Notes: a model not told the origin generated them from the sequence alone. A DNA stretch of 64,000 nucleotides from Candidatus Nanohalarchaeota archaeon (GCA_022729235.1 JALDAJ010000001.1:128001-192000); one strand, 5' to 3'; positions 1 to 64,000 are shown, counted from the first letter of the stretch. Translations and numbers: made by a program.

Positions 1-387
1 CAAGAAGAATATTATGAGACAATCAATTTCCTTAGAAGCAATGATAACTTGTTGAGCGCCAGTGTAGGACCTCTTGGAATATATAAGGACAGAGAGGAGA
101 GAATGTCTATTTATACGAACCCCGAGGAGTTTGGTCTCGAACTCGAAGAACCCGAACACGAAGACTTTATCGATGCAACTTTTAACAGAGCTGTAGAATA
201 CTATATAGACGGAAAACCGCGCGATCACAGGCTAAAACAGCTGAAGTACAGGCACATGCAGAAAGCCGCAGACTATAATCTTCTTCTGAAAAACTTTGGT
301 CGAAAAAAACCTGTACACTTCCTGAGCAGGATGTTTAAGAAACTGTACAGGAAGGATTACCGAGACTATTCTTTCCTATACGCTTAA
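1..387 (+). CDS. Hypothetical protein, 5'-truncated by the window edge
   Basis: The frame of ORF 49..387 is open back to position 1; no recognisable motif. Confidence 0.6.
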   Translation, partial: QEEYYETINFLRSNDNLLSASVGPLGIYKDREERMSIYTNPEEFGLELEEPEHEDFIDATFNRAVEYYIDGKPRDHRLKQLKYRHMQKAADYNLLLKNFGRKKPVHFLSRMFKKLYRKDYRDYSFLYA

Positions 388-492
388 TAGACAACAGGCG
401 ACTCAGTATGAAAACACAAATATGACAGACCAATTTTGACCACACTAGGACATCCCCGGTCAGTATGCTGAAACGGCAGCTTAAGACATTCC

Positions 493-783
493 TTATTCAG
501 TTGATACTCTCTCAACCACTCTACAGCACGGCTCCACGAAAAACTTCCTTACTTTCTCCATTCTCGACTCACTTCTAGCGATGTAATCAGCTACAGGAGG
601 ACTGAGGCGGTAGTAAGCCCTGGTAAAGAGACGACCGAAGTAGAACCTCTTCAGGTAGCTGTCCCGAAAATCCCTCAGAACATCTATCCGTGGATGTGTT
701 TCTGTCCCGTAAGCCGCAGTCGCGATGAAACATCCTTCGGGAGAGTAAGGGTCAAGTTGCTGTACGTCCTTCATAATCTTCAT
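493..783 (-). CDS. Stand-alone CFI-box-CTERM domain protein
   Basis: [10 protein letters not shown]...[10 protein letters not shown]....[18 protein letters not shown] matches the CFI-box-CTERM signature. Confidence 0.8.
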
Positions 784-837
784 CTTCGATCAGGATATTT
801 TAAAACTTCAATAAGCCTCTCACGAAAACAGAGATAG

Positions 838-2346
838 ATGAATGACAGCGAGCTTGAGAACACTAGCAAGCTTTTCAACAGCGGTCTAGGTATAGCGATA
901 GGAGCGGTTATAGCCGGAGTTGCCAGCCTCCTGACCCGCGTGGTTCTGGGCAGACTTTTGCAGCCGGAGAAATACGGAGTTCTCAACGAAGGTCTCGCCT
1001 TTATGAACTTCTTCATAATTTTCTCGTTGCTAGGACTGGGAAACACGCTGGCGCGTTTCATATCCCACGGAGAAGAAAAAGACGGTTATACGTCTCCAGT
1101 GTTAGCAGTCTCTCTGCCACTCTCCTTTTTATCCGGCGCTTTACTGTTCCTCTCATCAGGGCTTTTTGCGAGCTGGATGGGCTCGCCCGAACTTGAGACA
1201 GTTCTCAAACTGTTCTCTTTTAGCATCCCCGCAAGTGTAGCGGTCGCTGTATTTATATCGGATTTCCGGGGAAGAGAGAAAACACTGGAAAAGGTGGCTC
1301 TTGAAGACCTCCTACTCCCTCTATCAATACTAATCCTATCCGCGATTTTCACTCTTTACCGAACCGCTCCATCTTACGCCGCGGCAGGCTATGTTTTCTC
1401 AGCCTGGATAGTACTGGTCTCAGCTATCGTCCTCTACCGGATGAAAGGCTTACGATTTGTGAAGCCTTCGACAGATCGCGCGAAAAAACTCGTAAGGTTC
1501 TCGACACCTCTATGGTTCTCTGACCTCGCCCGGTTCGGAATAATATGGGCAAACATATTCATCCTCGGATTCTTCCTCACATCAAATGAAACCGGTCTAT
1601 ACAACGCAGCCTATCCTTTAACCTACACCACAGCCATGGTTCTTTCCTCCCTGGGCTATCTCTACCTGCCTCTTATCAGTTCGCTACATAGCAAGGGGCG
1701 TTTCGAAGAGATGAAGTCGCTGTACAACACGGTTGTGAGATGGGTGGTCACACTGATACTACCGGTTACGCTTGTTTTCATCCTAAAATCAGAGCCAATC
1801 CTCCATATACTATATGGACCCTCCTACGTAGCTGCATCCACACTGCTCACTATCCTGATACTGGGAAGATTTGTGCAGACCGCTATAGGTCCTGTAGGGA
1901 GAATGCTGATAGCGTTCGGAGAAACCCGGAAAGAAGCTCTTTCACAGATAACAGGTCTCGCCGTTATAGTCCTCGGTAGCATAGTACTGGTGCAAGAGGT
2001 AGGTCTACTTGGAGCAGGTATAGCGTACGCCGCAGGAGTATCGATCGCAAACATCATGAGGCTTAATTACAGCAGGAGATACGCCAGTTTCAACCCTCTA
2101 AAAATAGATCTCAAGAAACCAGTGATAGCAGCTATACCGGCGACATTCATACTTCTCATCCCTACGACAAGCTTGATAATCGACCTAGCTTTTATCGCTG
2201 GTTCCGGACTGATTTACGCCACAGCACTGTTAGCTCTTAAACCTCTGAAACATGAAGACATCCATTCTATCGAACAGATGCTTGGAAGAACACCGTTGTC
2301 CGGGACGGATAAAATAGTTGATAACCTTAGAAGATTCGAGGAATGA
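838..2346 (+). CDS. Oligosaccharide flippase (Wzx/AglR/MOP family)
   Basis: 502 aa with ~12-14 TM segments; motifs LGRLLQPEKYG, LGLGNTLARFIS and GLYNAAY. Confidence 0.88.
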   Translation: MNDSELENTSKLFNSGLGIAIGAVIAGVASLLTRVVLGRLLQPEKYGVLNEGLAFMNFFIIFSLLGLGNTLARFISHGEEKDGYTSPVLAVSLPLSFLSGALLFLSSGLFASWMGSPELETVLKLFSFSIPASVAVAVFISDFRGREKTLEKVALEDLLLPLSILILSAIFTLYRTAPSYAAAGYVFSAWIVLVSAIVLYRMKGLRFVKPSTDRAKKLVRFSTPLWFSDLARFGIIWANIFILGFFLTSNETGLYNAAYPLTYTTAMVLSSLGYLYLPLISSLHSKGRFEEMKSLYNTVVRWVVTLILPVTLVFILKSEPILHILYGPSYVAASTLLTILILGRFVQTAIGPVGRMLIAFGETRKEALSQITGLAVIVLGSIVLVQEVGLLGAGIAYAAGVSIANIMRLNYSRRYASFNPLKIDLKKPVIAAIPATFILLIPTTSLIIDLAFIAGSGLIYATALLALKPLKHEDIHSIEQMLGRTPLSGTDKIVDNLRRFEE

Positions 2347-4001
2347 AACCAGAAACCCGCAACTACCTGCTACTTCTCTTCGCGAATCTTTCCCTGCTTC
2401 TCTACCATACCCGTTCATTCCTCACAGCAGAAAAACTGGCGGGACGAGACCTCATCGGCGCGTATTCGCTTGTAGAAGCGTTCGAGCTCGGCTGGAACAC
2501 ACAGTGGTTCCTTGGATTCCCGATGTTCCAGTTCTACCCTCCCGGATTCTTCGCAACGGTTAAAGGGCTTGGTTTCATAACCGGCGATCCGCTAGCATTC
2601 AGGATACTGGTGTTCTCAACCCTCTTAATCTTCCCAGTAGCAGCCTACTACGCTTTCTCCCGTATACATAACCAGGAAACAGGTCTTGTAGCAGGTCTAC
2701 TGGCGATTTCCCTGATTTTTCTCCGAGAACCTTTCTCCCTGGTTTACCAGACCTTGCAGGTCGGTCTCGTGGCACAGGGAGCCGCCTTTCTCACGTTCAT
2801 CCTCTTTATAGGAGTCCTTTGGCAGGATTCCAGAGATTCCGCCTATCTTTCCGCCGTCCTGCTGGGCATCACAATACTTCTCCACCCTTTCATAGGAACA
2901 GTAGCCCTTCTCTATCTTCTAATATACCTGATACTTGAAAGAAACCTTTATGGTATCTTCACAGCTCTTATCGGTCTCGCATTATCAGCCTGGTGGTGGC
3001 TTCCAGCGCTGGAGAACACCTGGTACATGCCGACCTACGTCGGACCAACAGGACAGCTACTGAACTGGCCCTGGTTGTTCCTTCCTTTCCTGTTACTGAA
3101 TCGAGGCAGGAAAGCAGTTTCACTCTCCTTACTTGGAATCTTACTGCTCTTCATCGGCACGTTTGATCTCGGCGTCGAGTTCCAGTTCTACCGGTTCTTC
3201 ATCTATGGCCAGATGATAACTGTTTTGGCGGCAGCACCCGGGTTCATGAAGGCTTTCAATACAATAGAGAAGTTCGATACCAGTTCTCTGATAGTTCTCT
3301 TCGGTATAAGCATCCTGTTACCCGCCGCCACAGTAGACATAGAACCACACTGGAAGTCTGACGTGGATCTTGAGGGCGTGATACCTGAAGACGGGCGTAT
3401 GATAGTGGAAACCTCTCACAGCGACCTGTACAACAGTTACGTGCCGATTCAGATGGCGCCGCTTGAATCGAATGTCTCTGTCGTCAACGGTCTCTACGCC
3501 GACTCCTCTATCTCGTCACCCTACCTACTCGGGCTGGAGAAAGCTATAGCCAAGGAACCTGTCCCTAACCCATTGGCGGTCGAGGCAGAACTGACAGAGG
3601 AACAATTACAGGAAAGGATGGAGTACTTCAACATCTCATACGCGCTGGTCAGGACCGATCACGCCCGTGAGAGACTCGGCTTCATGGAGTTAGAAGCGGA
3701 GAACAACGACTTCCAGCTTCTCTCATGGCAGCCGGAGCCTGATAGAGAGGTCGAGGCTGCGAAAGTGTGCCTGACCCGGGAAGACTGGAGGGAACTTAAC
3801 CGGCATATCTTCCAGAACAATCTAACTTCAACTCCAGTACTTGACTGTGAAACCGGTACAGCGATAAGCGCTGTAGACCCAGCCGGCATCCTCGAAGAAA
3901 CCGAACAGTTAGAGAAAGATAATGTTGAAATCGAGGATGAAAGCATCAGACCTAATGACAAAGTTGAAGCTGTTTTCAGCCTGGAAGTCAGGAACCGCTG
4001 A
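2343..4001 (+). CDS. GT-C-like membrane protein (PTPS-related/YfhO-like glycosyltransferase)
   Basis: WNTQWFLGFPMFQFYPP motif, multi-TM N-terminal half, LSAWWWLP, and a soluble C-terminus with YFNISYALV; overlaps the flippase stop (ATGA). Confidence 0.7.
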   Translation: MKPETRNYLLLLFANLSLLLYHTRSFLTAEKLAGRDLIGAYSLVEAFELGWNTQWFLGFPMFQFYPPGFFATVKGLGFITGDPLAFRILVFSTLLIFPVAAYYAFSRIHNQETGLVAGLLAISLIFLREPFSLVYQTLQVGLVAQGAAFLTFILFIGVLWQDSRDSAYLSAVLLGITILLHPFIGTVALLYLLIYLILERNLYGIFTALIGLALSAWWWLPALENTWYMPTYVGPTGQLLNWPWLFLPFLLLNRGRKAVSLSLLGILLLFIGTFDLGVEFQFYRFFIYGQMITVLAAAPGFMKAFNTIEKFDTSSLIVLFGISILLPAATVDIEPHWKSDVDLEGVIPEDGRMIVETSHSDLYNSYVPIQMAPLESNVSVVNGLYADSSISSPYLLGLEKAIAKEPVPNPLAVEAELTEEQLQERMEYFNISYALVRTDHARERLGFMELEAENNDFQLLSWQPEPDREVEAAKVCLTREDWRELNRHIFQNNLTSTPVLDCETGTAISAVDPAGILEETEQLEKDNVEIEDESIRPNDKVEAVFSLEVRNR

Positions 4002-4007
4002 AATCAT

Positions 4008-5438
4008 TTACTCCACAATGTTATCTCCCAAGTATCTCTCTCCTCCAAATTCATCAATGTAGTGCAGGTGACCCTCATTCGGATCGATCCATGCAGAACC
4101 AGGACTTCCTTCTGCTTCCTCTGCTACCTCCCATTCTATCTCGACTTTCCCGTGTCCATCGTTAGCAGCGTACTCGTTGTCCACCAGCTCGCCGTACTCA
4201 GGGTTAACGTAGCTTCCTCCACCTCCTCCAGGAGCGTCATCGCTATCTGAGTCAGCATAGGTTCCTCCACCGCCGGAGTATCCCCCACCTCCTCCCGTAG
4301 CTCCCCACCCTGTGGACTGGTCAGTCGCTCCTCCTGCTCCGAAGCCACCGTCATTGTTTCCATGTCCATCTCCACCGAGACCCCCGTCCAGGAAGTTTTC
4401 ACCCCCTGAACCAGAGTTAGACCCGTCACCTCCATCAGTGTACCATCCTCCGCCACCAGCACCCCTGTTACCGGTACCTCCTCCACCGTCTCCATTCGTT
4501 CCTCCGCTCCCTGGAGAGGATGCGCAGCTGTTCATACATGTTCCGTCCCCGCCGTCTTCTTCCATCCTACCATGAGAGTAGCCCGGACTATCCGAGTTAG
4601 TACCGATAGCGTATCCGGCACCACCACCCGCAACTACAAGAGGAACCACGTTCTCCCCATCAAACATCTGGTCGCCACTGCTGTCAACCTTTGCTACGAA
4701 TGTACCTCCTCCCCCTGAAGGAGCATCAGAGTTACCGCTCGTGGTACCCATTTGCCCTATAAGTATCCTTAATTCGTCTCCAGCCTCCAGACTCACTTCG
4801 GCCTCGTATCTCGCTCCCTGTCCTCCATCTCCAGAGCGACTACCTTTCGGAGCCGCAGCCCCGTAAGCATTAAACCGGTATGTTCCATCTTCAGGAGCGG
4901 TCCATTCCTGTATACCGTCTCCTACAACAGTTACCTCGCCTTCAAGATCAGTACCGCTGTACTCCGAGTCACAGTCAGTCTGTGAAGGACCGGAACGACC
5001 CGTCGAACCACAGGTCGTGAAAGTTACCTCTCCCGACGCGGTTCCCGAACCTCTCAACCATCTCCTATTTTGTTCCTCATCTATGTAGTATACCCGAGCA
5101 CCATCAATCCATAAAGAACCTATCGGACCAGAAACAGAACTACCTCCTCCGGTCCGTGGATCATCTCCATCCATCAGCACCCTGTACTCAGTACCGTCAT
5201 AAGCCCAGAGCAGGTTGTCGTCGTGGATCCACGCCGAGCCGTCGGGAGCAGTAGTACTATCGGTCTGTATGTAAGGCGCCCAGGCTGGGTCGGCCATGAA
5301 GGACATCCCGCCGATACTCACAACGATATAGAAAGCAGCGTAGAGCAGTAACGAAGCAGTTATAACAGACTCCTTGTTCTGCTCCGCCATCCTAACAAGC
5401 TCAAACCCCATCTGGTTGAATCCCTTCCTCCTACCCAT
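4008..5438 (-). CDS. Membrane-anchored surface protein with an ALK/LTK-type glycine-rich domain between GSxWID repeats
   Basis: N-terminal TM helix; FTTCG.TG..GP.Q..C...Y, GIQ.W..P..GTY...YGA, LRILIGQMG, PLVVAGGG, poly-Gly tracts and GHGKVEI. ATG 5438 lies 6 nt after GGTGA. Confidence 0.8.
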   Translation of the reverse strand: MGRRKGFNQMGFELVRMAEQNKESVITASLLLYAAFYIVVSIGGMSFMADPAWAPYIQTDSTTAPDGSAWIHDDNLLWAYDGTEYRVLMDGDDPRTGGGSSVSGPIGSLWIDGARVYYIDEEQNRRWLRGSGTASGEVTFTTCGSTGRSGPSQTDCDSEYSGTDLEGEVTVVGDGIQEWTAPEDGTYRFNAYGAAAPKGSRSGDGGQGARYEAEVSLEAGDELRILIGQMGTTSGNSDAPSGGGGTFVAKVDSSGDQMFDGENVVPLVVAGGGAGYAIGTNSDSPGYSHGRMEEDGGDGTCMNSCASSPGSGGTNGDGGGGTGNRGAGGGGWYTDGGDGSNSGSGGENFLDGGLGGDGHGNNDGGFGAGGATDQSTGWGATGGGGGYSGGGGTYADSDSDDAPGGGGGSYVNPEYGELVDNEYAANDGHGKVEIEWEVAEEAEGSPGSAWIDPNEGHLHYIDEFGGERYLGDNIVE

Positions 5439-5444
5439 CACACG

Positions 5445-8400
5445 TCACCACGCGTCAGTCCCCACCGGGAGCCGGAAACTATCAGTAGCCTCTATCTCAT
5501 CTGAAGTTGTTTTACCTCCCACACTCAAGTCAGAGTCAACTCCTACCTCCCCCTCCGGCCTCATAACGATATCAGTCGGTGACCCGGCAGACGTCTCAAG
5601 GTACATAGTAGAGTGAGAGTCGATAGTGTTTCCAGAAGTACCAGTGAGCTCCACACCGTTCTGGACGGAAAGCGGACCAGAAGACTCGACACTTAGAGGC
5701 TGATGCATCCTTACCTGTGACTCGGTGAACTCTGCTATCTGTTCATCAGTACCGGAAACTTCAAAATTAGCATTAACAACTTCTACAGGTCCTCCTTCGT
5801 TGAAGCGCATCAGGTCTTGATTATTGGCGTCATCGTAGATCCTGAACCTATCACTTCCTCCTCCCGGAGTTCTTATGACGGGGGTAGTGCTAGCTGCTCC
5901 CGTGAAGTCGATATGTCCGTCAAGTGCAAGTGAATTTGTAGAGCCATCAGAACCAGCGATCGTGAGCTTCCCATTCATCGTATCCCCGTCTTCGTCCACC
6001 CAGTTGTCCTGTACGTTGTACTGGCTGCCGTCCCAGTTCAGGTGAGACCCGTCAGTACCTGAAAGGTCAACATTACCATCACTATCCAAGTCGACAGCAT
6101 CACCCCAAGCAACGTTTACCGTGTCACCGTCTGTGATACTGTCCGGGCTGATACCGTCACCACCTGTCAAATCAGTTGGGTCGCTGCCGATACTGTCGCT
6201 ATCGATACAGACCCAGTTCGTACCGTCGAACTCCAGGATCTGGTCGCTACCACACATCGCATCGGACAGCTCAGAAGTACCTATACTGTCAGCATCTATT
6301 TCACCTGAACCAACGGTATCCCTACCAGCTAAATCACCAGAATCACTGATACTGGACAACGAGATACTATCAACCTCGGAATCACTTACAACACCGCTCC
6401 CCAGAGAACCACCACTACCTAGATCATTAGCATCACCCCAAGCAACAGAGATAGTATCACCGTCAGTAATACTCGAAGGATCGATACCCTCGCCACCTGT
6501 AAAGGAGGCGTAATCATAATCGTACTGGTAATCATAATCGTAAGCATCAATACAGCTACCATCACCAGCTAGAACCTCAGAACTAGAACATCCTGTTAAA
6601 CCTGAGACATCAAGATTTCCTTGTACTTCTAGATTTGTTTTCATACTAGCATCCGCTATCTCACTACTTGTTCTTTCTATCCAGAATCTATCGTGCTCAT
6701 ATGATACATCGTAAATATTGTACCCCCAACCACCTAGCTCTGAATCCGAAGTATATTCTGTTATCCATCGATCTCCACCGGAAGTATCACTTGGATGTCG
6801 TATAACTATACCTCCTCTCGTCTTCAGGTTGTTAGGTGAACCTTGAACATCGAGGTAATCTATATCATCACCACTGGTCTCAACATAACGGCTGTCAGTA
6901 CTACCAGTGTCAAGACTCACAGATCCCGTACCTCCAAGACTCGCACCACTAGCACTGATGTAACTATCACCGCTTAAACCTATAGAATCATCAACCAGCT
7001 CACTACTACCCACAGAACTACTCTGGATCTCACTACTACCCACACTGTCCAGCGCAGCCAGATCACCGCTATCAGTAATATCAGAAAGACCATGGTCATG
7101 ATCCAAGTTAGTGCTGATATCGCTGGTACCGCTCATCGTGATATCTAACGAACCATCGCCACTACCACTTACATCAGTCGCATAGTAGTTCTCCTGATCA
7201 ATGTCTGACTGACTGATATCTAAATCATCCCAACCGCTTCCGTGGATATTACCCGCAACGGTCAAGTCTCCTGCCATAGAGGCATCTCCCTGACGGTCAA
7301 TGTCGAAATGGGCTTCATCGCTTCCAACAACCATCAGTTTATCTGTTATGTCGTATTCGTGAACATTATGCCCCTCCGGTACATTACCAGGCTCCCAGTC
7401 AACAGGTTCCCACTGGTTACTGCCTTCGAGATCCTTTAACTGATATTCTACGGATTGAGTATCTCCCTCTCCATCTCTTGGTTCAACCCAGACCTCCAAG
7501 TACTTGTCATCATATGTATCTCCTCTCACAATTCTTGCTCTCTCGAAAACCGTCGAACTATGGATAGTATTCTGTAATAACGTGAAACTGAGTCCGTCAC
7601 CACCGCTATTATCCCCAAAAGATGCACCGGCCCTGAAATTAATGCTTGAATGACCACAGCAACTTGTATCCATCAGAGTGAACTCTCCGCTCATCCTACC
7701 ATCCCCCTTCGCAATCCTATGCCATCCTTGACCAGCACTGGCAGAATTCTCATATACATTTTCATACCTGTTATCTACGTCTCCAGTATCAAGCTCGGTT
7801 TGACCCACAGCACTGCTCTGGATACTACCGCCAGAAGTCAAATCGTTAGCGTTACCAAAGTCATCCGCATAACCACTAGAAGTCAAACCGCCAGCACTAC
7901 CCCACTGAACATTACCACTAGAATCCAGATCATTACCCGAGTCTAAAACAGAACCCGCATCAACGTCCAGCGTCCTGCTGGAAGATAAACTTCCTCCACC
8001 TGTCAGATGATTACCGGAATTTACAGAAACATGATTACTTAAACGCCCCCAGGGTACAGTACCGGAAGTCAGAGTACCGTCAAGATCTAAATCATTATAG
8101 AACCTTGCATCTCCGTCGTCGTAAAGGCGGAAGGAGACACTGTCGGAGTCATCGTAGAAGTAATGGCTGCGCTCACCCAGTATCCGGTAGGCTAAATTGT
8201 TATCATCGTTGTATACCTCAAGAATTTCTCCACCTGCATTGTTATCCCCCTGAAGAACCACAGAGTCACTATGCCCCCAGTCAAGATCTGAGCGCGTATA
8301 GAACTTATGACCAGGACCTCCCGAAGGAGCTCTGGCATCTATCCTACCGTCAATGTTAAGATCACCTGACGCAGTTATCTCGCCAACATCCTCGATGTCA

Positions 8401-8801
8401 TGTCCACCCATGTCAATGTCTGCGCCTTCCCTCATGTTCAGGTCGCCGGTCATCGTGTCTCCGTCAGTACTCACGTAGTCACCGGATACTTCCCCTGATA
8501 CATCTCTGCAGGTGTAAGAGCCGTCATCGTCGACACCCGCGACCACCTGTCCATCGTCACAGTCCGAAGCGAAGAAACTCTGGATCTGCTGCCCCTGCAT
8601 GTCCAGGTCTCCATAAGCGGTGATGTCTCCTGCGGTGTCAACCTCGAACTCTAGGTCGCCATCGTTGTAGTATTGAAGCGGATGAGAAGAATTGATGTCT
8701 AGAGCCGCTGAGAAAGCTGTGAACAGTAGCGTTGCTGCTAGCAGTACAGTTAATTTGCTGGTTTTCTTCACGCCGGTACCGACCTTGGAAAACAGTTGCA
8801 T
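5445..8801 (-). CDS. Secreted Asp/Ser/Gly-rich fibre-like repeat protein (phage tail-fibre-like motifs)
   Basis: Signal peptide; YVSTDGDTMTGDL and WVDEDGDTMNGKL motifs, ILEFDGTNWVC, and ~10-aa xSVGSSEL/I repeats. Confidence 0.7.
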   Translation of the reverse strand: MQLFSKVGTGVKKTSKLTVLLAATLLFTAFSAALDINSSHPLQYYNDGDLEFEVDTAGDITAYGDLDMQGQQIQSFFASDCDDGQVVAGVDDDGSYTCRDVSGEVSGDYVSTDGDTMTGDLNMREGADIDMGGHDIEDVGEITASGDLNIDGRIDARAPSGGPGHKFYTRSDLDWGHSDSVVLQGDNNAGGEILEVYNDDNNLAYRILGERSHYFYDDSDSVSFRLYDDGDARFYNDLDLDGTLTSGTVPWGRLSNHVSVNSGNHLTGGGSLSSSRTLDVDAGSVLDSGNDLDSSGNVQWGSAGGLTSSGYADDFGNANDLTSGGSIQSSAVGQTELDTGDVDNRYENVYENSASAGQGWHRIAKGDGRMSGEFTLMDTSCCGHSSINFRAGASFGDNSGGDGLSFTLLQNTIHSSTVFERARIVRGDTYDDKYLEVWVEPRDGEGDTQSVEYQLKDLEGSNQWEPVDWEPGNVPEGHNVHEYDITDKLMVVGSDEAHFDIDRQGDASMAGDLTVAGNIHGSGWDDLDISQSDIDQENYYATDVSGSGDGSLDITMSGTSDISTNLDHDHGLSDITDSGDLAALDSVGSSEIQSSSVGSSELVDDSIGLSGDSYISASGASLGGTGSVSLDTGSTDSRYVETSGDDIDYLDVQGSPNNLKTRGGIVIRHPSDTSGGDRWITEYTSDSELGGWGYNIYDVSYEHDRFWIERTSSEIADASMKTNLEVQGNLDVSGLTGCSSSEVLAGDGSCIDAYDYDYQYDYDYASFTGGEGIDPSSITDGDTISVAWGDANDLGSGGSLGSGVVSDSEVDSISLSSISDSGDLAGRDTVGSGEIDADSIGTSELSDAMCGSDQILEFDGTNWVCIDSDSIGSDPTDLTGGDGISPDSITDGDTVNVAWGDAVDLDSDGNVDLSGTDGSHLNWDGSQYNVQDNWVDEDGDTMNGKLTIAGSDGSTNSLALDGHIDFTGAASTTPVIRTPGGGSDRFRIYDDANNQDLMRFNEGGPVEVVNANFEVSGTDEQIAEFTESQVRMHQPLSVESSGPLSVQNGVELTGTSGNTIDSHSTMYLETSAGSPTDIVMRPEGEVGVDSDLSVGGKTTSDEIEATDSFRLPVGTDAW
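8403..8511. repeat. Near-identical DNA block shared between the two fibre genes (second copy 15671-15779)
   Basis: The core ccggtcatcgtgtctccgtcagtactcacgtagtcaccgga is identical at both sites; the flanks differ mostly at synonymous positions. Confidence 0.9.
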
Positions 8802-8890
8802 CAGGGTAAATAAAAAAACTCCTATTTTGCGGTCATAATCGATTCTCAGCTGATATCAGAGAAAGAGCATAGCAAACAGGAACCCTTATG

Positions 8891-9412
8891 TTACTGGATG
8901 TTTACTCCTGCACTGATATCCCTGAACTCCACGTCTTCAACCGGTGTAGCTGTGTAGTAGTCAGGTGCGGAGAGATCCTTTACAATCCTGGAGTCTCCCT
9001 GTTCAAGAACAAATTCTTCATCCGCTATCCGGAAAGTGAATTCAAGGCCGTAGCTAGCCTCGTTTACAAATCTAACTGCGTCTTCCGGAGCTATCTCCGG
9101 TCTATGAGGCGAGGCTCTCTCATCGTCCACGACAACCTCTACTATTTCTCCTTCGACCTCGCTTGCATCCGGACCTCCAGATGTACTTGCCTGTGAGACC
9201 TGTTCACCGGCGTCAGAAATCCGCTCGCCTAAATCATCAGGCGCGAACGAGTATGCCAAAACTCCGACAAGTAGAACACCGATTACACCTATAACTGCGA
9301 GACGTCTCTTTCTATCCATCTTCCAGGAGAGCTTATCCTTCTTACCAGAAAGCTTGTCTCTTATATCCTCAGTATCTGCATCGATACCTTCAAACTCTTC
9401 ATCATCTCCCAT
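8891..9412 (-). CDS. Single-TM protein with a cupredoxin-like C-terminal domain lacking Cu ligands
   Basis: TM helix, then VEVVV....SP....I.P.DAVRFVN...L.QGDS, a cupredoxin-like strand pattern; no Cys, and no C-terminal His/Met ligand loop. Confidence 0.5.
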   Translation of the reverse strand: MGDDEEFEGIDADTEDIRDKLSGKKDKLSWKMDRKRRLAVIGVIGVLLVGVLAYSFAPDDLGERISDAGEQVSQASTSGGPDASEVEGEIVEVVVDDERASPHRPEIAPEDAVRFVNEASYGLEFTFRIADEEFVLEQGDSRIVKDLSAPDYYTATPVEDVEFRDISAGVNIQ

Positions 9413-9448
9413 TAGATGGGCTTTGGACTCGATTGTTTAAAACATTGA

Positions 9449-12400
9449 TCAGCCGACAGCCGCGCCGCCCTGGTTCATAACCTGCTTCACCTGCTTCTCT
9501 GAAAGAGCATAAGGATAGATACGGACATCATCTATCTTCCCACCAAAAGGCCTGGTACCCTCATCATCCTGTATACCAAATAGAGGTCCTCCCCCCGCAC
9601 CGAAGTCAATAGAGCTGATATCAGCATCTTCTCTTGTAACGACAGGTTCTCCATCCAGATAAACCGTCAAATCTGTACCATCAAAGCTGTAAACGTAGTG
9701 ATGCCACTGGTCGAAGCTCCATCCTACGGTCTCACCATCCTGTGAACCATCGACTGATACATACGCTCTTCCCTCCGAACTACCATCCACTAGCATCCTT
9801 ACGTTCTCCGAGCCGGTATTTCCACTGGACACTATACTACCCCATCCACTAGGATGAAGATCCGAATCAGCATAGAACCAAGTACTTAAGGCGAACTCAT
9901 AGTCCGGAATCTGTTCACCAGCTACATGAACACTATCTCCTTCTCCATCGAACTCCAGTGCAGCGCCGCGTTTGTCATCCATAATGAACTCCGCATCGTA
10001 ATTAGTTCCATGATTATCTTCACCGGACGTATCAAAAACAGGACTTGAAAAACTTAAGCTGTCGAACCATTCATAAACATGTCCATCGTTGTAACCCACT
10101 GAGCTGCATCCCGCATCACAGTTCTGAACTCTTATCCTTTCAATATTTGTATCATGCCGTAAAGTTCTCGTTCCTGTATGCGTGCTGTCTCCGTCCGCTG
10201 TTTCAAAGACGTAATCGTAAGTACCTTCCTCCCAGTTGAACTCCACATAGTATCTCGTCCAAGTGTCGTAATATCCTCCATAAAGTCTTTCACAAGTTTC
10301 TGGCGATTCGTCATCGAATACGCACCACTGCGGGTTATCATTATTGAGACCTAAAATCTCATTACCATAGCTATCATATAGGGCGATACCCGCACCTCTG
10401 CTTGAACTATCCGCCTGCCAGTAATACTCAAAGCTTTCTGGTCTTACACCACCTTCAAATCCTTCAGGAGTCTTGGACGCGAGAGCTATCGTACCGTCCT
10501 CAGGTAACTCGTCATCCATCCCGTATCCATCATCTTCCTCGGAAAATGTCTCAGTCATACCTGCCGAATAACCTTCAGCGTGCACCCGGTCAGTACGAAT
10601 CTCAAAATCATCATTGTGAACCTCCCAACCCTCTAAATTACCGACTTCAAAGACCTCATTCCACCTAGGCTCAAACCGCCAGTGACCGGCAGGACCCGCG
10701 TCTTCAGTTGGACCGAGGTTGTCTCGTCCCTGAGAGTAGAGATGCCAGATCTCTTCCTCAGATAGGGAGCGGTCGTGGATGCGGAAATCATCTATTTTTT
10801 GAGGATACTGCCAGTCTCTACCGTCCATCCGCCCTATCCAGTTTGAATCAGAAGTGGTCGTAGCAGATGAAGGCGCTGAATCACAGCCTAATTCTCTACC
10901 ATCCACATGTATACACATCTCACTTCCTCCTTCAAGAGTAGCTACTACATGCCGCCATTCATCTACTCGAACGGTACCCCCTCTTATGTAGCTACCATCT
11001 ACTGTCCATGAGAATTGCTCTCCTTCAGACTGATGAGGTCTCAAATAGAAGCTGTAACCGTCATCATTCCAGGTTCCCTCAGTAGCGTCAAGTATCGCCA
11101 CAAAATCACTATCAAATTCCGGTTTCACCCAGAAGGAAAGACTTAACTCAGTCATCTCTGAATTAATAGAATCATCGTTTTCAATCTCAACATAGCCGCC
11201 AGAACTCCCATCTCCATCAAACTCCAGGCATCTCCCGCTGACGCATTCATTACCTGTTTTCTCAACCGGTCCGTTCACGAGTTCACCGTGGTTCTCGCCC
11301 CCACTTTCATCGACCGCTATATCTCCGGTCATCCTATGCAACGCTTGAACTTCCGCCGACGCGAGGGCGCGATCGTAGATACGGACTTCGTCCATTTTAC
11401 CATCGAACCGGCGTACATCACCATATTGACCGAACTCTAAATCACCACTCAAGTCTAATTCTGTATCCACATCGTCAAAATAAGCGATCTCATTACCATC
11501 TACGTAAATAGAAGCCTCGCCATTATCTATTACAGCGGAAATATGTTTCCATTGTCCTTCAAGAGCATCATGAGGATAGGGCCATTGATGATTGTCATCA
11601 CCTATTCTTAATCTATGGTTGTCCTCATCCTCTCTTAAGTAAAGTGTTACATATTCATCCCAAGTTCCCCAAGTTACCAAAGATTTGTGTTCTTCTGACA
11701 ATGTGTTTTCTGAGGCTTTAATCCATAACGAAATAGTTAACTCGTTTGTATCCGGATCCAAACTCCCTATATCTATATAGTTATCATCGCCATCAAAACG
11801 AAGAGCCTTACCTAATCTTCCATCGGTCCACTGCGCGTCATTCATTATGGTTCCGTCATAATCATTCAACGAGGTATCGTACGCCGTATCACCCGAGCCC
11901 TCCTCAAAAGCCCAGTATCCTACAAGAGATGTATCCGAACAGCTCATGGTATCCGGTCTACCGCATAGCTCGACACGGTCAAAGGACTGATGAAGCACTA
12001 GACTCTCGTCATCGGGTCTCTGCGGCGGTTTACTGTCGCTGCCGAAACGGGAGGCTCCCTGCGCGTACTTCTGTTTGACTTCGTTCTCAGAAAGGCTATA
12101 AGGGTAGATAATGATATCATCAAGTATTCCTGGAAACGTTTCATACCCGTGATATCTGCCTACATATAGGTTTTCGTAGACAAGGTCATAGGAATTAGAT
12201 CCTGAATTAACCTCTTCACCATTCTTATACCAGGTCCACGTATCATCAACCATTACAAAAGTCCAATGAGTAAACTCAGTAGTATCTACACTTTCAGAGC
12301 TGGTAAATGTCTCTTGACCGAAAACCCGGAACTGCATCTCGCCATCATTATTTCTTACGCTCCAAGTATCAGTCACTCCGCCTGTAGATGCTACTCCCTG

Positions 12401-14068
12401 AAGACCGGTCCCCTCCTCAAAAGGTTTAGACCAGAAACTAACAGAGAATCTCTGCCCCATATCAAGACTACTTCCGTCCTCTATATCACCAACTTCTACA
12501 CGGGCATCATCACCATCAAACTCTAGAGCTGTTCCTCTATCCGTTTCAACCCACTCAGGACCGTTAACCAGTTCACCATGATTCTCATACATCGAAAGGT
12601 CACGGGCGATGTCTCCCCCTCCCTCGTTGAAACGCATGTCGAGTACTGCTCCACCGCGAGGCAGACCTGCCTCCCGGATGATCTCTTCCTGGGATAGAGC
12701 TTGGTCATAAATTCTGACGTTGTCTATCTTCCCGTTTAGGTAGTAACCACTACTGGAGTCAGAACCGATCCGAAGACTATTACCATGGTCTATAGACTTC
12801 CCTGCATAACTGTCTGTTTCGCCTATTAGTCGACCATTTAAGTAAGCTCTTGCTGTGGTCCCATCCCAGGTCATCATCGCATGATACCATTCGCCTTCTT
12901 CTATCTCATTGAAACGTAAGTCATCATGAATTCTTGAACCATCTTCAAAACCGATATTGTAAGATATATCTCTTTCACCGCTTTCCTCGTTAACGAATAT
13001 CCAATAACCTTCACCACTGTCCCTCGAGGACATAACCGAGTGCCACGAATCGCTATTATCCTCTTCAATCTTGAACCACCCTCCAAAGGCCAGTTCCGAG
13101 GGCTGAGGTGTCGCTGAAAAGTCTATATAATCATCGTTACCGTCAAAACTGTAACACCTCTCGACCTTGCAGTAAAGAGCGGTTTCCTGACTGGCGCCGT
13201 TCTGAGGCATACCATGGTTCTCGTTGCCGGACCGGTCGATTACTTCTCCGTTCTCGATGATGTTGAAGTCCATGTCAAGGACGGGTTGAGGGGAGTCATC
13301 CTCTTCAGCGCCAGAGATCGCTACTGATCCTTCGTTGTAGAGGGATTTTATCTCGTCCTCTGATAGGGCGCGGCTGTAGAGTTGAACGTTGTCTAAACTT
13401 CCTTCATAGGATGTATGAGCTCCTGAACTGTATGCGTTACCGATGTTGTTGAAAGTGAGACCTGTTGCTATTCCTCCTTCCTCCCCTATAAGCTCCCCGT
13501 TGTGGAAGGCAGCCATACTTCCATCGCCGTAAGACACCCAGGTAATCTTCTTGTATGTTCCATCAAATAAGCCGGGAGCTGATCCGAACGTCGTATAATC
13601 GCCGTCAGCGTCTCTTATGCGAACAGTCTCATCTGATCGCAGTAAAAGAGATTCTCCAACCGAACCTCTATCACCAAACCAGAAATGCCAAGAATCGCCA
13701 TGGTCTGAAGGATTAAACCATGCGGTGGCAGTCCACTCTTCACCGGAATCAAAGGATAAATCCGAATCGAGACTTACGTATTCTTCGTAGTCGCTACCTC
13801 CTTCAAACTCGAGCACCACTCCCCTCTGCGAGTCTTCGATCCATTGCGGGTCGTTGGCGAGGTTTCCATCATTATCTCCGGCGGAGTCATAAGCGGTGTC
13901 TCCGCCTCCCTCGTCAAACCTGTACTCCGCGACGAGGTCGCCGGAGCTCCCTGCCTGGAGTACCCCGGATGCCTGTATAAGACCTATGGATAAAACAACT
14001 AAGACAGCTAGTAACGCAGCTAGTTCGGTCTTTCTTTCCAGCAGCTTCCTGTAGTGTTGTTCAATCAC
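9449..14068 (-). CDS. Large secreted multi-LamG (ConA-like jelly-roll) adhesin, six LamG domains plus one inserted domain
   Basis: Repeated L/V..Y/W.FDEG.GD.A.D.SG..NHG ... G.IDDVRIY..ALS..EI..LY units after an N-terminal hydrophobic segment. Confidence 0.88.
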   Translation of the reverse strand: MIEQHYRKLLERKTELAALLAVLVVLSIGLIQASGVLQAGSSGDLVAEYRFDEGGGDTAYDSAGDNDGNLANDPQWIEDSQRGVVLEFEGGSDYEEYVSLDSDLSFDSGEEWTATAWFNPSDHGDSWHFWFGDRGSVGESLLLRSDETVRIRDADGDYTTFGSAPGLFDGTYKKITWVSYGDGSMAAFHNGELIGEEGGIATGLTFNNIGNAYSSGAHTSYEGSLDNVQLYSRALSEDEIKSLYNEGSVAISGAEEDDSPQPVLDMDFNIIENGEVIDRSGNENHGMPQNGASQETALYCKVERCYSFDGNDDYIDFSATPQPSELAFGGWFKIEEDNSDSWHSVMSSRDSGEGYWIFVNEESGERDISYNIGFEDGSRIHDDLRFNEIEEGEWYHAMMTWDGTTARAYLNGRLIGETDSYAGKSIDHGNSLRIGSDSSSGYYLNGKIDNVRIYDQALSQEEIIREAGLPRGGAVLDMRFNEGGGDIARDLSMYENHGELVNGPEWVETDRGTALEFDGDDARVEVGDIEDGSSLDMGQRFSVSFWSKPFEEGTGLQGVASTGGVTDTWSVRNNDGEMQFRVFGQETFTSSESVDTTEFTHWTFVMVDDTWTWYKNGEEVNSGSNSYDLVYENLYVGRYHGYETFPGILDDIIIYPYSLSENEVKQKYAQGASRFGSDSKPPQRPDDESLVLHQSFDRVELCGRPDTMSCSDTSLVGYWAFEEGSGDTAYDTSLNDYDGTIMNDAQWTDGRLGKALRFDGDDNYIDIGSLDPDTNELTISLWIKASENTLSEEHKSLVTWGTWDEYVTLYLREDEDNHRLRIGDDNHQWPYPHDALEGQWKHISAVIDNGEASIYVDGNEIAYFDDVDTELDLSGDLEFGQYGDVRRFDGKMDEVRIYDRALASAEVQALHRMTGDIAVDESGGENHGELVNGPVEKTGNECVSGRCLEFDGDGSSGGYVEIENDDSINSEMTELSLSFWVKPEFDSDFVAILDATEGTWNDDGYSFYLRPHQSEGEQFSWTVDGSYIRGGTVRVDEWRHVVATLEGGSEMCIHVDGRELGCDSAPSSATTTSDSNWIGRMDGRDWQYPQKIDDFRIHDRSLSEEEIWHLYSQGRDNLGPTEDAGPAGHWRFEPRWNEVFEVGNLEGWEVHNDDFEIRTDRVHAEGYSAGMTETFSEEDDGYGMDDELPEDGTIALASKTPEGFEGGVRPESFEYYWQADSSSRGAGIALYDSYGNEILGLNNDNPQWCVFDDESPETCERLYGGYYDTWTRYYVEFNWEEGTYDYVFETADGDSTHTGTRTLRHDTNIERIRVQNCDAGCSSVGYNDGHVYEWFDSLSFSSPVFDTSGEDNHGTNYDAEFIMDDKRGAALEFDGEGDSVHVAGEQIPDYEFALSTWFYADSDLHPSGWGSIVSSGNTGSENVRMLVDGSSEGRAYVSVDGSQDGETVGWSFDQWHHYVYSFDGTDLTVYLDGEPVVTREDADISSIDFGAGGGPLFGIQDDEGTRPFGGKIDDVRIYPYALSEKQVKQVMNQGGAAVG

Positions 14069-14077
14069 TTATCACCT

Positions 14078-16537
14078 TCACGTACATTGATCACCTATAC
14101 ACATCTCGCCACCGCTGCTTGTTACGGAGTTACCCTGTGTATCTATGTTGCTACTCGTGGTAAGTCCGTCCATCGTGAAGGAGTCAGAGTTATCTAGTTC
14201 GGTATCGGTGACCGAGTCAGACGCCAGTTCAGTAGTCCTTACCGCTCCGGAATCTATCTCCGAAGAACTTACACTGTCCATACCGGCTAAATCACCGGAA
14301 TCACTTATACTGGACAAGGAAATACTATCAACCTCAGAATCAGTAACAACCCCGCTCTCCAGAGAACCACCAGTAGTCAGATCATTAGCATCCACCCAGT
14401 CCACATTTATCGTGTCACCATCAGTAATACTTTCAGGATCAATACCGTCACCACCAGAAAGATCAGTATCACCACCAGCAGCCTCAATATCCGTACAAAC
14501 CCAGTTAGTACCGTCAAACCTCAAAATCTCATCACTACCACACATAGCATCAGACAACTCACTATCCGTGACGGAATCAGAGGCAAGCTCAGTACTTCCT
14601 ACCGCTCCTGACGCGATTTCGTTACTTCCTATACTTTCAGAGGCTACAGCAACATTATCACTGCTAATAGTTAAGGCATTACCTGTATTAACCTCCAGTT
14701 CTTCGTTGGTTCCGTCCCAGGAAAGACCTGAACCGTCCATCGAAGACTGAGCGATGTTCTCAACATTACCAAGCCCTACATCACTAGCAGAAACATCACT
14801 CTGATCAACACCGTCAAGATCTCCCCATCCGACACCAGTCAGACTGCCGTCCTCGCTAAGGTGAACGGCGCCACTGAAATCACTGATATCGCCGTCCGTA
14901 CCGAGGTCGTTTGCATCACTCCAGACAACCGTTAAAGTGTCACCGTCCGTGATACTGTCCGGATCAATACCGCTGCCTCCAGTCAAATCAGTATCACCAC
15001 CAGCAGCCTCGATATCGACACACCCCCAGTTAGTACCATCGAATTCCAGTATTTCGTCCTCATTACACATGGCGTCAGAAAGCTCGGAGGTACCTATACT
15101 GTCAGCATCGATCTCCGACGAACCTACAGTATCTAAAGCCGCTAAATCACCGGAATCACTGATGCTTGATAGTGAAATACTATCGACCTCAGTGTCAGTT
15201 ACCACGCCCGAGTCCAGGCTACCTCCTGTAGATAAATCGTTTGCATCAGTCCAGTCAACGCTCCACGTCTCCGCGGAACTACCATCATAACTGGAACCGG
15301 TCAGACCTGAGTCAGGACTCAAGGAACTCAGACTGACATCGTACTCCTCATTAGTACCGTCCCAAACCAGTTCATCACCGGCATGGTCACTGAGCGGTAT
15401 ATCATCCGCGTTAACCTCGCTCTGATCCATCGATGTGTCATCCCAGTCGATACCAGAGGGATCGACGTTCAACGTCGTGGAACCTCCTAACGCAACTTCA
15501 CCGCCACCAGTCAGGTGATCTCCTGAAGAATAAGTCACCGAGTCATCAACCAGTTCATCACTACCAACCTCATTACTCCCGATCTCACTAGAACCGACAG
15601 CACCACTAGAAATCTGACCAGAATCAACAATACCGGTTCCCGTAAGATCGCCTATATCAATAATATCGTTTCCACCCATGTCGATGTCGGCGCCTTCTCT
15701 CATGTTCAAGTCACCGGTCATCGTGTCTCCGTCAGTACTCACGTAGTCACCGGAAACCTCTCCTGATACATCCCTGCAGTTGTACGTACCGTCATCATCT
15801 ACACCCGCAACCACCTCTCCCGGATCACAGTCAGCAGCAAAAAAGTTCTCAATACTCTGACCACTCATATCCAGGTCAGCATTAGTCATTTCAAGTGTTC
15901 CTGGGAGATCTTCGGAAGTTCGGTAATTTATAGCCCCATAATCACCTTCCATATCCCGTATTTGAACAGGCTCATCTGGGTATGCTCGAATGCGATGCCC
16001 AACCCCTGAAACAAGATTAACGCCGATGATCCCCGCGTCATTGAAAATTTGCGTAGCGTCCGAATGCATACGGACTCGTTGTATCCCGCTACCATCCTCG
16101 ATAGACTGCCCTGTGCCAAGACGGAGATCACCACTAGGGATCTCAACGTCTCCACCTTCCTGGAACCGGGCGATGTCAACCGGGTCATCTCCAGATGTAT
16201 CGACTATCTCCAGGTCTCGTCCCTCGGTCTCTATCTGGTCGAGTTCTTTAAGTTCGCTGCCGGACATGTCGATGCCGTCGAATACCCTCCACTCGACCTC
16301 ACCAGAGTCCCAGAGCATGATGTCCTCTCCAACAGAGTCCTGGAAGACCAGATCTGATCCATCTGCTATCAGTGCATCAGTATGAACTCCGGAAATGTTG
16401 AAAATCTCTCTTTCAGACATGTTGAGATCCTTGTCTACCGGATCTATATGGCTGAGAGGGTGTCTAGGCTCTTCCTGCGCAACTGCCAGAGGTACGGCTA
16501 AAATTACTACAGCCAGGGTTACAGCTATCTTATTCAT
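14078..16537 (-). CDS. Secreted fibre-like repeat protein, paralogous in part to 5445..8801
   Basis: Signal peptide; shares DDDG.Y.CRDVSGEVSGDYVSTDGDTMTGDLNMREGADIDMGG and SITDGDT/SDAMC..DEILEFDGTNW repeats with 5445..8801. Confidence 0.72.
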   Translation of the reverse strand: MNKIAVTLAVVILAVPLAVAQEEPRHPLSHIDPVDKDLNMSEREIFNISGVHTDALIADGSDLVFQDSVGEDIMLWDSGEVEWRVFDGIDMSGSELKELDQIETEGRDLEIVDTSGDDPVDIARFQEGGDVEIPSGDLRLGTGQSIEDGSGIQRVRMHSDATQIFNDAGIIGVNLVSGVGHRIRAYPDEPVQIRDMEGDYGAINYRTSEDLPGTLEMTNADLDMSGQSIENFFAADCDPGEVVAGVDDDGTYNCRDVSGEVSGDYVSTDGDTMTGDLNMREGADIDMGGNDIIDIGDLTGTGIVDSGQISSGAVGSSEIGSNEVGSDELVDDSVTYSSGDHLTGGGEVALGGSTTLNVDPSGIDWDDTSMDQSEVNADDIPLSDHAGDELVWDGTNEEYDVSLSSLSPDSGLTGSSYDGSSAETWSVDWTDANDLSTGGSLDSGVVTDTEVDSISLSSISDSGDLAALDTVGSSEIDADSIGTSELSDAMCNEDEILEFDGTNWGCVDIEAAGGDTDLTGGSGIDPDSITDGDTLTVVWSDANDLGTDGDISDFSGAVHLSEDGSLTGVGWGDLDGVDQSDVSASDVGLGNVENIAQSSMDGSGLSWDGTNEELEVNTGNALTISSDNVAVASESIGSNEIASGAVGSTELASDSVTDSELSDAMCGSDEILRFDGTNWVCTDIEAAGGDTDLSGGDGIDPESITDGDTINVDWVDANDLTTGGSLESGVVTDSEVDSISLSSISDSGDLAGMDSVSSSEIDSGAVRTTELASDSVTDTELDNSDSFTMDGLTTSSNIDTQGNSVTSSGGEMCIGDQCT
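15671..15779. repeat. Second copy of the block at 8403-8511
   Basis: Direct comparison with 8403-8511. Confidence 0.9.
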
Positions 16538-16595
16538 CTATAGGCGCCTAATCTAGGTTCCTGAGGCTTGAATAAAAAGATTCAGGAAAACACAA

Positions 16596-17204
16596 TCATT
16601 CCTCGATATCATAGTTACAACCGGTGAACTCCTCTATATCCTCGATCTCGTTGACTCCTTCAAGCACCGATCCTCCGAGATAGAATCCCGGTATACGTTC
16701 AACTCCTCTATCCTGCGCCTCCTGGAGGTTTTCTTCATCGTTGATATCACGGTAGATATCAGAGACTACCTGTGTTCCACCAAGAAGCTGGATCTGTAGC
16801 TGTGTCTCCTGCTGCGCGATGTTTCCATACATCACAACGTTGTTCTCATCAAGGCATTCCGCAAAATCCTCCTGAGCAGCCATGACCTGTGTCGCCCTGT
16901 CGATATCGGTCAGAGCGTTCTCCGGTGCAAGCATCGAACCATCGCGTGTCACATAGAAAGTGGATAAACGGTCGTCAGGCGTCCTGACATCGACCCGGTA
17001 AAGCTCGTTCTCCGACTCTACTCTGATAAGCTCTAGCTCTTGATCAGTCTGCTGCTCCAGTGTTGAAATCACTTTTTCACCTGCCTGGTCTTCGGATATA
17101 CTGTCGAGACCTGTGAGGGCATAAGTAGCTGCTGCACCTATAGCAAGCCCGACAACAAGAAACGTGGCGAGCATCTGGCGTTGAGAAAAGTTTAGGTCAG
17201 GCAT
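16596..17204 (-). CDS. Membrane-anchored DsbC/thioredoxin-fold-like protein lacking CxxC
   Basis: TM, then a DsbC-N-like LYRVDV...FYVTRDG segment, then ECL.ENNVVMYG...GVERIPGF...LEGV...IEEFTGC; NIAQQET occupies the usual WCxHC position. Confidence 0.6.
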   Translation of the reverse strand: MPDLNFSQRQMLATFLVVGLAIGAAATYALTGLDSISEDQAGEKVISTLEQQTDQELELIRVESENELYRVDVRTPDDRLSTFYVTRDGSMLAPENALTDIDRATQVMAAQEDFAECLDENNVVMYGNIAQQETQLQIQLLGGTQVVSDIYRDINDEENLQEAQDRGVERIPGFYLGGSVLEGVNEIEDIEEFTGCNYDIEE

Positions 17205-17282
17205 AACGCAACCTTGGGTAACAGTATTTTTAACACCTGTGTATACTTCGATTTTAATAACGAGCCCAGCCGATTTTTAGAC

Positions 17283-18206
17283 ATGTGGAAAATCCCTGTC
17301 GCAGTAACCATCATCTTCCTGCTGATGCCATTAGCCGCATCTGAATCCAGCCTTGATTCGATGATAGCAGAGTCCTGCCCGGATGATTACGAACCGGTTA
17401 TCTCGATGGCTGCGCCAGACAAGACTTATAGCCATCCTGGACCACCAGACTTCTTCCAGTACAATTTATGCGTCCAGGGGATAACAGAGACCAGAATCGC
17501 ACACGAGTGCACGGGAAATGAAGGATTCTACCTACACAGCAACAATACCGATTACGCGCACTTCTCAATGCACTCTACCTACAACATACCTGTATGTACA
17601 GACCAGATGGTTACACAGGTAAGAGACTCTTGCCAGCAAAACCAGACCTCTCTTTTCTCAGTTTCAAGCGAGCATAACGCCCACGTTGCCTCTCCAGGAG
17701 TATTCGATAACGAGGTGTGCGGGTTCTTCCAGCCTCCGGAAAACGTGACGCTGAGCATGGAGTTCAACCTGACATCAAGCGACGATGTGTACTTTGATGA
17801 ACAGACTGTAGATGAGGGAGAACAGTACCTGGCCGAATTCCCCTACATAGTCTCGGAAGGCGATAATCACGTCGCAGGGATAGTTGCGGACGACATGATA
17901 AAAGTCGAGAGACGTGTCGGACAGGAAAACAGAATCTCGATGGAACGCGACACAGGAGAATTCCTGGTGCCTTTCACACATGGGGACCATCTTAACGTAG
18001 AGAGACGGCAAGAACTTATACTAGAAAACGAGTTCATGGAGCAACTGCTTCCAAGTTTCGGGTTCTTCATGCCAGAACAGGCACGGATAAAGACAGCTCT
18101 TGACACCGAGGTCATCATAGACTCAGGTATAGAGCTTGACCGGGGTTCCCACACCATCGAAATCACCAAAACCGGTGAGAACCAGGTAACTATAGAACAG
18201 AAATGA
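17283..18206 (+). CDS. Secreted Cys/His-repeat hypothetical protein
   Basis: Signal peptide from ATG 17283; three C...S...(N/Y)(A/S)H......(Y/F)...C repeats. Confidence 0.65.
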   Translation: MWKIPVAVTIIFLLMPLAASESSLDSMIAESCPDDYEPVISMAAPDKTYSHPGPPDFFQYNLCVQGITETRIAHECTGNEGFYLHSNNTDYAHFSMHSTYNIPVCTDQMVTQVRDSCQQNQTSLFSVSSEHNAHVASPGVFDNEVCGFFQPPENVTLSMEFNLTSSDDVYFDEQTVDEGEQYLAEFPYIVSEGDNHVAGIVADDMIKVERRVGQENRISMERDTGEFLVPFTHGDHLNVERRQELILENEFMEQLLPSFGFFMPEQARIKTALDTEVIIDSGIELDRGSHTIEITKTGENQVTIEQK

Positions 18207-20455
18207 ACTCTTTCCGTAAGGGTCAGGGCGTCAACATCGACTGGACAGTGGGTCTCGCTGTCTTTCTAGTAAGCATGCTTTCAGGCATGATACTGGCAGC
18301 CGCGATGAACGTTGACCATGGCGCAGTAGACGAGACCCGGCAGGCAGCATCGCTTGTCCAGCAGGCTCTGGAGGAAGAAACATATGTAACTGGCAGACAG
18401 GCACCGCTCATCGTCCATACCCCTTCAGAAACAGGGAAGATACCCATCGACCGCGACTATATCTTTCCAGAAGAAGCCTATCCAGGATCAGGCGCGATGG
18501 ACACCCCCGCCGACATCGACATACCAGATCAACGCGTCACAACCGTAGTTGGAGGGAAAAACACGACTCACAGCCTGAGTTACTTCTTCGAGGATAACGC
18601 CAATATTAGTTATCAGGAAGAGAACGACATAGAAACTGGCGACCGGATGGAGAACACATATATCTCCGTTAAACCAGAAAGTCCCGGTCTTCAGTCCCTG
18701 CAGATAAACGGTAACGAAATCCTGAACGATAACGCGGACCTCAACGGCGGCGACTTCTCGATAGAAGAGCACGAGATACACGCATCCACACTTGACGGAG
18801 ACCTCAAACTGTACAACGGTTCCACCGAACTCATACTTGAAGACGCGGGAGATGTAGAGTTCTACCTGAAAGACTTTGACGATCTTTACTGGTACGCCGA
18901 CGAATCCACGACCACACTCGACACAACCAGCACATACAAGTCAGGAGAGACGAAAGGGTTCACCATCGCCTCGGACTACGGCATCACGTTCATGGGTGAA
19001 GACCTGGAAGCCACGGTTTCCAAAACCGATAGCTCAACCGTAGAAGCTGACATAACAGACGCTTCCCGCCTGAGAATCTACCTGCACGACTCCGGGACAG
19101 AAGCAGGCGAGGACAGGATAGAGTTCTTCGATGAAGGCGACATAGTATTCGGAGCCGAGGAAGTAATCGAAGGCGCGGACCAGGAAAAAGTCGAAGAACT
19201 GGCAGAAACCTCTGAAAGAAACTTCGAGAACAGGCTTGACCTGGACGACGTAAGTTACAACATCGCCTTCGGACCCTGGCTCAAAGACCTCGTCGCGGAG
19301 CAGCAGGACTGGAACACAGGAAGCTTCGAAGGAACCTCCGCGGACAGGAAAGACAACTCCGGCGACCTCGGACTCGGATACAGGAACGGTACCGCCGGAG
19401 ACTCACTAGTCGGATACTGGAGACTTGACAGAGAGGTCGCGGGAGATGGAGGAACAGTAATTGATTATTCAGGAGAAAAAAATGACGGCGCAACAGTTAA
19501 TGATGTGGAAACAGGAGCACCAGGCGTATTCGGGACGAACGCATTCGAGTTTGATGGTGAAGACAGTAAGGTAGATATTGATTCTCCTCTACTCGGCACA
19601 GAGGAAGCCACAATATGCTCTTGGATGCGTAGAGAACGAACTGATTTATCCCACGACTGGGGTCATGGAATCGTTAATGACTATGAAAATACAGATGGAG
19701 AAAGAAACTTTTTGTTCAGAGAATATCCAGCTGGTTCCGTACGTTATGGGTTTGGTGATGGTTCGTCGATAGATACCGGAACAATAGATATGGGGATTGA
19801 AGCTTTCAAATGGCATCACGTGTGTATACGGTTCCAAGGTTCCGATAGCAAATCGGCATGTGTTGATGGTGACTGTGTCTCAAGTTCGACTAGTATCAGC
19901 TCACTAGGAGAAAACGACAATGATAATGCTGAGATCGGGCAATACAGAGGTACTGCTCCTATGGATGGTAAAATCGATGAAATCAAAATCTACGACCGCG
20001 CTCTCTCGGAGGAGGAGATCAAGGAGCTTTACTTCCATGGTGAGCCTTTCAAGGGCAACTATACGCGCTCTGAAAGCTTTGATACGCTGCAGAGTTGGGA
20101 GTCTGTAAGGGCGGATGCGAGTGTTCCTGCGGATACCAGTCTGGAGATGGAGTTCGAGGCGGTAAGGTTCGGGAGCGTTGTTGACAGCCAGACATTCGGA
20201 ATTCAGGACGGAGAGGAGGAGTACCAGCTCTCTCTTGAGGAGACTGATGAGTACAGGGTTGTCTTCAGGGGAGAGTCAGAGGATGTCGAAAAGTCGTGGG
20301 AGGTAAAGGAGTTTGAGGTAGAGCACGGGCCTATGGTCAAGCGAGGTCAGACATTGCCGTTCCGTGACGTGGTTGTCTCTGATAGTCCGTCCGTTATGCT
20401 CGGGCGTTATGGAAACTTTTCTATAATCGACAGCAGGGTGGCGGTATGGCGGTAG
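18203..20455 (+). CDS. Prepilin-like (class III signal peptide) protein with a LamG domain
   Basis: RKG|Q followed by a hydrophobic stretch; SLVGYWRLD...GKIDEIKIYDRALSEEEIKELY LamG domain. Confidence 0.78.
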   Translation: MNSFRKGQGVNIDWTVGLAVFLVSMLSGMILAAAMNVDHGAVDETRQAASLVQQALEEETYVTGRQAPLIVHTPSETGKIPIDRDYIFPEEAYPGSGAMDTPADIDIPDQRVTTVVGGKNTTHSLSYFFEDNANISYQEENDIETGDRMENTYISVKPESPGLQSLQINGNEILNDNADLNGGDFSIEEHEIHASTLDGDLKLYNGSTELILEDAGDVEFYLKDFDDLYWYADESTTTLDTTSTYKSGETKGFTIASDYGITFMGEDLEATVSKTDSSTVEADITDASRLRIYLHDSGTEAGEDRIEFFDEGDIVFGAEEVIEGADQEKVEELAETSERNFENRLDLDDVSYNIAFGPWLKDLVAEQQDWNTGSFEGTSADRKDNSGDLGLGYRNGTAGDSLVGYWRLDREVAGDGGTVIDYSGEKNDGATVNDVETGAPGVFGTNAFEFDGEDSKVDIDSPLLGTEEATICSWMRRERTDLSHDWGHGIVNDYENTDGERNFLFREYPAGSVRYGFGDGSSIDTGTIDMGIEAFKWHHVCIRFQGSDSKSACVDGDCVSSSTSISSLGENDNDNAEIGQYRGTAPMDGKIDEIKIYDRALSEEEIKELYFHGEPFKGNYTRSESFDTLQSWESVRADASVPADTSLEMEFEAVRFGSVVDSQTFGIQDGEEEYQLSLEETDEYRVVFRGESEDVEKSWEVKEFEVEHGPMVKRGQTLPFRDVVVSDSPSVMLGRYGNFSIIDSRVAVWR

Positions 20456-21099
20456 TTTCCTTACTCGAAGAGTTAGCGCACCTCAAGAAAATCTCCGATT
20501 TTCGCCGCAAAGGCTTTGTCTACACGCTTGAGGCTGTGATCGCTGCGACCCTCTTCATGACTATTATACTAGTTGTCCTCCCGGGGATCCAGGATCAGTC
20601 ACTGGATAGAGGTCTGCAGGAGTCGGTTCACGCCTCTATGGAGTCTCTTGACATGGCTGGAGAACTTGAAGCCGGGATGTCTGCTTCTGAGATAGAAGCC
20701 GAGCTAGACCCTTATATCCCTCCAGGAATCAGTTACTCGGTCAAACTGTCAGAGCTGGATACAGAGACCCGGCGTTTCAACGCGCCAGAGGAGTTTTCTT
20801 TCAGTGAAGAAGGTGACCGGGCAGAACTAAAGCTGTGGATAGATTACGCGGACGACCTTACCGTTACATTCCAGGACGAGACCATTGTAGAAAACCACGA
20901 CTCCCCGGATTATATCCAGGGAGAGCTCTCTGGGGCAGATGGTGACCTGAGCTTTACAGGGGACGGAGAGGGCAGGTTCGACTTTGATGTGTATACTTCG
21001 AGCGGTGAAACACCAGATACAGAGAACCTGAGGTCGGTTAACTACATCATCTCAGGGGAGAAAATAACAGAGATACAGGTGTTCCTATGGCAGGAATAA
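20446..21099 (+). CDS. Prepilin-like protein (class III signal peptide)
   Basis: RRKG|FVYTLEAVIAATLF. Confidence 0.72.
   Translation: MAVVSLLEELAHLKKISDFRRKGFVYTLEAVIAATLFMTIILVVLPGIQDQSLDRGLQESVHASMESLDMAGELEAGMSASEIEAELDPYIPPGISYSVKLSELDTETRRFNAPEEFSFSEEGDRAELKLWIDYADDLTVTFQDETIVENHDSPDYIQGELSGADGDLSFTGDGEGRFDFDVYTSSGETPDTENLRSVNYIISGEKITEIQVFLWQE
20461..20504. repeat. Two-hairpin palindromic element inside a coding region
   Basis: actc-gaa-gagt ... cctcaa gaaaatc-tcc-gattttc g; resembles 30747-30797. Confidence 0.6.
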
Positions 21100-21653
21100 C
21101 CAGTTATACCGGTAGAAAAGGGCAGACATTTATCCTCGGGTCAATAATTTTCTCACTGTTCCTTGTCATCGCGTTTATCGCGACAGGACCTGTTATCCTT
21201 ACTCCAGAGACAGGTGTGTCAACTTATTTCTCGCAGACACTGGGAGAATCCAGCAATGTCTTCAACCATGCATTAGAAAAAGAGCGTTCTGCAGAGCATA
21301 TCAGCACACGCATACACCGCTACGACCGTTTTGTGGAGCGTAGGGCGCTGGAGAAAGGCATAACTTACGAGACATACACTCTTGTGGTTCTCCCGCAGGA
21401 GGGAGAGGCAAGATTCACCAACCTGATGGATGAAGACCTGGATGTAAGTCTTTACACCGGCAGCTGGGAGGACTATGAAATCGAACAGGGTCAGAACCTC
21501 TCCACGACCTTCGAGCCCGGAACTGTATCGGTCGAGCTCGTGGTAGATAACCTCGACAAAGAGCACTCTTTCGATGCTTCAACACCTAGATTACTCAAGC
21601 ATTCAGTGATGGAGTCTGAAGGCGAGAGATGGGAGAACACGCTTCTAGGGTAA
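21087..21653 (+). CDS. Prepilin-like protein (class III signal peptide)
   Basis: GRKG|QTFILGSIIFSLFLVI. Confidence 0.72.
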   Translation: MAGITSYTGRKGQTFILGSIIFSLFLVIAFIATGPVILTPETGVSTYFSQTLGESSNVFNHALEKERSAEHISTRIHRYDRFVERRALEKGITYETYTLVVLPQEGEARFTNLMDEDLDVSLYTGSWEDYEIEQGQNLSTTFEPGTVSVELVVDNLDKEHSFDASTPRLLKHSVMESEGERWENTLLG

Positions 21654-21654
21654 T

Positions 21655-21685
21655 CATTTAAGCCGGCGAGGAAAAAATGCCTGTA
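21655..21685 (+). promoter_or_regulatory. Putative archaeal TATA box for a leaderless transcript
   Basis: tttaag at 21657-21662, ~23 nt before ATG 21685; similar spacing is seen before gatD and 55642. Confidence 0.4.
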
Positions 21686-22413
21686 TGAGCAAGGGCTTAT
21701 CCCAGATAGCGACCGCCGCCCTGTACGTAGGTGTTACCATTACCGCGATCTCGGTAGCTCTCACCGCTGGTCTTCCTGCGCTCGAAAACATACAGGATGC
21801 CGCCGCGATATCACAGGCGGAGACCTTTATGCACGAACTCGACTCCAACATACAGGAAGTGGTCTCCGAGGGAGAAGGCTCTACGCGAACGCTTGAGGTA
21901 AGCTTTGAACGCGGAGAGATGTACTTTGAAAACGAGACAGACTCATTGATATACGAGCTTCAAACAGACGCAGAAGTTATCTCGCCGCAGTCATCCCAGA
22001 GAACAGGAAACGTTATCCTGAGCTCTAACGCCGAGGTGGAAGTATTTGAAACAGAAGTAGGTGGCGAGGACTGCTACATGATGAGAAACGAACACATAAC
22101 AGCATGTATCAACAATACCGGTAGCCCGGACAGCTTTGAGGACATAGACACTTCTGACCTCCTAGTAACCTATAACTTCACCGGTACAGAGCCAGACAAG
22201 GCTCTCGACGCCGAGATGAGCGTAGAACTTAATGAAATAGAAGAGACGTCCTGGGGAGAAGGGTATATCGAAGCTGAAACCACTGGCGACTTCATAGGTA
22301 CCGGGCGCGTCCGGGCAACTGTAATCAGCGAGTACGGCTACACTTACGATATAATATTCTCACTACCTACCGGCGCGGATTTCCTCCAGGTAGATGTCCA
22401 GAATTTCCGGTAA
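21685..22413 (+). CDS. Prepilin-like protein (class III signal peptide)
   Basis: SKG|LSQIATAALYVGVTITAI; EGEGSTR motif similar to 41725..42369. Confidence 0.72.
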   Translation: MSKGLSQIATAALYVGVTITAISVALTAGLPALENIQDAAAISQAETFMHELDSNIQEVVSEGEGSTRTLEVSFERGEMYFENETDSLIYELQTDAEVISPQSSQRTGNVILSSNAEVEVFETEVGGEDCYMMRNEHITACINNTGSPDSFEDIDTSDLLVTYNFTGTEPDKALDAEMSVELNEIEETSWGEGYIEAETTGDFIGTGRVRATVISEYGYTYDIIFSLPTGADFLQVDVQNFR

Positions 22414-22770
22414 TCAAGTCCCGGGAACTCCTATAGCCGTAAAGGCTGTGACTTCAAACAGGGCAAGTATGTAAAGGACTACAAGCACCGATACCCACGC
22501 GATCAGCCCTATACCGGCTGCTTCAGTCCATCCTCCAGGATACATCATATTGATTACAGCAATCCATGCCAGGAGCGCCAATAAAGGTCCTACAAGAGGT
22601 ATGACTCCGAGAAAAAAGCCTACAACCGCCCAGACAATAGCGCCTATCAACGCGGTCACAACTGCATCAGAGTACTCTGACTCCTCAACTATAGCCATGG
22701 CTCCCAGGTGAATACCGAGTGCGCCTATCGCCAGGCTTACGAGGAAAACAACTATAGAGGCTAGTACCAT
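22414..22770 (-). CDS. Small 4-TM membrane protein
   Basis: Hydrophobic 118 aa with YPGGW..AA.I. Confidence 0.7.
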   Translation of the reverse strand: MVLASIVVFLVSLAIGALGIHLGAMAIVEESEYSDAVVTALIGAIVWAVVGFFLGVIPLVGPLLALLAWIAVINMMYPGGWTEAAGIGLIAWVSVLVVLYILALFEVTAFTAIGVPGT

Positions 22771-22898
22771 GTCCCAAACCGTCTTATCCAGTTTAAAATC
22801 GTTATGCTCACCGGAACAAATGTTTTCATCGACCTAAATCCATGGTAACCGCTAATTACACCCGATAACCATCGCAACCCGAGACCTAATACACCTCC

Positions 22899-23618
22899 TT
22901 ACTCCATCTCCTCTGTCTCTTCCCTGGCTCTCCGAGCCCATTCATCGATGTTATCATCCACGTAATCTCTCATACCCAGTCCGAAACCAAGACCTATGGC
23001 GAGCGCGATTCCGAGACCTAGCCCCAGCGCTGCAGCGCCGGCGAAGATATACAGGAACCCTACGTCGACACCCATCGTGTCGAGACCTATCGCGATAACC
23101 AGGAAGTAAAGGAATACACGGACACCGTCCGCGAACCAGCCGGTGTAGCGCATATGAGTAACTGCCCTGGTACGCTCTATCACATCTCCTAGAAAGTCGG
23201 CGAGTATGAACCCGATTATGATTATCAACAACCCGGCTATAAACGCAGGTAAATACGCGACAGCCATTGACATCCACTGTGAAAGCATCGGGATCGCAAG
23301 CACGTCGACCGCGGCGAAAATAGCAAGGATGTAGATGAACCATTTCACCAGTTTCCCGAAGAACAATGAGACCGCGTCCTCGGTCTCCCCTATCATCCTT
23401 CCTATGGGAGTACCCACTATCCTGGCATCAAGCTCTGTTCTCGCCAGTAGCCTCCTTACAAAGGACCCTACAAATATACCTACAGCCCATCCTATCAGGA
23501 GTATTACCAGTGCGGCAAAGATACGTGGAAAAACAACAATCAGAGACTGTAGCGGGTCCTGCATCCATGCAGGCATCTGGTTTATAAACTGTTCTTCCTG
23601 TACCTGTAAAGCAGTCAT
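22899..23618 (-). CDS. TM-helix repeat protein (CmpX/MscS N-terminal-like)
   Basis: Duplicated P...AAL.IL.IG...(A/G)...G segments; GLGIALAIGLGFGLG.RD. Confidence 0.75.
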   Translation of the reverse strand: MTALQVQEEQFINQMPAWMQDPLQSLIVVFPRIFAALVILLIGWAVGIFVGSFVRRLLARTELDARIVGTPIGRMIGETEDAVSLFFGKLVKWFIYILAIFAAVDVLAIPMLSQWMSMAVAYLPAFIAGLLIIIIGFILADFLGDVIERTRAVTHMRYTGWFADGVRVFLYFLVIAIGLDTMGVDVGFLYIFAGAAALGLGLGIALAIGLGFGLGMRDYVDDNIDEWARRAREETEEME

Positions 23619-23808
23619 AGATTACCACGGGACAGGGAACCCAGTTACGGCGATTTTTAAACCCATTACTTCACTCTCCCGCAATATTTCCGCTAGAAAA
23701 CCGGTTTGAAACTGTCAAACCTGCCTAAAACATCTTCTACAACCTCAAAACCACTGTAAATAACTACCCTAGTAATTTAACAGGAAGGTCAAAAATATCC
23801 AGTAAACC

Positions 23809-24273
23809 GTGAAAAAACACATCGCTCTACTTCTAACCCTGGCACTGCTATTCGCGGGCGTCGCTGCGTATCAAGCGGACCGAGATATGTCGCAGGCATC
23901 CAATATTTCTTCTTTCGAAGAGGAGACCATCAACATCTCCCACGTAAAAGATGAGATTCCCGGACCAGTAGAGCTTCTGATCCCCGGTCAGAGAATCAAC
24001 ACCAATATCGAAGGCGTGCACGAAAATGCCACAACCCAGTTTCCCCGGAATCTATCCGTAGAGGTAGACTCATCTCTTGAAGAGGTTACGGTAAGCAAAA
24101 ACCATACGGAAGACCCGACGCTTGAGATATGGTTGGATATCAGCGTTCTAGCAGAGGATCCGTCACAAAGCGGGATTGTAGACCACATAAAGGAAGGAAA
24201 TATAGAAATCAAAGCCCACGGATTACTGAACAACGCGCTGCTTTTCACCGCGGAGAGAACCTTCCTGAGGTAG
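23809..24273 (+). CDS. Secreted hypothetical protein
   Basis: Signal peptide; acidic composition. Confidence 0.6.
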   Translation: MKKHIALLLTLALLFAGVAAYQADRDMSQASNISSFEEETINISHVKDEIPGPVELLIPGQRINTNIEGVHENATTQFPRNLSVEVDSSLEEVTVSKNHTEDPTLEIWLDISVLAEDPSQSGIVDHIKEGNIEIKAHGLLNNALLFTAERTFLR

Positions 24274-24326
24274 TCTATACGCATCTGATACAAACTAATT
24301 AATATCGAAAACCTATTTTACAGCTT

Positions 24327-24839
24327 ATGAGAGTCTTAAAAACCTCTATAATTGTTTTATCGCTAATCATAATCGCCTCAGGTTGTATAGACAGTAAAAA
24401 AATCGATCAACGCCCAGTAGAAGAGGTAATCGATGCTGACACAGTAAGAGTTAAAGACGCTCCAGGAACGGAGACCATCCGGATAATAGGTGCGGATGCA
24501 CCTGAAACCTTTGGTCAGAACCAGCCAGAGTTCTTCAACCTTGAAGATACAGAGGAAAACCGGCAGTGCCTGGATGAAAAAGCCAAAGAAGCCGATGACT
24601 ACGTTAGAGAGTTACTGGAAAACGAGACGGTCAGGCTGGAAACAGACCCGCTTGAAGGACCACGAGACCAGTACGACCGGAAACTGGCGTACGTCTTCAT
24701 CGACGGCAAAACCATTGGAGAAAAGTTAATGGAGAACGGCTACGCTACTGTTTTTCCCACAGACTTCAGGTACGAGAGGAAATACCAGGAGTTAGAGGTA
24801 GAAGCAAAGCACCACGAGATAGGGGTGTGGAGCTGTTAG
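24327..24839 (+). CDS. Thermonuclease (SNase-like) lipoprotein
   Basis: Lipobox ASGC; VIDADT, IRIIGADAPE, DQYDRKLAYV and GVWS motifs. Confidence 0.9.
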   Translation: MRVLKTSIIVLSLIIIASGCIDSKKIDQRPVEEVIDADTVRVKDAPGTETIRIIGADAPETFGQNQPEFFNLEDTEENRQCLDEKAKEADDYVRELLENETVRLETDPLEGPRDQYDRKLAYVFIDGKTIGEKLMENGYATVFPTDFRYERKYQELEVEAKHHEIGVWSC

Positions 24840-24849
24840 AAACGATGTA

Positions 24850-25194
24850 CTATAGTAAGTTAATCGTTATCGGATAGTCCCAGGCTTCTCCTTCAGAAGC
24901 CTTGACAGCAGCCACTATACAGAATATCAGGTCAAGTAGCCCCAGTATAACTACGAAGAGAAATCCTATCAGGACAACCATCAGTACAGCGGATATAACC
25001 ATATAGATGGAGAATGAAATCTGCCAGTTAAGCGCATTAGCCGCATTCTCCTTGACAAACTCGTCATCAGTGAAAACATAAACCAGAAGAGGACCCAAAA
25101 TCCAGGTAAAAAGAGCCAATATATGCGTTAGAGCCGCCAAACCCGCATCATTCTCGGTCTGACCTGAACTCTGCTCTCCGTTTTCCTCTTCCAT
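24850..25194 (-). CDS. DUF4870/Tic20-like membrane protein
   Basis: LAALTHI...GPLLVY....FVKENA.NALNWQI...AAVKASEGE.WDYP; start taken at ATG 25194. Confidence 0.85.
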   Translation of the reverse strand: MEEENGEQSSGQTENDAGLAALTHILALFTWILGPLLVYVFTDDEFVKENAANALNWQISFSIYMVISAVLMVVLIGFLFVVILGLLDLIFCIVAAVKASEGEAWDYPITINLL

Positions 25195-25367
25195 AACTAA
25201 AACCTCTCCACCATATTTAATAGTCCTGCGATTCTTTGACAGCTTCTTAACCTGAATCAGTCCGAAATAGTTTCGTGGAGTAAAGACCTCTTGGTTGAGA
25301 GAGTCCTGAAAATTAGAGGCAAACACTTTATATCAGCTCATAAAAAACATCTCCAGGAGAGATAAAC

Positions 25368-27374
25368 ATGGACCTATTCTCGGCGATACTGCTGGCACAC
25401 TTCATGGGCTTCATCATGGGTGTCGGCGGCGCCACGGCGAGTGATGCACTGTTTTTCAAGACCATCAAGAACCGTCAGATAAGCCGGGACGAGTACAAAC
25501 TCCTGCACGAGGCTGGCAAAGTGGTTATGGGCGGACTGTCCCTGGCGATTATCTCGGGCATAGGTCTGCTACTTTACCAGTACTCCCAGATCGGTGAGAT
25601 AACTTACTGGGAGAACGCGTACTTCCAGGCAAAGCTTGTCCTCGTATCCCTGGTAGCTCTCAACGGTATCGCGTTCCACAGGAAAGTCTTGCCTTTCATG
25701 GAGAACCACCTTGGAGAAGACATGAGAGAGGAAGAGTTCAGCTCCCGTTTCTGGCTGTTCTCACTTACCGGCGCGGTTTCCATCACTTCCTGGTGGGGAG
25801 TGATATTCCTAGCAGTACTGGCTCCAACGCTACCGCTGCTGTACATCCTTAATATCTATCTACTCGTAATCGCGTCCGGCGCGCTGTTCGGCTACCTGAT
25901 GATGACACACGAGATATTTGCCGATAGGGAAATCCGAGAAGACTTCTCCGAAATCCCACATCGCTCCCTGGGAATCGCCGGCCTATTATTCGCAGGACTG
26001 GTTGTTCTGGGAGGAGCCTACCACGTAGCAAGTGCGGATGAGGCACACCATACTGTTTGTATAGTTGAAGATCCGCCATGGTTTGACTCGCCGGTTCTAG
26101 AAATAGAGCCGGGAGACACCGTTGAATGGGTTTACTGTGACGGCGACCACGGCATCCACACCCATCCTATCGAATCTATAAGCGGTCCTGAAGAGTTCAG
26201 CAGCGGTTTTGGTCTTGTTGGGAAAGGCGAGGAGCGTGATACCTTCCAGCATACCTTTGAAGAGGAAGGAGTCTACGAGTATATCTGTCCGACACACCCC
26301 TACATGATGGGTGTTATAGCTGTCGGCAGCGACTACCATGACGAGGTTGGAAAAGAAGATGTGTGGCCGAAAGAGTCGATGGTAGCGGAAGAAGAAATAC
26401 TTGACGAACCCGATGTTCCAGGAGTTGGAGAGATATGGGTGAACACGCAGTATGAGGACATCGATGGTCAGGAAAATCCTGGCTCGATAACTGTTATCGA
26501 TGCGGAGACCTGGGAAATAACGGATACTATCACCCACGAATCATTCAACAACCCTCACAACCTGTGGAACGAGTACGAGGAAGAGTACGTTTTCCAGACA
26601 CAGTGGCACTCAAACGTCATAAACAAGATAGATGTAGCGAATCGCGAAGTGATAGAGACTCAAGAAGTCGGAAATGCTCCCGCCCACCTGTTCGTACATC
26701 CTGAAGAGGACAGGCTTTACACCACGCTCAACAACGAGAACCGTGTGGTTGTTACAGACCTTGACCTGAACATACTCGGAGAGATAGACAGCAGTTTTGG
26801 AGCACACGGCATATGGATGGATCCCTCGGGCGAGCATATGAGCGTCGCCGCCACGCTCAACGAGAAACTTGACATAATAGACCTTGAAGAGGAAGAAGTG
26901 GTTGAAACATTTGACGCTCCAGGCTTCCCGCTCGCAACACAGGTAACACATGACGGACAGTACGCGATGATAAGCCTGCTTTTCGAAGGAAAGGTAAGAT
27001 TTGTAGACCTTGACACGATGGAAATCGAGAAAGACGTGGAGGTCGGCGAACTACCTATCTGGGCGATGCCTGGTCCGAAAGGCGATTACGTCTTCGTCCC
27101 TAACACAGGTACTGCAGACATCTCCGTGATAGACTTGGAAACATTGGAAGTCGTGGAGACCCTTGACGCAGGCGCAGGCGCTCACGGAATCAGCTTCGGC
27201 GAGAAACAGGGAGGTGGCTATTACGGATACACCAGCAACAAGTATGAACACGTTGTAACAGTTATAGACTACGAGAACATGGAGACACTGGGTCACATAG
27301 ATATTGAAGAGGAAAAAATCGGCGGAAACGGCATATTGACGATTCCTAACCCTTACACGGAGATGGTAGAATGA
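25368..27374 (+). CDS. Multi-TM + type-1 cupredoxin + YVTN-like beta-propeller fusion protein
   Basis: 5-6 TM N-terminus; IEPGDTVEW...H...GVYEYICPTHPYM (Cys-His-Met site); repeated VG.AP/GAHGI/SVID..T.EV propeller blades. Confidence 0.8.
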   Translation: MDLFSAILLAHFMGFIMGVGGATASDALFFKTIKNRQISRDEYKLLHEAGKVVMGGLSLAIISGIGLLLYQYSQIGEITYWENAYFQAKLVLVSLVALNGIAFHRKVLPFMENHLGEDMREEEFSSRFWLFSLTGAVSITSWWGVIFLAVLAPTLPLLYILNIYLLVIASGALFGYLMMTHEIFADREIREDFSEIPHRSLGIAGLLFAGLVVLGGAYHVASADEAHHTVCIVEDPPWFDSPVLEIEPGDTVEWVYCDGDHGIHTHPIESISGPEEFSSGFGLVGKGEERDTFQHTFEEEGVYEYICPTHPYMMGVIAVGSDYHDEVGKEDVWPKESMVAEEEILDEPDVPGVGEIWVNTQYEDIDGQENPGSITVIDAETWEITDTITHESFNNPHNLWNEYEEEYVFQTQWHSNVINKIDVANREVIETQEVGNAPAHLFVHPEEDRLYTTLNNENRVVVTDLDLNILGEIDSSFGAHGIWMDPSGEHMSVAATLNEKLDIIDLEEEEVVETFDAPGFPLATQVTHDGQYAMISLLFEGKVRFVDLDTMEIEKDVEVGELPIWAMPGPKGDYVFVPNTGTADISVIDLETLEVVETLDAGAGAHGISFGEKQGGGYYGYTSNKYEHVVTVIDYENMETLGHIDIEEEKIGGNGILTIPNPYTEMVE

Positions 27375-27808
27375 GTGAAGAGCAGAGCTTTCCAGGACTG
27401 AGATTCCCGATTGCGATGCTGGCGGTCGCAGGTGTACTGGCAGCAACGCTGACAGTTCAAACAGTCTTCCTGATAGACTCAGGGGAGTTTCTTGCGGAAA
27501 CGGCAGCGGAGGAAACAGACCTGAGTCCTGAAGACGCTGACGTGCATGTAGCAGTCGGAGACGGCTACTTCATCCAGGATGACAGCGACCTGCCGGACGA
27601 TGTTGTCGAGGCAGAGGTAGGAGACGTGATCTACTTCTACAACGAGGGAGACATCAGGCACACCGCCACAGTACCAGAATTCGGATTTGACAGAGAGCTT
27701 GATCCAGGAGAAGAAGCTTTCCTCGAGGTCGACGAGCCAGCAGAAGAAACAGTCCTGGACTGCACACTGCACGCGCACCACGAGGCAGTTCTGACAGTCA
27801 GGGAGTAA
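27371..27808 (+). CDS. Membrane-anchored cupredoxin-domain protein
   Basis: VGDVIYFYNEGDIRHT...LDPGE...DCTLHAHH. Confidence 0.78.
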   Translation: MSEEQSFPGLRFPIAMLAVAGVLAATLTVQTVFLIDSGEFLAETAAEETDLSPEDADVHVAVGDGYFIQDDSDLPDDVVEAEVGDVIYFYNEGDIRHTATVPEFGFDRELDPGEEAFLEVDEPAEETVLDCTLHAHHEAVLTVRE

Positions 27809-27818
27809 GTAGAGAAAA

Positions 27819-27867
27819 TGGCAGGAACCCTGATTCGAAACTCGAAGATTCTCTAGGATCTGAACCG
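27819..27867 (-). repeat. Degenerate tRNA-Pro 3' fragment (att-like)
   Basis: tggcaggaaccctgattcgaaactcg...ggatctgaaccg resembles 30730-30807 and the tRNA 3' end. Confidence 0.6.
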
Positions 27868-27921
27868 AAATTACAGAGGGGTGCGGGAAAAGATAAAAAT
27901 ATTCAATACACACATCTGTGT

Positions 27922-28134
27922 ATGTCAACAAAAACAGTTTCACTCAGAGAAAGTGCTTACGAAAAATTGAGGAATTTGAAAAGAGAGAACGAAAGTTTCT
28001 CTGATGTAGTTGAAAGAATCTCGGAGGAACAAGAGCAGAACTTAGAAAAATTCAGCGGCTCATTCCCAGAAATCGGAGAGGTCGAAGAACAGTTGAAAAA
28101 AGAAAGGGAAGAGTTTGAAATGAGGAAGGATTAA
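27922..28134 (+). CDS. vapB: VapB-type antitoxin (archaeal DUF217-like)
   Basis: TKTVSL.E.AYEKL..LKRENESFSDVVERI; directly upstream of a PIN gene. Confidence 0.85.
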   Translation: MSTKTVSLRESAYEKLRNLKRENESFSDVVERISEEQEQNLEKFSGSFPEIGEVEEQLKKEREEFEMRKD

Positions 28135-28136
28135 AC

Positions 28137-28508
28137 TTGAAACTATTAGATACCTCTGTGATAATAGGACTTCTGCGAGGAGAAGAGAAGATAGAAGAAC
28201 TAGTGGCAGCTGAAGAAGAAACTTTATGTAGCTGCTTTCCTGTCCAGTGTGAGCTGTATCGGGGAACCAGAATAGCTAGAAGAACTGAAGACGGAGAGAA
28301 AGAAGTTGAATCGCTGCTGGATGAGCTTGAAAATCTAGAAACAGACAGAGAATCAGCGAAAAAAGTAGCGGAGCTCATAGAAAAATATTCGGAGATAAAC
28401 ATTTTTGATCTGATGATCGCAGGAAGTTGTTTGGCAAATGATGCCAAAATAATTACAAAAGACCGAGACTTCGAAAAGATAGAGGAGTTAGATGCTCAAA
28501 TAGTTTAG
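28137..28508 (+). CDS. vapC: VapC PIN-domain ribonuclease toxin
   Basis: LLDTSVII, E, FDLMIAG and ITKDRDF PIN acidic residues; TTG start. Confidence 0.88.
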   Translation: MKLLDTSVIIGLLRGEEKIEELVAAEEETLCSCFPVQCELYRGTRIARRTEDGEKEVESLLDELENLETDRESAKKVAELIEKYSEINIFDLMIAGSCLANDAKIITKDRDFEKIEELDAQIV

Positions 28509-28521
28509 CTCAGAAAGATGA

Positions 28522-28545
28522 TGGCAGAGCCCGGATTTGAACTGG
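28522..28545 (-). repeat. tRNA-Pro 3' end copy (att-like)
   Basis: 22/24 match to 31627-31650. Confidence 0.85.
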
Positions 28546-28674
28546 CAAGGGAAATCTATAATCATTCAATCTAGCGCGGAATAAAACAGAAGAAAACAAA
28601 TCGAAGTCTAAAAACCCTCCTTTCTCCATATTTAACAAACATTTAAAGAAATATAGTTTCTTAACAAATTTCAA

Positions 28675-29376
28675 ATGAGCCTCAAGGACCTGCTTGAGCG
28701 CATACTACCGGTAGAGCTAGAATTACTTTCCGAGACAGCTTTATTTCTGACTTATACCATATTGGTTTTTTCTCTGGTTCAACGCCTATTAGTTGTTATT
28801 TTCGGTCCTGAAACCTTAGGATTAACCCCGCAGTCACTTATAATCATCGAGACCATCATCGTCCTAGGATCACTCGGACCATTTATTCCGTTGGAAGGTA
28901 TCTTCTTGGCAGCATCAATAGTTTTACTCGCTGTTTCAGCTCTATTTGTCTATTTCATAGATTCCAGAGAGTTACGTTTCGTGGAGAAAATAAAGAGACT
29001 TAGATTTTTGGGCGCCTACCTGTCTTTGTATACTGGTCTATGGATATACACTACTCTTTACGATTTAACAGTGTCTCGTTTTGGCAGTACTATCGATGCA
29101 GATGTCGTAGTAACCCTGTTTGAATTTAATCTCCTCTCAGTCATGTTAACTCTTCTAGGGCTTTCGATCGCTCTACTCTTTCTTAGCCCTATCCTAGTAT
29201 CAGATAAGTCGAGAATAGTGAAGATGATTTCCGCGCGAGCTTATATCTTCGCGATCTCAGTTGTAAGCAGTATTATAGGGTTCGGAGAATTTGGTGCGTT
29301 GATTCTTATCCCATTAATATCAGTACTTATGATAATAGAGTTCATCATATCACTTCTTAGAATCCGACTGAAGTAA
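28675..29376 (+). CDS. Hypothetical multi-TM membrane protein (AT-rich)
   Basis: 233-aa hydrophobic ORF with atypical composition. Confidence 0.65.
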   Translation: MSLKDLLERILPVELELLSETALFLTYTILVFSLVQRLLVVIFGPETLGLTPQSLIIIETIIVLGSLGPFIPLEGIFLAASIVLLAVSALFVYFIDSRELRFVEKIKRLRFLGAYLSLYTGLWIYTTLYDLTVSRFGSTIDADVVVTLFEFNLLSVMLTLLGLSIALLFLSPILVSDKSRIVKMISARAYIFAISVVSSIIGFGEFGALILIPLISVLMIIEFIISLLRIRLK

Positions 29377-29487
29377 ATAACACTGTACTTGAACCGATTT
29401 ACCTGTAAAAAAGCGATAGAGCATGGTTTCACCGACCGTTAGATTTATTACTATAGTAGCACCATAGAATACTTAGGTGAAACATGC

Positions 29488-29721
29488 ATGGCTTCAGTAT
29501 CCGTCAAACTGCCAGACAAATTGAAGAAGCAGATAGAGGACAGAACAGAAGAAGAAGGCTACATGAACAGTTCCGAGTATATTCGACAGGCTGTGCGAGA
29601 GAAAATTAAAGAGGAGACTCAACTTTATCCTGACGAACTCAGAAGGCTGATTAAGCAGGGAGAGAACCCAGAAAAAGGAGAGAACCACAGCCTGGAAGAA
29701 GTAAAAGAAGAGTTCCGATAG
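29488..29721 (+). CDS. Ribbon-helix-helix antitoxin (ParD/RelB-like)
   Basis: SVSVKLP...Y.NSSEYIRQAVRE; C-terminal SLEEVKEE; AGGTGA RBS. Confidence 0.82.
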   Translation: MASVSVKLPDKLKKQIEDRTEEEGYMNSSEYIRQAVREKIKEETQLYPDELRRLIKQGENPEKGENHSLEEVKEEFR

Positions 29722-29724
29722 AAA

Positions 29725-30030
29725 ATGGAAGTTATTTTAAAGGAAGAAGCTCGCCAAGACTTGGCCGAGCTAGATGAAGAAATCAGAAATAGAATTCTAG
29801 ACGAGATAGGGAAACTAGAGAAAAACGCAACGCCCGACAAGTCAACATTCATAGAAATCGGCGATATGGAACTTTTCCGGCTTAAGTTACAGAAGAGAGA
29901 CAGAAACTCCCCGCTCAATCACCGCATATTCTACCAGATTGAAGACAAAAAAGTCTACATTAGAGGAATTTTCCACCGACAGAAAGGATACGGGACAGAA
30001 ACTGAAGAAGAATTAGAAGAAAGGATTTGA
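29725..30030 (+). CDS. relE: RelE/ParE-family toxin
   Basis: VIL.EEA.QDL..LD.EIR.RI...I..L ... HRIFYQI....VYI.GIFHR. Confidence 0.82.
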   Translation: MEVILKEEARQDLAELDEEIRNRILDEIGKLEKNATPDKSTFIEIGDMELFRLKLQKRDRNSPLNHRIFYQIEDKKVYIRGIFHRQKGYGTETEEELEERI

Positions 30031-30034
30031 ACCG
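30023..30034 (-). repeat. tRNA-Pro T-arm fragment overlapping the relE stop codon
   Basis: ggatttgaaccg is identical to 31638-31649. Confidence 0.55.
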
Positions 30035-30109
30035 AGTCATAGACAAACAAGATTGGAGTAATTTGGATTTCGCTATATTCTTTAATAATTTTAGTTAATA
30101 TGATAGGTC

Positions 30110-30643
30110 ATGATATTTAGATTAAAATCAAATTATGAAGGGCAAGACGTTGTTCTATTAGAAGATATTCATCCTAACTATGGGGAAACTGCAGTCTCTT
30201 CATTCAAGATAAGCGAGACTAGAAGAGCAAGAGAACTTCAAGCAGAGGCTGTGGAATATCTACAGCCGGATATTGTTTTGCATGAAGGCCTTCGTCACGA
30301 GGAAAGCGTGGCTCCTGTTAGAGAAGCTGTTGAGAATCTGAATGGCGATAAGGATTGTCAGCTCTTAATGTGGGGTACAGATTATGAGGAACTTGAAAAA
30401 TCCAAGTTGAGCCAATACATGGAAGATGCGAAAGGAAGAGAATTAGATGACAAAGGATGTTTTCAATATTCTCTACTTGATTTTGAAAGAGATGCAGCGA
30501 GACTAGAAATGATTGATGGAATACTCTCAGAATCTCCTGATACGCCAGTAGTGGCTGCTGCCGGAAATGCCCACATACATACTCTTGAGTACGGAATCTC
30601 TATGGAGGGCTATACAGTTTACAAACAGATGCTCGATGTATAG
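30110..30643 (+). CDS. Hypothetical protein, possible ChaN/TraB/EreA-like fold
   Basis: LLEDIH, VLHEG, ERD and VVAAAGNAH occur in the order seen in that superfamily. Confidence 0.45.
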   Translation: MIFRLKSNYEGQDVVLLEDIHPNYGETAVSSFKISETRRARELQAEAVEYLQPDIVLHEGLRHEESVAPVREAVENLNGDKDCQLLMWGTDYEELEKSKLSQYMEDAKGRELDDKGCFQYSLLDFERDAARLEMIDGILSESPDTPVVAAAGNAHIHTLEYGISMEGYTVYKQMLDV

Positions 30644-30729
30644 TGAAGGACTTTTGGAAATAGAACCTTTTGAAATCAAAGAAAACCGTTGGCAGTTCCA
30701 CATTTCTATTAAATCTGGGTAAAAGCAAT

Positions 30730-30836
30730 TGGCAGGACCCGGATTCGAAACCCGTAGGGTTTCTGCATCCTCAGAAAATCGCGCGGATTTTCGATGGACT
30801 TGAACCGGGGTCCAGGCGTCCCAAACGCCCGATGAT
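30730..30836 (-). repeat. Interrupted partial tRNA-Pro copy containing a two-hairpin insertion
   Basis: 30730-30749 matches the tRNA 3' end (18/20) and 30796-30836 matches 31638-31678 (40/41); hairpins at 30747-30763 and 30774-30792 lie between them. Confidence 0.9.
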
Positions 30837-30884
30837 TATCAGAAGGAGAAATTCATAAAATCCTTGAGGGCTAAACAGGTACAT

Positions 30885-31211
30885 ATGAGCGATTACAAAC
30901 ATCAAGAAATTTTAGAAGATTTTACGGAGAAAGTTAACAAGAACCTAAATGGTAGAGTAGAGGAAGTCATACTCTTCGGTTCATACGCCCGAAACGAACA
31001 ACTACCAGGAAGCGATGTGGACTTGTTAATAGTTCTCAGCGATATCAAGAAGAATGATCAGTCAAAGATTTCTCAGATAGCTGGCAACTACTTCTTAGAA
31101 GATCAACTAGTTCTCTCGCCTAAAATCATTACCTCAGATGACTTGGCAGAGAAGTCAGACTACAGCTTCTTTCAGGAAATACAGGAAGAAGGTGTACAGA
31201 TATATGGATGA
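30885..31211 (+). CDS. Minimal nucleotidyltransferase (MNT) antitoxin
   Basis: LFGSYAR......SDVDL (GS-x10-DxD); IQEEGV C-terminus. Confidence 0.88.
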   Translation: MSDYKHQEILEDFTEKVNKNLNGRVEEVILFGSYARNEQLPGSDVDLLIVLSDIKKNDQSKISQIAGNYFLEDQLVLSPKIITSDDLAEKSDYSFFQEIQEEGVQIYG

Positions 31212-31575
31212 AGAACAAAAAGAACTCTTGAAAGCAGCAAAAAAGAAGCTATCCGTCGCAGAAAAACTATTGAAGGAAGAAGAACTGGCAGACTCTGTCT
31301 CACGAGCATATTATGGAATGTTCCACGCAGCACGCGCATTACTTCTAGAGAAGGATTCTAACCCAAAAACACACCAAGGAGTGATATCAGAACTTGGAAA
31401 ACTATTCCGAAACCAAATAGATCCTGAACTAATATCACAAATGTCCCAAATACAATCTCTTAGAGAAGACGCAGACTACGAACCCTATTTCACAATACAG
31501 AGAGAAAGAGCAGAAGAAGTCATAGAATACTCATCCACCTTCATTGAACAAGTAGAAAACCAAATAGAAGAATAA
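31204..31575 (+). CDS. HEPN-domain protein (UPF0332-like), partner of the MNT
   Basis: SRAYYGMFHAARALL, KTHQG and LREDADY; overlaps the MNT gene. Confidence 0.88.
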   Translation: MDEEQKELLKAAKKKLSVAEKLLKEEELADSVSRAYYGMFHAARALLLEKDSNPKTHQGVISELGKLFRNQIDPELISQMSQIQSLREDADYEPYFTIQRERAEEVIEYSSTFIEQVENQIEE

Positions 31576-31626
31576 CTAAGAACTCAAAATTGAATATTCG
31601 CTGATTCTACCTCTAAGACAAAAATA

Positions 31627-31699
31627 TGGCAGGGCCCGGATTTGAACCGGGGTCCAGGCGTCCCAAACGCCCGATGATAGTCCACTACACCACCCCGCC
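31627..31699 (-). tRNA. tRNA-Pro(TGG)
   Basis: Reverse complement GGCGGGG TG GTGTAGTGGACTATCATC GGGCG TTTGGGA CGCCT GGAC CCCGG TTCAAAT CCGGG CCCTGCC A folds as a cloverleaf with anticodon TGG; no intron and no encoded CCA. Confidence 0.93.
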
Positions 31700-31772
31700 G
31701 CTACACTCTGGGATGGTTCGAAAACCGTTAAAACGATTTTCTTATCCTCCGAATCCTAGACAGATTCATCGG

Positions 31773-31793
31773 TACACCACCCTCGCCGCTACA
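31773..31793 (-). repeat. Duplicate of the tRNA-Pro 5' end and leader
   Basis: tacaccaccctcgccgctaca versus 31686-31705 tacaccaccccgccgctaca (one extra T). Confidence 0.8.
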
Positions 31794-31956
31794 AAAGGTC
31801 TATTGGAAGGGTTAACTCATAATGTTTTAAACTTGAACTACACGAAATCATGTTTACGTATTACAAAATTAGCACATAAGCCAATATTAACGTATTTTGT
31901 ATTACAATATTCTATGCTGGTGTAGATTCTTAAGGTTTGGAATCCTGGGAAAACAT

Positions 31957-33255
31957 ATGTACTCGGAGGAAATCCAGCAAGAACTGGAGGACAAAGATAT
32001 CGAAATCGGCGACCAGGTAAAAGTCGGAGAACACGAAGGACGTTTAATGCCGAAGCCCGAAACCGGAGACCCCGACACCTACCTCCTCAAACTTGATAAC
32101 GGCTACAACATCGGAGTTAAGGGAGAATTAGGGCTTTTAGAGAAACGAACAGAGGAAGAACCTGAAAAACCGGAAGTCAAACACCAGGAAGACAGACCGG
32201 ACATCCTGGTACTTCACACCGGAGGAACAATCGCCTCAAGAATATCATACGAGGAAGGTGGTGTCAAGCCCGCTTTCGACCCGGAAGACCTACTAGAGAT
32301 GCACCCTGAAGTCGCGGAAGAGGTCAACATTCACTCAGAAGTCGTCGCCCAGATGTACTCAGGAGACATGGAACCCGGGCACTGGTTCCAGATAGCGGAT
32401 AAAGTAGACGAGATCAAAGACGACTATGACGGGATAATAATCGGGCACGGAACAGATACAATGGCGTTCACCGGTGCCGCACTCCAGCTGATGCTGCAGA
32501 ATATTGACACAGGCGTACTAATGGTGGGCTCACAGAGAAGTAGCGACCGACCGAGTAGCGATTCCTCCATGAACTTCTACTGCGCGACCAGGTTCCTGAA
32601 GGAGACAGATTTCCAGGGCGTAGGAATCTGTATGCACGCATCCTCTAGCGATGATACCTGTAACATCTTACCGGCAGCAAAAGCTAGAAAAATGCATACT
32701 TCAAGACGCGATGCTTTCAAAGCCATTAACTCTGAGCCTCTAGGGAGTGTAAACTACCAAAAAGGAGAGATCGAGGAAAATTTCGAAAATACAAGAGGCG
32801 AATACGAGTTCCGTCCCGAACTAGAGACAGATGTACGGATGCTCAAGGTGAGACCAGGAATGGAAGTCGATGAGATAGAGTTCCTGCTGGAAAAGAATCC
32901 GGACGGAGTAGTAATCGAGGGCACCGGTCTCGGTCACGCACCCGTCGATGTGCTGGACGAGAAAACCAAGCACCACGAAGAGATACTGGAAAAGATAGAC
33001 GAACTGGCGGATGACTCTGTAGTGGTGATGAGCTCTCACTGCCTCAACGGCAGAATCAACATGAACGTCTACGAATACGGGATTAAGCTTCAGGGCGCAG
33101 GAGTCATCGGCGCGGAAGACATGCATCCTGAACTCGCCTATGTAAAACTCATGTGGGCGCTCGGACAGGCAGACTCGAAAGAAGAAGCAGAAGAAATATT
33201 CCAGGAAAACATCGCGGGAGAGATAGAGGAAAGGAGTTTATACAAGGATGAATAG
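31957..33255 (+). CDS. gatD: Glu-tRNA(Gln) amidotransferase subunit D
   Basis: LKLDNGYNIG, TGGTIAS, HGTDT, GSQRSSDRPSSD, KMHTSRRDAF and GTGLGH motifs. Confidence 0.96.
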   Translation: MYSEEIQQELEDKDIEIGDQVKVGEHEGRLMPKPETGDPDTYLLKLDNGYNIGVKGELGLLEKRTEEEPEKPEVKHQEDRPDILVLHTGGTIASRISYEEGGVKPAFDPEDLLEMHPEVAEEVNIHSEVVAQMYSGDMEPGHWFQIADKVDEIKDDYDGIIIGHGTDTMAFTGAALQLMLQNIDTGVLMVGSQRSSDRPSSDSSMNFYCATRFLKETDFQGVGICMHASSSDDTCNILPAAKARKMHTSRRDAFKAINSEPLGSVNYQKGEIEENFENTRGEYEFRPELETDVRMLKVRPGMEVDEIEFLLEKNPDGVVIEGTGLGHAPVDVLDEKTKHHEEILEKIDELADDSVVVMSSHCLNGRINMNVYEYGIKLQGAGVIGAEDMHPELAYVKLMWALGQADSKEEAEEIFQENIAGEIEERSLYKDE

Positions 33256-33514
33256 TATCAAGTACGTCGATGCCTCGTTGCTTGAAGCCCAATACCTAGA
33301 AAGAGGTCAAAATTCCTTCCAAGGCGAAAGATATGAGGCGCTCACTCCGAAAAAACTTATAGAAGAATACGCAAAGGAGGTCGGAGTTGACAAGATGCCG
33401 GCAATAGAACTCGAACCACTGAAGAAACGAGACTTCGATAACTGGGACCACTACAAACAGGCACTTGAAGAAGTCAAACGTACCGCCTTTCTAGAGGTAG
33501 CAGAAAATGACTAA
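33248..33514 (+). CDS. Hypothetical protein
   Basis: 88-aa ORF overlapping both neighbours by 8 nt. Confidence 0.55.
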   Translation: MNSIKYVDASLLEAQYLERGQNSFQGERYEALTPKKLIEEYAKEVGVDKMPAIELEPLKKRDFDNWDHYKQALEEVKRTAFLEVAEND

Positions 33515-34043
33515 AATCTACGGAGTAACAGGGATGCCTCTGTCAGGTAAAACCACTGTAGCGGAGATGATGGAGGAACTCGATTACACGTTGCTAGACA
33601 TGGGAGAGGTCGTCCGGATAGAGATGGAGAAACGCGGAATCCCTCCTGGAAACGAGGGCGAGTTCGTGAATGAAATGCGCGAGGAGCACGGGATGGATGC
33701 CATCGCCCAGCTATCGATACCCTACCTGGAAGAGATGATAGATGAACGCGACAAAATCGTCATCACCGGTATGAGGGGCTGGAGCGAGAAAGAAAGGTTC
33801 GAGAAAGAGACAGGAGAAAACCTGGAGATTATCGCAGTATGGGCGTCAAGAGAAACCCGGAAAGATAGGCGTGAGGAACGTAAAAGAGAGGAAGACATGA
33901 AAGGACAGAGCTTCCAAGATCGCGACCTCCGGGAAATCGATAACGGCGTATCCAAACTACTCGCACTATCGGACCACATGATTAAAAACGATCAGACGAC
34001 GATGGAAGAACTAAGAAACGATGTGGAAGGACTTATTCGATAG
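33507..34043 (+). CDS. Dephospho-CoA kinase-like P-loop protein (UPF0200 family)
   Basis: GVTGMPLSGKT, DMGEVVR, R.EHG..AIA and RDLREI..G motifs. Confidence 0.85.
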   Translation: MTKIYGVTGMPLSGKTTVAEMMEELDYTLLDMGEVVRIEMEKRGIPPGNEGEFVNEMREEHGMDAIAQLSIPYLEEMIDERDKIVITGMRGWSEKERFEKETGENLEIIAVWASRETRKDRREERKREEDMKGQSFQDRDLREIDNGVSKLLALSDHMIKNDQTTMEELRNDVEGLIR

Positions 34044-34422
34044 GCCGTCATATAAAAGCGTGGCAATACCGGGGAGCGGGAGTAATAGATATAAAGCAAT
34101 CAGCGCCGCAAACCTGTATGTAGAGAGAGTAGTGAGCTCTCAATATGACAGTGAAGAGGACTTACCTAACTACCATCCTGACCGAGGAGCAGAGTTCTGG
34201 CCTGGAAACAAGAACCGTGTAAAAATATATAATCATCAGTATCATGAATGGGCTGAACGTCTCATAGTTAGAGCCAGTATAGAAGTAGAGAGTAGAGATG
34301 TAAGCGATGAATGGCCTATAATAAGGAGAATGCTAAACCCGGTAATGCCTGATGAGTTAAAACCTGAGACAGAGCAAGATACACTGGATAACTACAGAGA
34401 AAGCGAAACAGAAGAGGCATAA
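34021..34422 (+). CDS. Hypothetical protein
   Basis: 133-aa ORF filling the gap between the kinase and gatE. Confidence 0.55.
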   Translation: MWKDLFDRPSYKSVAIPGSGSNRYKAISAANLYVERVVSSQYDSEEDLPNYHPDRGAEFWPGNKNRVKIYNHQYHEWAERLIVRASIEVESRDVSDEWPIIRRMLNPVMPDELKPETEQDTLDNYRESETEEA

Positions 34423-34424
34423 TA

Positions 34425-36281
34425 ATGAACTACGAAGAACTTGGATTTCGTTGCGGAATAGAAATTCACCAGCAGCTGGCGACAGAGACAAAGCTGTTCT
34501 GTAACTGTCCTATAGATCTAGAGGATGAGGCTGCTGATGCACAGGTAGAGCGCTTCCTTTCCGCGGTCGCCGGCGAGACAGGGGAAAAAGATCTAGCAGC
34601 GAGAGTAGAGGAGACCAAGTCCCGCAAGTACGTATACAACTACTACAAACGAAACAACTGCCTCGTAGAACTGGACGAAGAGCCTCCGCACCCTCTCAAC
34701 CGCGAAGCACTGGACACCGCGTTAACCTTTGTAAGGATGGTAGATGCAGAGGTTCCGGACGAGATACAGGTGATGCGGAAGCTGGTGGTCGACGGATCAA
34801 ATACAAGCGGGTTCCAGAGAACCGCTATGGTCGGGCTCAACGGCGAACTGGAAACGGAATCTGGCAGCGTAAAAATAGAGGATGTTGAACTTGAAGAAGA
34901 GTCGGCAGGAATCCACAAACGCACCGACGGAAAAGCAATCTACGACCTGAACAGGCTAGGAATACCGCTGGTAGAAGTAGGAACTGATGCATCCATAAAG
35001 AACCCGGAACACGCCCGAGAAGTCGCGATGGAAATCGGGATGCTCCTACGCTCGACAGGAAAAGCAAGGAGAGGACTCGGTACTATAAGACAGGACGTAA
35101 ACGTATCGATAGAAGACGGCTCCAGGGTAGAGATCAAAGGATTCCAGGATGTCCAGAACATCGACAAACTAATCGAGCTGGAGGTCAAGAGGCAGAAAAA
35201 ACTTGTCGAACTCGGAGAGGAACTGAACGAGGCAGAAGTTCAGACGGAAAACGTAACAGAAATATTCGAGGACTCGGAAAACGAGATAATATCAACTGTA
35301 ATCGAAAACAACGGTGCCGTCTACGCCCTGAAAATACCGCAACTCGCAGGAAGAATGAAAGAAGAGATATCCGGCGACCGGTACCTCGCGCTCGAACTGG
35401 TTGACTACGCGAAAAGCCGCGGACTCAAAGGAATGATTCATACAGACGAGGATATCGAAAACTATAACCTAGACGAGGAATTCGACCGGCTCGCGGAGAA
35501 ATTTGGAAGCGAGCCTGAAGATGTACTCGCGATACTTGCCGGACCGGAAGAACAGGCAAGAGAAGCGGCGGAAGCAGTCAAACACCGAGCCGAACTTATT
35601 TACAGTGGAGAAGTACCCGAAGAGACCAGGAACGCGGAGCAGGACTTCACCACCTCATATTCAAGACCGCTGCCTGGAGCCGCCCGGATGTATCCTGAGA
35701 CCGATATACCCGCGATACCTGTCAGCGACGAAAAAGTAGAGGAGATAGACGAGAACCTGCCAGAGACCCTGGAAGAACGCGAGGAGAGATACGCGGAAGA
35801 AATCGGGGAAGAACTCGCATCGCAGATAGTCTACGGAGACTATCTGACCCTTTTCGAAGAATTCAACGATAAGATCAACACGAAGCTCGCCGCAAACATC
35901 TTCACCAATACGCTCGCACAGCTCGAAGCCAGCGACGTGCCTGTTGAACAGCTAGAGAGGAAACATTTCGAGGCGCTCTTCGACTCTCTGGATTCAGGAG
36001 ACGCGGAGAAAGGCGACATCGAGAACATACTCGAAGAACTAGCGGAGAAACCTCTTGAACAACCGGAGGAAGTCGTGGAAGAGACCCTGGAAGGAAAGGC
36101 AGACGAAGACGAGATACGAGAAGTTGTGAAGGAAGTCCTTGAAGAAAAAGAGGGGATGGTAGAAGAACAGGGCATGCATGCCCAGGGCGCACTGATGGGA
36201 CTGGTCATGCAACAGGTCGATGCGGACGGCGGGACTGTTTCACAGATACTCCAGGAAGAGCTCCAGGAAAGGGTCGAGTAG
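34425..36281 (+). CDS. gatE: Glu-tRNA(Gln) amidotransferase subunit E
   Basis: GIEIHQQL, KLFCNCP, MRKLVVDGSNTSGFQRT, RGLGTIRQDVNVSI and RPLPGAARMYPETD motifs. Confidence 0.97.
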   Translation: MNYEELGFRCGIEIHQQLATETKLFCNCPIDLEDEAADAQVERFLSAVAGETGEKDLAARVEETKSRKYVYNYYKRNNCLVELDEEPPHPLNREALDTALTFVRMVDAEVPDEIQVMRKLVVDGSNTSGFQRTAMVGLNGELETESGSVKIEDVELEEESAGIHKRTDGKAIYDLNRLGIPLVEVGTDASIKNPEHAREVAMEIGMLLRSTGKARRGLGTIRQDVNVSIEDGSRVEIKGFQDVQNIDKLIELEVKRQKKLVELGEELNEAEVQTENVTEIFEDSENEIISTVIENNGAVYALKIPQLAGRMKEEISGDRYLALELVDYAKSRGLKGMIHTDEDIENYNLDEEFDRLAEKFGSEPEDVLAILAGPEEQAREAAEAVKHRAELIYSGEVPEETRNAEQDFTTSYSRPLPGAARMYPETDIPAIPVSDEKVEEIDENLPETLEEREERYAEEIGEELASQIVYGDYLTLFEEFNDKINTKLAANIFTNTLAQLEASDVPVEQLERKHFEALFDSLDSGDAEKGDIENILEELAEKPLEQPEEVVEETLEGKADEDEIREVVKEVLEEKEGMVEEQGMHAQGALMGLVMQQVDADGGTVSQILQEELQERVE

Positions 36282-36360
36282 CGTACTTGTGACCCGTATA
36301 CGATTAGTTTTTATAATTTGGTGTTAAGTCTCACAATGTTTCTCAAGGTGAAATCAACTC

Positions 36361-38025
36361 ATGACAGGACTAGGTGGACAACCCGTATTCATCATGTCGG
36401 AAGACGCACAACGACAAACTGGTGAAGACGCACAGGAAAACAATATCTCAGCATGTAAAACAGTAGCAAAAGCTGTTCGAACAACTCTAGGACCGAAAGG
36501 AATGGACAAGATGATGGTCGACTCCATCGGCGACATAGTCGTGACCAACGACGGAGTGACTATCCTGGAAGAGATGGACCTCGAACATCCAGCAGCGAAG
36601 ATGATGGTAGAGGTCGCGCAGACCCAGGAAGAAGAGGTCGGCGACGGGACAACGACCGCGGTCGTCCTCGCAGGAGAACTCCTGAAACAGGCGGAAGACC
36701 TGCTTGACCAGGAAATCCATCCAACAGTTATCACAAACGGATTCAGGCTCGCAAAGGACAGGGCTACTAACGTACTTGACGACCTTGCAGAAGAAGTCAC
36801 AATCAACGACCAGGAAACACTTGAAAAGGTAGCGATGACAGCGATGACAGGAAAATCCGCAGAGGCTGCAAGAGACTACCTCGCAGAAATCGCAGTTGAC
36901 GCAGTCCGATCTGTAGCAGAGGAAGACGGCAACGAATACGTGGTCGACCGCGACATGGTAAAGGTCGAAAAGAGTCAGGGAGCATCCGCAGAGGATACAG
37001 AACTTGTAAAAGGCGTAATCCTTGACAAGGAGAAAGTTCACAGCGGGATGCCTTCAAAGGTCGAAAACGCGAAAATCGCGGTACTTGACTCACCGATCGA
37101 AGTAAGGGAAACTGAGACCGACGCGGAGATCAACATCTCCGACCCATCGCAGATGAAGAACTTCGTCGAACAGGAGGAAGCACAGCTGAAAGAGATGGTC
37201 AACGCTATCGAAGAATCCGGCGCAAACGTCGTCTTCTGCCAGAAAGGAATCGATGACATCGCACAGCACTACCTCGCGAAGAGAGGCATCTTTGCGATCA
37301 GAAGAGTCTCCTCCAGCGACGTAGATAAACTTGCAAAGGCTACAGGAGCCAACATCGTAACCTCTGTAGACGACATAGACTCCAGCGATCTTGGAGAAGC
37401 AGGAGCTGTTGGACAGCGCAGAATCGGCGGAGACGCCATGACGTTCGTCCAGGACTGTCCAGAAGCCAAGAGCGTTTCAATCCTCATCAGAGGCGGAACA
37501 GAACACGTAGTAGATGAAATCGAGAGAGCGATGGAAGATGCGCTCGGAAGCGTATCAAGCGCACTAAGAAACGGTCAAATAGTTGGCGGAGGCGGAGCTA
37601 CAGAAGTAGAACTCGCCCGCGAACTCAGAAACCATGCAGACTCAGTAGGCGGAAGAGAACAGCTCGCGATTAACGCATTCGCAGACGCACTCGAAGTCAT
37701 CCCCCGGACTCTATCCGAAAACGCAGGTTTCGACCCTATCGACACCCTCGTCGAACTGAGAAATCAGCACGAGGACGGAGACCACTGGGCAGGAATCGAC
37801 GTAACCTCCGGCAAGAGCGAGGCGCTCTTCGAACAGGGAGTCGTCGAACCACGGCAGACCAAGACACAGGCAGTACAGTCCGCTAGCGAGGCGGCAGAGA
37901 TGGTTCTCAGAATCGACGACGTTATCGCTGCCTCAGGATTCGACAGCGACGGCGGAGACGCAGGCGGACCACCAGCCGGCGGCGGAATGCCCGGCGGAAT
38001 GGGCGGCATGGGAGGAATGATGTGA
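36361..38025 (+). CDS. thsA: Thermosome (group II chaperonin) subunit
   Basis: [33 protein letters not shown] and a GGM tail. Confidence 0.97.
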
Positions 38026-38206
38026 GGTCGAGAGACCGAGCATCTTCCGACCTTGCAGAAGATCCCTGATCTTCGAATGGGCGGTATGATGTAGGACTCT
38101 CAGACAGAGTTTCATCCGCAGGAATCAGCGATTCCTGTTAAAAGCAGTCTTTACAGAAGACTGCGTCATACCTAAGCCGTTCCTAGAACGGCTTCCTATC
38201 CTTTTT
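38026..38206 (+). repeat. Multi-hairpin palindromic cluster plus T-tract downstream of the thermosome gene (repeat element, structured RNA or terminator)
   Basis: Hairpins at 38058-38074, 38119-38137, 38144-38164 and 38174-38194; long-range pair 38083-38094/38161-38172; followed by ttttt. Confidence 0.6.
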
Positions 38207-38286
38207 CCCTCCCAACAACTATCGATCTTTAAACACACCTGAAACACCACCAACCTACTTAAGTTTTTACCCTTCAGTAAAAACAT

Positions 38287-39171
38287 ATGACATCTGAGAA
38301 TGGTTTCGAGAACGTAAGAAAGAAACTGGACGAAGAAGAGCTTGAAGGAGACTTAGAGGAAAGACTGGAAACTTTAATGGAATACCGTTCTCAGGCAAGA
38401 GAGGTCGCCTCAGAGAAGAAAAAGGAGATAGAACAAGAAAAAGAACAGATTGAAGATACCATCAACGCTCTTGCAAGGGAAACAGTCAGAGCTTACGATG
38501 GACCGCATATCTACGAACTTTCCGATCAGATAGTCAAGGTACTAGAAAACGTTGATGCCGATATTGCCTCACGAGGAAGCAGAACAATAGGAACGGAAAA
38601 GATGACTGACGACTTATCAGACCTAGGATTGCCCTTCCTAAACACCATGAACTATGAAGATCATCTTGGAAGAAAATCCAAAATGGAGACAATTGGAAAC
38701 GAATCAATCGCTGGAAGAGGCGTACTTGAGAAATCCAAAGAAGGACAGATAGTTAGTGCGGCTGTTCATGGAGACCATCTATTTTACAAAGCTGAGAACC
38801 CTCGTGCTGCAAATATGATCGGTATAGGAGGACATCACTTCCAGAAATCGAAGTCCCCAACTGCTATAAACGGCGTAACTTATGGAGAACATGCCTTCGA
38901 AAAAGCAGATAGTCCTTATCTCGAAAGCTGGCATCTAAGCGGACGTCACGCTCTAGCAAACTCAGAGAACCCTGTAATAGTAGATGCAACGATAGAAGGA
39001 AAACACGCTCTAAGAAATGCCAGATCACCTACATTGATTAACGTTGATGGGACCTATGACGCACCAGATAATAGTATAGTTTACGAGGAAGTTCCAGATG
39101 AGGTAATTGCTGAAATTGGACCAGAAGACGATATAGAAGAACTAGTTTCTGATGAATACAGAGTCACCTGA
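38287..39171 (+). CDS. Hypothetical protein: coiled coil plus 19-aa tandem-repeat solenoid
   Basis: Repeats GDHLFYKAENP, GGHHFQKSKSP, GEHAFEKADSP, GRHALANSENP and GKHALRNARSP at 19-aa spacing. Confidence 0.7.
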   Translation: MTSENGFENVRKKLDEEELEGDLEERLETLMEYRSQAREVASEKKKEIEQEKEQIEDTINALARETVRAYDGPHIYELSDQIVKVLENVDADIASRGSRTIGTEKMTDDLSDLGLPFLNTMNYEDHLGRKSKMETIGNESIAGRGVLEKSKEGQIVSAAVHGDHLFYKAENPRAANMIGIGGHHFQKSKSPTAINGVTYGEHAFEKADSPYLESWHLSGRHALANSENPVIVDATIEGKHALRNARSPTLINVDGTYDAPDNSIVYEEVPDEVIAEIGPEDDIEELVSDEYRVT

Positions 39172-39199
39172 AAACAATCTTCTAAGCTAACACTTCATT

Positions 39200-39832
39200 A
39201 TGCCCTAATCAAAGAACAAAAATAAACTCTCAGAGGACTTCTTCAATAGAAGAGTCGACAAGGTAGCGGAAGAACTTCCGGGCAAACTTCTAGTATACAA
39301 CAGCGATGGAGGAACTGCTGGCGGCATAATAGTCGAGACCGAGGCCTACCTAGGAAGGGAGGACCATGCATCACACCTTGTGAAGGCGGGAGAGAAACGC
39401 GAGAAAGTTTTCGATAAAGGCGCGGGAACGGTCTACATTTTCAAGATATACCACTGCAACCTGAACTTCATCACTGAACACGCCGGGATTGCGGAAGGCG
39501 TACTTATACGGGCGCTGGAGCCTACAAAAGGAATAGAGTTGATGAAGCAGCAGCGCGGAGTAGAAGAGAAAACAGAGCTAGCCTCGGGACCGGGAAGACT
39601 AACGGAGGCGCTTGGAATCACGAAAGAACAGGAGAACAGGAAACCGGTAGAGGACAGTAATGTCTCAATATACGATACAGGTCTGGAGCCAGAGATTGAG
39701 AAGACAGGTAGAATAGGTATCTCAGAGGCGAAGGACTGGCCGCTGCGGTTTACTGTAAAAGGGAGCGATTATGTTTCCACAGCTTCTAGTACGGAAATAT
39801 CAGAGGACTTTGACATTGGAAAATACTATTGA
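39200..39832 (+). pseudogene. mpg: DNA-3-methyladenine glycosylase (MPG/AAG family), probably disrupted
   Basis: The frame contains FFNR..DKVAEEL.GKLL, GIIVETEAYLG..D.ASH, GVLIRALEP, SGPGRLT.ALGI and RIGIS; the only upstream ATG (39200) is followed by TAA at codon 3. Confidence 0.75.
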
Positions 39833-39941
39833 TTTTTCCGGCACCCACTGGAGCCTTAACACATGATCCAACTTTGTGAAGTTGGGTGGGTTATAAATAC
39901 GGGCGTCAGGAATTTTGACCTGTATAACCGGTGTCACAATC

Positions 39942-40601
39942 ATGTCGGAGGAAGAAGTTGATTTAGGTGAAGAAACAGACGACTACGAAGTCGTACCTGT
40001 AGGTCCTATCAGGCGACTTGAGAAAAGGATAGATAATATTGAAACAAAGGCTCAGGGTGGCGGTCCGAGTGATGATGTCGTACGTGACGTTCTCGACATC
40101 ATGAAATCTAACCAGAAAATCGTCAACGACATGACCCAGTCCACCCACGAACTGAAGAACGAAGTAGAAGACCTGACCCACAAGATGGACGAGGTAGTTG
40201 ACAACATGAACTCGTTCATGGACTTACTGAAGGACGCCTCGGAGATGGATATGGAAGGTGAAGTGGTCGGAGACATGCAGTCAAGAATAGCCGATGCTGT
40301 AGGGAACCGGATGGAAGATATAGTTACAGACATGCAGGAGTCCAACCGGCAGCTTGTTGACTCCCTGGAAGACATAAACCAGAGTATAAAGCGCTCATAC
40401 GCCGCCCAGAACAAAGATGAAATTCTCGAGAGAGGTGACCGAAGACAGAGGCGTTCAGGCAACCGTCAGAGTCAGCAGCAAAGAGGTGCAAATGACGGAG
40501 GTCAAGGGCAGAGACAGACCCAACAGCCTGAAGACGAACGAGGTCAGGAGCGGATGAGAAAACTTAGAGAACGTTTCAACGATATGAATGAAGAATCGTG
40601 A
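39942..40601 (+). CDS. Coiled-coil hypothetical protein heading the pilus operon
   Basis: YEVVPVGPIRRLEKRI followed by heptads; its stop overlaps the first pilin gene. Confidence 0.7.
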   Translation: MSEEEVDLGEETDDYEVVPVGPIRRLEKRIDNIETKAQGGGPSDDVVRDVLDIMKSNQKIVNDMTQSTHELKNEVEDLTHKMDEVVDNMNSFMDLLKDASEMDMEGEVVGDMQSRIADAVGNRMEDIVTDMQESNRQLVDSLEDINQSIKRSYAAQNKDEILERGDRRQRRSGNRQSQQQRGANDGGQGQRQTQQPEDERGQERMRKLRERFNDMNEES

Positions 40602-41119
40602 GCCCGGTAAGCAAAGGCATAACACCTGTTGTCGCAACAGTTCTTCTTTTGACCATCAGTGTAGCCGCCACCGCGACAGCATATAACTTCATAATAGATA
40701 CACAGGAAAGAGTCGCCCAGGGCCTAGAGGAAGATCTCACCACCCAGGAGCTAAAACAGCAGTCAGATATCAGTATAGACTTCGCTTACAACAGCACTGG
40801 TAACTTCACATTGATCAACCTCAGGAACAGCGGTTCTATAAGCATACCTATCAACGAGAGCGGGATGAAACCGCTCCGGCTTTACGCGGACGGCAGACCA
40901 GTAGAATCAGAGGTAGGTGGGCCAGGAGAAGGATGGAAGTATGGCGACTCCGATGACCAGGCACCGGAAGAAAGAATCCTGATAGACCCTGACGAAACAC
41001 GGACTATAAACACCACCGTACAGTACCCCGTAAGAGGCGAAAGTAAGGCTTTCAGGTTCGTAGGACCTTATGACAGCGTGGCATCGAAAACCTGCTACAA
41101 CTCAGGATCCTCCTGTTAA
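40598..41119 (+). CDS. Archaeal type IV pilin
   Basis: KG|ITPVVATVLLLTISVAA; LRNSG motif. Confidence 0.85.
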   Translation: MSPVSKGITPVVATVLLLTISVAATATAYNFIIDTQERVAQGLEEDLTTQELKQQSDISIDFAYNSTGNFTLINLRNSGSISIPINESGMKPLRLYADGRPVESEVGGPGEGWKYGDSDDQAPEERILIDPDETRTINTTVQYPVRGESKAFRFVGPYDSVASKTCYNSGSSC

Positions 41120-41164
41120 CTTATTTAAAGAAATAATAGGAAAACACTTCTAGAGACAGGTAAT

Positions 41165-41674
41165 ATGAAGAGAAAAGGTATCACCCCTGTAATCGCCATC
41201 GTACTTCTAATGCTGATAACAGTCGGAGCTGTAGGTGTCGTCTACACACAGTTCGAAGAGATAACAGACAGACAGGCCGACCTGGACTTTCTAGAAGACA
41301 TGGACATCAGAGTACAGAGTACGGTACTCGAAAGCGATGGGAACATGGAAATAACGCTTGAAAACAATGATAACGAACAGGTTAACCTTACAGAGACTGC
41401 AAGGCTCGAATACAGTGTAGAAGGTGAAGGCAGAGTTGGACCTACCACATTCGAAACAGTATCCGGATACGCGTATGAAGGTGGAGAATGTCTCGAACAA
41501 GGTAATGCTGATTATGGAGCATTTGAACCAGGAGATATAGTAACTTGCGATACCGGCGTTGAGATGGCTGATCCCGGGGACCCTATCACAGTTTACCTCA
41601 TAGAAACAGGTTCCGGAGATGTAGTGGATTCAACCACCTGTTCGCCTTCGACATCCAGCAGTTCAACCTGTTGA
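41165..41674 (+). CDS. Archaeal type IV pilin (candidate major pilin)
   Basis: KRKG|ITPVIAIVLLMLITVGAV; own upstream TATA-like tttaaa. Confidence 0.88.
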   Translation: MKRKGITPVIAIVLLMLITVGAVGVVYTQFEEITDRQADLDFLEDMDIRVQSTVLESDGNMEITLENNDNEQVNLTETARLEYSVEGEGRVGPTTFETVSGYAYEGGECLEQGNADYGAFEPGDIVTCDTGVEMADPGDPITVYLIETGSGDVVDSTTCSPSTSSSSTC

Positions 41675-41724
41675 ATCTATTCTCTTCCACTTATTTTATA
41701 TTCGAGCAAGGAGCTTTTTGAGAT

Positions 41725-42369
41725 ATGAAAGGGCAGACCCAGGCGCTTACTGCTGTCATGATAACGACTGTGACTATAGGGGCGATAGCTACTGCCTATG
41801 TCTGGGGAACACCGCTTCTGGAGAAGCAGCAGAGCCAGGCACAGCTCCAGGAGGTTGAGAGATCGGTGATAAATCTTAAAGATGATATACTCTCCATCTC
41901 GAACAGCGGTGAAGGAACTACAACTGAAGTAGAGATAGATGTTGACAGTGGCAGGGTCGAAGTAAATCCTGAAGAAAACTATATCGACATCACCACTAAC
42001 ACTAGAAGACCGCCTTACCCGCCAGGACGGTGGACGCTGATCGAAGGTGAAAGACTGCAGAACCTTAGTATCGGTGAGGGAAGTTATGCTCTGAAAGAAT
42101 CCGACCTGCCCGGCGTGGTAGCAGTCAGGGCTGCATCAGGCACTGGTGATACAGTCATCACCTACCGTGTAGAGTTCAGGAACATGTATACTGAAACACC
42201 AGCCGGTCCTGAACTGGAGCTTGTTGATTTGCAGACAATAGGTGCGGAGACTGCTACAGACACAGTCAGGGTTCTTATATCCAATGATGGAGAAAGAAAG
42301 GACAGTATAGACGTGAACGGAGAAAACCTGCAGAGAACAAGTACGGAAATAGAGATAGATCTTAGGTGA
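41725..42369 (+). CDS. Prepilin-like protein
   Basis: MKG|QTQALTAVMITTV...YVWGTPLLEK. Confidence 0.78.
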   Translation: MKGQTQALTAVMITTVTIGAIATAYVWGTPLLEKQQSQAQLQEVERSVINLKDDILSISNSGEGTTTEVEIDVDSGRVEVNPEENYIDITTNTRRPPYPPGRWTLIEGERLQNLSIGEGSYALKESDLPGVVAVRAASGTGDTVITYRVEFRNMYTETPAGPELELVDLQTIGAETATDTVRVLISNDGERKDSIDVNGENLQRTSTEIEIDLR

Positions 42370-42375
42370 GCAAAT

Positions 42376-42771
42376 TTGAAAGGACAGTACCTTGCAGTGG
42401 AAAGCGTATTAACCCTGGGGATGGGTCTGGTAGTTGCTATCGGAACAGTATCCGCATTCTCAAGTTACAGGAGCGGAGTGCTGGATATGGCAGGAGAAAG
42501 ACAGGTAGACATCATAGAAGCGGAACTCGCCTCGGCGGTATACAGTCTAGAAGGCGTTGAATCAGGCGAACTGGAAGTTAAGCTCCCTGAAGACATCGGC
42601 GGGCAGGGATACCAGATAGTATTTGACGACGGTATAAAGATACTTGTGAACAACCAGGAATATGTTACGGAACTCGAACACTTCAGTGATAAGGAGTTCC
42701 AGGGTTCGGTTGAAGGCGGTCCAGTAAAAGTATTCAAAAGCGGAGACCAATTTACACTGGGTGCTGACTGA
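42376..42771 (+). CDS. Prepilin-like protein
   Basis: TTG start 6 nt after AGGTGA; KG|QYLAVESVLTLGMGLVV; LPEDIGG..Y.I motif. Confidence 0.78.
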   Translation: MKGQYLAVESVLTLGMGLVVAIGTVSAFSSYRSGVLDMAGERQVDIIEAELASAVYSLEGVESGELEVKLPEDIGGQGYQIVFDDGIKILVNNQEYVTELEHFSDKEFQGSVEGGPVKVFKSGDQFTLGAD

Positions 42772-44486
42772 TGAGCATGAACTTTGCCGGTCTTGTGAAA
42801 CGCCTGCAAAAGGCTAACCATCCTGAATTATACGAGAAGGATGAAGAGGAAACAGAAGAGATATCAGAGGAAGGAGTGAAGCTTCCGGCTCCAGGAAGTT
42901 TCCAGCCAGAGATGGTGACGGAAGAGGAGGAAGACGGGGAATCCATGACCGACGTAGATGTGTCATATCCCTTGATACCCAAGAACCCTGAATCAGGGGA
43001 TATAGTGTATGCGTGGGCTCACATAAGCTGGGATGAAAAAAACGGGGAACTACGATACAGGGTCATAGAACCCGAACTGAACCCTGAAACAGAGAGGATA
43101 CTTGAGAAGATAAAGAGTATACTGGAGAGAAGCTTCGATGTAAACTTCACCGAGCTCGAAACAGAGGAGGCTGACAGGTACCTGTCCGAGAAAATCGATA
43201 TGATTGTAGACAAATACAACATATCCCTTACAGATCAGCAGAGAGATGTAATCCGGTACTACTCTTACCGTGACTTCGCCGGACTGGGCAGGCTACAGCC
43301 ATTGATGAACGACAAGGAAGTGGAGGATATATCCTGCGACGGAAACGGCATACCGGTCTATGTCTACCACCGTAACCCACGATTCGGTTCTATCAAGACC
43401 AATGTAACCTGGGATGAAGAAGAGGTGCTCGACAGTTTCGTTATGAAACTGGCGCAGAGGTGCGGTCGTTCCATATCCGTATCAGAACCTCTGCTCGACG
43501 GTTCACTTCCCGATGGTTCACGTGTCCAGGCTACCCTCGCAACAGATATCGCCAGGAAAGGAAGCAACTTTACGATAAGACGTTTCACAGAGGATCCATT
43601 AACCCCTATACATATGATGGACTTCGAGACGGAGAACGCGCAGATGCTGAGCTATCTCTGGACTCTCGTAGAACACGGCAAGTCGATACTGGTAGCAGGA
43701 ACCACCGGAGCGGGTAAAACATCGCAGTTGAACGCACTATCACTTTTCATACGACCGGAGAAGAAAATCGTCTCCATCGAGGACACGCCGGAACTCCGGT
43801 TGCCGCACGACCACTGGGTGCCAGAGGTCGCAAGAAGCGGGTTCGGTTCCAGCGCGGAGGAAGGTGGAGAGGTATCAATGGACGACCTGCTGAAAGAGTC
43901 GCTGCGCCAGCGCCCGGAGTACATCATAGTCGGTGAGGTCAGGGGTGAAGAAGCATACATCCTGTTCCAGCAGATGGCAACTGGACACACAGGATTATCG
44001 ACAATCCACGCTGACTCCCTTGGCATGCTTATGGACCGCCTGACAACTAACCCTATCAACCTGTCACCAAGCCTTATAGAGACCCTGGACGCGGTAATGC
44101 TGATATCGAGAATCCGTCGTGGCGATACGTATGTCAGGCGTATCAAGGGCTTATACGAGGTTGAAGGATATGACAAGAGAAAAGGTATAGACGCAAACAA
44201 GGTCTTTGAATGGGACCCGAAAGAGGATACGTACGAAGTAGCTAACAATTCCATGCTCCTGAAAGAGATAGTCCATGAGACAGGGATGAGTGAAAAAGAA
44301 ATCCAGAAAGAACTTGTGAACCGTCAGCACGTACTTGAATGGATGCAGGAAGAGCAACACAAGCATTACAGGAAGGTCGGAGACATAATATCCCGCTACT
44401 ACTCGAACCCGCGGTCGGTACTGGAGAAAGTCGGGCAAAGCTTAAACTCGGAGCAAGACCAAATCAAAGTACAGGAGAATGCTTGA
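42771..44486 (+). CDS. Type IV pilus assembly ATPase (PilB/FlaI/TadA family)
   Basis: EDISCDG, LPDGSRV, FTIRRF, Walker A GTTGAGKT, SIEDTPEL, LRQRPEYIIVGEVRG and TGH..LSTIHA. Confidence 0.95.
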   Translation: MSMNFAGLVKRLQKANHPELYEKDEEETEEISEEGVKLPAPGSFQPEMVTEEEEDGESMTDVDVSYPLIPKNPESGDIVYAWAHISWDEKNGELRYRVIEPELNPETERILEKIKSILERSFDVNFTELETEEADRYLSEKIDMIVDKYNISLTDQQRDVIRYYSYRDFAGLGRLQPLMNDKEVEDISCDGNGIPVYVYHRNPRFGSIKTNVTWDEEEVLDSFVMKLAQRCGRSISVSEPLLDGSLPDGSRVQATLATDIARKGSNFTIRRFTEDPLTPIHMMDFETENAQMLSYLWTLVEHGKSILVAGTTGAGKTSQLNALSLFIRPEKKIVSIEDTPELRLPHDHWVPEVARSGFGSSAEEGGEVSMDDLLKESLRQRPEYIIVGEVRGEEAYILFQQMATGHTGLSTIHADSLGMLMDRLTTNPINLSPSLIETLDAVMLISRIRRGDTYVRRIKGLYEVEGYDKRKGIDANKVFEWDPKEDTYEVANNSMLLKEIVHETGMSEKEIQKELVNRQHVLEWMQEEQHKHYRKVGDIISRYYSNPRSVLEKVGQSLNSEQDQIKVQENA

Positions 44487-45351
44487 GGAGTATGCAGAGT
44501 TCTGCTACGATCAGATCGGTAGCTACGTGCTCGACTATCTTAACTACTTTGAAGACCTTAGACCGCAGATATCAAAGGCTAACATAGGTGTATCGCTGCC
44601 AGAGTACGTGGCGATGCTGGTATTCTCGACCATGGTAAGCACCGTCTTCAGTCTTTTCGTTATCGGCGGCATACTTACCCTGGGGTCCGGGATTACAGGA
44701 GGCATCATGGCAGTGGCGGTCTCACTTGTCATAGGAGTTGCGACCATGCTGATGTTCTACCTCTACCCCTCCCTGGTGATAAGGAACAGGGCGACCAAGA
44801 TACGCGATAAACTACCCTTTGCAACCATGTACATGTCAACTCTCGCAGGGACCGGGACCTCTCTATCAGAACTGTTCTCTATCCTGGCAGAACAGGAAGA
44901 ATACGGAGAAGTCGCCCAGGAGGCGGAAAAAATCAGTCGTGACATCGAAACATTCGGTATGGACATAAGCGAGGCTCTGAAAAACGCCGCTGATAGGACA
45001 CCGAGCAAGGAATTCAAGGAGCTCATGTGGGGGATGAACCACGTCATAACCTCCGGCGGATCGCTCAGAGAGTTCTTGCAGGAGCGCTCAAGGACACTGA
45101 TGAACGACTACCAGCGCAGGGTCGAAGAATTCGCCGAACAGCTGGGTCTCCTGGTAGAGATGTATATCACACTTGTTATCGTCGGATCCATCATCTTCAC
45201 CTCAATGAGCGCAGTGATGAGCTCGTTCACCACTTACCCTCCTGAATTCATAGTAGGTATCCAGATTCTGTCCATCTTCTTCGGACTACCTCTTATATCC
45301 GCGATGTTCATAATACTCGTAAAAGGCATGGCTCCCGGAGGCGTTAGATAG
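44479..45351 (+). CDS. Type II secretion F-family pilus platform protein (PilC/TadB-like)
   Basis: LPFA..YM..LAG.G, YGEVA.E, G.D..EAL...A.RTPS and SGGSL motifs. Confidence 0.9.
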   Translation: MLEEYAEFCYDQIGSYVLDYLNYFEDLRPQISKANIGVSLPEYVAMLVFSTMVSTVFSLFVIGGILTLGSGITGGIMAVAVSLVIGVATMLMFYLYPSLVIRNRATKIRDKLPFATMYMSTLAGTGTSLSELFSILAEQEEYGEVAQEAEKISRDIETFGMDISEALKNAADRTPSKEFKELMWGMNHVITSGGSLREFLQERSRTLMNDYQRRVEEFAEQLGLLVEMYITLVIVGSIIFTSMSAVMSSFTTYPPEFIVGIQILSIFFGLPLISAMFIILVKGMAPGGVR

Positions 45352-45370
45352 TGAACAGAGGTGATAACCT

Positions 45371-46402
45371 ATTATAGACTTCTTCAAGGAAGATGAATAC
45401 GAACACGGATACTCTCCCGAAGATAAAGCTGTACTCGGGTCCATCGCCCTGGGAGCGTTCCTGATAATAACAGGGATCGGGGTATACATCACAGTATCAC
45501 CGCAGACAGGGGGCGCCCTACTGATACTTGGACTGATAGTGGGTATACTACCCTACTCCATCATATCATTCCTGAAGAACCGTGCCATAAGAGAGATGGA
45601 GGACCAGTTTCCTTCCTTCCTTAAAGACCTCGCAGAGTCCAAGAGAGGTGGTATGACTATCCTCCAGGCATTCGGATCCGCCCGAGACACTGATTACGGG
45701 AGATTGAACAGCGAGATAGAGAAGATACACAACGAACTGACCTGGGGAATACCTTTCCCAAGAGTTATGGAAAGGTTCTCGAAGAGGATGAAAGATTCTG
45801 CGGTAATCCAGGAATCAGTCTCCATCCTGCTCCAGAGCTTCAAGAGCGGTGGAAACATAACAAAGACCATCGAGGCAATAGGCGAGGACGCATCTAAATT
45901 AAAGGAGACCATCCAGAAGAAAGATTCGAAGATAAAGCAACAGGTTTTCATAATGTACATCATCTACTTCCTGTTCATCGGCATCACCATAGGAATCTAC
46001 GTGATGCTGGCTCAACTACTCGGCCTTGGAGACCCTGGCGGGGGAGCTCTAGACGGGATCGAAGATGATTTCCTTGGAGAAGGTCAGCAGGAAGCGGTAA
46101 ACTTCTGTAGTGGAGAAATAATCGCCGCAACACCTCTATGTGAGACAGCCAAACTCTTCGGGTTCGTGCCTTCAGAGGTAACCGACTTCACAAGCGAGTT
46201 CGCAGTGGAACACAACTACGGGAACATGGCTTACTACAAATCCTTGCTTTTCTGGATGCTGATGATACAGGGTGTAGCAACCGGGGCAGTAGCAGGGCAG
46301 ATCAGTGAGGGCTCCCCAAGTGCAGGGGTCAAACACGCACTGATAATGCTCCCAGTAGCATTCATAGTATTCATGTACGCGGTAGGACTGGCAGGTGTGT
46401 GA
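45371..46402 (+). CDS. Second T2SS-F-family pilus platform protein (TadC-like); probable ATT start
   Basis: FPSFL.DLAES.RGG, DYG.L..EI, WGIPF, SGG and G.KH motifs; the frame is open from 45368 with two extra TM helices upstream of the annotated GTG 45539. Confidence 0.85.
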   Translation: MIDFFKEDEYEHGYSPEDKAVLGSIALGAFLIITGIGVYITVSPQTGGALLILGLIVGILPYSIISFLKNRAIREMEDQFPSFLKDLAESKRGGMTILQAFGSARDTDYGRLNSEIEKIHNELTWGIPFPRVMERFSKRMKDSAVIQESVSILLQSFKSGGNITKTIEAIGEDASKLKETIQKKDSKIKQQVFIMYIIYFLFIGITIGIYVMLAQLLGLGDPGGGALDGIEDDFLGEGQQEAVNFCSGEIIAATPLCETAKLFGFVPSEVTDFTSEFAVEHNYGNMAYYKSLLFWMLMIQGVATGAVAGQISEGSPSAGVKHALIMLPVAFIVFMYAVGLAGV

Positions 46403-46427
46403 CAATGGTAACAGGAGGAGGTCCAAG

Positions 46428-47282
46428 TTGAAAGGTCAGATAAACCTTGAATTCCTGGCAGCCGCGTTCATATACATGGCAGCACTTGGAGGGATTGTAC
46501 TTGCAGGTCAGGGCGTCCTACCCGCATTCACGGGTGACGTGAAGGAGGCATCTCTGCACCTGGAAGCTCGACAGGTATCAACCGAGATGCTGACCACACC
46601 AGGGGCGCACTCATTTCCAGAGGTAGACGAACAAGAATGGGAGTACAATGACACGACCATCGAGCAAACAACCTCATTTGGACTCGCCTCCGACTTTCTT
46701 GTCGTTGAGAGAGATAAACTGGAATCTATAAAGACCGTGGACCACCGTGAAGAGGATAACTACTTCAACTACACACAGTTCAGGGATGTCACAGATGCTG
46801 ATCACCAGTACAGGTTTGAATTTACCTGGATGCCTCTCATAAACACCAGCGGCAGCTTTACGCGCGGAGAAGGAGACCAGAACGACCCTGAAATAGATGA
46901 ACCTCTATCAGGAGAAAGAGGGGAATACTACAACACGTCAGGAAACGTTGTCCACTACGGCAAGGAAACTCTCAATAGAAGAGACTACTACTTCCTCGTC
47001 ACTTCCCATGACGGCGTGTTCAACACAACCTACGTATCAGAAACCCGGGACTTCCAGGGTAGAAGCCCGATAGGTGTCGGTGATACTTTCACCCACGGTG
47101 ACGAACCATTCGAAATCGAAAGATTCCAGAACAGAGAGAACAAGCCCGGAACGATGCTAATCGTTTCCAGACACATCAAAACCTTCGGATCAAATCCGGG
47201 AGAGGAGACCCGGGTGGTAAACCTGAACCGGTACGCGGTAATGGATAACGAACCATTGAAGGTGAAAACGCTGGTATGGTAG
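46428..47282 (+). CDS. Prepilin-like protein
   Basis: KG|QINLEFLAAAFIY; TTG follows GGAGG (the start may be slightly upstream). Confidence 0.72.
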   Translation: MKGQINLEFLAAAFIYMAALGGIVLAGQGVLPAFTGDVKEASLHLEARQVSTEMLTTPGAHSFPEVDEQEWEYNDTTIEQTTSFGLASDFLVVERDKLESIKTVDHREEDNYFNYTQFRDVTDADHQYRFEFTWMPLINTSGSFTRGEGDQNDPEIDEPLSGERGEYYNTSGNVVHYGKETLNRRDYYFLVTSHDGVFNTTYVSETRDFQGRSPIGVGDTFTHGDEPFEIERFQNRENKPGTMLIVSRHIKTFGSNPGEETRVVNLNRYAVMDNEPLKVKTLVW

Positions 47283-49030
47283 ATACATCTTTGTACCGAA
47301 ACCTGTTTGAGAGGTTCCCTCAACGGGGACGTGACAGAAAAGGACTCGGATACAATATCGAGGCATTCGTCGCAGTCCTGACACTGTTTGTGTTCGCTTT
47401 AGGGAGTCTACAGTCTCCTGCAGACGTTGACTGGACCGAATTCCAGACAGAAGTAGCTGCAAAAGACGCGGGCTATGTGCTGAAAGAAACAGGAACTCTG
47501 GATGAACTACTTGAAAGAGGAGAAACCGGGTCAATACAGACAGCAGCGTCCACGATAACAGGTGACCAACTCCAGGTATCAGGAAACGTTAGAGGTCTTC
47601 CGATCGGAGAGCACAGGATAGGCTTCCACGTGAACGATGACGGGATAGACGACTTCGAGACCGAGCAGGTAAGCGGTAGTTGTGAGGGCGAACTAGAGGA
47701 AATAGAAGAGACTACTGACGAGGACGTAATGAAGACTCAGGAAACGGAACACGGAGTACACCTCTACATCGCAGATGCGGACCCGGAAGTTGTCGGCGAT
47801 TCAGAGCCCGAGGAAAACAGGTACGACTCGGTATGGGTTGACAACGGCACACAGTGCCAGTTCGCCGCGGCAGACGGACCTTACTACATGGACGAATTCT
47901 TCTGGTGGGGTGACGGGGATGAAGGCACATACTACGATATAGAGCATATATCCGAAGACGGGGACTACTTAACCCTCTACGAGGCGGATCAGCCTGTAAG
48001 ATTCAAGAACACTGCCGGCAGTAGCGTGAACAATATAAAAACCGACGTGAGATTCGATACCTTCAACTTCTCCAAACCTGACCTGTCGACATATGACGTA
48101 CTGGTATTCCGCAGGGAAGAAACACTGGAACTTATCGAAAACAATGAGGACAAAGAAACTGAGGTACTGGAATTTCTAGAAGACGGGTCTGTCCTGTTCC
48201 TGGTGGACCTTGAAGAAGATAACTTCGGCGACCCAGGAGACAACTTCATGTCGAGAGCAGGTCTGGAATGGCTGGATCTTGACTGGGAAGGAAACATAGA
48301 AGGCGCAGGTTTTTCCGACACCCGGGACTCAAGAGATGTAAGAAATCTGTTCGAAGGTCAGAACCCAGAGGAAGACGTATCCCTTCTCCCCGGAGGTGAT
48401 ATCTCGTCAGGAGATAGAGAACTGGTGTACGCAGGCAGCGGGTTCTACGACACTACTCCCTGGAACGCAACCAATACTTCTGCAGAAGAGATAGAAGAGG
48501 GAGACCTCCCGGAAGGTGTTCCCGAAAGCGACTGCACCGATGAAAACTGGAACTACTGGAAAGCAGAGTTCATCTTTCCAGACGATGAATACTTCGTATA
48601 CGGTTCACGACTTGAATGCGATGATAACATATGGAGCATGAGTATAGACCTAGACAAAAACGGGCAGATAGAAGACGAACAGGTACTCCTGGAAGGAGAT
48701 ACAGTGGATGTGGATGGGAGAGAACATCACGTGGTCAGCCACCTGTCAAACGGTGCGGACTTCGTATACATCGAAAACCAGCTCATAGAACTGGTGAACC
48801 ACCGCACCGAGTTCCCTGACCGAGACATACATAAATTTGCGCGGGCTGGCTATCAAGAAGAATACGAACCCCAGGACCGGGAACTGCTTTCAGCCGTGAT
48901 TTACTGGCTAGCAATGGAGGAAAAACAGTTTGGTCCCGAACAAACTGCGGCGACAACCACGACCGTAGTAGGAGGTATAAAAAACGAGGTATACATGCCC
49001 TACAGAGTCGACCTGAGGTGGGAGAGATGA
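47276..49030 (+). CDS. Large prepilin-like protein
   Basis: RKG|LGYNIEAFVAVLTLFVF, followed by an acidic extracellular region. Confidence 0.7.
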   Translation: MVDTSLYRNLFERFPQRGRDRKGLGYNIEAFVAVLTLFVFALGSLQSPADVDWTEFQTEVAAKDAGYVLKETGTLDELLERGETGSIQTAASTITGDQLQVSGNVRGLPIGEHRIGFHVNDDGIDDFETEQVSGSCEGELEEIEETTDEDVMKTQETEHGVHLYIADADPEVVGDSEPEENRYDSVWVDNGTQCQFAAADGPYYMDEFFWWGDGDEGTYYDIEHISEDGDYLTLYEADQPVRFKNTAGSSVNNIKTDVRFDTFNFSKPDLSTYDVLVFRREETLELIENNEDKETEVLEFLEDGSVLFLVDLEEDNFGDPGDNFMSRAGLEWLDLDWEGNIEGAGFSDTRDSRDVRNLFEGQNPEEDVSLLPGGDISSGDRELVYAGSGFYDTTPWNATNTSAEEIEEGDLPEGVPESDCTDENWNYWKAEFIFPDDEYFVYGSRLECDDNIWSMSIDLDKNGQIEDEQVLLEGDTVDVDGREHHVVSHLSNGADFVYIENQLIELVNHRTEFPDRDIHKFARAGYQEEYEPQDRELLSAVIYWLAMEEKQFGPEQTAATTTTVVGGIKNEVYMPYRVDLRWER

Positions 49031-49359
49031 CCACCTCCAAGGGACAGTTCTTGCTGATATCCGCCATAATTATAGGTGTCCTGCTGATATCCGCATCATC
49101 AACTATCGCAGAAATCCAGGCACAGGAGTTCACCCATAACCCGCCATCGTACGAAATCAACATGATACACCAGGAAGCAGAAAAAGTAGATCCGGCAAAC
49201 AGAGAGGAACGTGAAAGCTTCAAGGAGTTGGTGGACAGCATACCCGGTTATACCTCCAGAGCGGAAGCATGGGACGGAGACGGCGATGGGATATACAACT
49301 GTTTCAACGTGACCCTGCAAAAACCGGGAGCTGTTCTCCGGATGAACTGTATTGACTAG
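49027..49359 (+). CDS. Small prepilin-like protein
   Basis: SKG|QFLLISAIIIGVLLI. Confidence 0.72.
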   Translation: MTTSKGQFLLISAIIIGVLLISASSTIAEIQAQEFTHNPPSYEINMIHQEAEKVDPANREERESFKELVDSIPGYTSRAEAWDGDGDGIYNCFNVTLQKPGAVLRMNCID

Positions 49360-50540
49360 AACTCCTGGATAAATTCTACCTGTTCATCTGAAAGATCGAG
49401 TTGCTCTGCTACCTCAGGATTATGAGCTATAACCCTGGACAGAAACGGCATCATCTGCTTTGAATCCTTTGAGGAGACGTGAAGTCTCTCACCCAGCTTT
49501 TTACCAAGTTCCTGAAGCTTATTCCGTGAAGCCCGGGAAGCACCCATACGCTGTATCTTTGAGGGATACTGGTAGCGCGTCCAGCCCTCGTACTTCTCCT
49601 CCTTGCCGAGAGCCACACCTACCGTCGATAACAGGTAGACATACTTCAAAAGCTTCCAGTTCTGCGTGCTACGAATCCTTCCATTGAAAACATCAGCCTG
49701 TGAAATACGGTTGTACGCCTCCGCAACGTCCCTCTCTTTCTGGTATTCACGCGGAACATTCTCTCTCAACCACTGCATAAACGTGTCCGCGTCCTCGTCA
49801 AGATCATCTGTCGCCTGGCTAGCCGTTCTAGCAGTAGTGGTCTTGAAAACTATCTTCAACGCCTCGAAAACATCTTTCTCAGAGTCACGGTAGCCCAGTG
49901 AACCAAGGTCATCAGTAGTCAGTTCTTCGCGACCCCTCGCCACTGACTCAAGATCGTTTATCGCAGACCTCATCTGTCCTCCAGCCTGCCTCGCGATACG
50001 CTTCACTGCATTCTCCTCATAAGATATTCCCTCCTCCTCAAGCACCTGCTTCAGGTGAGCCGTGATAGAATTAGTGTGGACCGAACCGATTTCAATCATC
50101 TTCGACTTCTCCCGCAGCGAACGTATCTTCGAATCATACGCATCATTAGCAGTCATAACCACGGGGAACCGGGACTCATCTACGATACGGTTCAACTCCT
50201 GCGTCCCACCCCTATCCGAGACGCCCATACCGTCAACCTCATCTATCAATATAAGTTTCTGTGAGCCGAAGAACGATGCCTGACGTGTCGCCTCCTTCAA
50301 TTCAGACTTCAACTTCTTCTTCGTACGGACATCAGAGGCGTTAGTCTCCACCAGCTCGTAGCCCAAATCATTCGCCAGCGCTTCCACCAGCGAAGTCTTA
50401 CCTGTCCCTGCCTGCCCATGGAGCAGTACCGGTCCATCGCCCTGCTCCCACTGCTCTATATGCTCCTTCAACTCCTTCTTCTGCTTCGAAGCACCACGGT
50501 ACTCATCCAGCGATTCAGGTCTGTACTTCTCTGTCCAGAT
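49356..50540 (-). CDS. rfcL: Replication factor C large subunit; probable ATC start
   Basis: WTEKYRP, GQAGTGKTS, ETNASDVR, LIDEVDG and MRSAINDL motifs; the frame extends upstream of TTG 50471 to ATC 50540. Confidence 0.92.
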   Translation of the reverse strand: MWTEKYRPESLDEYRGASKQKKELKEHIEQWEQGDGPVLLHGQAGTGKTSLVEALANDLGYELVETNASDVRTKKKLKSELKEATRQASFFGSQKLILIDEVDGMGVSDRGGTQELNRIVDESRFPVVMTANDAYDSKIRSLREKSKMIEIGSVHTNSITAHLKQVLEEEGISYEENAVKRIARQAGGQMRSAINDLESVARGREELTTDDLGSLGYRDSEKDVFEALKIVFKTTTARTASQATDDLDEDADTFMQWLRENVPREYQKERDVAEAYNRISQADVFNGRIRSTQNWKLLKYVYLLSTVGVALGKEEKYEGWTRYQYPSKIQRMGASRASRNKLQELGKKLGERLHVSSKDSKQMMPFLSRVIAHNPEVAEQLDLSDEQVEFIQEF

Positions 50541-50541
50541 C

Positions 50542-51534
50542 CTATTTCACCTCATCAAAGACTTGTCTGTATTTATTTAACTCCTCATCGGGATCTCCCG
50601 TCTTCTCAGCCGCAAGGTAAAAGATTGCTTCAAAACCTTCTCTCACTGACCCAACTCTTATGGTACTCTTGTACTCCTCGTCAACCTCTTCTAGATCTTC
50701 TAGATCTTCTAAATCGATATCACGATCCACGTAACTCCCGAAATCGATTACTTCATCAGTAAACTCTCCATAAGGATCCATGAGAATCTGTGTCTGACCA
50801 TCTCTAAGATTGAAATACTCAGGTGGTTTGTCATCGAAAAACAGACCATATCCATTTTCATGACCTGACTTATCTGCCTCTATCTCAAGTCCTGTGACAA
50901 AAGGATGAGTTAATATCCCCTTCTCTTCAAGATAATCTCTAATCGCCTGCTCTAAACCATCTGAAATACTGTATTCATCTGCTTCAGTCAGAGCGTCCGC
51001 GTCTTTGTCATATATTTCCTCGTTATCCGACCTCGTGGTAACTACGTCGAATAAACCTATATAATCTGGATCCATCTGATTTAAAGCCTCTAACCCGGTT
51101 AAAGTGGCGTCTCTGTCAAGGAGTTCGAACTCCGCATCTCCCATGAACTCGCTGTTTATTACTTCATGGAAACCCGGCCAGTATTCACCTTCAAACTCTT
51201 CCGGTTCATAATCTTTTCTCTCCGCTATAAAATCTTCGCCGTGCATGAAAAGTTCAAATTCAAGACCGTTATCCCAGGACCTGAGTTTGGACAAAAACTT
51301 TATCCACGGATCGAGATCCCAGCCTCTGAAAGACTCCTCCATTATTTCCAGACCTTCAGAACCCTCTTTAACTAGTTCCTTACGTTCATGACCAGTTTCT
51401 TCAGCAGCACGCTCCAGTTCACCGAAAGAATAGTTCTCTTCAACAAATTCTGCAAGGCCTTCCCTGACAACAGCGGTGTTATCCTCAAGAGTCCCTTCCA
51501 GGTCTACCGCCACGTTCACCGCTTCTGCAGACAT
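50542..51534 (-). CDS. HAD-superfamily-like hypothetical protein (5'-nucleotidase-like motifs)
   Basis: VAVDLEGTL (motif I-like), VVTTR (motif II) and K...FFDDKP (motifs III/IV). Confidence 0.5.
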   Translation of the reverse strand: MSAEAVNVAVDLEGTLEDNTAVVREGLAEFVEENYSFGELERAAEETGHERKELVKEGSEGLEIMEESFRGWDLDPWIKFLSKLRSWDNGLEFELFMHGEDFIAERKDYEPEEFEGEYWPGFHEVINSEFMGDAEFELLDRDATLTGLEALNQMDPDYIGLFDVVTTRSDNEEIYDKDADALTEADEYSISDGLEQAIRDYLEEKGILTHPFVTGLEIEADKSGHENGYGLFFDDKPPEYFNLRDGQTQILMDPYGEFTDEVIDFGSYVDRDIDLEDLEDLEEVDEEYKSTIRVGSVREGFEAIFYLAAEKTGDPDEELNKYRQVFDEVK

Positions 51535-51539
51535 TCTAG

Positions 51540-52496
51540 CTACCTGCCCCCAAGATCAGCTATTTTAGCCAGAAGGGCCTCTATCTGGATGTCGCTGCTT
51601 CCGCCTTCCGCGATCCTGAACTCGAACTCTCCCAGGTTTTCTATAATCTCGAGCTTGCCTTCCTCGGAGATATCCAGGTCGAACACCTCGCGGTGAATCG
51701 AGTTGATAACGTCCTGACCGTCAAGACCTCTGTCAATCATCAGCTCCGAAAGCTCATCTCTAGCATCCATGAAATTGCCGTCCAGAGCCGATTCAAGTAT
51801 CTCGTTAATCTCCTCCGGTCTCAAGGACGCGGCAGAGTCGTAGATATTCTCTTCCTCTATCTTGTCCCGCTGGATGGCACCGGTCTGTAGTATGTTCGTG
51901 ACTCGCCGGAGGTCGCCGCCAGCGACCCTTATCACGGCATCGACCGCGCCCTGTGTTATCTTGAAATCCTCATTCTCCGCAACCCTCTTAATGTAGTCCT
52001 TCACGTCATCCTCCGCCAACCTGTTAAAGCGGAAGACGGCGCATCGGGACTGGATAGGGTCGATAATCTTGGAGGAGTAATTGCAGGAAAGTATGAAACG
52101 GGTATTCTCCGAGAACTGCTCCATCGTTCTACGCAGTGCCTGCTGGGCGTCAGCTGTTAGAGCATCTGCCTCGTCAAGAAACATTATCTTGTAGTCCGCA
52201 TTGATGGACTTGGTGCGGGCGAAGTTCTTGATGTTCTCCCTGACAACGTCGATACCTCTTTCGTCAGAGGCGTTGGTCTCCATAAAGTTCTGTTTCCAGT
52301 CATCACCGTAAAGATCCTTCGCGAGCGCGATAGCTGAGGTCGTCTTACCAGTTCCCGCTGGACCGGCGAACATCATGTGAGGGACAGAGTCCTCCTCCAC
52401 GAATGCTTTCAGCCGGGACTTTATGTCCTTATGGTTTATAACCTCATCAAGAGTGTCAGGACGGTATTTTTCAGTCCATATATCGATCTCAGCCAT
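51540..52496 (-). CDS. rfcS: Replication factor C small subunit
   Basis: WTEKYRP, GPAGTGKTT, NASDERGIDVVR, LDEAD, ALRRTME and IQSRC motifs. Confidence 0.96.
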   Translation of the reverse strand: MAEIDIWTEKYRPDTLDEVINHKDIKSRLKAFVEEDSVPHMMFAGPAGTGKTTSAIALAKDLYGDDWKQNFMETNASDERGIDVVRENIKNFARTKSINADYKIMFLDEADALTADAQQALRRTMEQFSENTRFILSCNYSSKIIDPIQSRCAVFRFNRLAEDDVKDYIKRVAENEDFKITQGAVDAVIRVAGGDLRRVTNILQTGAIQRDKIEEENIYDSAASLRPEEINEILESALDGNFMDARDELSELMIDRGLDGQDVINSIHREVFDLDISEEGKLEIIENLGEFEFRIAEGGSSDIQIEALLAKIADLGGR

Positions 52497-52558
52497 TATT
52501 CGACCCTAGTCATCAAGTCGGATACTAAGCTTTTATTCTTTCATCTGAACCCTTCACT

Positions 52559-53059
52559 ATGCAGGTCGTAATAACCGGGACGCCCGGGACAGGGAAATCG
52601 TCCGTTGCCCGTGAATTAGAGGGATGGAACGTAATAGACCTCAAGACCTTCATCGAGGAACAGGACATAGGCTCGGTTAACGGCGGAGAGATAGAGGTTA
52701 GAGTAGAAAAACTAGTAGATAGACTCGAAGAAGAGTTCCGAGACTCGGAAGAAAATCTGGTTATAGAAGGTCACCTCTCCCACCACTACGAGGCGGACTA
52801 CTGTATCGTTCTCAGATGTGAACCTGATACACTGAGAGAAAGGCTCTCAGGACGGAATTACGACAGGCAAAAAGCGGATGAAAACGTTGAAGCAGAATCA
52901 CTGGACATTATCCTCCAGGAAGCGATCCAGCAACAGGAGAACATCATCGAGATTGACACCACCGGAAGAGAAGCAAAAGAAGTCGCGGAAGAAGTAATAG
53001 AAAGGATAGAAAATGAGGAAACCGGTTATGGTGAAATCGACTGGAGCGAGTTTCTCTAA
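52559..53059 (+). CDS. Adenylate kinase/ATPase (Fap7/hCINAP family)
   Basis: ITGTPGTGKSS, IEGHLSH, LRC.P..L.ERL..R.Y...K..EN.EAE and IDWS motifs. Confidence 0.9.
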   Translation: MQVVITGTPGTGKSSVARELEGWNVIDLKTFIEEQDIGSVNGGEIEVRVEKLVDRLEEEFRDSEENLVIEGHLSHHYEADYCIVLRCEPDTLRERLSGRNYDRQKADENVEAESLDIILQEAIQQQENIIEIDTTGREAKEVAEEVIERIENEETGYGEIDWSEFL

Positions 53060-53367
53060 GCTTTCTCCTCAATCCAGTCTTTCAGCTCGTCTTCTTCCAT
53101 CAGTCCTTCGTTCCGCGCGACCTGGTCACCGCCTCTCACTATCACCGTGGTAGGTAGTGCTCTGACCTGCATCTGCTGCGCCAGCTGTTTGTGCTCGTGC
53201 ACCGGAACCTTTCCGAAGTTGACACTGTCGACTTCTCCGGCGACTTCTTCGAAAATCGGCTTGTACTCCTGGCACGGATTGCACCACTCCGCCCAGAAAT
53301 CCAGTATCCATGTTTCATCCGCGTTTTGAATCTCTTCCATCTTGTCAGGATCAATTGTTTCTGGCAT
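53056..53367 (-). CDS. trxA: Thioredoxin
   Basis: LDFWAEWCNPC and VRALPT. Confidence 0.92.
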   Translation of the reverse strand: MPETIDPDKMEEIQNADETWILDFWAEWCNPCQEYKPIFEEVAGEVDSVNFGKVPVHEHKQLAQQMQVRALPTTVIVRGGDQVARNEGLMEEDELKDWIEEKA

Positions 53368-53377
53368 ACCGAACCAT

Positions 53378-53737
53378 TCAAATCGAAAGCTTAAGAATTT
53401 CCGGGTGATTGAAACTATCTTTTTTAATCACTAAAATTTCTTCATCATACTCAAACCCTACCGGCTCATACCACGGACTGAGCGTATAAAGAAATCCTTT
53501 AATAGCCTCTTTTGGATCAGTAAGCCGTTCCTTACCCACTCTTTCACACATTCCCGCATTTAGACCTGCCTGAATGTAGCCATCATAAGCTCCAGTGTTC
53601 TTTACACCCACTTGGCCGTTCTCTATAAGTATATTCTCTAAATCCTCTACTAGCTGCTCTAAATCAGGGTCATCCTCAAGATAGACATAAGGAATTGATT
53701 CATCTGAATCCTCTATTTCATAACCTGCGTCCGTCAT
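53378..53737 (-). CDS. Hypothetical protein
   Basis: 119-aa acidic ORF, AT-rich. Confidence 0.55.
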   Translation of the reverse strand: MTDAGYEIEDSDESIPYVYLEDDPDLEQLVEDLENILIENGQVGVKNTGAYDGYIQAGLNAGMCERVGKERLTDPKEAIKGFLYTLSPWYEPVGFEYDEEILVIKKDSFNHPEILKLSI

Positions 53738-53785
53738 TCGCTTCCCTCCTGCATCAAATACTTCCTTAAAATGTTAAACCCTTAA

Positions 53786-54640
53786 TCACGCCTCATCCAT
53801 GTAGACTGTTCTGATAGGGTAAGGGATGTCTATGCCGGCCTCATCGTACTTCTGCTTGACCAGTTCCGTTACTTCTGAAGATGCTTTTACCGGGCTGGAA
53901 CCTGAATTACGGATCCATCCTCTCAGCTTCAGGTTGACCGCTGAGTCTCCAAGCTCATCAACAAGAACCTCTGGCTCCGGGTCTGACTCAATGTTTTCCG
54001 CCTTCTCCAAGGCGCTCTCCGCCAGCTCTTTCGCCTCCTTGATATCGTCGTCGTATCCGATACCTACCATGACATCGAACCGGCGTTTCTTGTACCCTGT
54101 ATTATTGATAACTGTTTCATTGTACAGCTTGGAGTTCGGTACGATAACCATCCGTCCATCATAAGTCTTGATTTCAGACGCCCGCAACCGTATATCCTTG
54201 AGCGTTCCTTCCTGTTCACCTACTTTTAACCGGTCTCCTATACGGAATGGGCGGTAAACCAGGAGGAATAGTCCTGAGATGAAATTAGCTATCAGTTCTT
54301 TCAGGGCGAATGATATGCCAAGTCCTATGAGACCGACAGCAGCGCCAAGAGCCGAAAAAGGAGCTCCAAAGACTCCTAGGACAGCTACGAACGTTAGAGG
54401 GTAGATGATGTATGCAGTCAGCCTTTTTGCGGACGTGATGGTGTGCTCATCCCCGTTATGCCTTTCTATACCTCGCTCAACGACGACATTAGACAGCCGG
54501 TTGATAGACCATCCAAGAAACGCGACCAGCAACGCTGCTAGAAGAGTATACCTGCTTATATTGTACCGCGCCAGAAAGCTCGATGCCGCCGCAAAAACGT
54601 CCTCTCTTGCCACATTTTCCCTCACAGCTACGACATTCAT
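53786..54640 (-). CDS. mscS: Small-conductance mechanosensitive channel
   Basis: GLGISFALKE.IANFISG, PFRIGD, VPNS and GIDIPYP motifs; start taken at ATG 54640. Confidence 0.92.
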   Translation of the reverse strand: MNVVAVRENVAREDVFAAASSFLARYNISRYTLLAALLVAFLGWSINRLSNVVVERGIERHNGDEHTITSAKRLTAYIIYPLTFVAVLGVFGAPFSALGAAVGLIGLGISFALKELIANFISGLFLLVYRPFRIGDRLKVGEQEGTLKDIRLRASEIKTYDGRMVIVPNSKLYNETVINNTGYKKRRFDVMVGIGYDDDIKEAKELAESALEKAENIESDPEPEVLVDELGDSAVNLKLRGWIRNSGSSPVKASSEVTELVKQKYDEAGIDIPYPIRTVYMDEA

Positions 54641-54665
54641 AAATCTTTCCGGTGCTTCTAATGAC

Positions 54666-55604
54666 GTGTACTCCCGTTTCACAGCCCTAGAAGAATTCGC
54701 AGAAGAAGATCTCGACAGAATCCAGAACTCGACCGCAGTAGTCGTGGGTCTTGGCGCAACAGGTTCCGTTATAGCCGAGCACCTGGCAAGACACGGCGTC
54801 AACCTTATCGTTATCGACCGGGACTACCTGGAGGAAAACGACGTCTACTCCAGCAGCATCTATACGCCGGAGGACTGTCAAAAATTGCTTCCGAAGGCAG
54901 AGGCGGCAGGAAGTCATCTCAAACAGTTTACAGGAGTGGAAACACACGTAGAACATCTCAACTCAGGTAACCTCGAAATCCTCCATGACGCCGATATAAT
55001 ACTTGACGGCACGGATAACCTTGAGACCCGGTTTCTTATCAACGAGTACTCGGAGAAAAACGGAGTTCCGTGGGTATACACCGCGGTCCTCGCCGAGAGA
55101 GGGTACTCCATGCTCTTCGATGATAAATGCTTCAGCTGCGTGTTCGAGGACATAAAGGCAGGCTCACTGGGTACCTGTGAAACAGAAGGAGTCATGAGAG
55201 AGATAGCCTCAATAGCCGCCTCCAAGACCGCTCTTAAGGCAGTCAGGTACCTCGCCGGAAAACCCGCGGAAGAGGACCTCGAGATAGTTCCCGGGGGAGA
55301 AAGATTTGAGGTCGAAAACCCAGGGTGTGAGGTCTGTCAGGGAGAGAACTATCCCTATCTCGAGTCCTCGAGGGATACAGTGGCGGTCTGTGGTGAGGAC
55401 AAGTTCCAGATCGAGAGAGATATCTCGGAAAATGCCTTTGAAAGTCTAAGAGACACAGGAGAAGTCGTAGCGGACAATGACTACCTTACACGGGTAGAAA
55501 TCAACGGCAATAGCTTCACTCTGTTCCGGTCAGGAAGGGCGATAATAGAGGCAGAGGATAGAAAACAGGCAAAAGCAGTATTCGACAAAATTATAGGGAG
55601 TTAA
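54666..55604 (+). CDS. ThiF/MoeB/E1-like adenylyltransferase
   Basis: VVGLGATGS, IDRD, PKAEAA, DGTDN.ETR..IN, CxxC twice and catalytic GTC; start taken at GTG 54666. Confidence 0.88.
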   Translation: MYSRFTALEEFAEEDLDRIQNSTAVVVGLGATGSVIAEHLARHGVNLIVIDRDYLEENDVYSSSIYTPEDCQKLLPKAEAAGSHLKQFTGVETHVEHLNSGNLEILHDADIILDGTDNLETRFLINEYSEKNGVPWVYTAVLAERGYSMLFDDKCFSCVFEDIKAGSLGTCETEGVMREIASIAASKTALKAVRYLAGKPAEEDLEIVPGGERFEVENPGCEVCQGENYPYLESSRDTVAVCGEDKFQIERDISENAFESLRDTGEVVADNDYLTRVEINGNSFTLFRSGRAIIEAEDRKQAKAVFDKIIGS

Positions 55605-55641
55605 AGCAGAATTTAAATCCTCCCTGCACAAATGATATCCC

Positions 55642-56502
55642 ATGGATCTCGAACAGGACTACGTAGAGTACGTGGCAGAGTTTTCATTGGCATTACTCGC
55701 CATATCCGCGGCGTACTTCTTTGACCCATATGAACCGCTCTCGTACCTCACATTAGTCCTGATACCGGTGCTGTTCGGGTACACCACATACATTTCTCGG
55801 GACAACTTCTCTCAATCCTCTCTTCTAGCACTTATAGCGCTTATATTCGCAGTTATCAACTACAAACTGGCAATCATAGCCGTAATCATTGCCTTTGGGA
55901 ACATCCTCGTATCCTTATTTGCGGGAGGAGAGCGCTTCCGCGACTTCTACAGCACTACGACTCTCCCGATGCTTATCCTGGGAATCCTGATAGGTCTAGT
56001 AGCGTTCTACGCCGCATCCAGCAACCCTGCAGTAGCAGATGAGATAAGGACTAGTTCGGCATCAGTACTCGGGGATTCCGTAGAGACAGCTATCGAGAAC
56101 GCAGACATCATCGAGAGCCAGGAAGAAGCCCAGAAATACATTGTTGAAGAAACCAGCAGCCAGACCGTTGCCGCTACCAGGCTCTACGTGGTCAACGAGA
56201 CCCACCACATGAATGAATCTGAACGGCAGGAAGTCATCGGTATCATGGAAGACGCAGAGGAAGATATACCAGGGATGATAGCTGACGAGGCAGGAGAGCA
56301 GATAGAAGATAACGATATAGATATCTCGGAGACTATTTCAGAACTTATAGAAGCCAACTTCCAGGGAAGCACAATGGCTGTACTAGTGCCTATAGCCGCA
56401 ATATCGCTCTACAGTCTGCAGCCTGTAGTCGGACTACTGACGGCGGTATTCGCATCCATCTTTGCCTTCGCAGCCAGAAGAGGGAGAGACGACCAGGATT
56501 AG
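55642..56502 (+). CDS. Membrane protein with an acidic extracellular loop
   Basis: Five N-terminal TM segments, an acidic helical loop and C-terminal TMs. Confidence 0.7.
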   Translation: MDLEQDYVEYVAEFSLALLAISAAYFFDPYEPLSYLTLVLIPVLFGYTTYISRDNFSQSSLLALIALIFAVINYKLAIIAVIIAFGNILVSLFAGGERFRDFYSTTTLPMLILGILIGLVAFYAASSNPAVADEIRTSSASVLGDSVETAIENADIIESQEEAQKYIVEETSSQTVAATRLYVVNETHHMNESERQEVIGIMEDAEEDIPGMIADEAGEQIEDNDIDISETISELIEANFQGSTMAVLVPIAAISLYSLQPVVGLLTAVFASIFAFAARRGRDDQD

Positions 56503-56545
56503 TGCGTTCCACCCTCTTAAAGATTTAGCCTTATCCTTCACCATC

Positions 56546-59242
56546 ATGGGAGAAATAAAATTTGCGGACGAGTCGGACGCATCAGAGACTCTGCCAGAGG
56601 ATTTTGAACCATACGTGAAGAACTGGTTTAATTCACAGTTCCCTTCCCTGTCAGAACCGCAGAAGCACTCATTCAACCTCATACATAACGATGAGAACTC
56701 GCTTATATGCGCGCCAACAGGATCAGGTAAGACTCTCAGCGCGTTTCTGTCGACTCTCAACCATCTCTTCCTCATGGGAGACCAGGGCGATCTTGACGAC
56801 GAGGTCTACGTACTCTACATATCACCACTCCGGGCGCTCTCCAACGACATACAGAGAAACCTCGAACAGCCGCTGAAGGGTATAAGGGAAGCAGCTAAAG
56901 GTATGGGGATAGAGATGCCAGAGGTTCGGAGCGCGGTCAGGACCGGCGACACATCCCAGAATGAGAGGTCAAAGATGCTTGAGAAACCTCCGCACATACT
57001 CATAACCACGCCGGAATCGTTAGGGATACTGCTTGACTCGCCGAAGTTCAAGGAGAAGCTGAAGAACCTTGAATACGTAATCGTGGACGAGATACACTCA
57101 CTCAGCGAGAACAAACGGGGAGTCCATCTCTCGCTGTCGCTGGAAAGACTTGAAGAGATGGCTGATACCTCTCCGACCCGTATCGGGTTGAGCGCGACAC
57201 AGGCACCTATCGACGAAATCGCGAAATACCTTGTAGGCTACGAAGCAAACGTGGAAACAGGGGAGAAAGAAACACAGGACGGAGAAACTGTCAGGAGCGG
57301 GAAGCCTGCGGATAGAGAAGAGTTCGGGACCCGTGGATGCACGATTGTCGATGTCGCCGCATCGAAGGAAATCGACCTTGAAACCGTATCTCCTGTAAGA
57401 GATCTTATACATACGCCACCGGAAGAAGTGCGGGAGGTAATGTATGATAAGATGCACGACATGATACAGGAACACGAAACCACCATCATATTCACCAACA
57501 CCCGCTCAGCGACCGAAAGAGTCGTGAACAGCCTGAAGGAGCGCTTTTCGGATTATTACGGCGATAATATAGGTGCTCACCACTCCTCGATGTCACGTGA
57601 GGAACGCCTCAGCGTCGAGGAGAAACTGAAGCAGGGAGAGATGAAGGTCGCGGTCACATCGACCTCTCTCGAACTCGGAGTTGACATCGGGAGTGTAGAC
57701 CTGGTTCTCCAGCTAGGGTCGCCAAAGGGCGTTGCGAGAGGTATACAGAGAGTTGGGCGGTCAGGACACCAGATAGGAGAGGTCGCGAAAGGTAAGATGA
57801 TCGTAACTGATAGGGACGAGGCGATGGAGTGCTCCGTACTTACAAAATGCGCGAAGGAGGACGACCTCGACCGCATACAGATACCGACAAACTCGCTGGA
57901 CGTGCTGGCGCAGCACATAGTCGGGATGGCATGCAACCACCGCTGGGGAATCGACCACGCATTCAACGTTATCAGGCAGAGCTACAACTTCGTGGACATG
58001 GACCGGGAGGACTACGACAATGTACTCAAGTACCTGGGTGGCGAATACGAACTGGAAGACCAGAACGTCTACAGGAAGATATGGCTCGACCACGAAGACG
58101 GGCTTTTCGGGCGTTCGGGGAAGATGACCCGTGTAATCTACATGACCAATATCGGGACGATACCGGATGAAACAGGCTACGAGGTCTTAACACGCGGGAA
58201 CAAGAACTACGTCGGCTCGCTGGAAGAAGAGTTTCTTGACCGTTTAACGAAAGGCGACATATTCACGCTGGGGGGAAAGACCTACCAGTTCTCGTACGCG
58301 AAAGGCATGAAGGTTTACGTCGACCCGAAACCGCAGAAACAACCGACCGTTCCTTCCTGGTACTCGGAACGTCTACCTCTAAGCTACGACCTCGGTGTCC
58401 GTATAGGGGAGTTCAGGCGCGATGTCAAGAAGCAGATAGAGATGGGTGCGCCGGACGACGGGATAGTCGAGTGGATAATGCACAACTACTACCTCGACGA
58501 GAACACCGCGCACTCTATCTACCAGTACGTTAAGGAGCAGAAAGACTACTTCGGCGAGGTCTCCACTCACGAAGGTATAACAGTGGAGCGGTACATCGAC
58601 GAGGAGAACCGGCAGAACCTGATATTCCACACAATCTACGGCAGGAGAACACACGACGCGCTCGCCCGCATCCTGGCGCACCTGTTACAGAAACGGGTCG
58701 GGTCGAACATCGGAATGGTGATAGACGACAACGGGTTCATCCTTGTGACTCCACGCCGCCCTATCGATATAGACACATTGATGAACGAGCTCGCGGAATG
58801 CGACCTTGAAGAAGAGTTGAAGGAAGCAGTCGCGAAGACCGAGCTGATGAAACGCCGTTTCAGACACGTCGCCGGAAGAAGCCTTATGGTGCTGAGGAAC
58901 TACGCCGGTAACTCGAAGACGGTTGGACAACAACAGATGAAGTCCCACTTTTTGATAAGCGTGATACGGAACCGTTACGGGGAAGACTTCCCGATGATAA
59001 AGGAGACCTACCGGGAAATCATGGAGGGCGCGATGGACATAAAACACGTCAAAGAAGTCGTGGACGGCATCGACTCCGGTGAGGTATCGTTCGAGGTGAA
59101 GGACTCGCTGAAAGTGCCGTCACCGTTCTCACATAACCTTCTGCTCCAGGGCTCAACCGACGTGGTCAAGATGGATGACAAGAAGGAGCGCCTGCAGAAA
59201 CTGCATAAGCAGGTCATGGAAAGAATCGAAGCCGAGCACTGA
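56546..59242 (+). CDS. lhr: ATP-dependent Lhr-family helicase
   Basis: APTGSGKT, SPLRAL.NDI, TTPESL, DEIH, GLSAT, HHSS, SLELGVDIG, QRVGRSGH, RFRHVA.R and PSPFSH motifs. Confidence 0.95.
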   Translation: MGEIKFADESDASETLPEDFEPYVKNWFNSQFPSLSEPQKHSFNLIHNDENSLICAPTGSGKTLSAFLSTLNHLFLMGDQGDLDDEVYVLYISPLRALSNDIQRNLEQPLKGIREAAKGMGIEMPEVRSAVRTGDTSQNERSKMLEKPPHILITTPESLGILLDSPKFKEKLKNLEYVIVDEIHSLSENKRGVHLSLSLERLEEMADTSPTRIGLSATQAPIDEIAKYLVGYEANVETGEKETQDGETVRSGKPADREEFGTRGCTIVDVAASKEIDLETVSPVRDLIHTPPEEVREVMYDKMHDMIQEHETTIIFTNTRSATERVVNSLKERFSDYYGDNIGAHHSSMSREERLSVEEKLKQGEMKVAVTSTSLELGVDIGSVDLVLQLGSPKGVARGIQRVGRSGHQIGEVAKGKMIVTDRDEAMECSVLTKCAKEDDLDRIQIPTNSLDVLAQHIVGMACNHRWGIDHAFNVIRQSYNFVDMDREDYDNVLKYLGGEYELEDQNVYRKIWLDHEDGLFGRSGKMTRVIYMTNIGTIPDETGYEVLTRGNKNYVGSLEEEFLDRLTKGDIFTLGGKTYQFSYAKGMKVYVDPKPQKQPTVPSWYSERLPLSYDLGVRIGEFRRDVKKQIEMGAPDDGIVEWIMHNYYLDENTAHSIYQYVKEQKDYFGEVSTHEGITVERYIDEENRQNLIFHTIYGRRTHDALARILAHLLQKRVGSNIGMVIDDNGFILVTPRRPIDIDTLMNELAECDLEEELKEAVAKTELMKRRFRHVAGRSLMVLRNYAGNSKTVGQQQMKSHFLISVIRNRYGEDFPMIKETYREIMEGAMDIKHVKEVVDGIDSGEVSFEVKDSLKVPSPFSHNLLLQGSTDVVKMDDKKERLQKLHKQVMERIEAEH

Positions 59243-59274
59243 GCTATAAAATCGGGCGGTACAAACAAAGAGTC

Positions 59275-60969
59275 ATGCCTGTTGATCTTTTATCCCATTA
59301 CTTCCTGAGTCCTACAGGACTCCTCGCGCTTCTAGGACTGGTTCCTCTCATAGCGTTCTACTACTTCAAGCCGGAGCCGGAGGAGAAGGTGATGCCGTCG
59401 ATGCAGTTTTTTGCGAAAGAGGAGAAGTCCGGTGTTATCCACAGGGCGTGGAACCGGCTGATGAAGAATATCCTGCTGCTGGTCCACGTACTAGTGATAC
59501 TTGGATTTGCAGCTGCTCTCGCCGATCTATCCCTAGGTGGCGGAGTACCTGACGATGCGGTTATAGTTCTCGACAGATCCGCAAGTATGTCGAGCAGCAT
59601 GGATGATGCCAAAAGTTTCGTGGAATCTAACCTGGGGAACTCCAACACCCTGATACTGGTGGACGATGATATCGAGATCCCGCTGGAGAAAGCTTCTTCA
59701 GGAGAGGTACGCCGTTACCTGGACTCTGTGGAGTCCCGGGACACTAGGACAGATATCGCTGGCGGTCTCGACGTTGCACAGGGATACGACGGCACAGTTG
59801 TTGTTGCGAGCGACCTGAAGCAGACTGTCAGCGACCGTTCAACAGAGAACATGGTCGAGAGCATGGTAACAGAAGGACGTGATGTAAGACTCATGGACAC
59901 CGCTCCGATCAACTCTTGGGGAATCATAGATGTAAACCCTGGCAGGCACAACACTTCAGTAGATATCAAGAACTTCCGCTCTACCGGTCAGCATATCAGC
60001 GTCGAAGTCAACGGGAACACTGAAGAAGTAAGACTGGATGCGGACGAGGTCAGGACGTTGAAATTCTCATCATCTGACCTTAGCAGAGTATCTCTTCCCC
60101 CTGACGAGATGGACGCCGATGATTCTGCATACGTAAGCGTACCAGGAGAACAGGAGTTTGATGTCTTATTGATCTCTGACGACGGTAACCCTTACCTTGA
60201 GAAAGCTGTAGAACTCGTAGACTTCACAAATATCCGGACAGCCAGACCTCCTGTCAATACCGAGTTAGATGCAGATGTTTACGTGATAGGAGAGACCGAC
60301 CGCATCCTTACAGAGACCGCAGAGGAGATAGACTCACAGGTACAGGAAGGTGCTTCAGTCGTAACGTTCGCCCAGCCCCGTCTCAGGGAACTGGATATGG
60401 AAGCCTTACCCGGAGAGCTAGGGGGTGCCGGGCAGGAGAATGTGGAAATAGAGGAACCGCAGAGGATAAACATAGGTCCGACCACGGTTTACGACTTCAA
60501 CAAGAGCCAGGGAGAATCGTTATCCCACCCCGAAAACGCTGTAATAAGGTCAAGTCACGGACGCGGAGAAGTCCTTTTCTACAACGTCAACGACCAGGAC
60601 TTCCGGTACGACTTCCTCTACCCTATCTTCTGGAAAAACGTGCTTGAAGACCTTACAGGCAGACCTACTGTTGAAGAGCTAAACGTATTTACAGGAGAGA
60701 GCATAAACGATTCCAGGATAGAAACCCCTAGCGGAGAGCATAAACAGGGAGAGATAAAGATAACAGAGACAGGATTCTACAATACCTCCCGCGGCGTGTA
60801 TGCAGCAAACCTCGCCAGTGAAGCGGAATCACAGCCTGAAGAAATAGAACCTGATCTGGAGGTAGAGGATGATGAAGGAGAGAGGAGTCTTCAAAACCTG
60901 TTAGTACTTCTACTTGCGGGTATAGCCCTGACAGAGCTGATCTACCTGCGGCATACTGGTGATATATAG
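59275..60969 (+). CDS. BatA N-terminal + VWA domain membrane protein
   Basis: P.GLLALLG.VPLI..Y..KP......PS..F (BatA); MIDAS DRSAS; C-terminal TM. Confidence 0.85.
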   Translation: MPVDLLSHYFLSPTGLLALLGLVPLIAFYYFKPEPEEKVMPSMQFFAKEEKSGVIHRAWNRLMKNILLLVHVLVILGFAAALADLSLGGGVPDDAVIVLDRSASMSSSMDDAKSFVESNLGNSNTLILVDDDIEIPLEKASSGEVRRYLDSVESRDTRTDIAGGLDVAQGYDGTVVVASDLKQTVSDRSTENMVESMVTEGRDVRLMDTAPINSWGIIDVNPGRHNTSVDIKNFRSTGQHISVEVNGNTEEVRLDADEVRTLKFSSSDLSRVSLPPDEMDADDSAYVSVPGEQEFDVLLISDDGNPYLEKAVELVDFTNIRTARPPVNTELDADVYVIGETDRILTETAEEIDSQVQEGASVVTFAQPRLRELDMEALPGELGGAGQENVEIEEPQRINIGPTTVYDFNKSQGESLSHPENAVIRSSHGRGEVLFYNVNDQDFRYDFLYPIFWKNVLEDLTGRPTVEELNVFTGESINDSRIETPSGEHKQGEIKITETGFYNTSRGVYAANLASEAESQPEEIEPDLEVEDDEGERSLQNLLVLLLAGIALTELIYLRHTGDI

Positions 60970-61021
60970 TGGTTAAATCCCGGTCTTCTATTAAAAAGAG
61001 AATACAGGAGGTTTTCGAGCG

Positions 61022-63268
61022 ATGATAGGGTTCGAGAACCCTGAACTCCTTGCACTACTTGTGTTAGCGCTACCCGGTCTCTACTTCACATGGAAAAACA
61101 GCGGGCGCTACAGGACAGTTGTCAGCTTTTCACACTCAATCCTGATAGTTCTACTGGTAATAACCGCAGCAGCACCTTACATAAACGTTGACGAAGAGAG
61201 CCTGGAACAGCAGGAAATCGTGCTTTTGAAGGATGAGTCGACATCAGCGAGCCTTATGGAGGAATACGAGCTTGACCTGGGAGATATCCAGGTGAGGGAG
61301 AAAGTTATCGCATCAGGAAACGAGTCAAATCTCAGGCGCGGATTCGAGAGAAGTCTTGAACCGGACACCATGCACCTCGCGGTAAGTGATTTCCAGTCCC
61401 AGGAATCACTGGACGGTCTGGAAGAGGAGTTCAACGATAGAAACGCAACACTCAACGCGCTCAAACCATCCATGGAGAACGAGGCTTCAGTATCTATAGA
61501 AGGACCTGACTCCACTGTCCCGGGAGCGTCCAACACTTTCCGTGTCAATGTCCACTCCACAGCTGACAAACCCGTACCCCGGGTCTACCTGGACGGGTCA
61601 AGAGTATCACTTGACCAGGTTGAAGACGGTACATGGGAGTTTACCCGTAGCTTCTCGGATAAAGGTAGCTACGAGATAGAGGCGGAGATATACTCACCGG
61701 ACAGATTTGAACAAAACAACAGGTACTACCACGCCGTTGAAGTCATTGAGAAACCAAAGGTGCTTGTATACGGAAGAGAAGGTACTATGGAAGAACAGCT
61801 GGAAGAGTTTTATGACGTTGAAACTAGCGAAACACTTCCAGAAGACCTCTCGGAATACTACACCGTGATAATGAAGGAACAACCTCCTCAGGACCCTGTA
61901 GAATACGTATCACGCGGTAACGGCGTGGTCTACACCGGCGAATACGACGAAGGTATGAGTGTGTTACCGGTAAGGGCGCTACCAGAAGGTGACCAGGACC
62001 AGGGTGCCAAGGTAATGATTGTTTTCGACATCTCGATAGCGGCAGGAGAATGCGTAAGGGAACAGGAAATAGAAGGGTTCACGATATGCGTGGAAAGCGA
62101 GGGAGAAGGAGGAGCAGTCCAGGAATCAAAACAGATAGCATACAACCTCGTAGAACACTTGCCCTACAATAACAGGGTTGGAGCGGTAGCATTCAATGAT
62201 GAAGCAGTACTCATAAGCGAACCTGAGCCACTCTACCTGAACAGAGACCACCTCACTGACAGGATCTCCCGGATAGACACCGGAGGACCTTCTTACTACC
62301 ACACCGGACTGCTTGGAGGAGAAAGAGCTCTGCGCGGAGAGGGTAACATGATATTCATAACCGACGGTAAACGGCACCCTGCAGGAGAAGCAGTCAACAC
62401 TATGTCCCGGGCAGAGGCTATAGCTGAAGACCTGGATGTACAACTGATAACTGTAGGAGTAGGGGATGAGCCAAACGAAGAATTCCTCTCCGACCTCGCA
62501 GAAAAAGGAAACGGATTCTACCTCGACGCAACTGACTCTCCAAGACTCCAGTTCCGGTTTGACGCAGGAGGTGCGGCAGGAGAAACAGTACCACTTGCCG
62601 TAGTCAACCCGAATCACTTCATAACCGACGGGCTTGAACTATCCTCATCCGCAACACATTTTGACTCCGTAGAACCAAAAAGAGGAGCAGATGTGCTTGT
62701 AACCGGTACAGACGGGAGAGAGTTCCTGACAACGTGGAGATACGGACTCGGCAGGACCGCAGCATTCACCGGCGGAACCACAGAACTTTCAGAAATCTCC
62801 GAGTTCGATCCCAGAATGCTTACCAGGACCGTGAGCTGGACAGTAGGAGATCCGAAAAGAAAACAGGAGGAATGGTTGGAAGTAGACTCAGCCAGAAATC
62901 CTGAAACCGTAGAAGTCAGAGCATCTCACAACATGGACGGATTAACAAGACAGGGAGAAGACCTTTACACCACCGAATTAGAGCCAGAAGAAACAGGTTT
63001 CCACGAGTTCAACGGACGGACATACGCGTACAACTACAACTCCGAGATAGAAAAAGTAGGTTACAGCGACGAGATGGAAGAGACCGTCCGGATGACCGGA
63101 GGACAGGTCTACGAACCCGGCGAAGAGACGCGGATAAAAGAGGATTTAGAACAGTTTGGAGAGAAGAGGATAACCACCAAGAAAAACCTTTCAAAATACA
63201 TCCTGGCACTCGCCTTCATACTCTTCCTTGCCGAAGTCGGGTACAGGAAGATGAATGGTAAAAAGTGA
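61022..63268 (+). CDS. VWA-domain membrane protein (BatA-like N-terminus, GATase-like insert)
   Basis: FENP.LL.LL, DESTS, DISIA, GAVAF, FITDG, TVGVG and WRYGLGR motifs; C-terminal TM. Confidence 0.82.
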   Translation: MIGFENPELLALLVLALPGLYFTWKNSGRYRTVVSFSHSILIVLLVITAAAPYINVDEESLEQQEIVLLKDESTSASLMEEYELDLGDIQVREKVIASGNESNLRRGFERSLEPDTMHLAVSDFQSQESLDGLEEEFNDRNATLNALKPSMENEASVSIEGPDSTVPGASNTFRVNVHSTADKPVPRVYLDGSRVSLDQVEDGTWEFTRSFSDKGSYEIEAEIYSPDRFEQNNRYYHAVEVIEKPKVLVYGREGTMEEQLEEFYDVETSETLPEDLSEYYTVIMKEQPPQDPVEYVSRGNGVVYTGEYDEGMSVLPVRALPEGDQDQGAKVMIVFDISIAAGECVREQEIEGFTICVESEGEGGAVQESKQIAYNLVEHLPYNNRVGAVAFNDEAVLISEPEPLYLNRDHLTDRISRIDTGGPSYYHTGLLGGERALRGEGNMIFITDGKRHPAGEAVNTMSRAEAIAEDLDVQLITVGVGDEPNEEFLSDLAEKGNGFYLDATDSPRLQFRFDAGGAAGETVPLAVVNPNHFITDGLELSSSATHFDSVEPKRGADVLVTGTDGREFLTTWRYGLGRTAAFTGGTTELSEISEFDPRMLTRTVSWTVGDPKRKQEEWLEVDSARNPETVEVRASHNMDGLTRQGEDLYTTELEPEETGFHEFNGRTYAYNYNSEIEKVGYSDEMEETVRMTGGQVYEPGEETRIKEDLEQFGEKRITTKKNLSKYILALAFILFLAEVGYRKMNGKK

Positions 63269-63299
63269 GGTCGAGAAATATGATAAAGAGGGATAACCA

Positions 63300-63737
63300 G
63301 TGAAGACTCCGATGCTTAAGAGGAGACTGAACCCCTTCCTCCTGATCTCCACAGTTCTCATACTATCACTCCTTGCCGGACTCTCCGTACTCTACCAGGG
63401 ACAGCTCGACAACGTAGTCTCACAGAAGGAAGACCTCAGCGAGGAACTGCAGGAGAAGAACGAACGCATCGCCGAACTCCAGCAGGAAACAACCAACCTG
63501 ACGATGGAACTTGAAGACACGGAAAGCGAACTGGACCGTTACGTGGACCTGTACGAGTCCGAAAACGAACGCAGGGAAGAACTACAACAAGAAGTCGACT
63601 TCCTAGAAGGCGAACTCGGACAGTTCAGCGGAGGCGGAACAGTAAGCGAGATAAACCAGAGCCTGGATATGATGTGCGAACTTCACCTATCGGAAACAGG
63701 GGATAAACCGATTCACTGCACACAGTGGGGTCACTGA
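63300..63737 (+). CDS. Single-TM coiled-coil protein
   Basis: TM helix followed by a long heptad region. Confidence 0.7.
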   Translation: MKTPMLKRRLNPFLLISTVLILSLLAGLSVLYQGQLDNVVSQKEDLSEELQEKNERIAELQQETTNLTMELEDTESELDRYVDLYESENERREELQQEVDFLEGELGQFSGGGTVSEINQSLDMMCELHLSETGDKPIHCTQWGH

Positions 63738-64000
63738 TGAGAGTAGAGAAACTGCTTAAACGGTTGAAAAGAGAGTTCGTGAAGGTCAACCTTTTGCAGG
63801 CATCACTGGACGCGTTACTGTTCTTCCTTTCCGTCAACCTCGTACTATTCCTGTTCTCAATAGAGATAATCCCTGGATTCTCTGATACCAAGGCGCTCGC
63901 AATCCTGACCTTTTTCTTCCTGATCGGCGACCTGTACCACCGCGCCAAAAACTACAACCTGGAAATATACGAGTATGAGAACCCTGAACTAGAAGAAGTT
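63737..64000 (+). CDS. Membrane hypothetical protein, 3'-truncated by the window edge
   Basis: ATG 63737 overlaps the previous stop; MRVEKLLKRLKREF...two TMs...EYENPELEEV is open to the end of the window. Confidence 0.65.
   Translation, partial: MRVEKLLKRLKREFVKVNLLQASLDALLFFLSVNLVLFLFSIEIIPGFSDTKALAILTFFFLIGDLYHRAKNYNLEIYEYENPELEEV

Follow-up and report, generated by a model that had tools for sequence, protein, structure and literature searches.

A single tRNA-Pro(tgg) gene, i.e., tRNA-Pro(UGG), was identified by both ARAGORN and Rfam at positions 31627-31699 on the minus strand of the window, which is the whole 64,000-nt stretch of Candidatus Nanohalarchaeota DNA that was analysed. The tRNA gene is intact and has no intron. 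Its 3' end faces a 3.8-kb AT-rich block with a GC content of 0.37-0.43, compared with 0.49-0.53 in both flanks. Like a genomic island, the block differs in composition from its flanks, lies 3' of the tRNA gene, and carries a direct repeat of the tRNA 3' part at its far end. The integrase gene expected of an island is missing from both the block and the window, as the initial annotation had said of the block; the two PF00589 matches of the genome both lie outside the window. The block encodes VapB-PIN, a membrane orphan, RHH-ParE/RelE, a 177-aa orphan and MNT-HEPN, all on the plus strand, and gene calls, Pfam and GC content agree on the five small AT-rich units first proposed beside this tRNA. 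The units are small and look foreign, that is horizontally acquired, and three of the five are toxin-antitoxin pairs.

Cassette E (27922-28508, plus strand) encodes a VapB-family antitoxin at 27922-28134 (PF02697, 2.8e-15) immediately 5' of a PIN-domain/VapC toxin at 28137-28508 (PF01850, 9e-21), which is the arrangement of a type II VapBC system; the NCBIfam VapC model gave 48.9 bits for the toxin, under its cut-off of 80. Cassette D (28675-29376, plus strand) encodes a hydrophobic orphan of 233 aa whose sequence points to a likely membrane protein, with no family in Pfam, NCBIfam or PADLOC and no DNA match among 40 relatives. Cassette C (29488-30030, plus strand) contains an RHH antitoxin at 29488-29721 (Pfam, 3.2e-8; RHH_1, 33.7 bits) immediately 5' of a ParE/RelE-fold toxin at 29725-30030 (Pfam, 1.7e-7; ParE_toxin, 32.1 bits), both above the cut-offs, as in ParDE/RelBE-like type II systems. 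Cassette B (30110-30643, plus strand) encodes the 177-aa orphan, which had been called ChaN-like. No Pfam, NCBIfam or PADLOC family was found for it, and the nearest named cluster was TraB/PrgY/GumN with a score of 0.81, a weak lead. Cassette A (30864-31575, plus strand) encodes an MNT nucleotidyltransferase at 30864-31211 (Pfam, 5.4e-13) and a HEPN protein at 31204-31575 (Pfam, 7.3e-20). With the HEPN start at 31204, which is our own reading, the two genes would overlap by 8 nt, in the arrangement of type VII MNT-HEPN toxin-antitoxin systems; the NCBIfam MntA model gave 27.6 bits for the MNT protein, under its cut-off of 60. The MNT was also the only protein of the block to match a PADLOC candidate family, and the suggestion of a defence depot was not borne out.

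Pieces derived from the tRNA were present at all six boundaries listed in the initial annotation, as alignments and motif enrichment both indicate, and all of them are on the minus strand. Nearest to the tRNA, a 41-nt direct repeat of tRNA-Pro positions 22-62 at 30796-30836 is identical to the tRNA at 31638-31678 in 40 of 41 positions, with an exact stretch of 37/37. The most recent insertion has its far junction at this repeat, and the 790-nt unit between the two 40/41 repeats is filled by MNT-HEPN and holds no pseudogene remains. At 28522-28545, beginning 13 nt past the PIN stop codon, there is a full copy of the T-arm and acceptor 3' strand (22/24 to the tRNA-Pro 3' end, 92% identity over 28521-28545), which fits the tRNA-Phe 3' end (20/21) almost as well as that of tRNA-Pro (21/22). 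These 40/41 and 22/24 copies support the stacking of the units at the tRNA-Pro 3' end. The boundaries at 29387 and 30023 are short half-sites, each a remnant of the T-stem 5' part and T-loop. The 10-mer at 29387-29396 is weak when taken alone and draws its support from comparison with two other genomes, G011 and G023, in which its position corresponds to the T-loop end of fuller sites 5' of RHH-RelE. The remnant at 30023-30035 matches the tRNA in 12/12 positions over 30023-30034 and includes the relE stop codon; this motif is common to the copy in G017, is absent in G011 and G020, and is partly accounted for by the Arg-Ile-stop codons.

The remaining two boundaries are more complex. The piece at 30.7 kb, first described as a long copy of the tRNA, does contain the 41-nt repeat, but it is a composite in which tRNA positions 22-62 are fused to a conserved two-hairpin element and a 3' core. 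This T-arm three-way-junction element lies at 30725-30811 on the minus strand (covariance model R1, 100.7 bits). It consists of the T-stem 5' part with the T-loop, hairpin 1, a linker and hairpin 2, followed by the T-loop 3' part, T-stem 3' part, acceptor 3' strand and discriminator. Adjacent to it, at 30686-30729 on the minus strand, is a conserved arm that is likewise found after the tRNA-Pro core in several genera, as well as on integrase-bearing contigs. The distal end of the array (27820-27867, minus strand) touches the stop codon of a 145-aa host gene and contains an acceptor/T-stem 3' part (27820-27844), a residual hairpin, and a T-loop part (27856-27867). As 27827-27854 is 79% identical to 30737-30764, this piece, correctly noted before as degenerate and tRNA-like, is a copy of the 30.7-kb element and not of the tRNA directly; it also shows 86% identity to the junction element of G007.

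The short tRNA-like pieces occur above background frequency. Allowing at most one mismatch, GGATTTGAACCG matched the window 7 times against 0.26 expected, a number reached in 0/100 shuffles, and 5 of these 7 matches fell within 27856-31649, all on the plus strand. For TTGAACCG, 6 matches were found compared with 1.8 expected (6 were reached in 1/100 shuffles). Genome-wide, TTGAACCG occurred 45 times in 1.03 Mb with the tRNAs and the block left out, a rate that predicts 0.17 occurrences in the block, where 3 were observed (Poisson P ~7e-4). The 11-mer GGATTTGAACC occurred 27 times in the genome, with 21 copies in tRNA genes, 4 within 300 nt of a tRNA, 1 in the block and 1 elsewhere. Among the 41 genomes, the exact 13-nt core was found 47 times in 25 genomes, compared with 7 times for the reversed control.

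The two-hairpin junction element is an undescribed structured element. The Rfam search of 27500-32000 at E<=1 matched only the intact tRNA and left the element without a family. By pattern, this element or simpler hairpin-plus-core units were located 3' of 10 of the 34 tRNAs tested, 60-213 nt downstream as measured from the tRNA start, and the covariance model placed a downstream two-hairpin element behind three more tRNA-Ser. It was also found in 24/41 relatives at E<=0.01. In the alignment, which was fitted to the model so that the pairing figures are inflated, 94% of cells were paired (79.9% in shuffles), with both sides altered at 17 of the 23 pairs. This distribution and the compensatory changes would suit a functional structured element, either a tRNA-trailer RNA or a DNA signal, beside which the genes arrived independently, so that the tRNA-like pieces would not be scars. 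We regard this as improbable. At the boundaries of the block the hairpin element, whose ends are tRNA-derived, occurs only at 27820-27867 and 30725-30811 and is absent at 28522, 29387 and 30023; the 41-nt repeat does not belong to it and is shaped like an att duplication; its presence behind tRNA-Pro differs among genera; and the counts of G-U and A-C (21 and 13, respectively) leave the strand unsettled. Nevertheless, simple integration does not account for the element at two of the boundaries.

Comparison with related archaea showed that single units of the array recur in other genera. RHH-RelE was found with 72-81% DNA identity in G017, G011, G014 and G020, and a partial match of 82% was obtained at the end of a contig in G006, and VapBC was found with 73-76% DNA identity in G021 and G010. 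By comparison, the housekeeping gene GatD showed 65-73% identity in same-family genomes. The RHH-RelE homology begins ~50 nt before the RHH start and ends at the relE stop, and T-loop or core remnants lie outside it in the block, G011 and G023. In G011 the pair is also located behind tRNA-Pro, and the copies in G017, G020 and G014 are located away from it. In both the window and G021, VapBC is bounded by a matching core on the proximal side and a matching junction structure on the distal side. About 50 nt 5' of both RHH and VapB is conserved with the cassette across genera. A histidine-phosphatase unit is shared by the G021 array and the G007 tRNA-Pro locus (78% over 629 nt); in G021 it lies between an exact core and a site with an arm, and in G007, by our own reading of the sequence, between a degenerate core-like stretch and a near-core with 1 mismatch. 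No cores lie close to the more distant MNT-HEPN homologues, and the single locus recovered by a metagenome scan was distant, at 66%. Given that VapBC, RHH-RelE and the histidine-phosphatase unit recur in related archaea of other genera, at 76-81% DNA identity, with the same boundaries and with homology ending at the tRNA fragments, the units look like independently mobile, integrase-less mini-cassettes, in line with the proposal that they move individually.

Similar arrays of 0.7-0.9-kb units were found in at least four other genomes. On G021:C64, cores at 3174, 3908, 4582-4609 and 5288, spaced ~700 nt apart, divide GNAT, PIN-VapB, HisPhos and orf101 in mixed orientation. Another array is present on G001:C5, and those of G005:C19 and G001:C2 carry NIF3 with a spacing of 876 nt and a RadC-like ORF with a spacing of 862 nt, respectively, the latter followed by three mini units. 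In three genera the core spacings are 862, 876 and 897 nt, with unrelated cargo. A same-genus genome has wholly different content behind its tRNA-Pro, which supports the first interpretation. The scan of other tRNAs likewise gave a second case in the source genome, where RHH and ParE follow tRNA-Pro(GGG) and the core of this tRNA recurs as an exact 16-nt copy 852 nt downstream, bounding the unit.

Relatives have integrases next to this tRNA-Pro core and arm. In G002, tRNA-Pro is followed 64 nt away by an integrase gene and then by a family B polymerase. The 4.4-kb contig G001:C26 carries the core, the arm and a 405-aa integrase with 34% identity to those of archaeal pleomorphic viruses (Geoglobus, Archaeoglobus), and G010:C44 has core and arm at the contig start, two integrases, restriction-modification genes and HEPN. 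An integrase of the G001:C26 type is also present on G006:C16 (90% DNA identity over 1262 nt), where the 6.4 kb examined contained neither the Pro core nor the arm. None of the viral contigs carried core and arm or an element end. Two tyrosine recombinases are encoded in the source genome, ~680-700 kb away from the block. One of them adjoins tRNA-Thr and is 23-25% identical to the tRNA-Pro-associated integrases. As to an orphan XerA/SSV-type recombinase, two tyrosine recombinases exist elsewhere in the genome and neither reaches the IntI or XerA cut-offs, nor did any other tyrosine recombinase tested. As in mobilizable elements, the block has att repeats on both sides and no recombination gene, and autonomous relatives with the same att occur elsewhere. 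Since integrases adjoin the same core and arm in relatives and none closely related is present here, serial accretion of integrase-less mini-elements is indicated.

The units might also be the last remnants of larger proviruses or plasmids that integrated in tandem at tRNA-Pro and then eroded, losing their integrases as well, with toxin-antitoxin pairs persisting through addiction and no mobile unit of cassette size ever existing. The larger integrase-bearing elements of G002 and G010:C44 and the unequal decay of the boundaries fit such a history, and tandem integration of archaeal mobile elements at one locus with later loss of the integrase genes has been described (PMC8371274). We consider it unlikely, as independent decay would not yield the same single units in different genera with homology stopping at the cores; the narrow range of unit sizes and spacings in three genera and G021, and the newest unit, free of pseudogenes, also count against it.

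Toxin-antitoxin cassettes occur in chromosomal integrons, and the array in the window is co-oriented with one or two genes per cassette; in function it resembles an integron, as the first description of it implied. Archaeal integrons have also been reported (10.1101/2022.02.06.479319). A true integron, with an IntI-type integrase elsewhere acting on folded attC sites, is close to refuted. No IntI-type recombinase with the additional domain is near the array; with the integron-integrase models, one genomic recombinase gave 31.1 bits (cut-off 265) and 22.7 bits (cut-off 435) and the other gave no match. By inspection, the boundaries at 28522, 29387 and 30023 have no attC-like hairpin. The boundaries are direct repeats of tRNA origin, the cassettes have their own conserved upstream regions instead of a common promoter, and the G021 array is of mixed orientation. 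The block shares with integrons a single attachment locus, small cassettes of unrelated cargo including toxin-antitoxin pairs, and a recombinase outside the cassettes; it differs in having no IntI or attC, in needing no common promoter, and in an attachment sequence that is the tRNA T-arm and acceptor end, with three of six boundaries being plain tRNA pieces.

The block is closer to tandem accreted elements and CIMEs, which, as commonly described, stack at one tRNA with att repeats from its 3' part and include units without recombination genes that a related integrase-bearing element can move. However, the units here are far smaller (0.6-0.9 kb, one or two genes, five in a row), extend down to ~0.1-kb gene-free units, and are common to different genera, and a tblastx search of the source genome with the G001:C26 element found no integrase of the matching type. 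Archaeal tRNA-targeting viruses and plasmids are a further comparison: a genome of the same genus has pleomorphic-virus-type integrases next to this tRNA-Pro core and arm, whereas the block has no viral or plasmid genes or integrase and only att-like ends and small cargo. The tRNA-fragment model outlined for Caldiarchaeum (PMC3293823) also has a partial tRNA that mobile DNA separates from the intact gene, and an insertion that splits this partial copy in its T-loop. That account involves a 1.8-kb recombinase-encoding element and intron gain, whereas the inserts here encode no recombinase and the tRNA has no intron.

We therefore favour, with a probability of about 0.65, an accretion array of five small acquired units at tRNA-Pro(UGG), built by serial site-specific recombination. 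Units of 0.6-0.9 kb would have inserted successively at this tRNA, with recombination in the segment of the gene running from the T-arm to the 3' end. Every insertion would have restored an intact tRNA using sequence from the incoming DNA and displaced the earlier junction farther out, leaving a series of T-arm and acceptor remnants at six sites for five units. The catalyst was most likely a tyrosine integrase of viral or plasmid type supplied in trans. The repeats, the foreign composition, the recurring single units with unchanged boundaries and the integrase-bearing relatives that share the att sequence are observations; the recombination chemistry, the crossover position, mobilisation in trans and any present movement of the units are inferred. 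Toxin-antitoxin pairs are probably over-represented because they resist loss. As the units encode no recombinase and would depend on a trans-acting integrase, they are the site-specific counterpart of non-autonomous elements.

The source genome was a single contig of 1,027,595 bp with a GC content of 48.5%, and 35 tRNA genes were found by ARAGORN, the majority of them intron-bearing. The 1-Mb genome, the acidic proteins, the intron-rich tRNAs and the presence of GatD and GatE next to the block indicate that the source organism is a small archaeon. The only sequencing run containing the stretch was labelled as a soda-lake metagenome; from this source, the genome size, the acidic proteins and the intron-rich tRNAs, the organism may be nanohaloarchaeon-like. 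The sole tRNA gene of the window was tRNA-Pro(UGG), located at 31627–31699 on the minus strand with its 3′ end toward lower coordinates (Rfam score of 50.8 bits). The block at 27.8–31.6 kb had a GC content of 0.37–0.43, compared with 0.49–0.53 on either side. All genes of the block were encoded on the + strand: those for VapB and a PIN protein, a hydrophobic orphan of 233 aa, an RHH protein and a ParE/RelE toxin, the 177-aa orphan, and the MNT nucleotidyltransferase and the HEPN protein, the last two overlapping by 8 nt.

Taken in the direction of the tRNA, the array began with the intact tRNA and MNT–HEPN. Next came tRNA positions 22–62 in fusion with a pair of hairpins and another 3′ core, then the arm of 44 nt, the 177-aa orphan, a T-loop half-site, RelE–RHH, a T-loop half-site, the membrane orphan, a full T-arm and acceptor copy, PIN–VapB, a degenerate half-site with a hairpin remnant and core, and the host gene. 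Repeats of the tRNA were identified at 30796–30836 (40/41), 28522–28545 (22/24) and 30023–30034 (12/12, taking in the relE stop codon), together with a 10-mer piece at 29387 and a degenerate piece at 27820–27867. The tRNA-Pro gene, the low-GC block, its genes and its repeats were therefore present as described in the initial annotation. Six sites for five units is as expected if one site was added per insertion. The newest insertion is the MNT–HEPN unit, which adjoins the tRNA and carries the best repeat; MNT–HEPN fills all 790 nt of it, leaving no space for a lost integrase. Other genera have cores of the 30730–30752 type in their tRNA-Pro genes, with T at the position where the tRNA of this genome has C, and the sequence fits an import from outside the genus. 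Two host genes adjoined the array (25368–27808). The product of one, 668 aa long, combined a plastocyanin-like copper domain with a YncE-like beta-propeller; that of the other, 145 aa long, belonged to no family. Neither had a homologue in the fetched loci of relatives, and the distal flank is thus non-syntenic even within the genus.

The tRNA-like pieces of the block are not background. The T-loop 12-mer with at most one mismatch had seven copies in the window, whereas 0.26 were expected, and five of the seven were in the block on a single strand. The genome-wide rate of the 8-mer predicted 0.17 copies in the block and three were observed. The 11-mer GGATTTGAACC was nearly confined to tRNAs, as 25 of its 27 genomic copies were in or around them, and the block held a further one. 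Background frequency of the short pieces, which the initial annotation had named as evidence against its reading, was not observed. Two one-mismatch matches of the 12-mer were located outside the block on the minus strand (47186–47197 and 50188–50199); ARAGORN found no tRNA at either place, and they could be chance matches or unrecognised tRNA-like pieces. Contigs from three DNA sequencing runs of one soda-lake study, the only runs returned by a search and none of them of RNA, ended at the repeats (30807–30829 and 31642–31678). The only contig that joined the repeats was mismatched on either side, carried 77 other nucleotides between them and was read as tRNA-Pro of another organism. Contig depth was 13 over MNT–HEPN and 15.1 in the flanks, values that were set aside as evidence, since assembled contigs cannot reveal excision.

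We searched 40 relatives at the DNA level for the units of the block and for GatD. GatD showed 65–73% DNA identity in genomes of the same family. The RHH–RelE unit was found in four genera at 72–81% identity, with an additional partial match of 82% in relative G006, and the VapBC unit in two genera at 73–76% identity. In an alignment with flanks, the homology of the RHH–RelE unit extended from about 50 nt upstream of RHH through the relE stop; beyond it, T-loop or core-plus-arm remnants were present at matching positions in the window and in relatives G011 and G023. The G011 unit was also located behind tRNA-Pro. In both the window and G021, a core was located at most 13 nt from the PIN stop of the VapBC unit, and the distal junction had the same structure. 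The G021 array was composed of GNAT, PIN–VapB, histidine phosphatase and orf101, with exact or near-exact cores between them. Its histidine-phosphatase unit matched the tRNA-Pro locus of G007 at 78% over 629 nt, and the G007 unit was flanked by a near-core with one mismatch and by a degenerate core-like stretch, both read by eye. Content at tRNA-Pro varied among relatives: all five window units were absent from G001, a member of the same genus, and single units recurred elsewhere with boundary remnants. In G001, tRNA-Pro was followed by the arm and a RadC-like ORF; the tRNA end recurred as an exact copy of 23 nt at a downstream distance of 862 nt, and three gene-less mini units came after it.

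The exact 13-nt core had 47 copies in 25 of the 41 genomes, compared with seven for the reversed control. Spacings between cores on the same strand clustered at 77–155 nt and 862–897 nt, with a single case of 2363 nt in G039. A metagenome scan with GatD returned a single locus at 66% identity and no close strain. Open reading frames of the loci were called by the longest-ORF rule, by which small genes may be missed or mis-started. MNT–HEPN homologues in G003, G006 and G020 were set aside as evidence on the cassette, with protein identities of only 36–52% and no cores near them. A gene common to arm neighbourhoods was also rejected: six ORFs adjacent to arms or cores in different genomes had 16–22% identity to the first and no conserved column. 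On a short G003 contig (locus L057, G003:C40:1-2540), a VapB-like gene fragment directly adjoined a HEPN–MNT pair, forming another toxin–antitoxin cluster.

A second case was found in the same genome behind tRNA-Pro(GGG) (locus L065, G000:C1:554773-555699), where two mini units were followed by an RHH and ParE/RelE pair (554872-555414). This pair was bounded by an exact copy of the 16-nt 3′ core of tRNA-Pro(GGG) itself, and its toxin was 31% identical to the ParE/RelE toxin of the window. Behind tRNAs for Lys, Trp, Phe, Glu, Leu, Gly and Pro(GGG), simpler units were located in which a spacer and a segment complementary to the T-loop precede a single hairpin and a core. Gene-less units of this type were found behind tRNA-Lys 728214, tRNA-Trp 921928, tRNA-Phe 281014, tRNA-Glu 240856, tRNA-Leu 235965 and tRNA-Gly 822712. 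They occurred singly or two in tandem, measured 60–145 nt, and ended in an exact or near-exact copy of the last 16–19 nt of the tRNA. The flank past the last copy resembled the flank past the tRNA. A pattern test placed a unit within about 250 nt of 10 of 34 tRNAs, and the covariance model described below added three more tRNA-Ser genes.

The stretch at 30725–30811 aligned at 79–90% with six further places in four genomes. It folded as a T-stem enclosing two hairpins where the 7-nt T-loop belongs, followed by the 3′ strand of the acceptor. A covariance model trained on seven copies gave 21 matches with E ≤ 1 in the own genome, seven of them below 1e-4, and at E ≤ 0.01 it detected the element in 24 of 41 relatives; within the family itself, 18 of 24 genomes had a match. 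Strong matches followed tRNA genes at a distance of 20–50 nt and shared their orientation, and the 3′ tail of the element was a copy of the end of the adjoining tRNA (Ser, Gly and Cys here; Ala, Leu and Arg in relatives). The hosts in this genome were four tRNA-Ser genes, tRNA-Gly and tRNA-Cys, with elements at G000:C1:590594-590677, 700460-700545, 227830-227914, 350492-350578, 41319-41449 and 259630-259756, and further ones in loci L036–L055. The structured element adjoined at least 13 of the 35 tRNAs of the genome and was present in most relatives of the family. Covariation was strong: over 34 aligned matches, 94% of cells were paired, compared with 79.9% after shuffling and 19–67% with slid partners, and both sides had changed in 17 of 23 pairs, figures that lean high, since the matches were aligned by fitting them to the model and a few antisense hits were among them. 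The strand counts (21 G-U and 13 A-C) do not tell the strand.

No Rfam family matched the two-hairpin element, which is therefore a novel type of recombination site or else a novel RNA. Readings as a self-cleaving ribozyme, a C/D-box RNA or a splicing motif were examined by eye and rejected, as the linker was unconserved across copies and no bulge-helix-bulge could be drawn. Spacer and hairpin sequences were common to units behind different tRNAs and in different genera, and the presence of units behind tRNA-Pro differed among genera. We read the structured units as gene-less members of the same class of att-flanked mini-elements as the cassettes. Alternatively, the element may be a functional RNA or a recombination site recognised by its structure.

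There was no recombinase-like gene in the block or the window. The initial annotation had suggested looking for an orphan XerA/SSV-type recombinase elsewhere in the genome; two tyrosine recombinases were encoded there, both distant from the window, and neither approached the XerA or integron-integrase cut-offs. One, an integrase of 461 aa (locus L027, G000:C1:862442-863827), shared the strand of tRNA-Thr(GGU), was located 79 nt downstream of that gene and was followed by a RadC-like gene. This locus is probably another integrated element, and a search with its 16-nt core found no far end within 15 kb. The other recombinase, of 365 aa, had no NCBIfam match. In relatives, the att sequence of the window was accompanied by integrases. 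In G002, an integrase was encoded 64 nt past tRNA-Pro and a family B polymerase lay deeper in the locus, which looks like an integrated self-replicating element. This integrase, of 473 aa, carried a zinc ribbon, and the polymerase, of 698 aa, was about 1.2 kb deeper (locus L030, G002:C1:684000-697000). A 4.4-kb contig of G001 (G001:C26) carried core plus arm in two copies and a 405-aa integrase with 34% identity to integrases of archaeal pleomorphic viruses. The same integrase was present in G006, with no core or arm in the 6.4 kb fetched. Contig G010:C44 (locus L032), which had the tRNA-Pro core plus arm at its start, is a defence-type island sharing the tRNA-Pro att sequence. The genes that followed encoded a C5 DNA methylase, a restriction enzyme resembling EcoO109I, a HEPN protein of the RiboL-PSP type and two integrases. 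Core plus arm and the element end had no match in viral contigs. A supposed integrase between two tRNA-Pro genes of G009 was actually a DEAD-box helicase.

The tRNA-Thr integrase was only 23–25% identical to the 405-aa and G002 integrases. Since no matching enzyme was found in the genome, and the 405-aa type has no relative there, we infer that an integrase acts in trans, and the enzyme responsible may be gone from this cell line. The place of crossover, the identity of the enzyme and any movement of the units today are likewise inferred. A casposon was also considered and rejected; the genome had no Cas1, and no terminal inverted repeats were seen around the inserts in sequences read by eye.

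Integration at tRNA genes is textbook knowledge, the crossover by integrases within such genes falls in the T-loop or the anticodon loop, and toxin–antitoxin cassettes occur in chromosomal integrons. The proposal of serial, unit-wise insertion at tRNA-derived sites with no local integrase held up, whereas membership of the integron family did not: the block resembles an integron in outcome, but none of the defining integron features testable here was found. The block works as if integrated elements had accreted in tandem at a tRNA, and it resembles recombinase-less elements that keep their att sites and are moved by a relative. Tandem integration and integrase loss in archaea are described in PMC8371274, and integrons in Archaea have been reported (10.1101/2022.02.06.479319). 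Tandem archaeal integration is already known; what is unusual here is the scale and the modularity.

The block could belong to a cassette system of this lineage's own, to which we give roughly a one-in-four chance. It would be made up of mini-elements lacking an integrase, with sites built from the T-arm and acceptor end of a tRNA. The smallest, at about 0.1 kb, would be gene-less, and the largest, at 0.9 kb, would carry one or two genes. Viral-type tyrosine integrases, acting in trans, would insert and exchange them at tRNA-Pro and at further tRNAs. Such a system would be the functional equivalent of an integron, anchored at tRNAs. In its boldest form, by analogy with attC, the three-way-junction element with two covarying hairpins in the T-arm may be the recombination site recognised by structure; alternatively, it may be a trailer RNA of a new kind that is retained next to many tRNAs. 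A 1-Mb genome carried five stacked units of one or two genes, with att-like ends and no recombinase, and the units were found across genera with their boundaries intact. If the cassette units move on their own, they would offer very small symbiont-type archaea a cheap way of swapping accessory genes, toxin–antitoxin pairs and perhaps defence genes, with machinery that the cells do not themselves carry.
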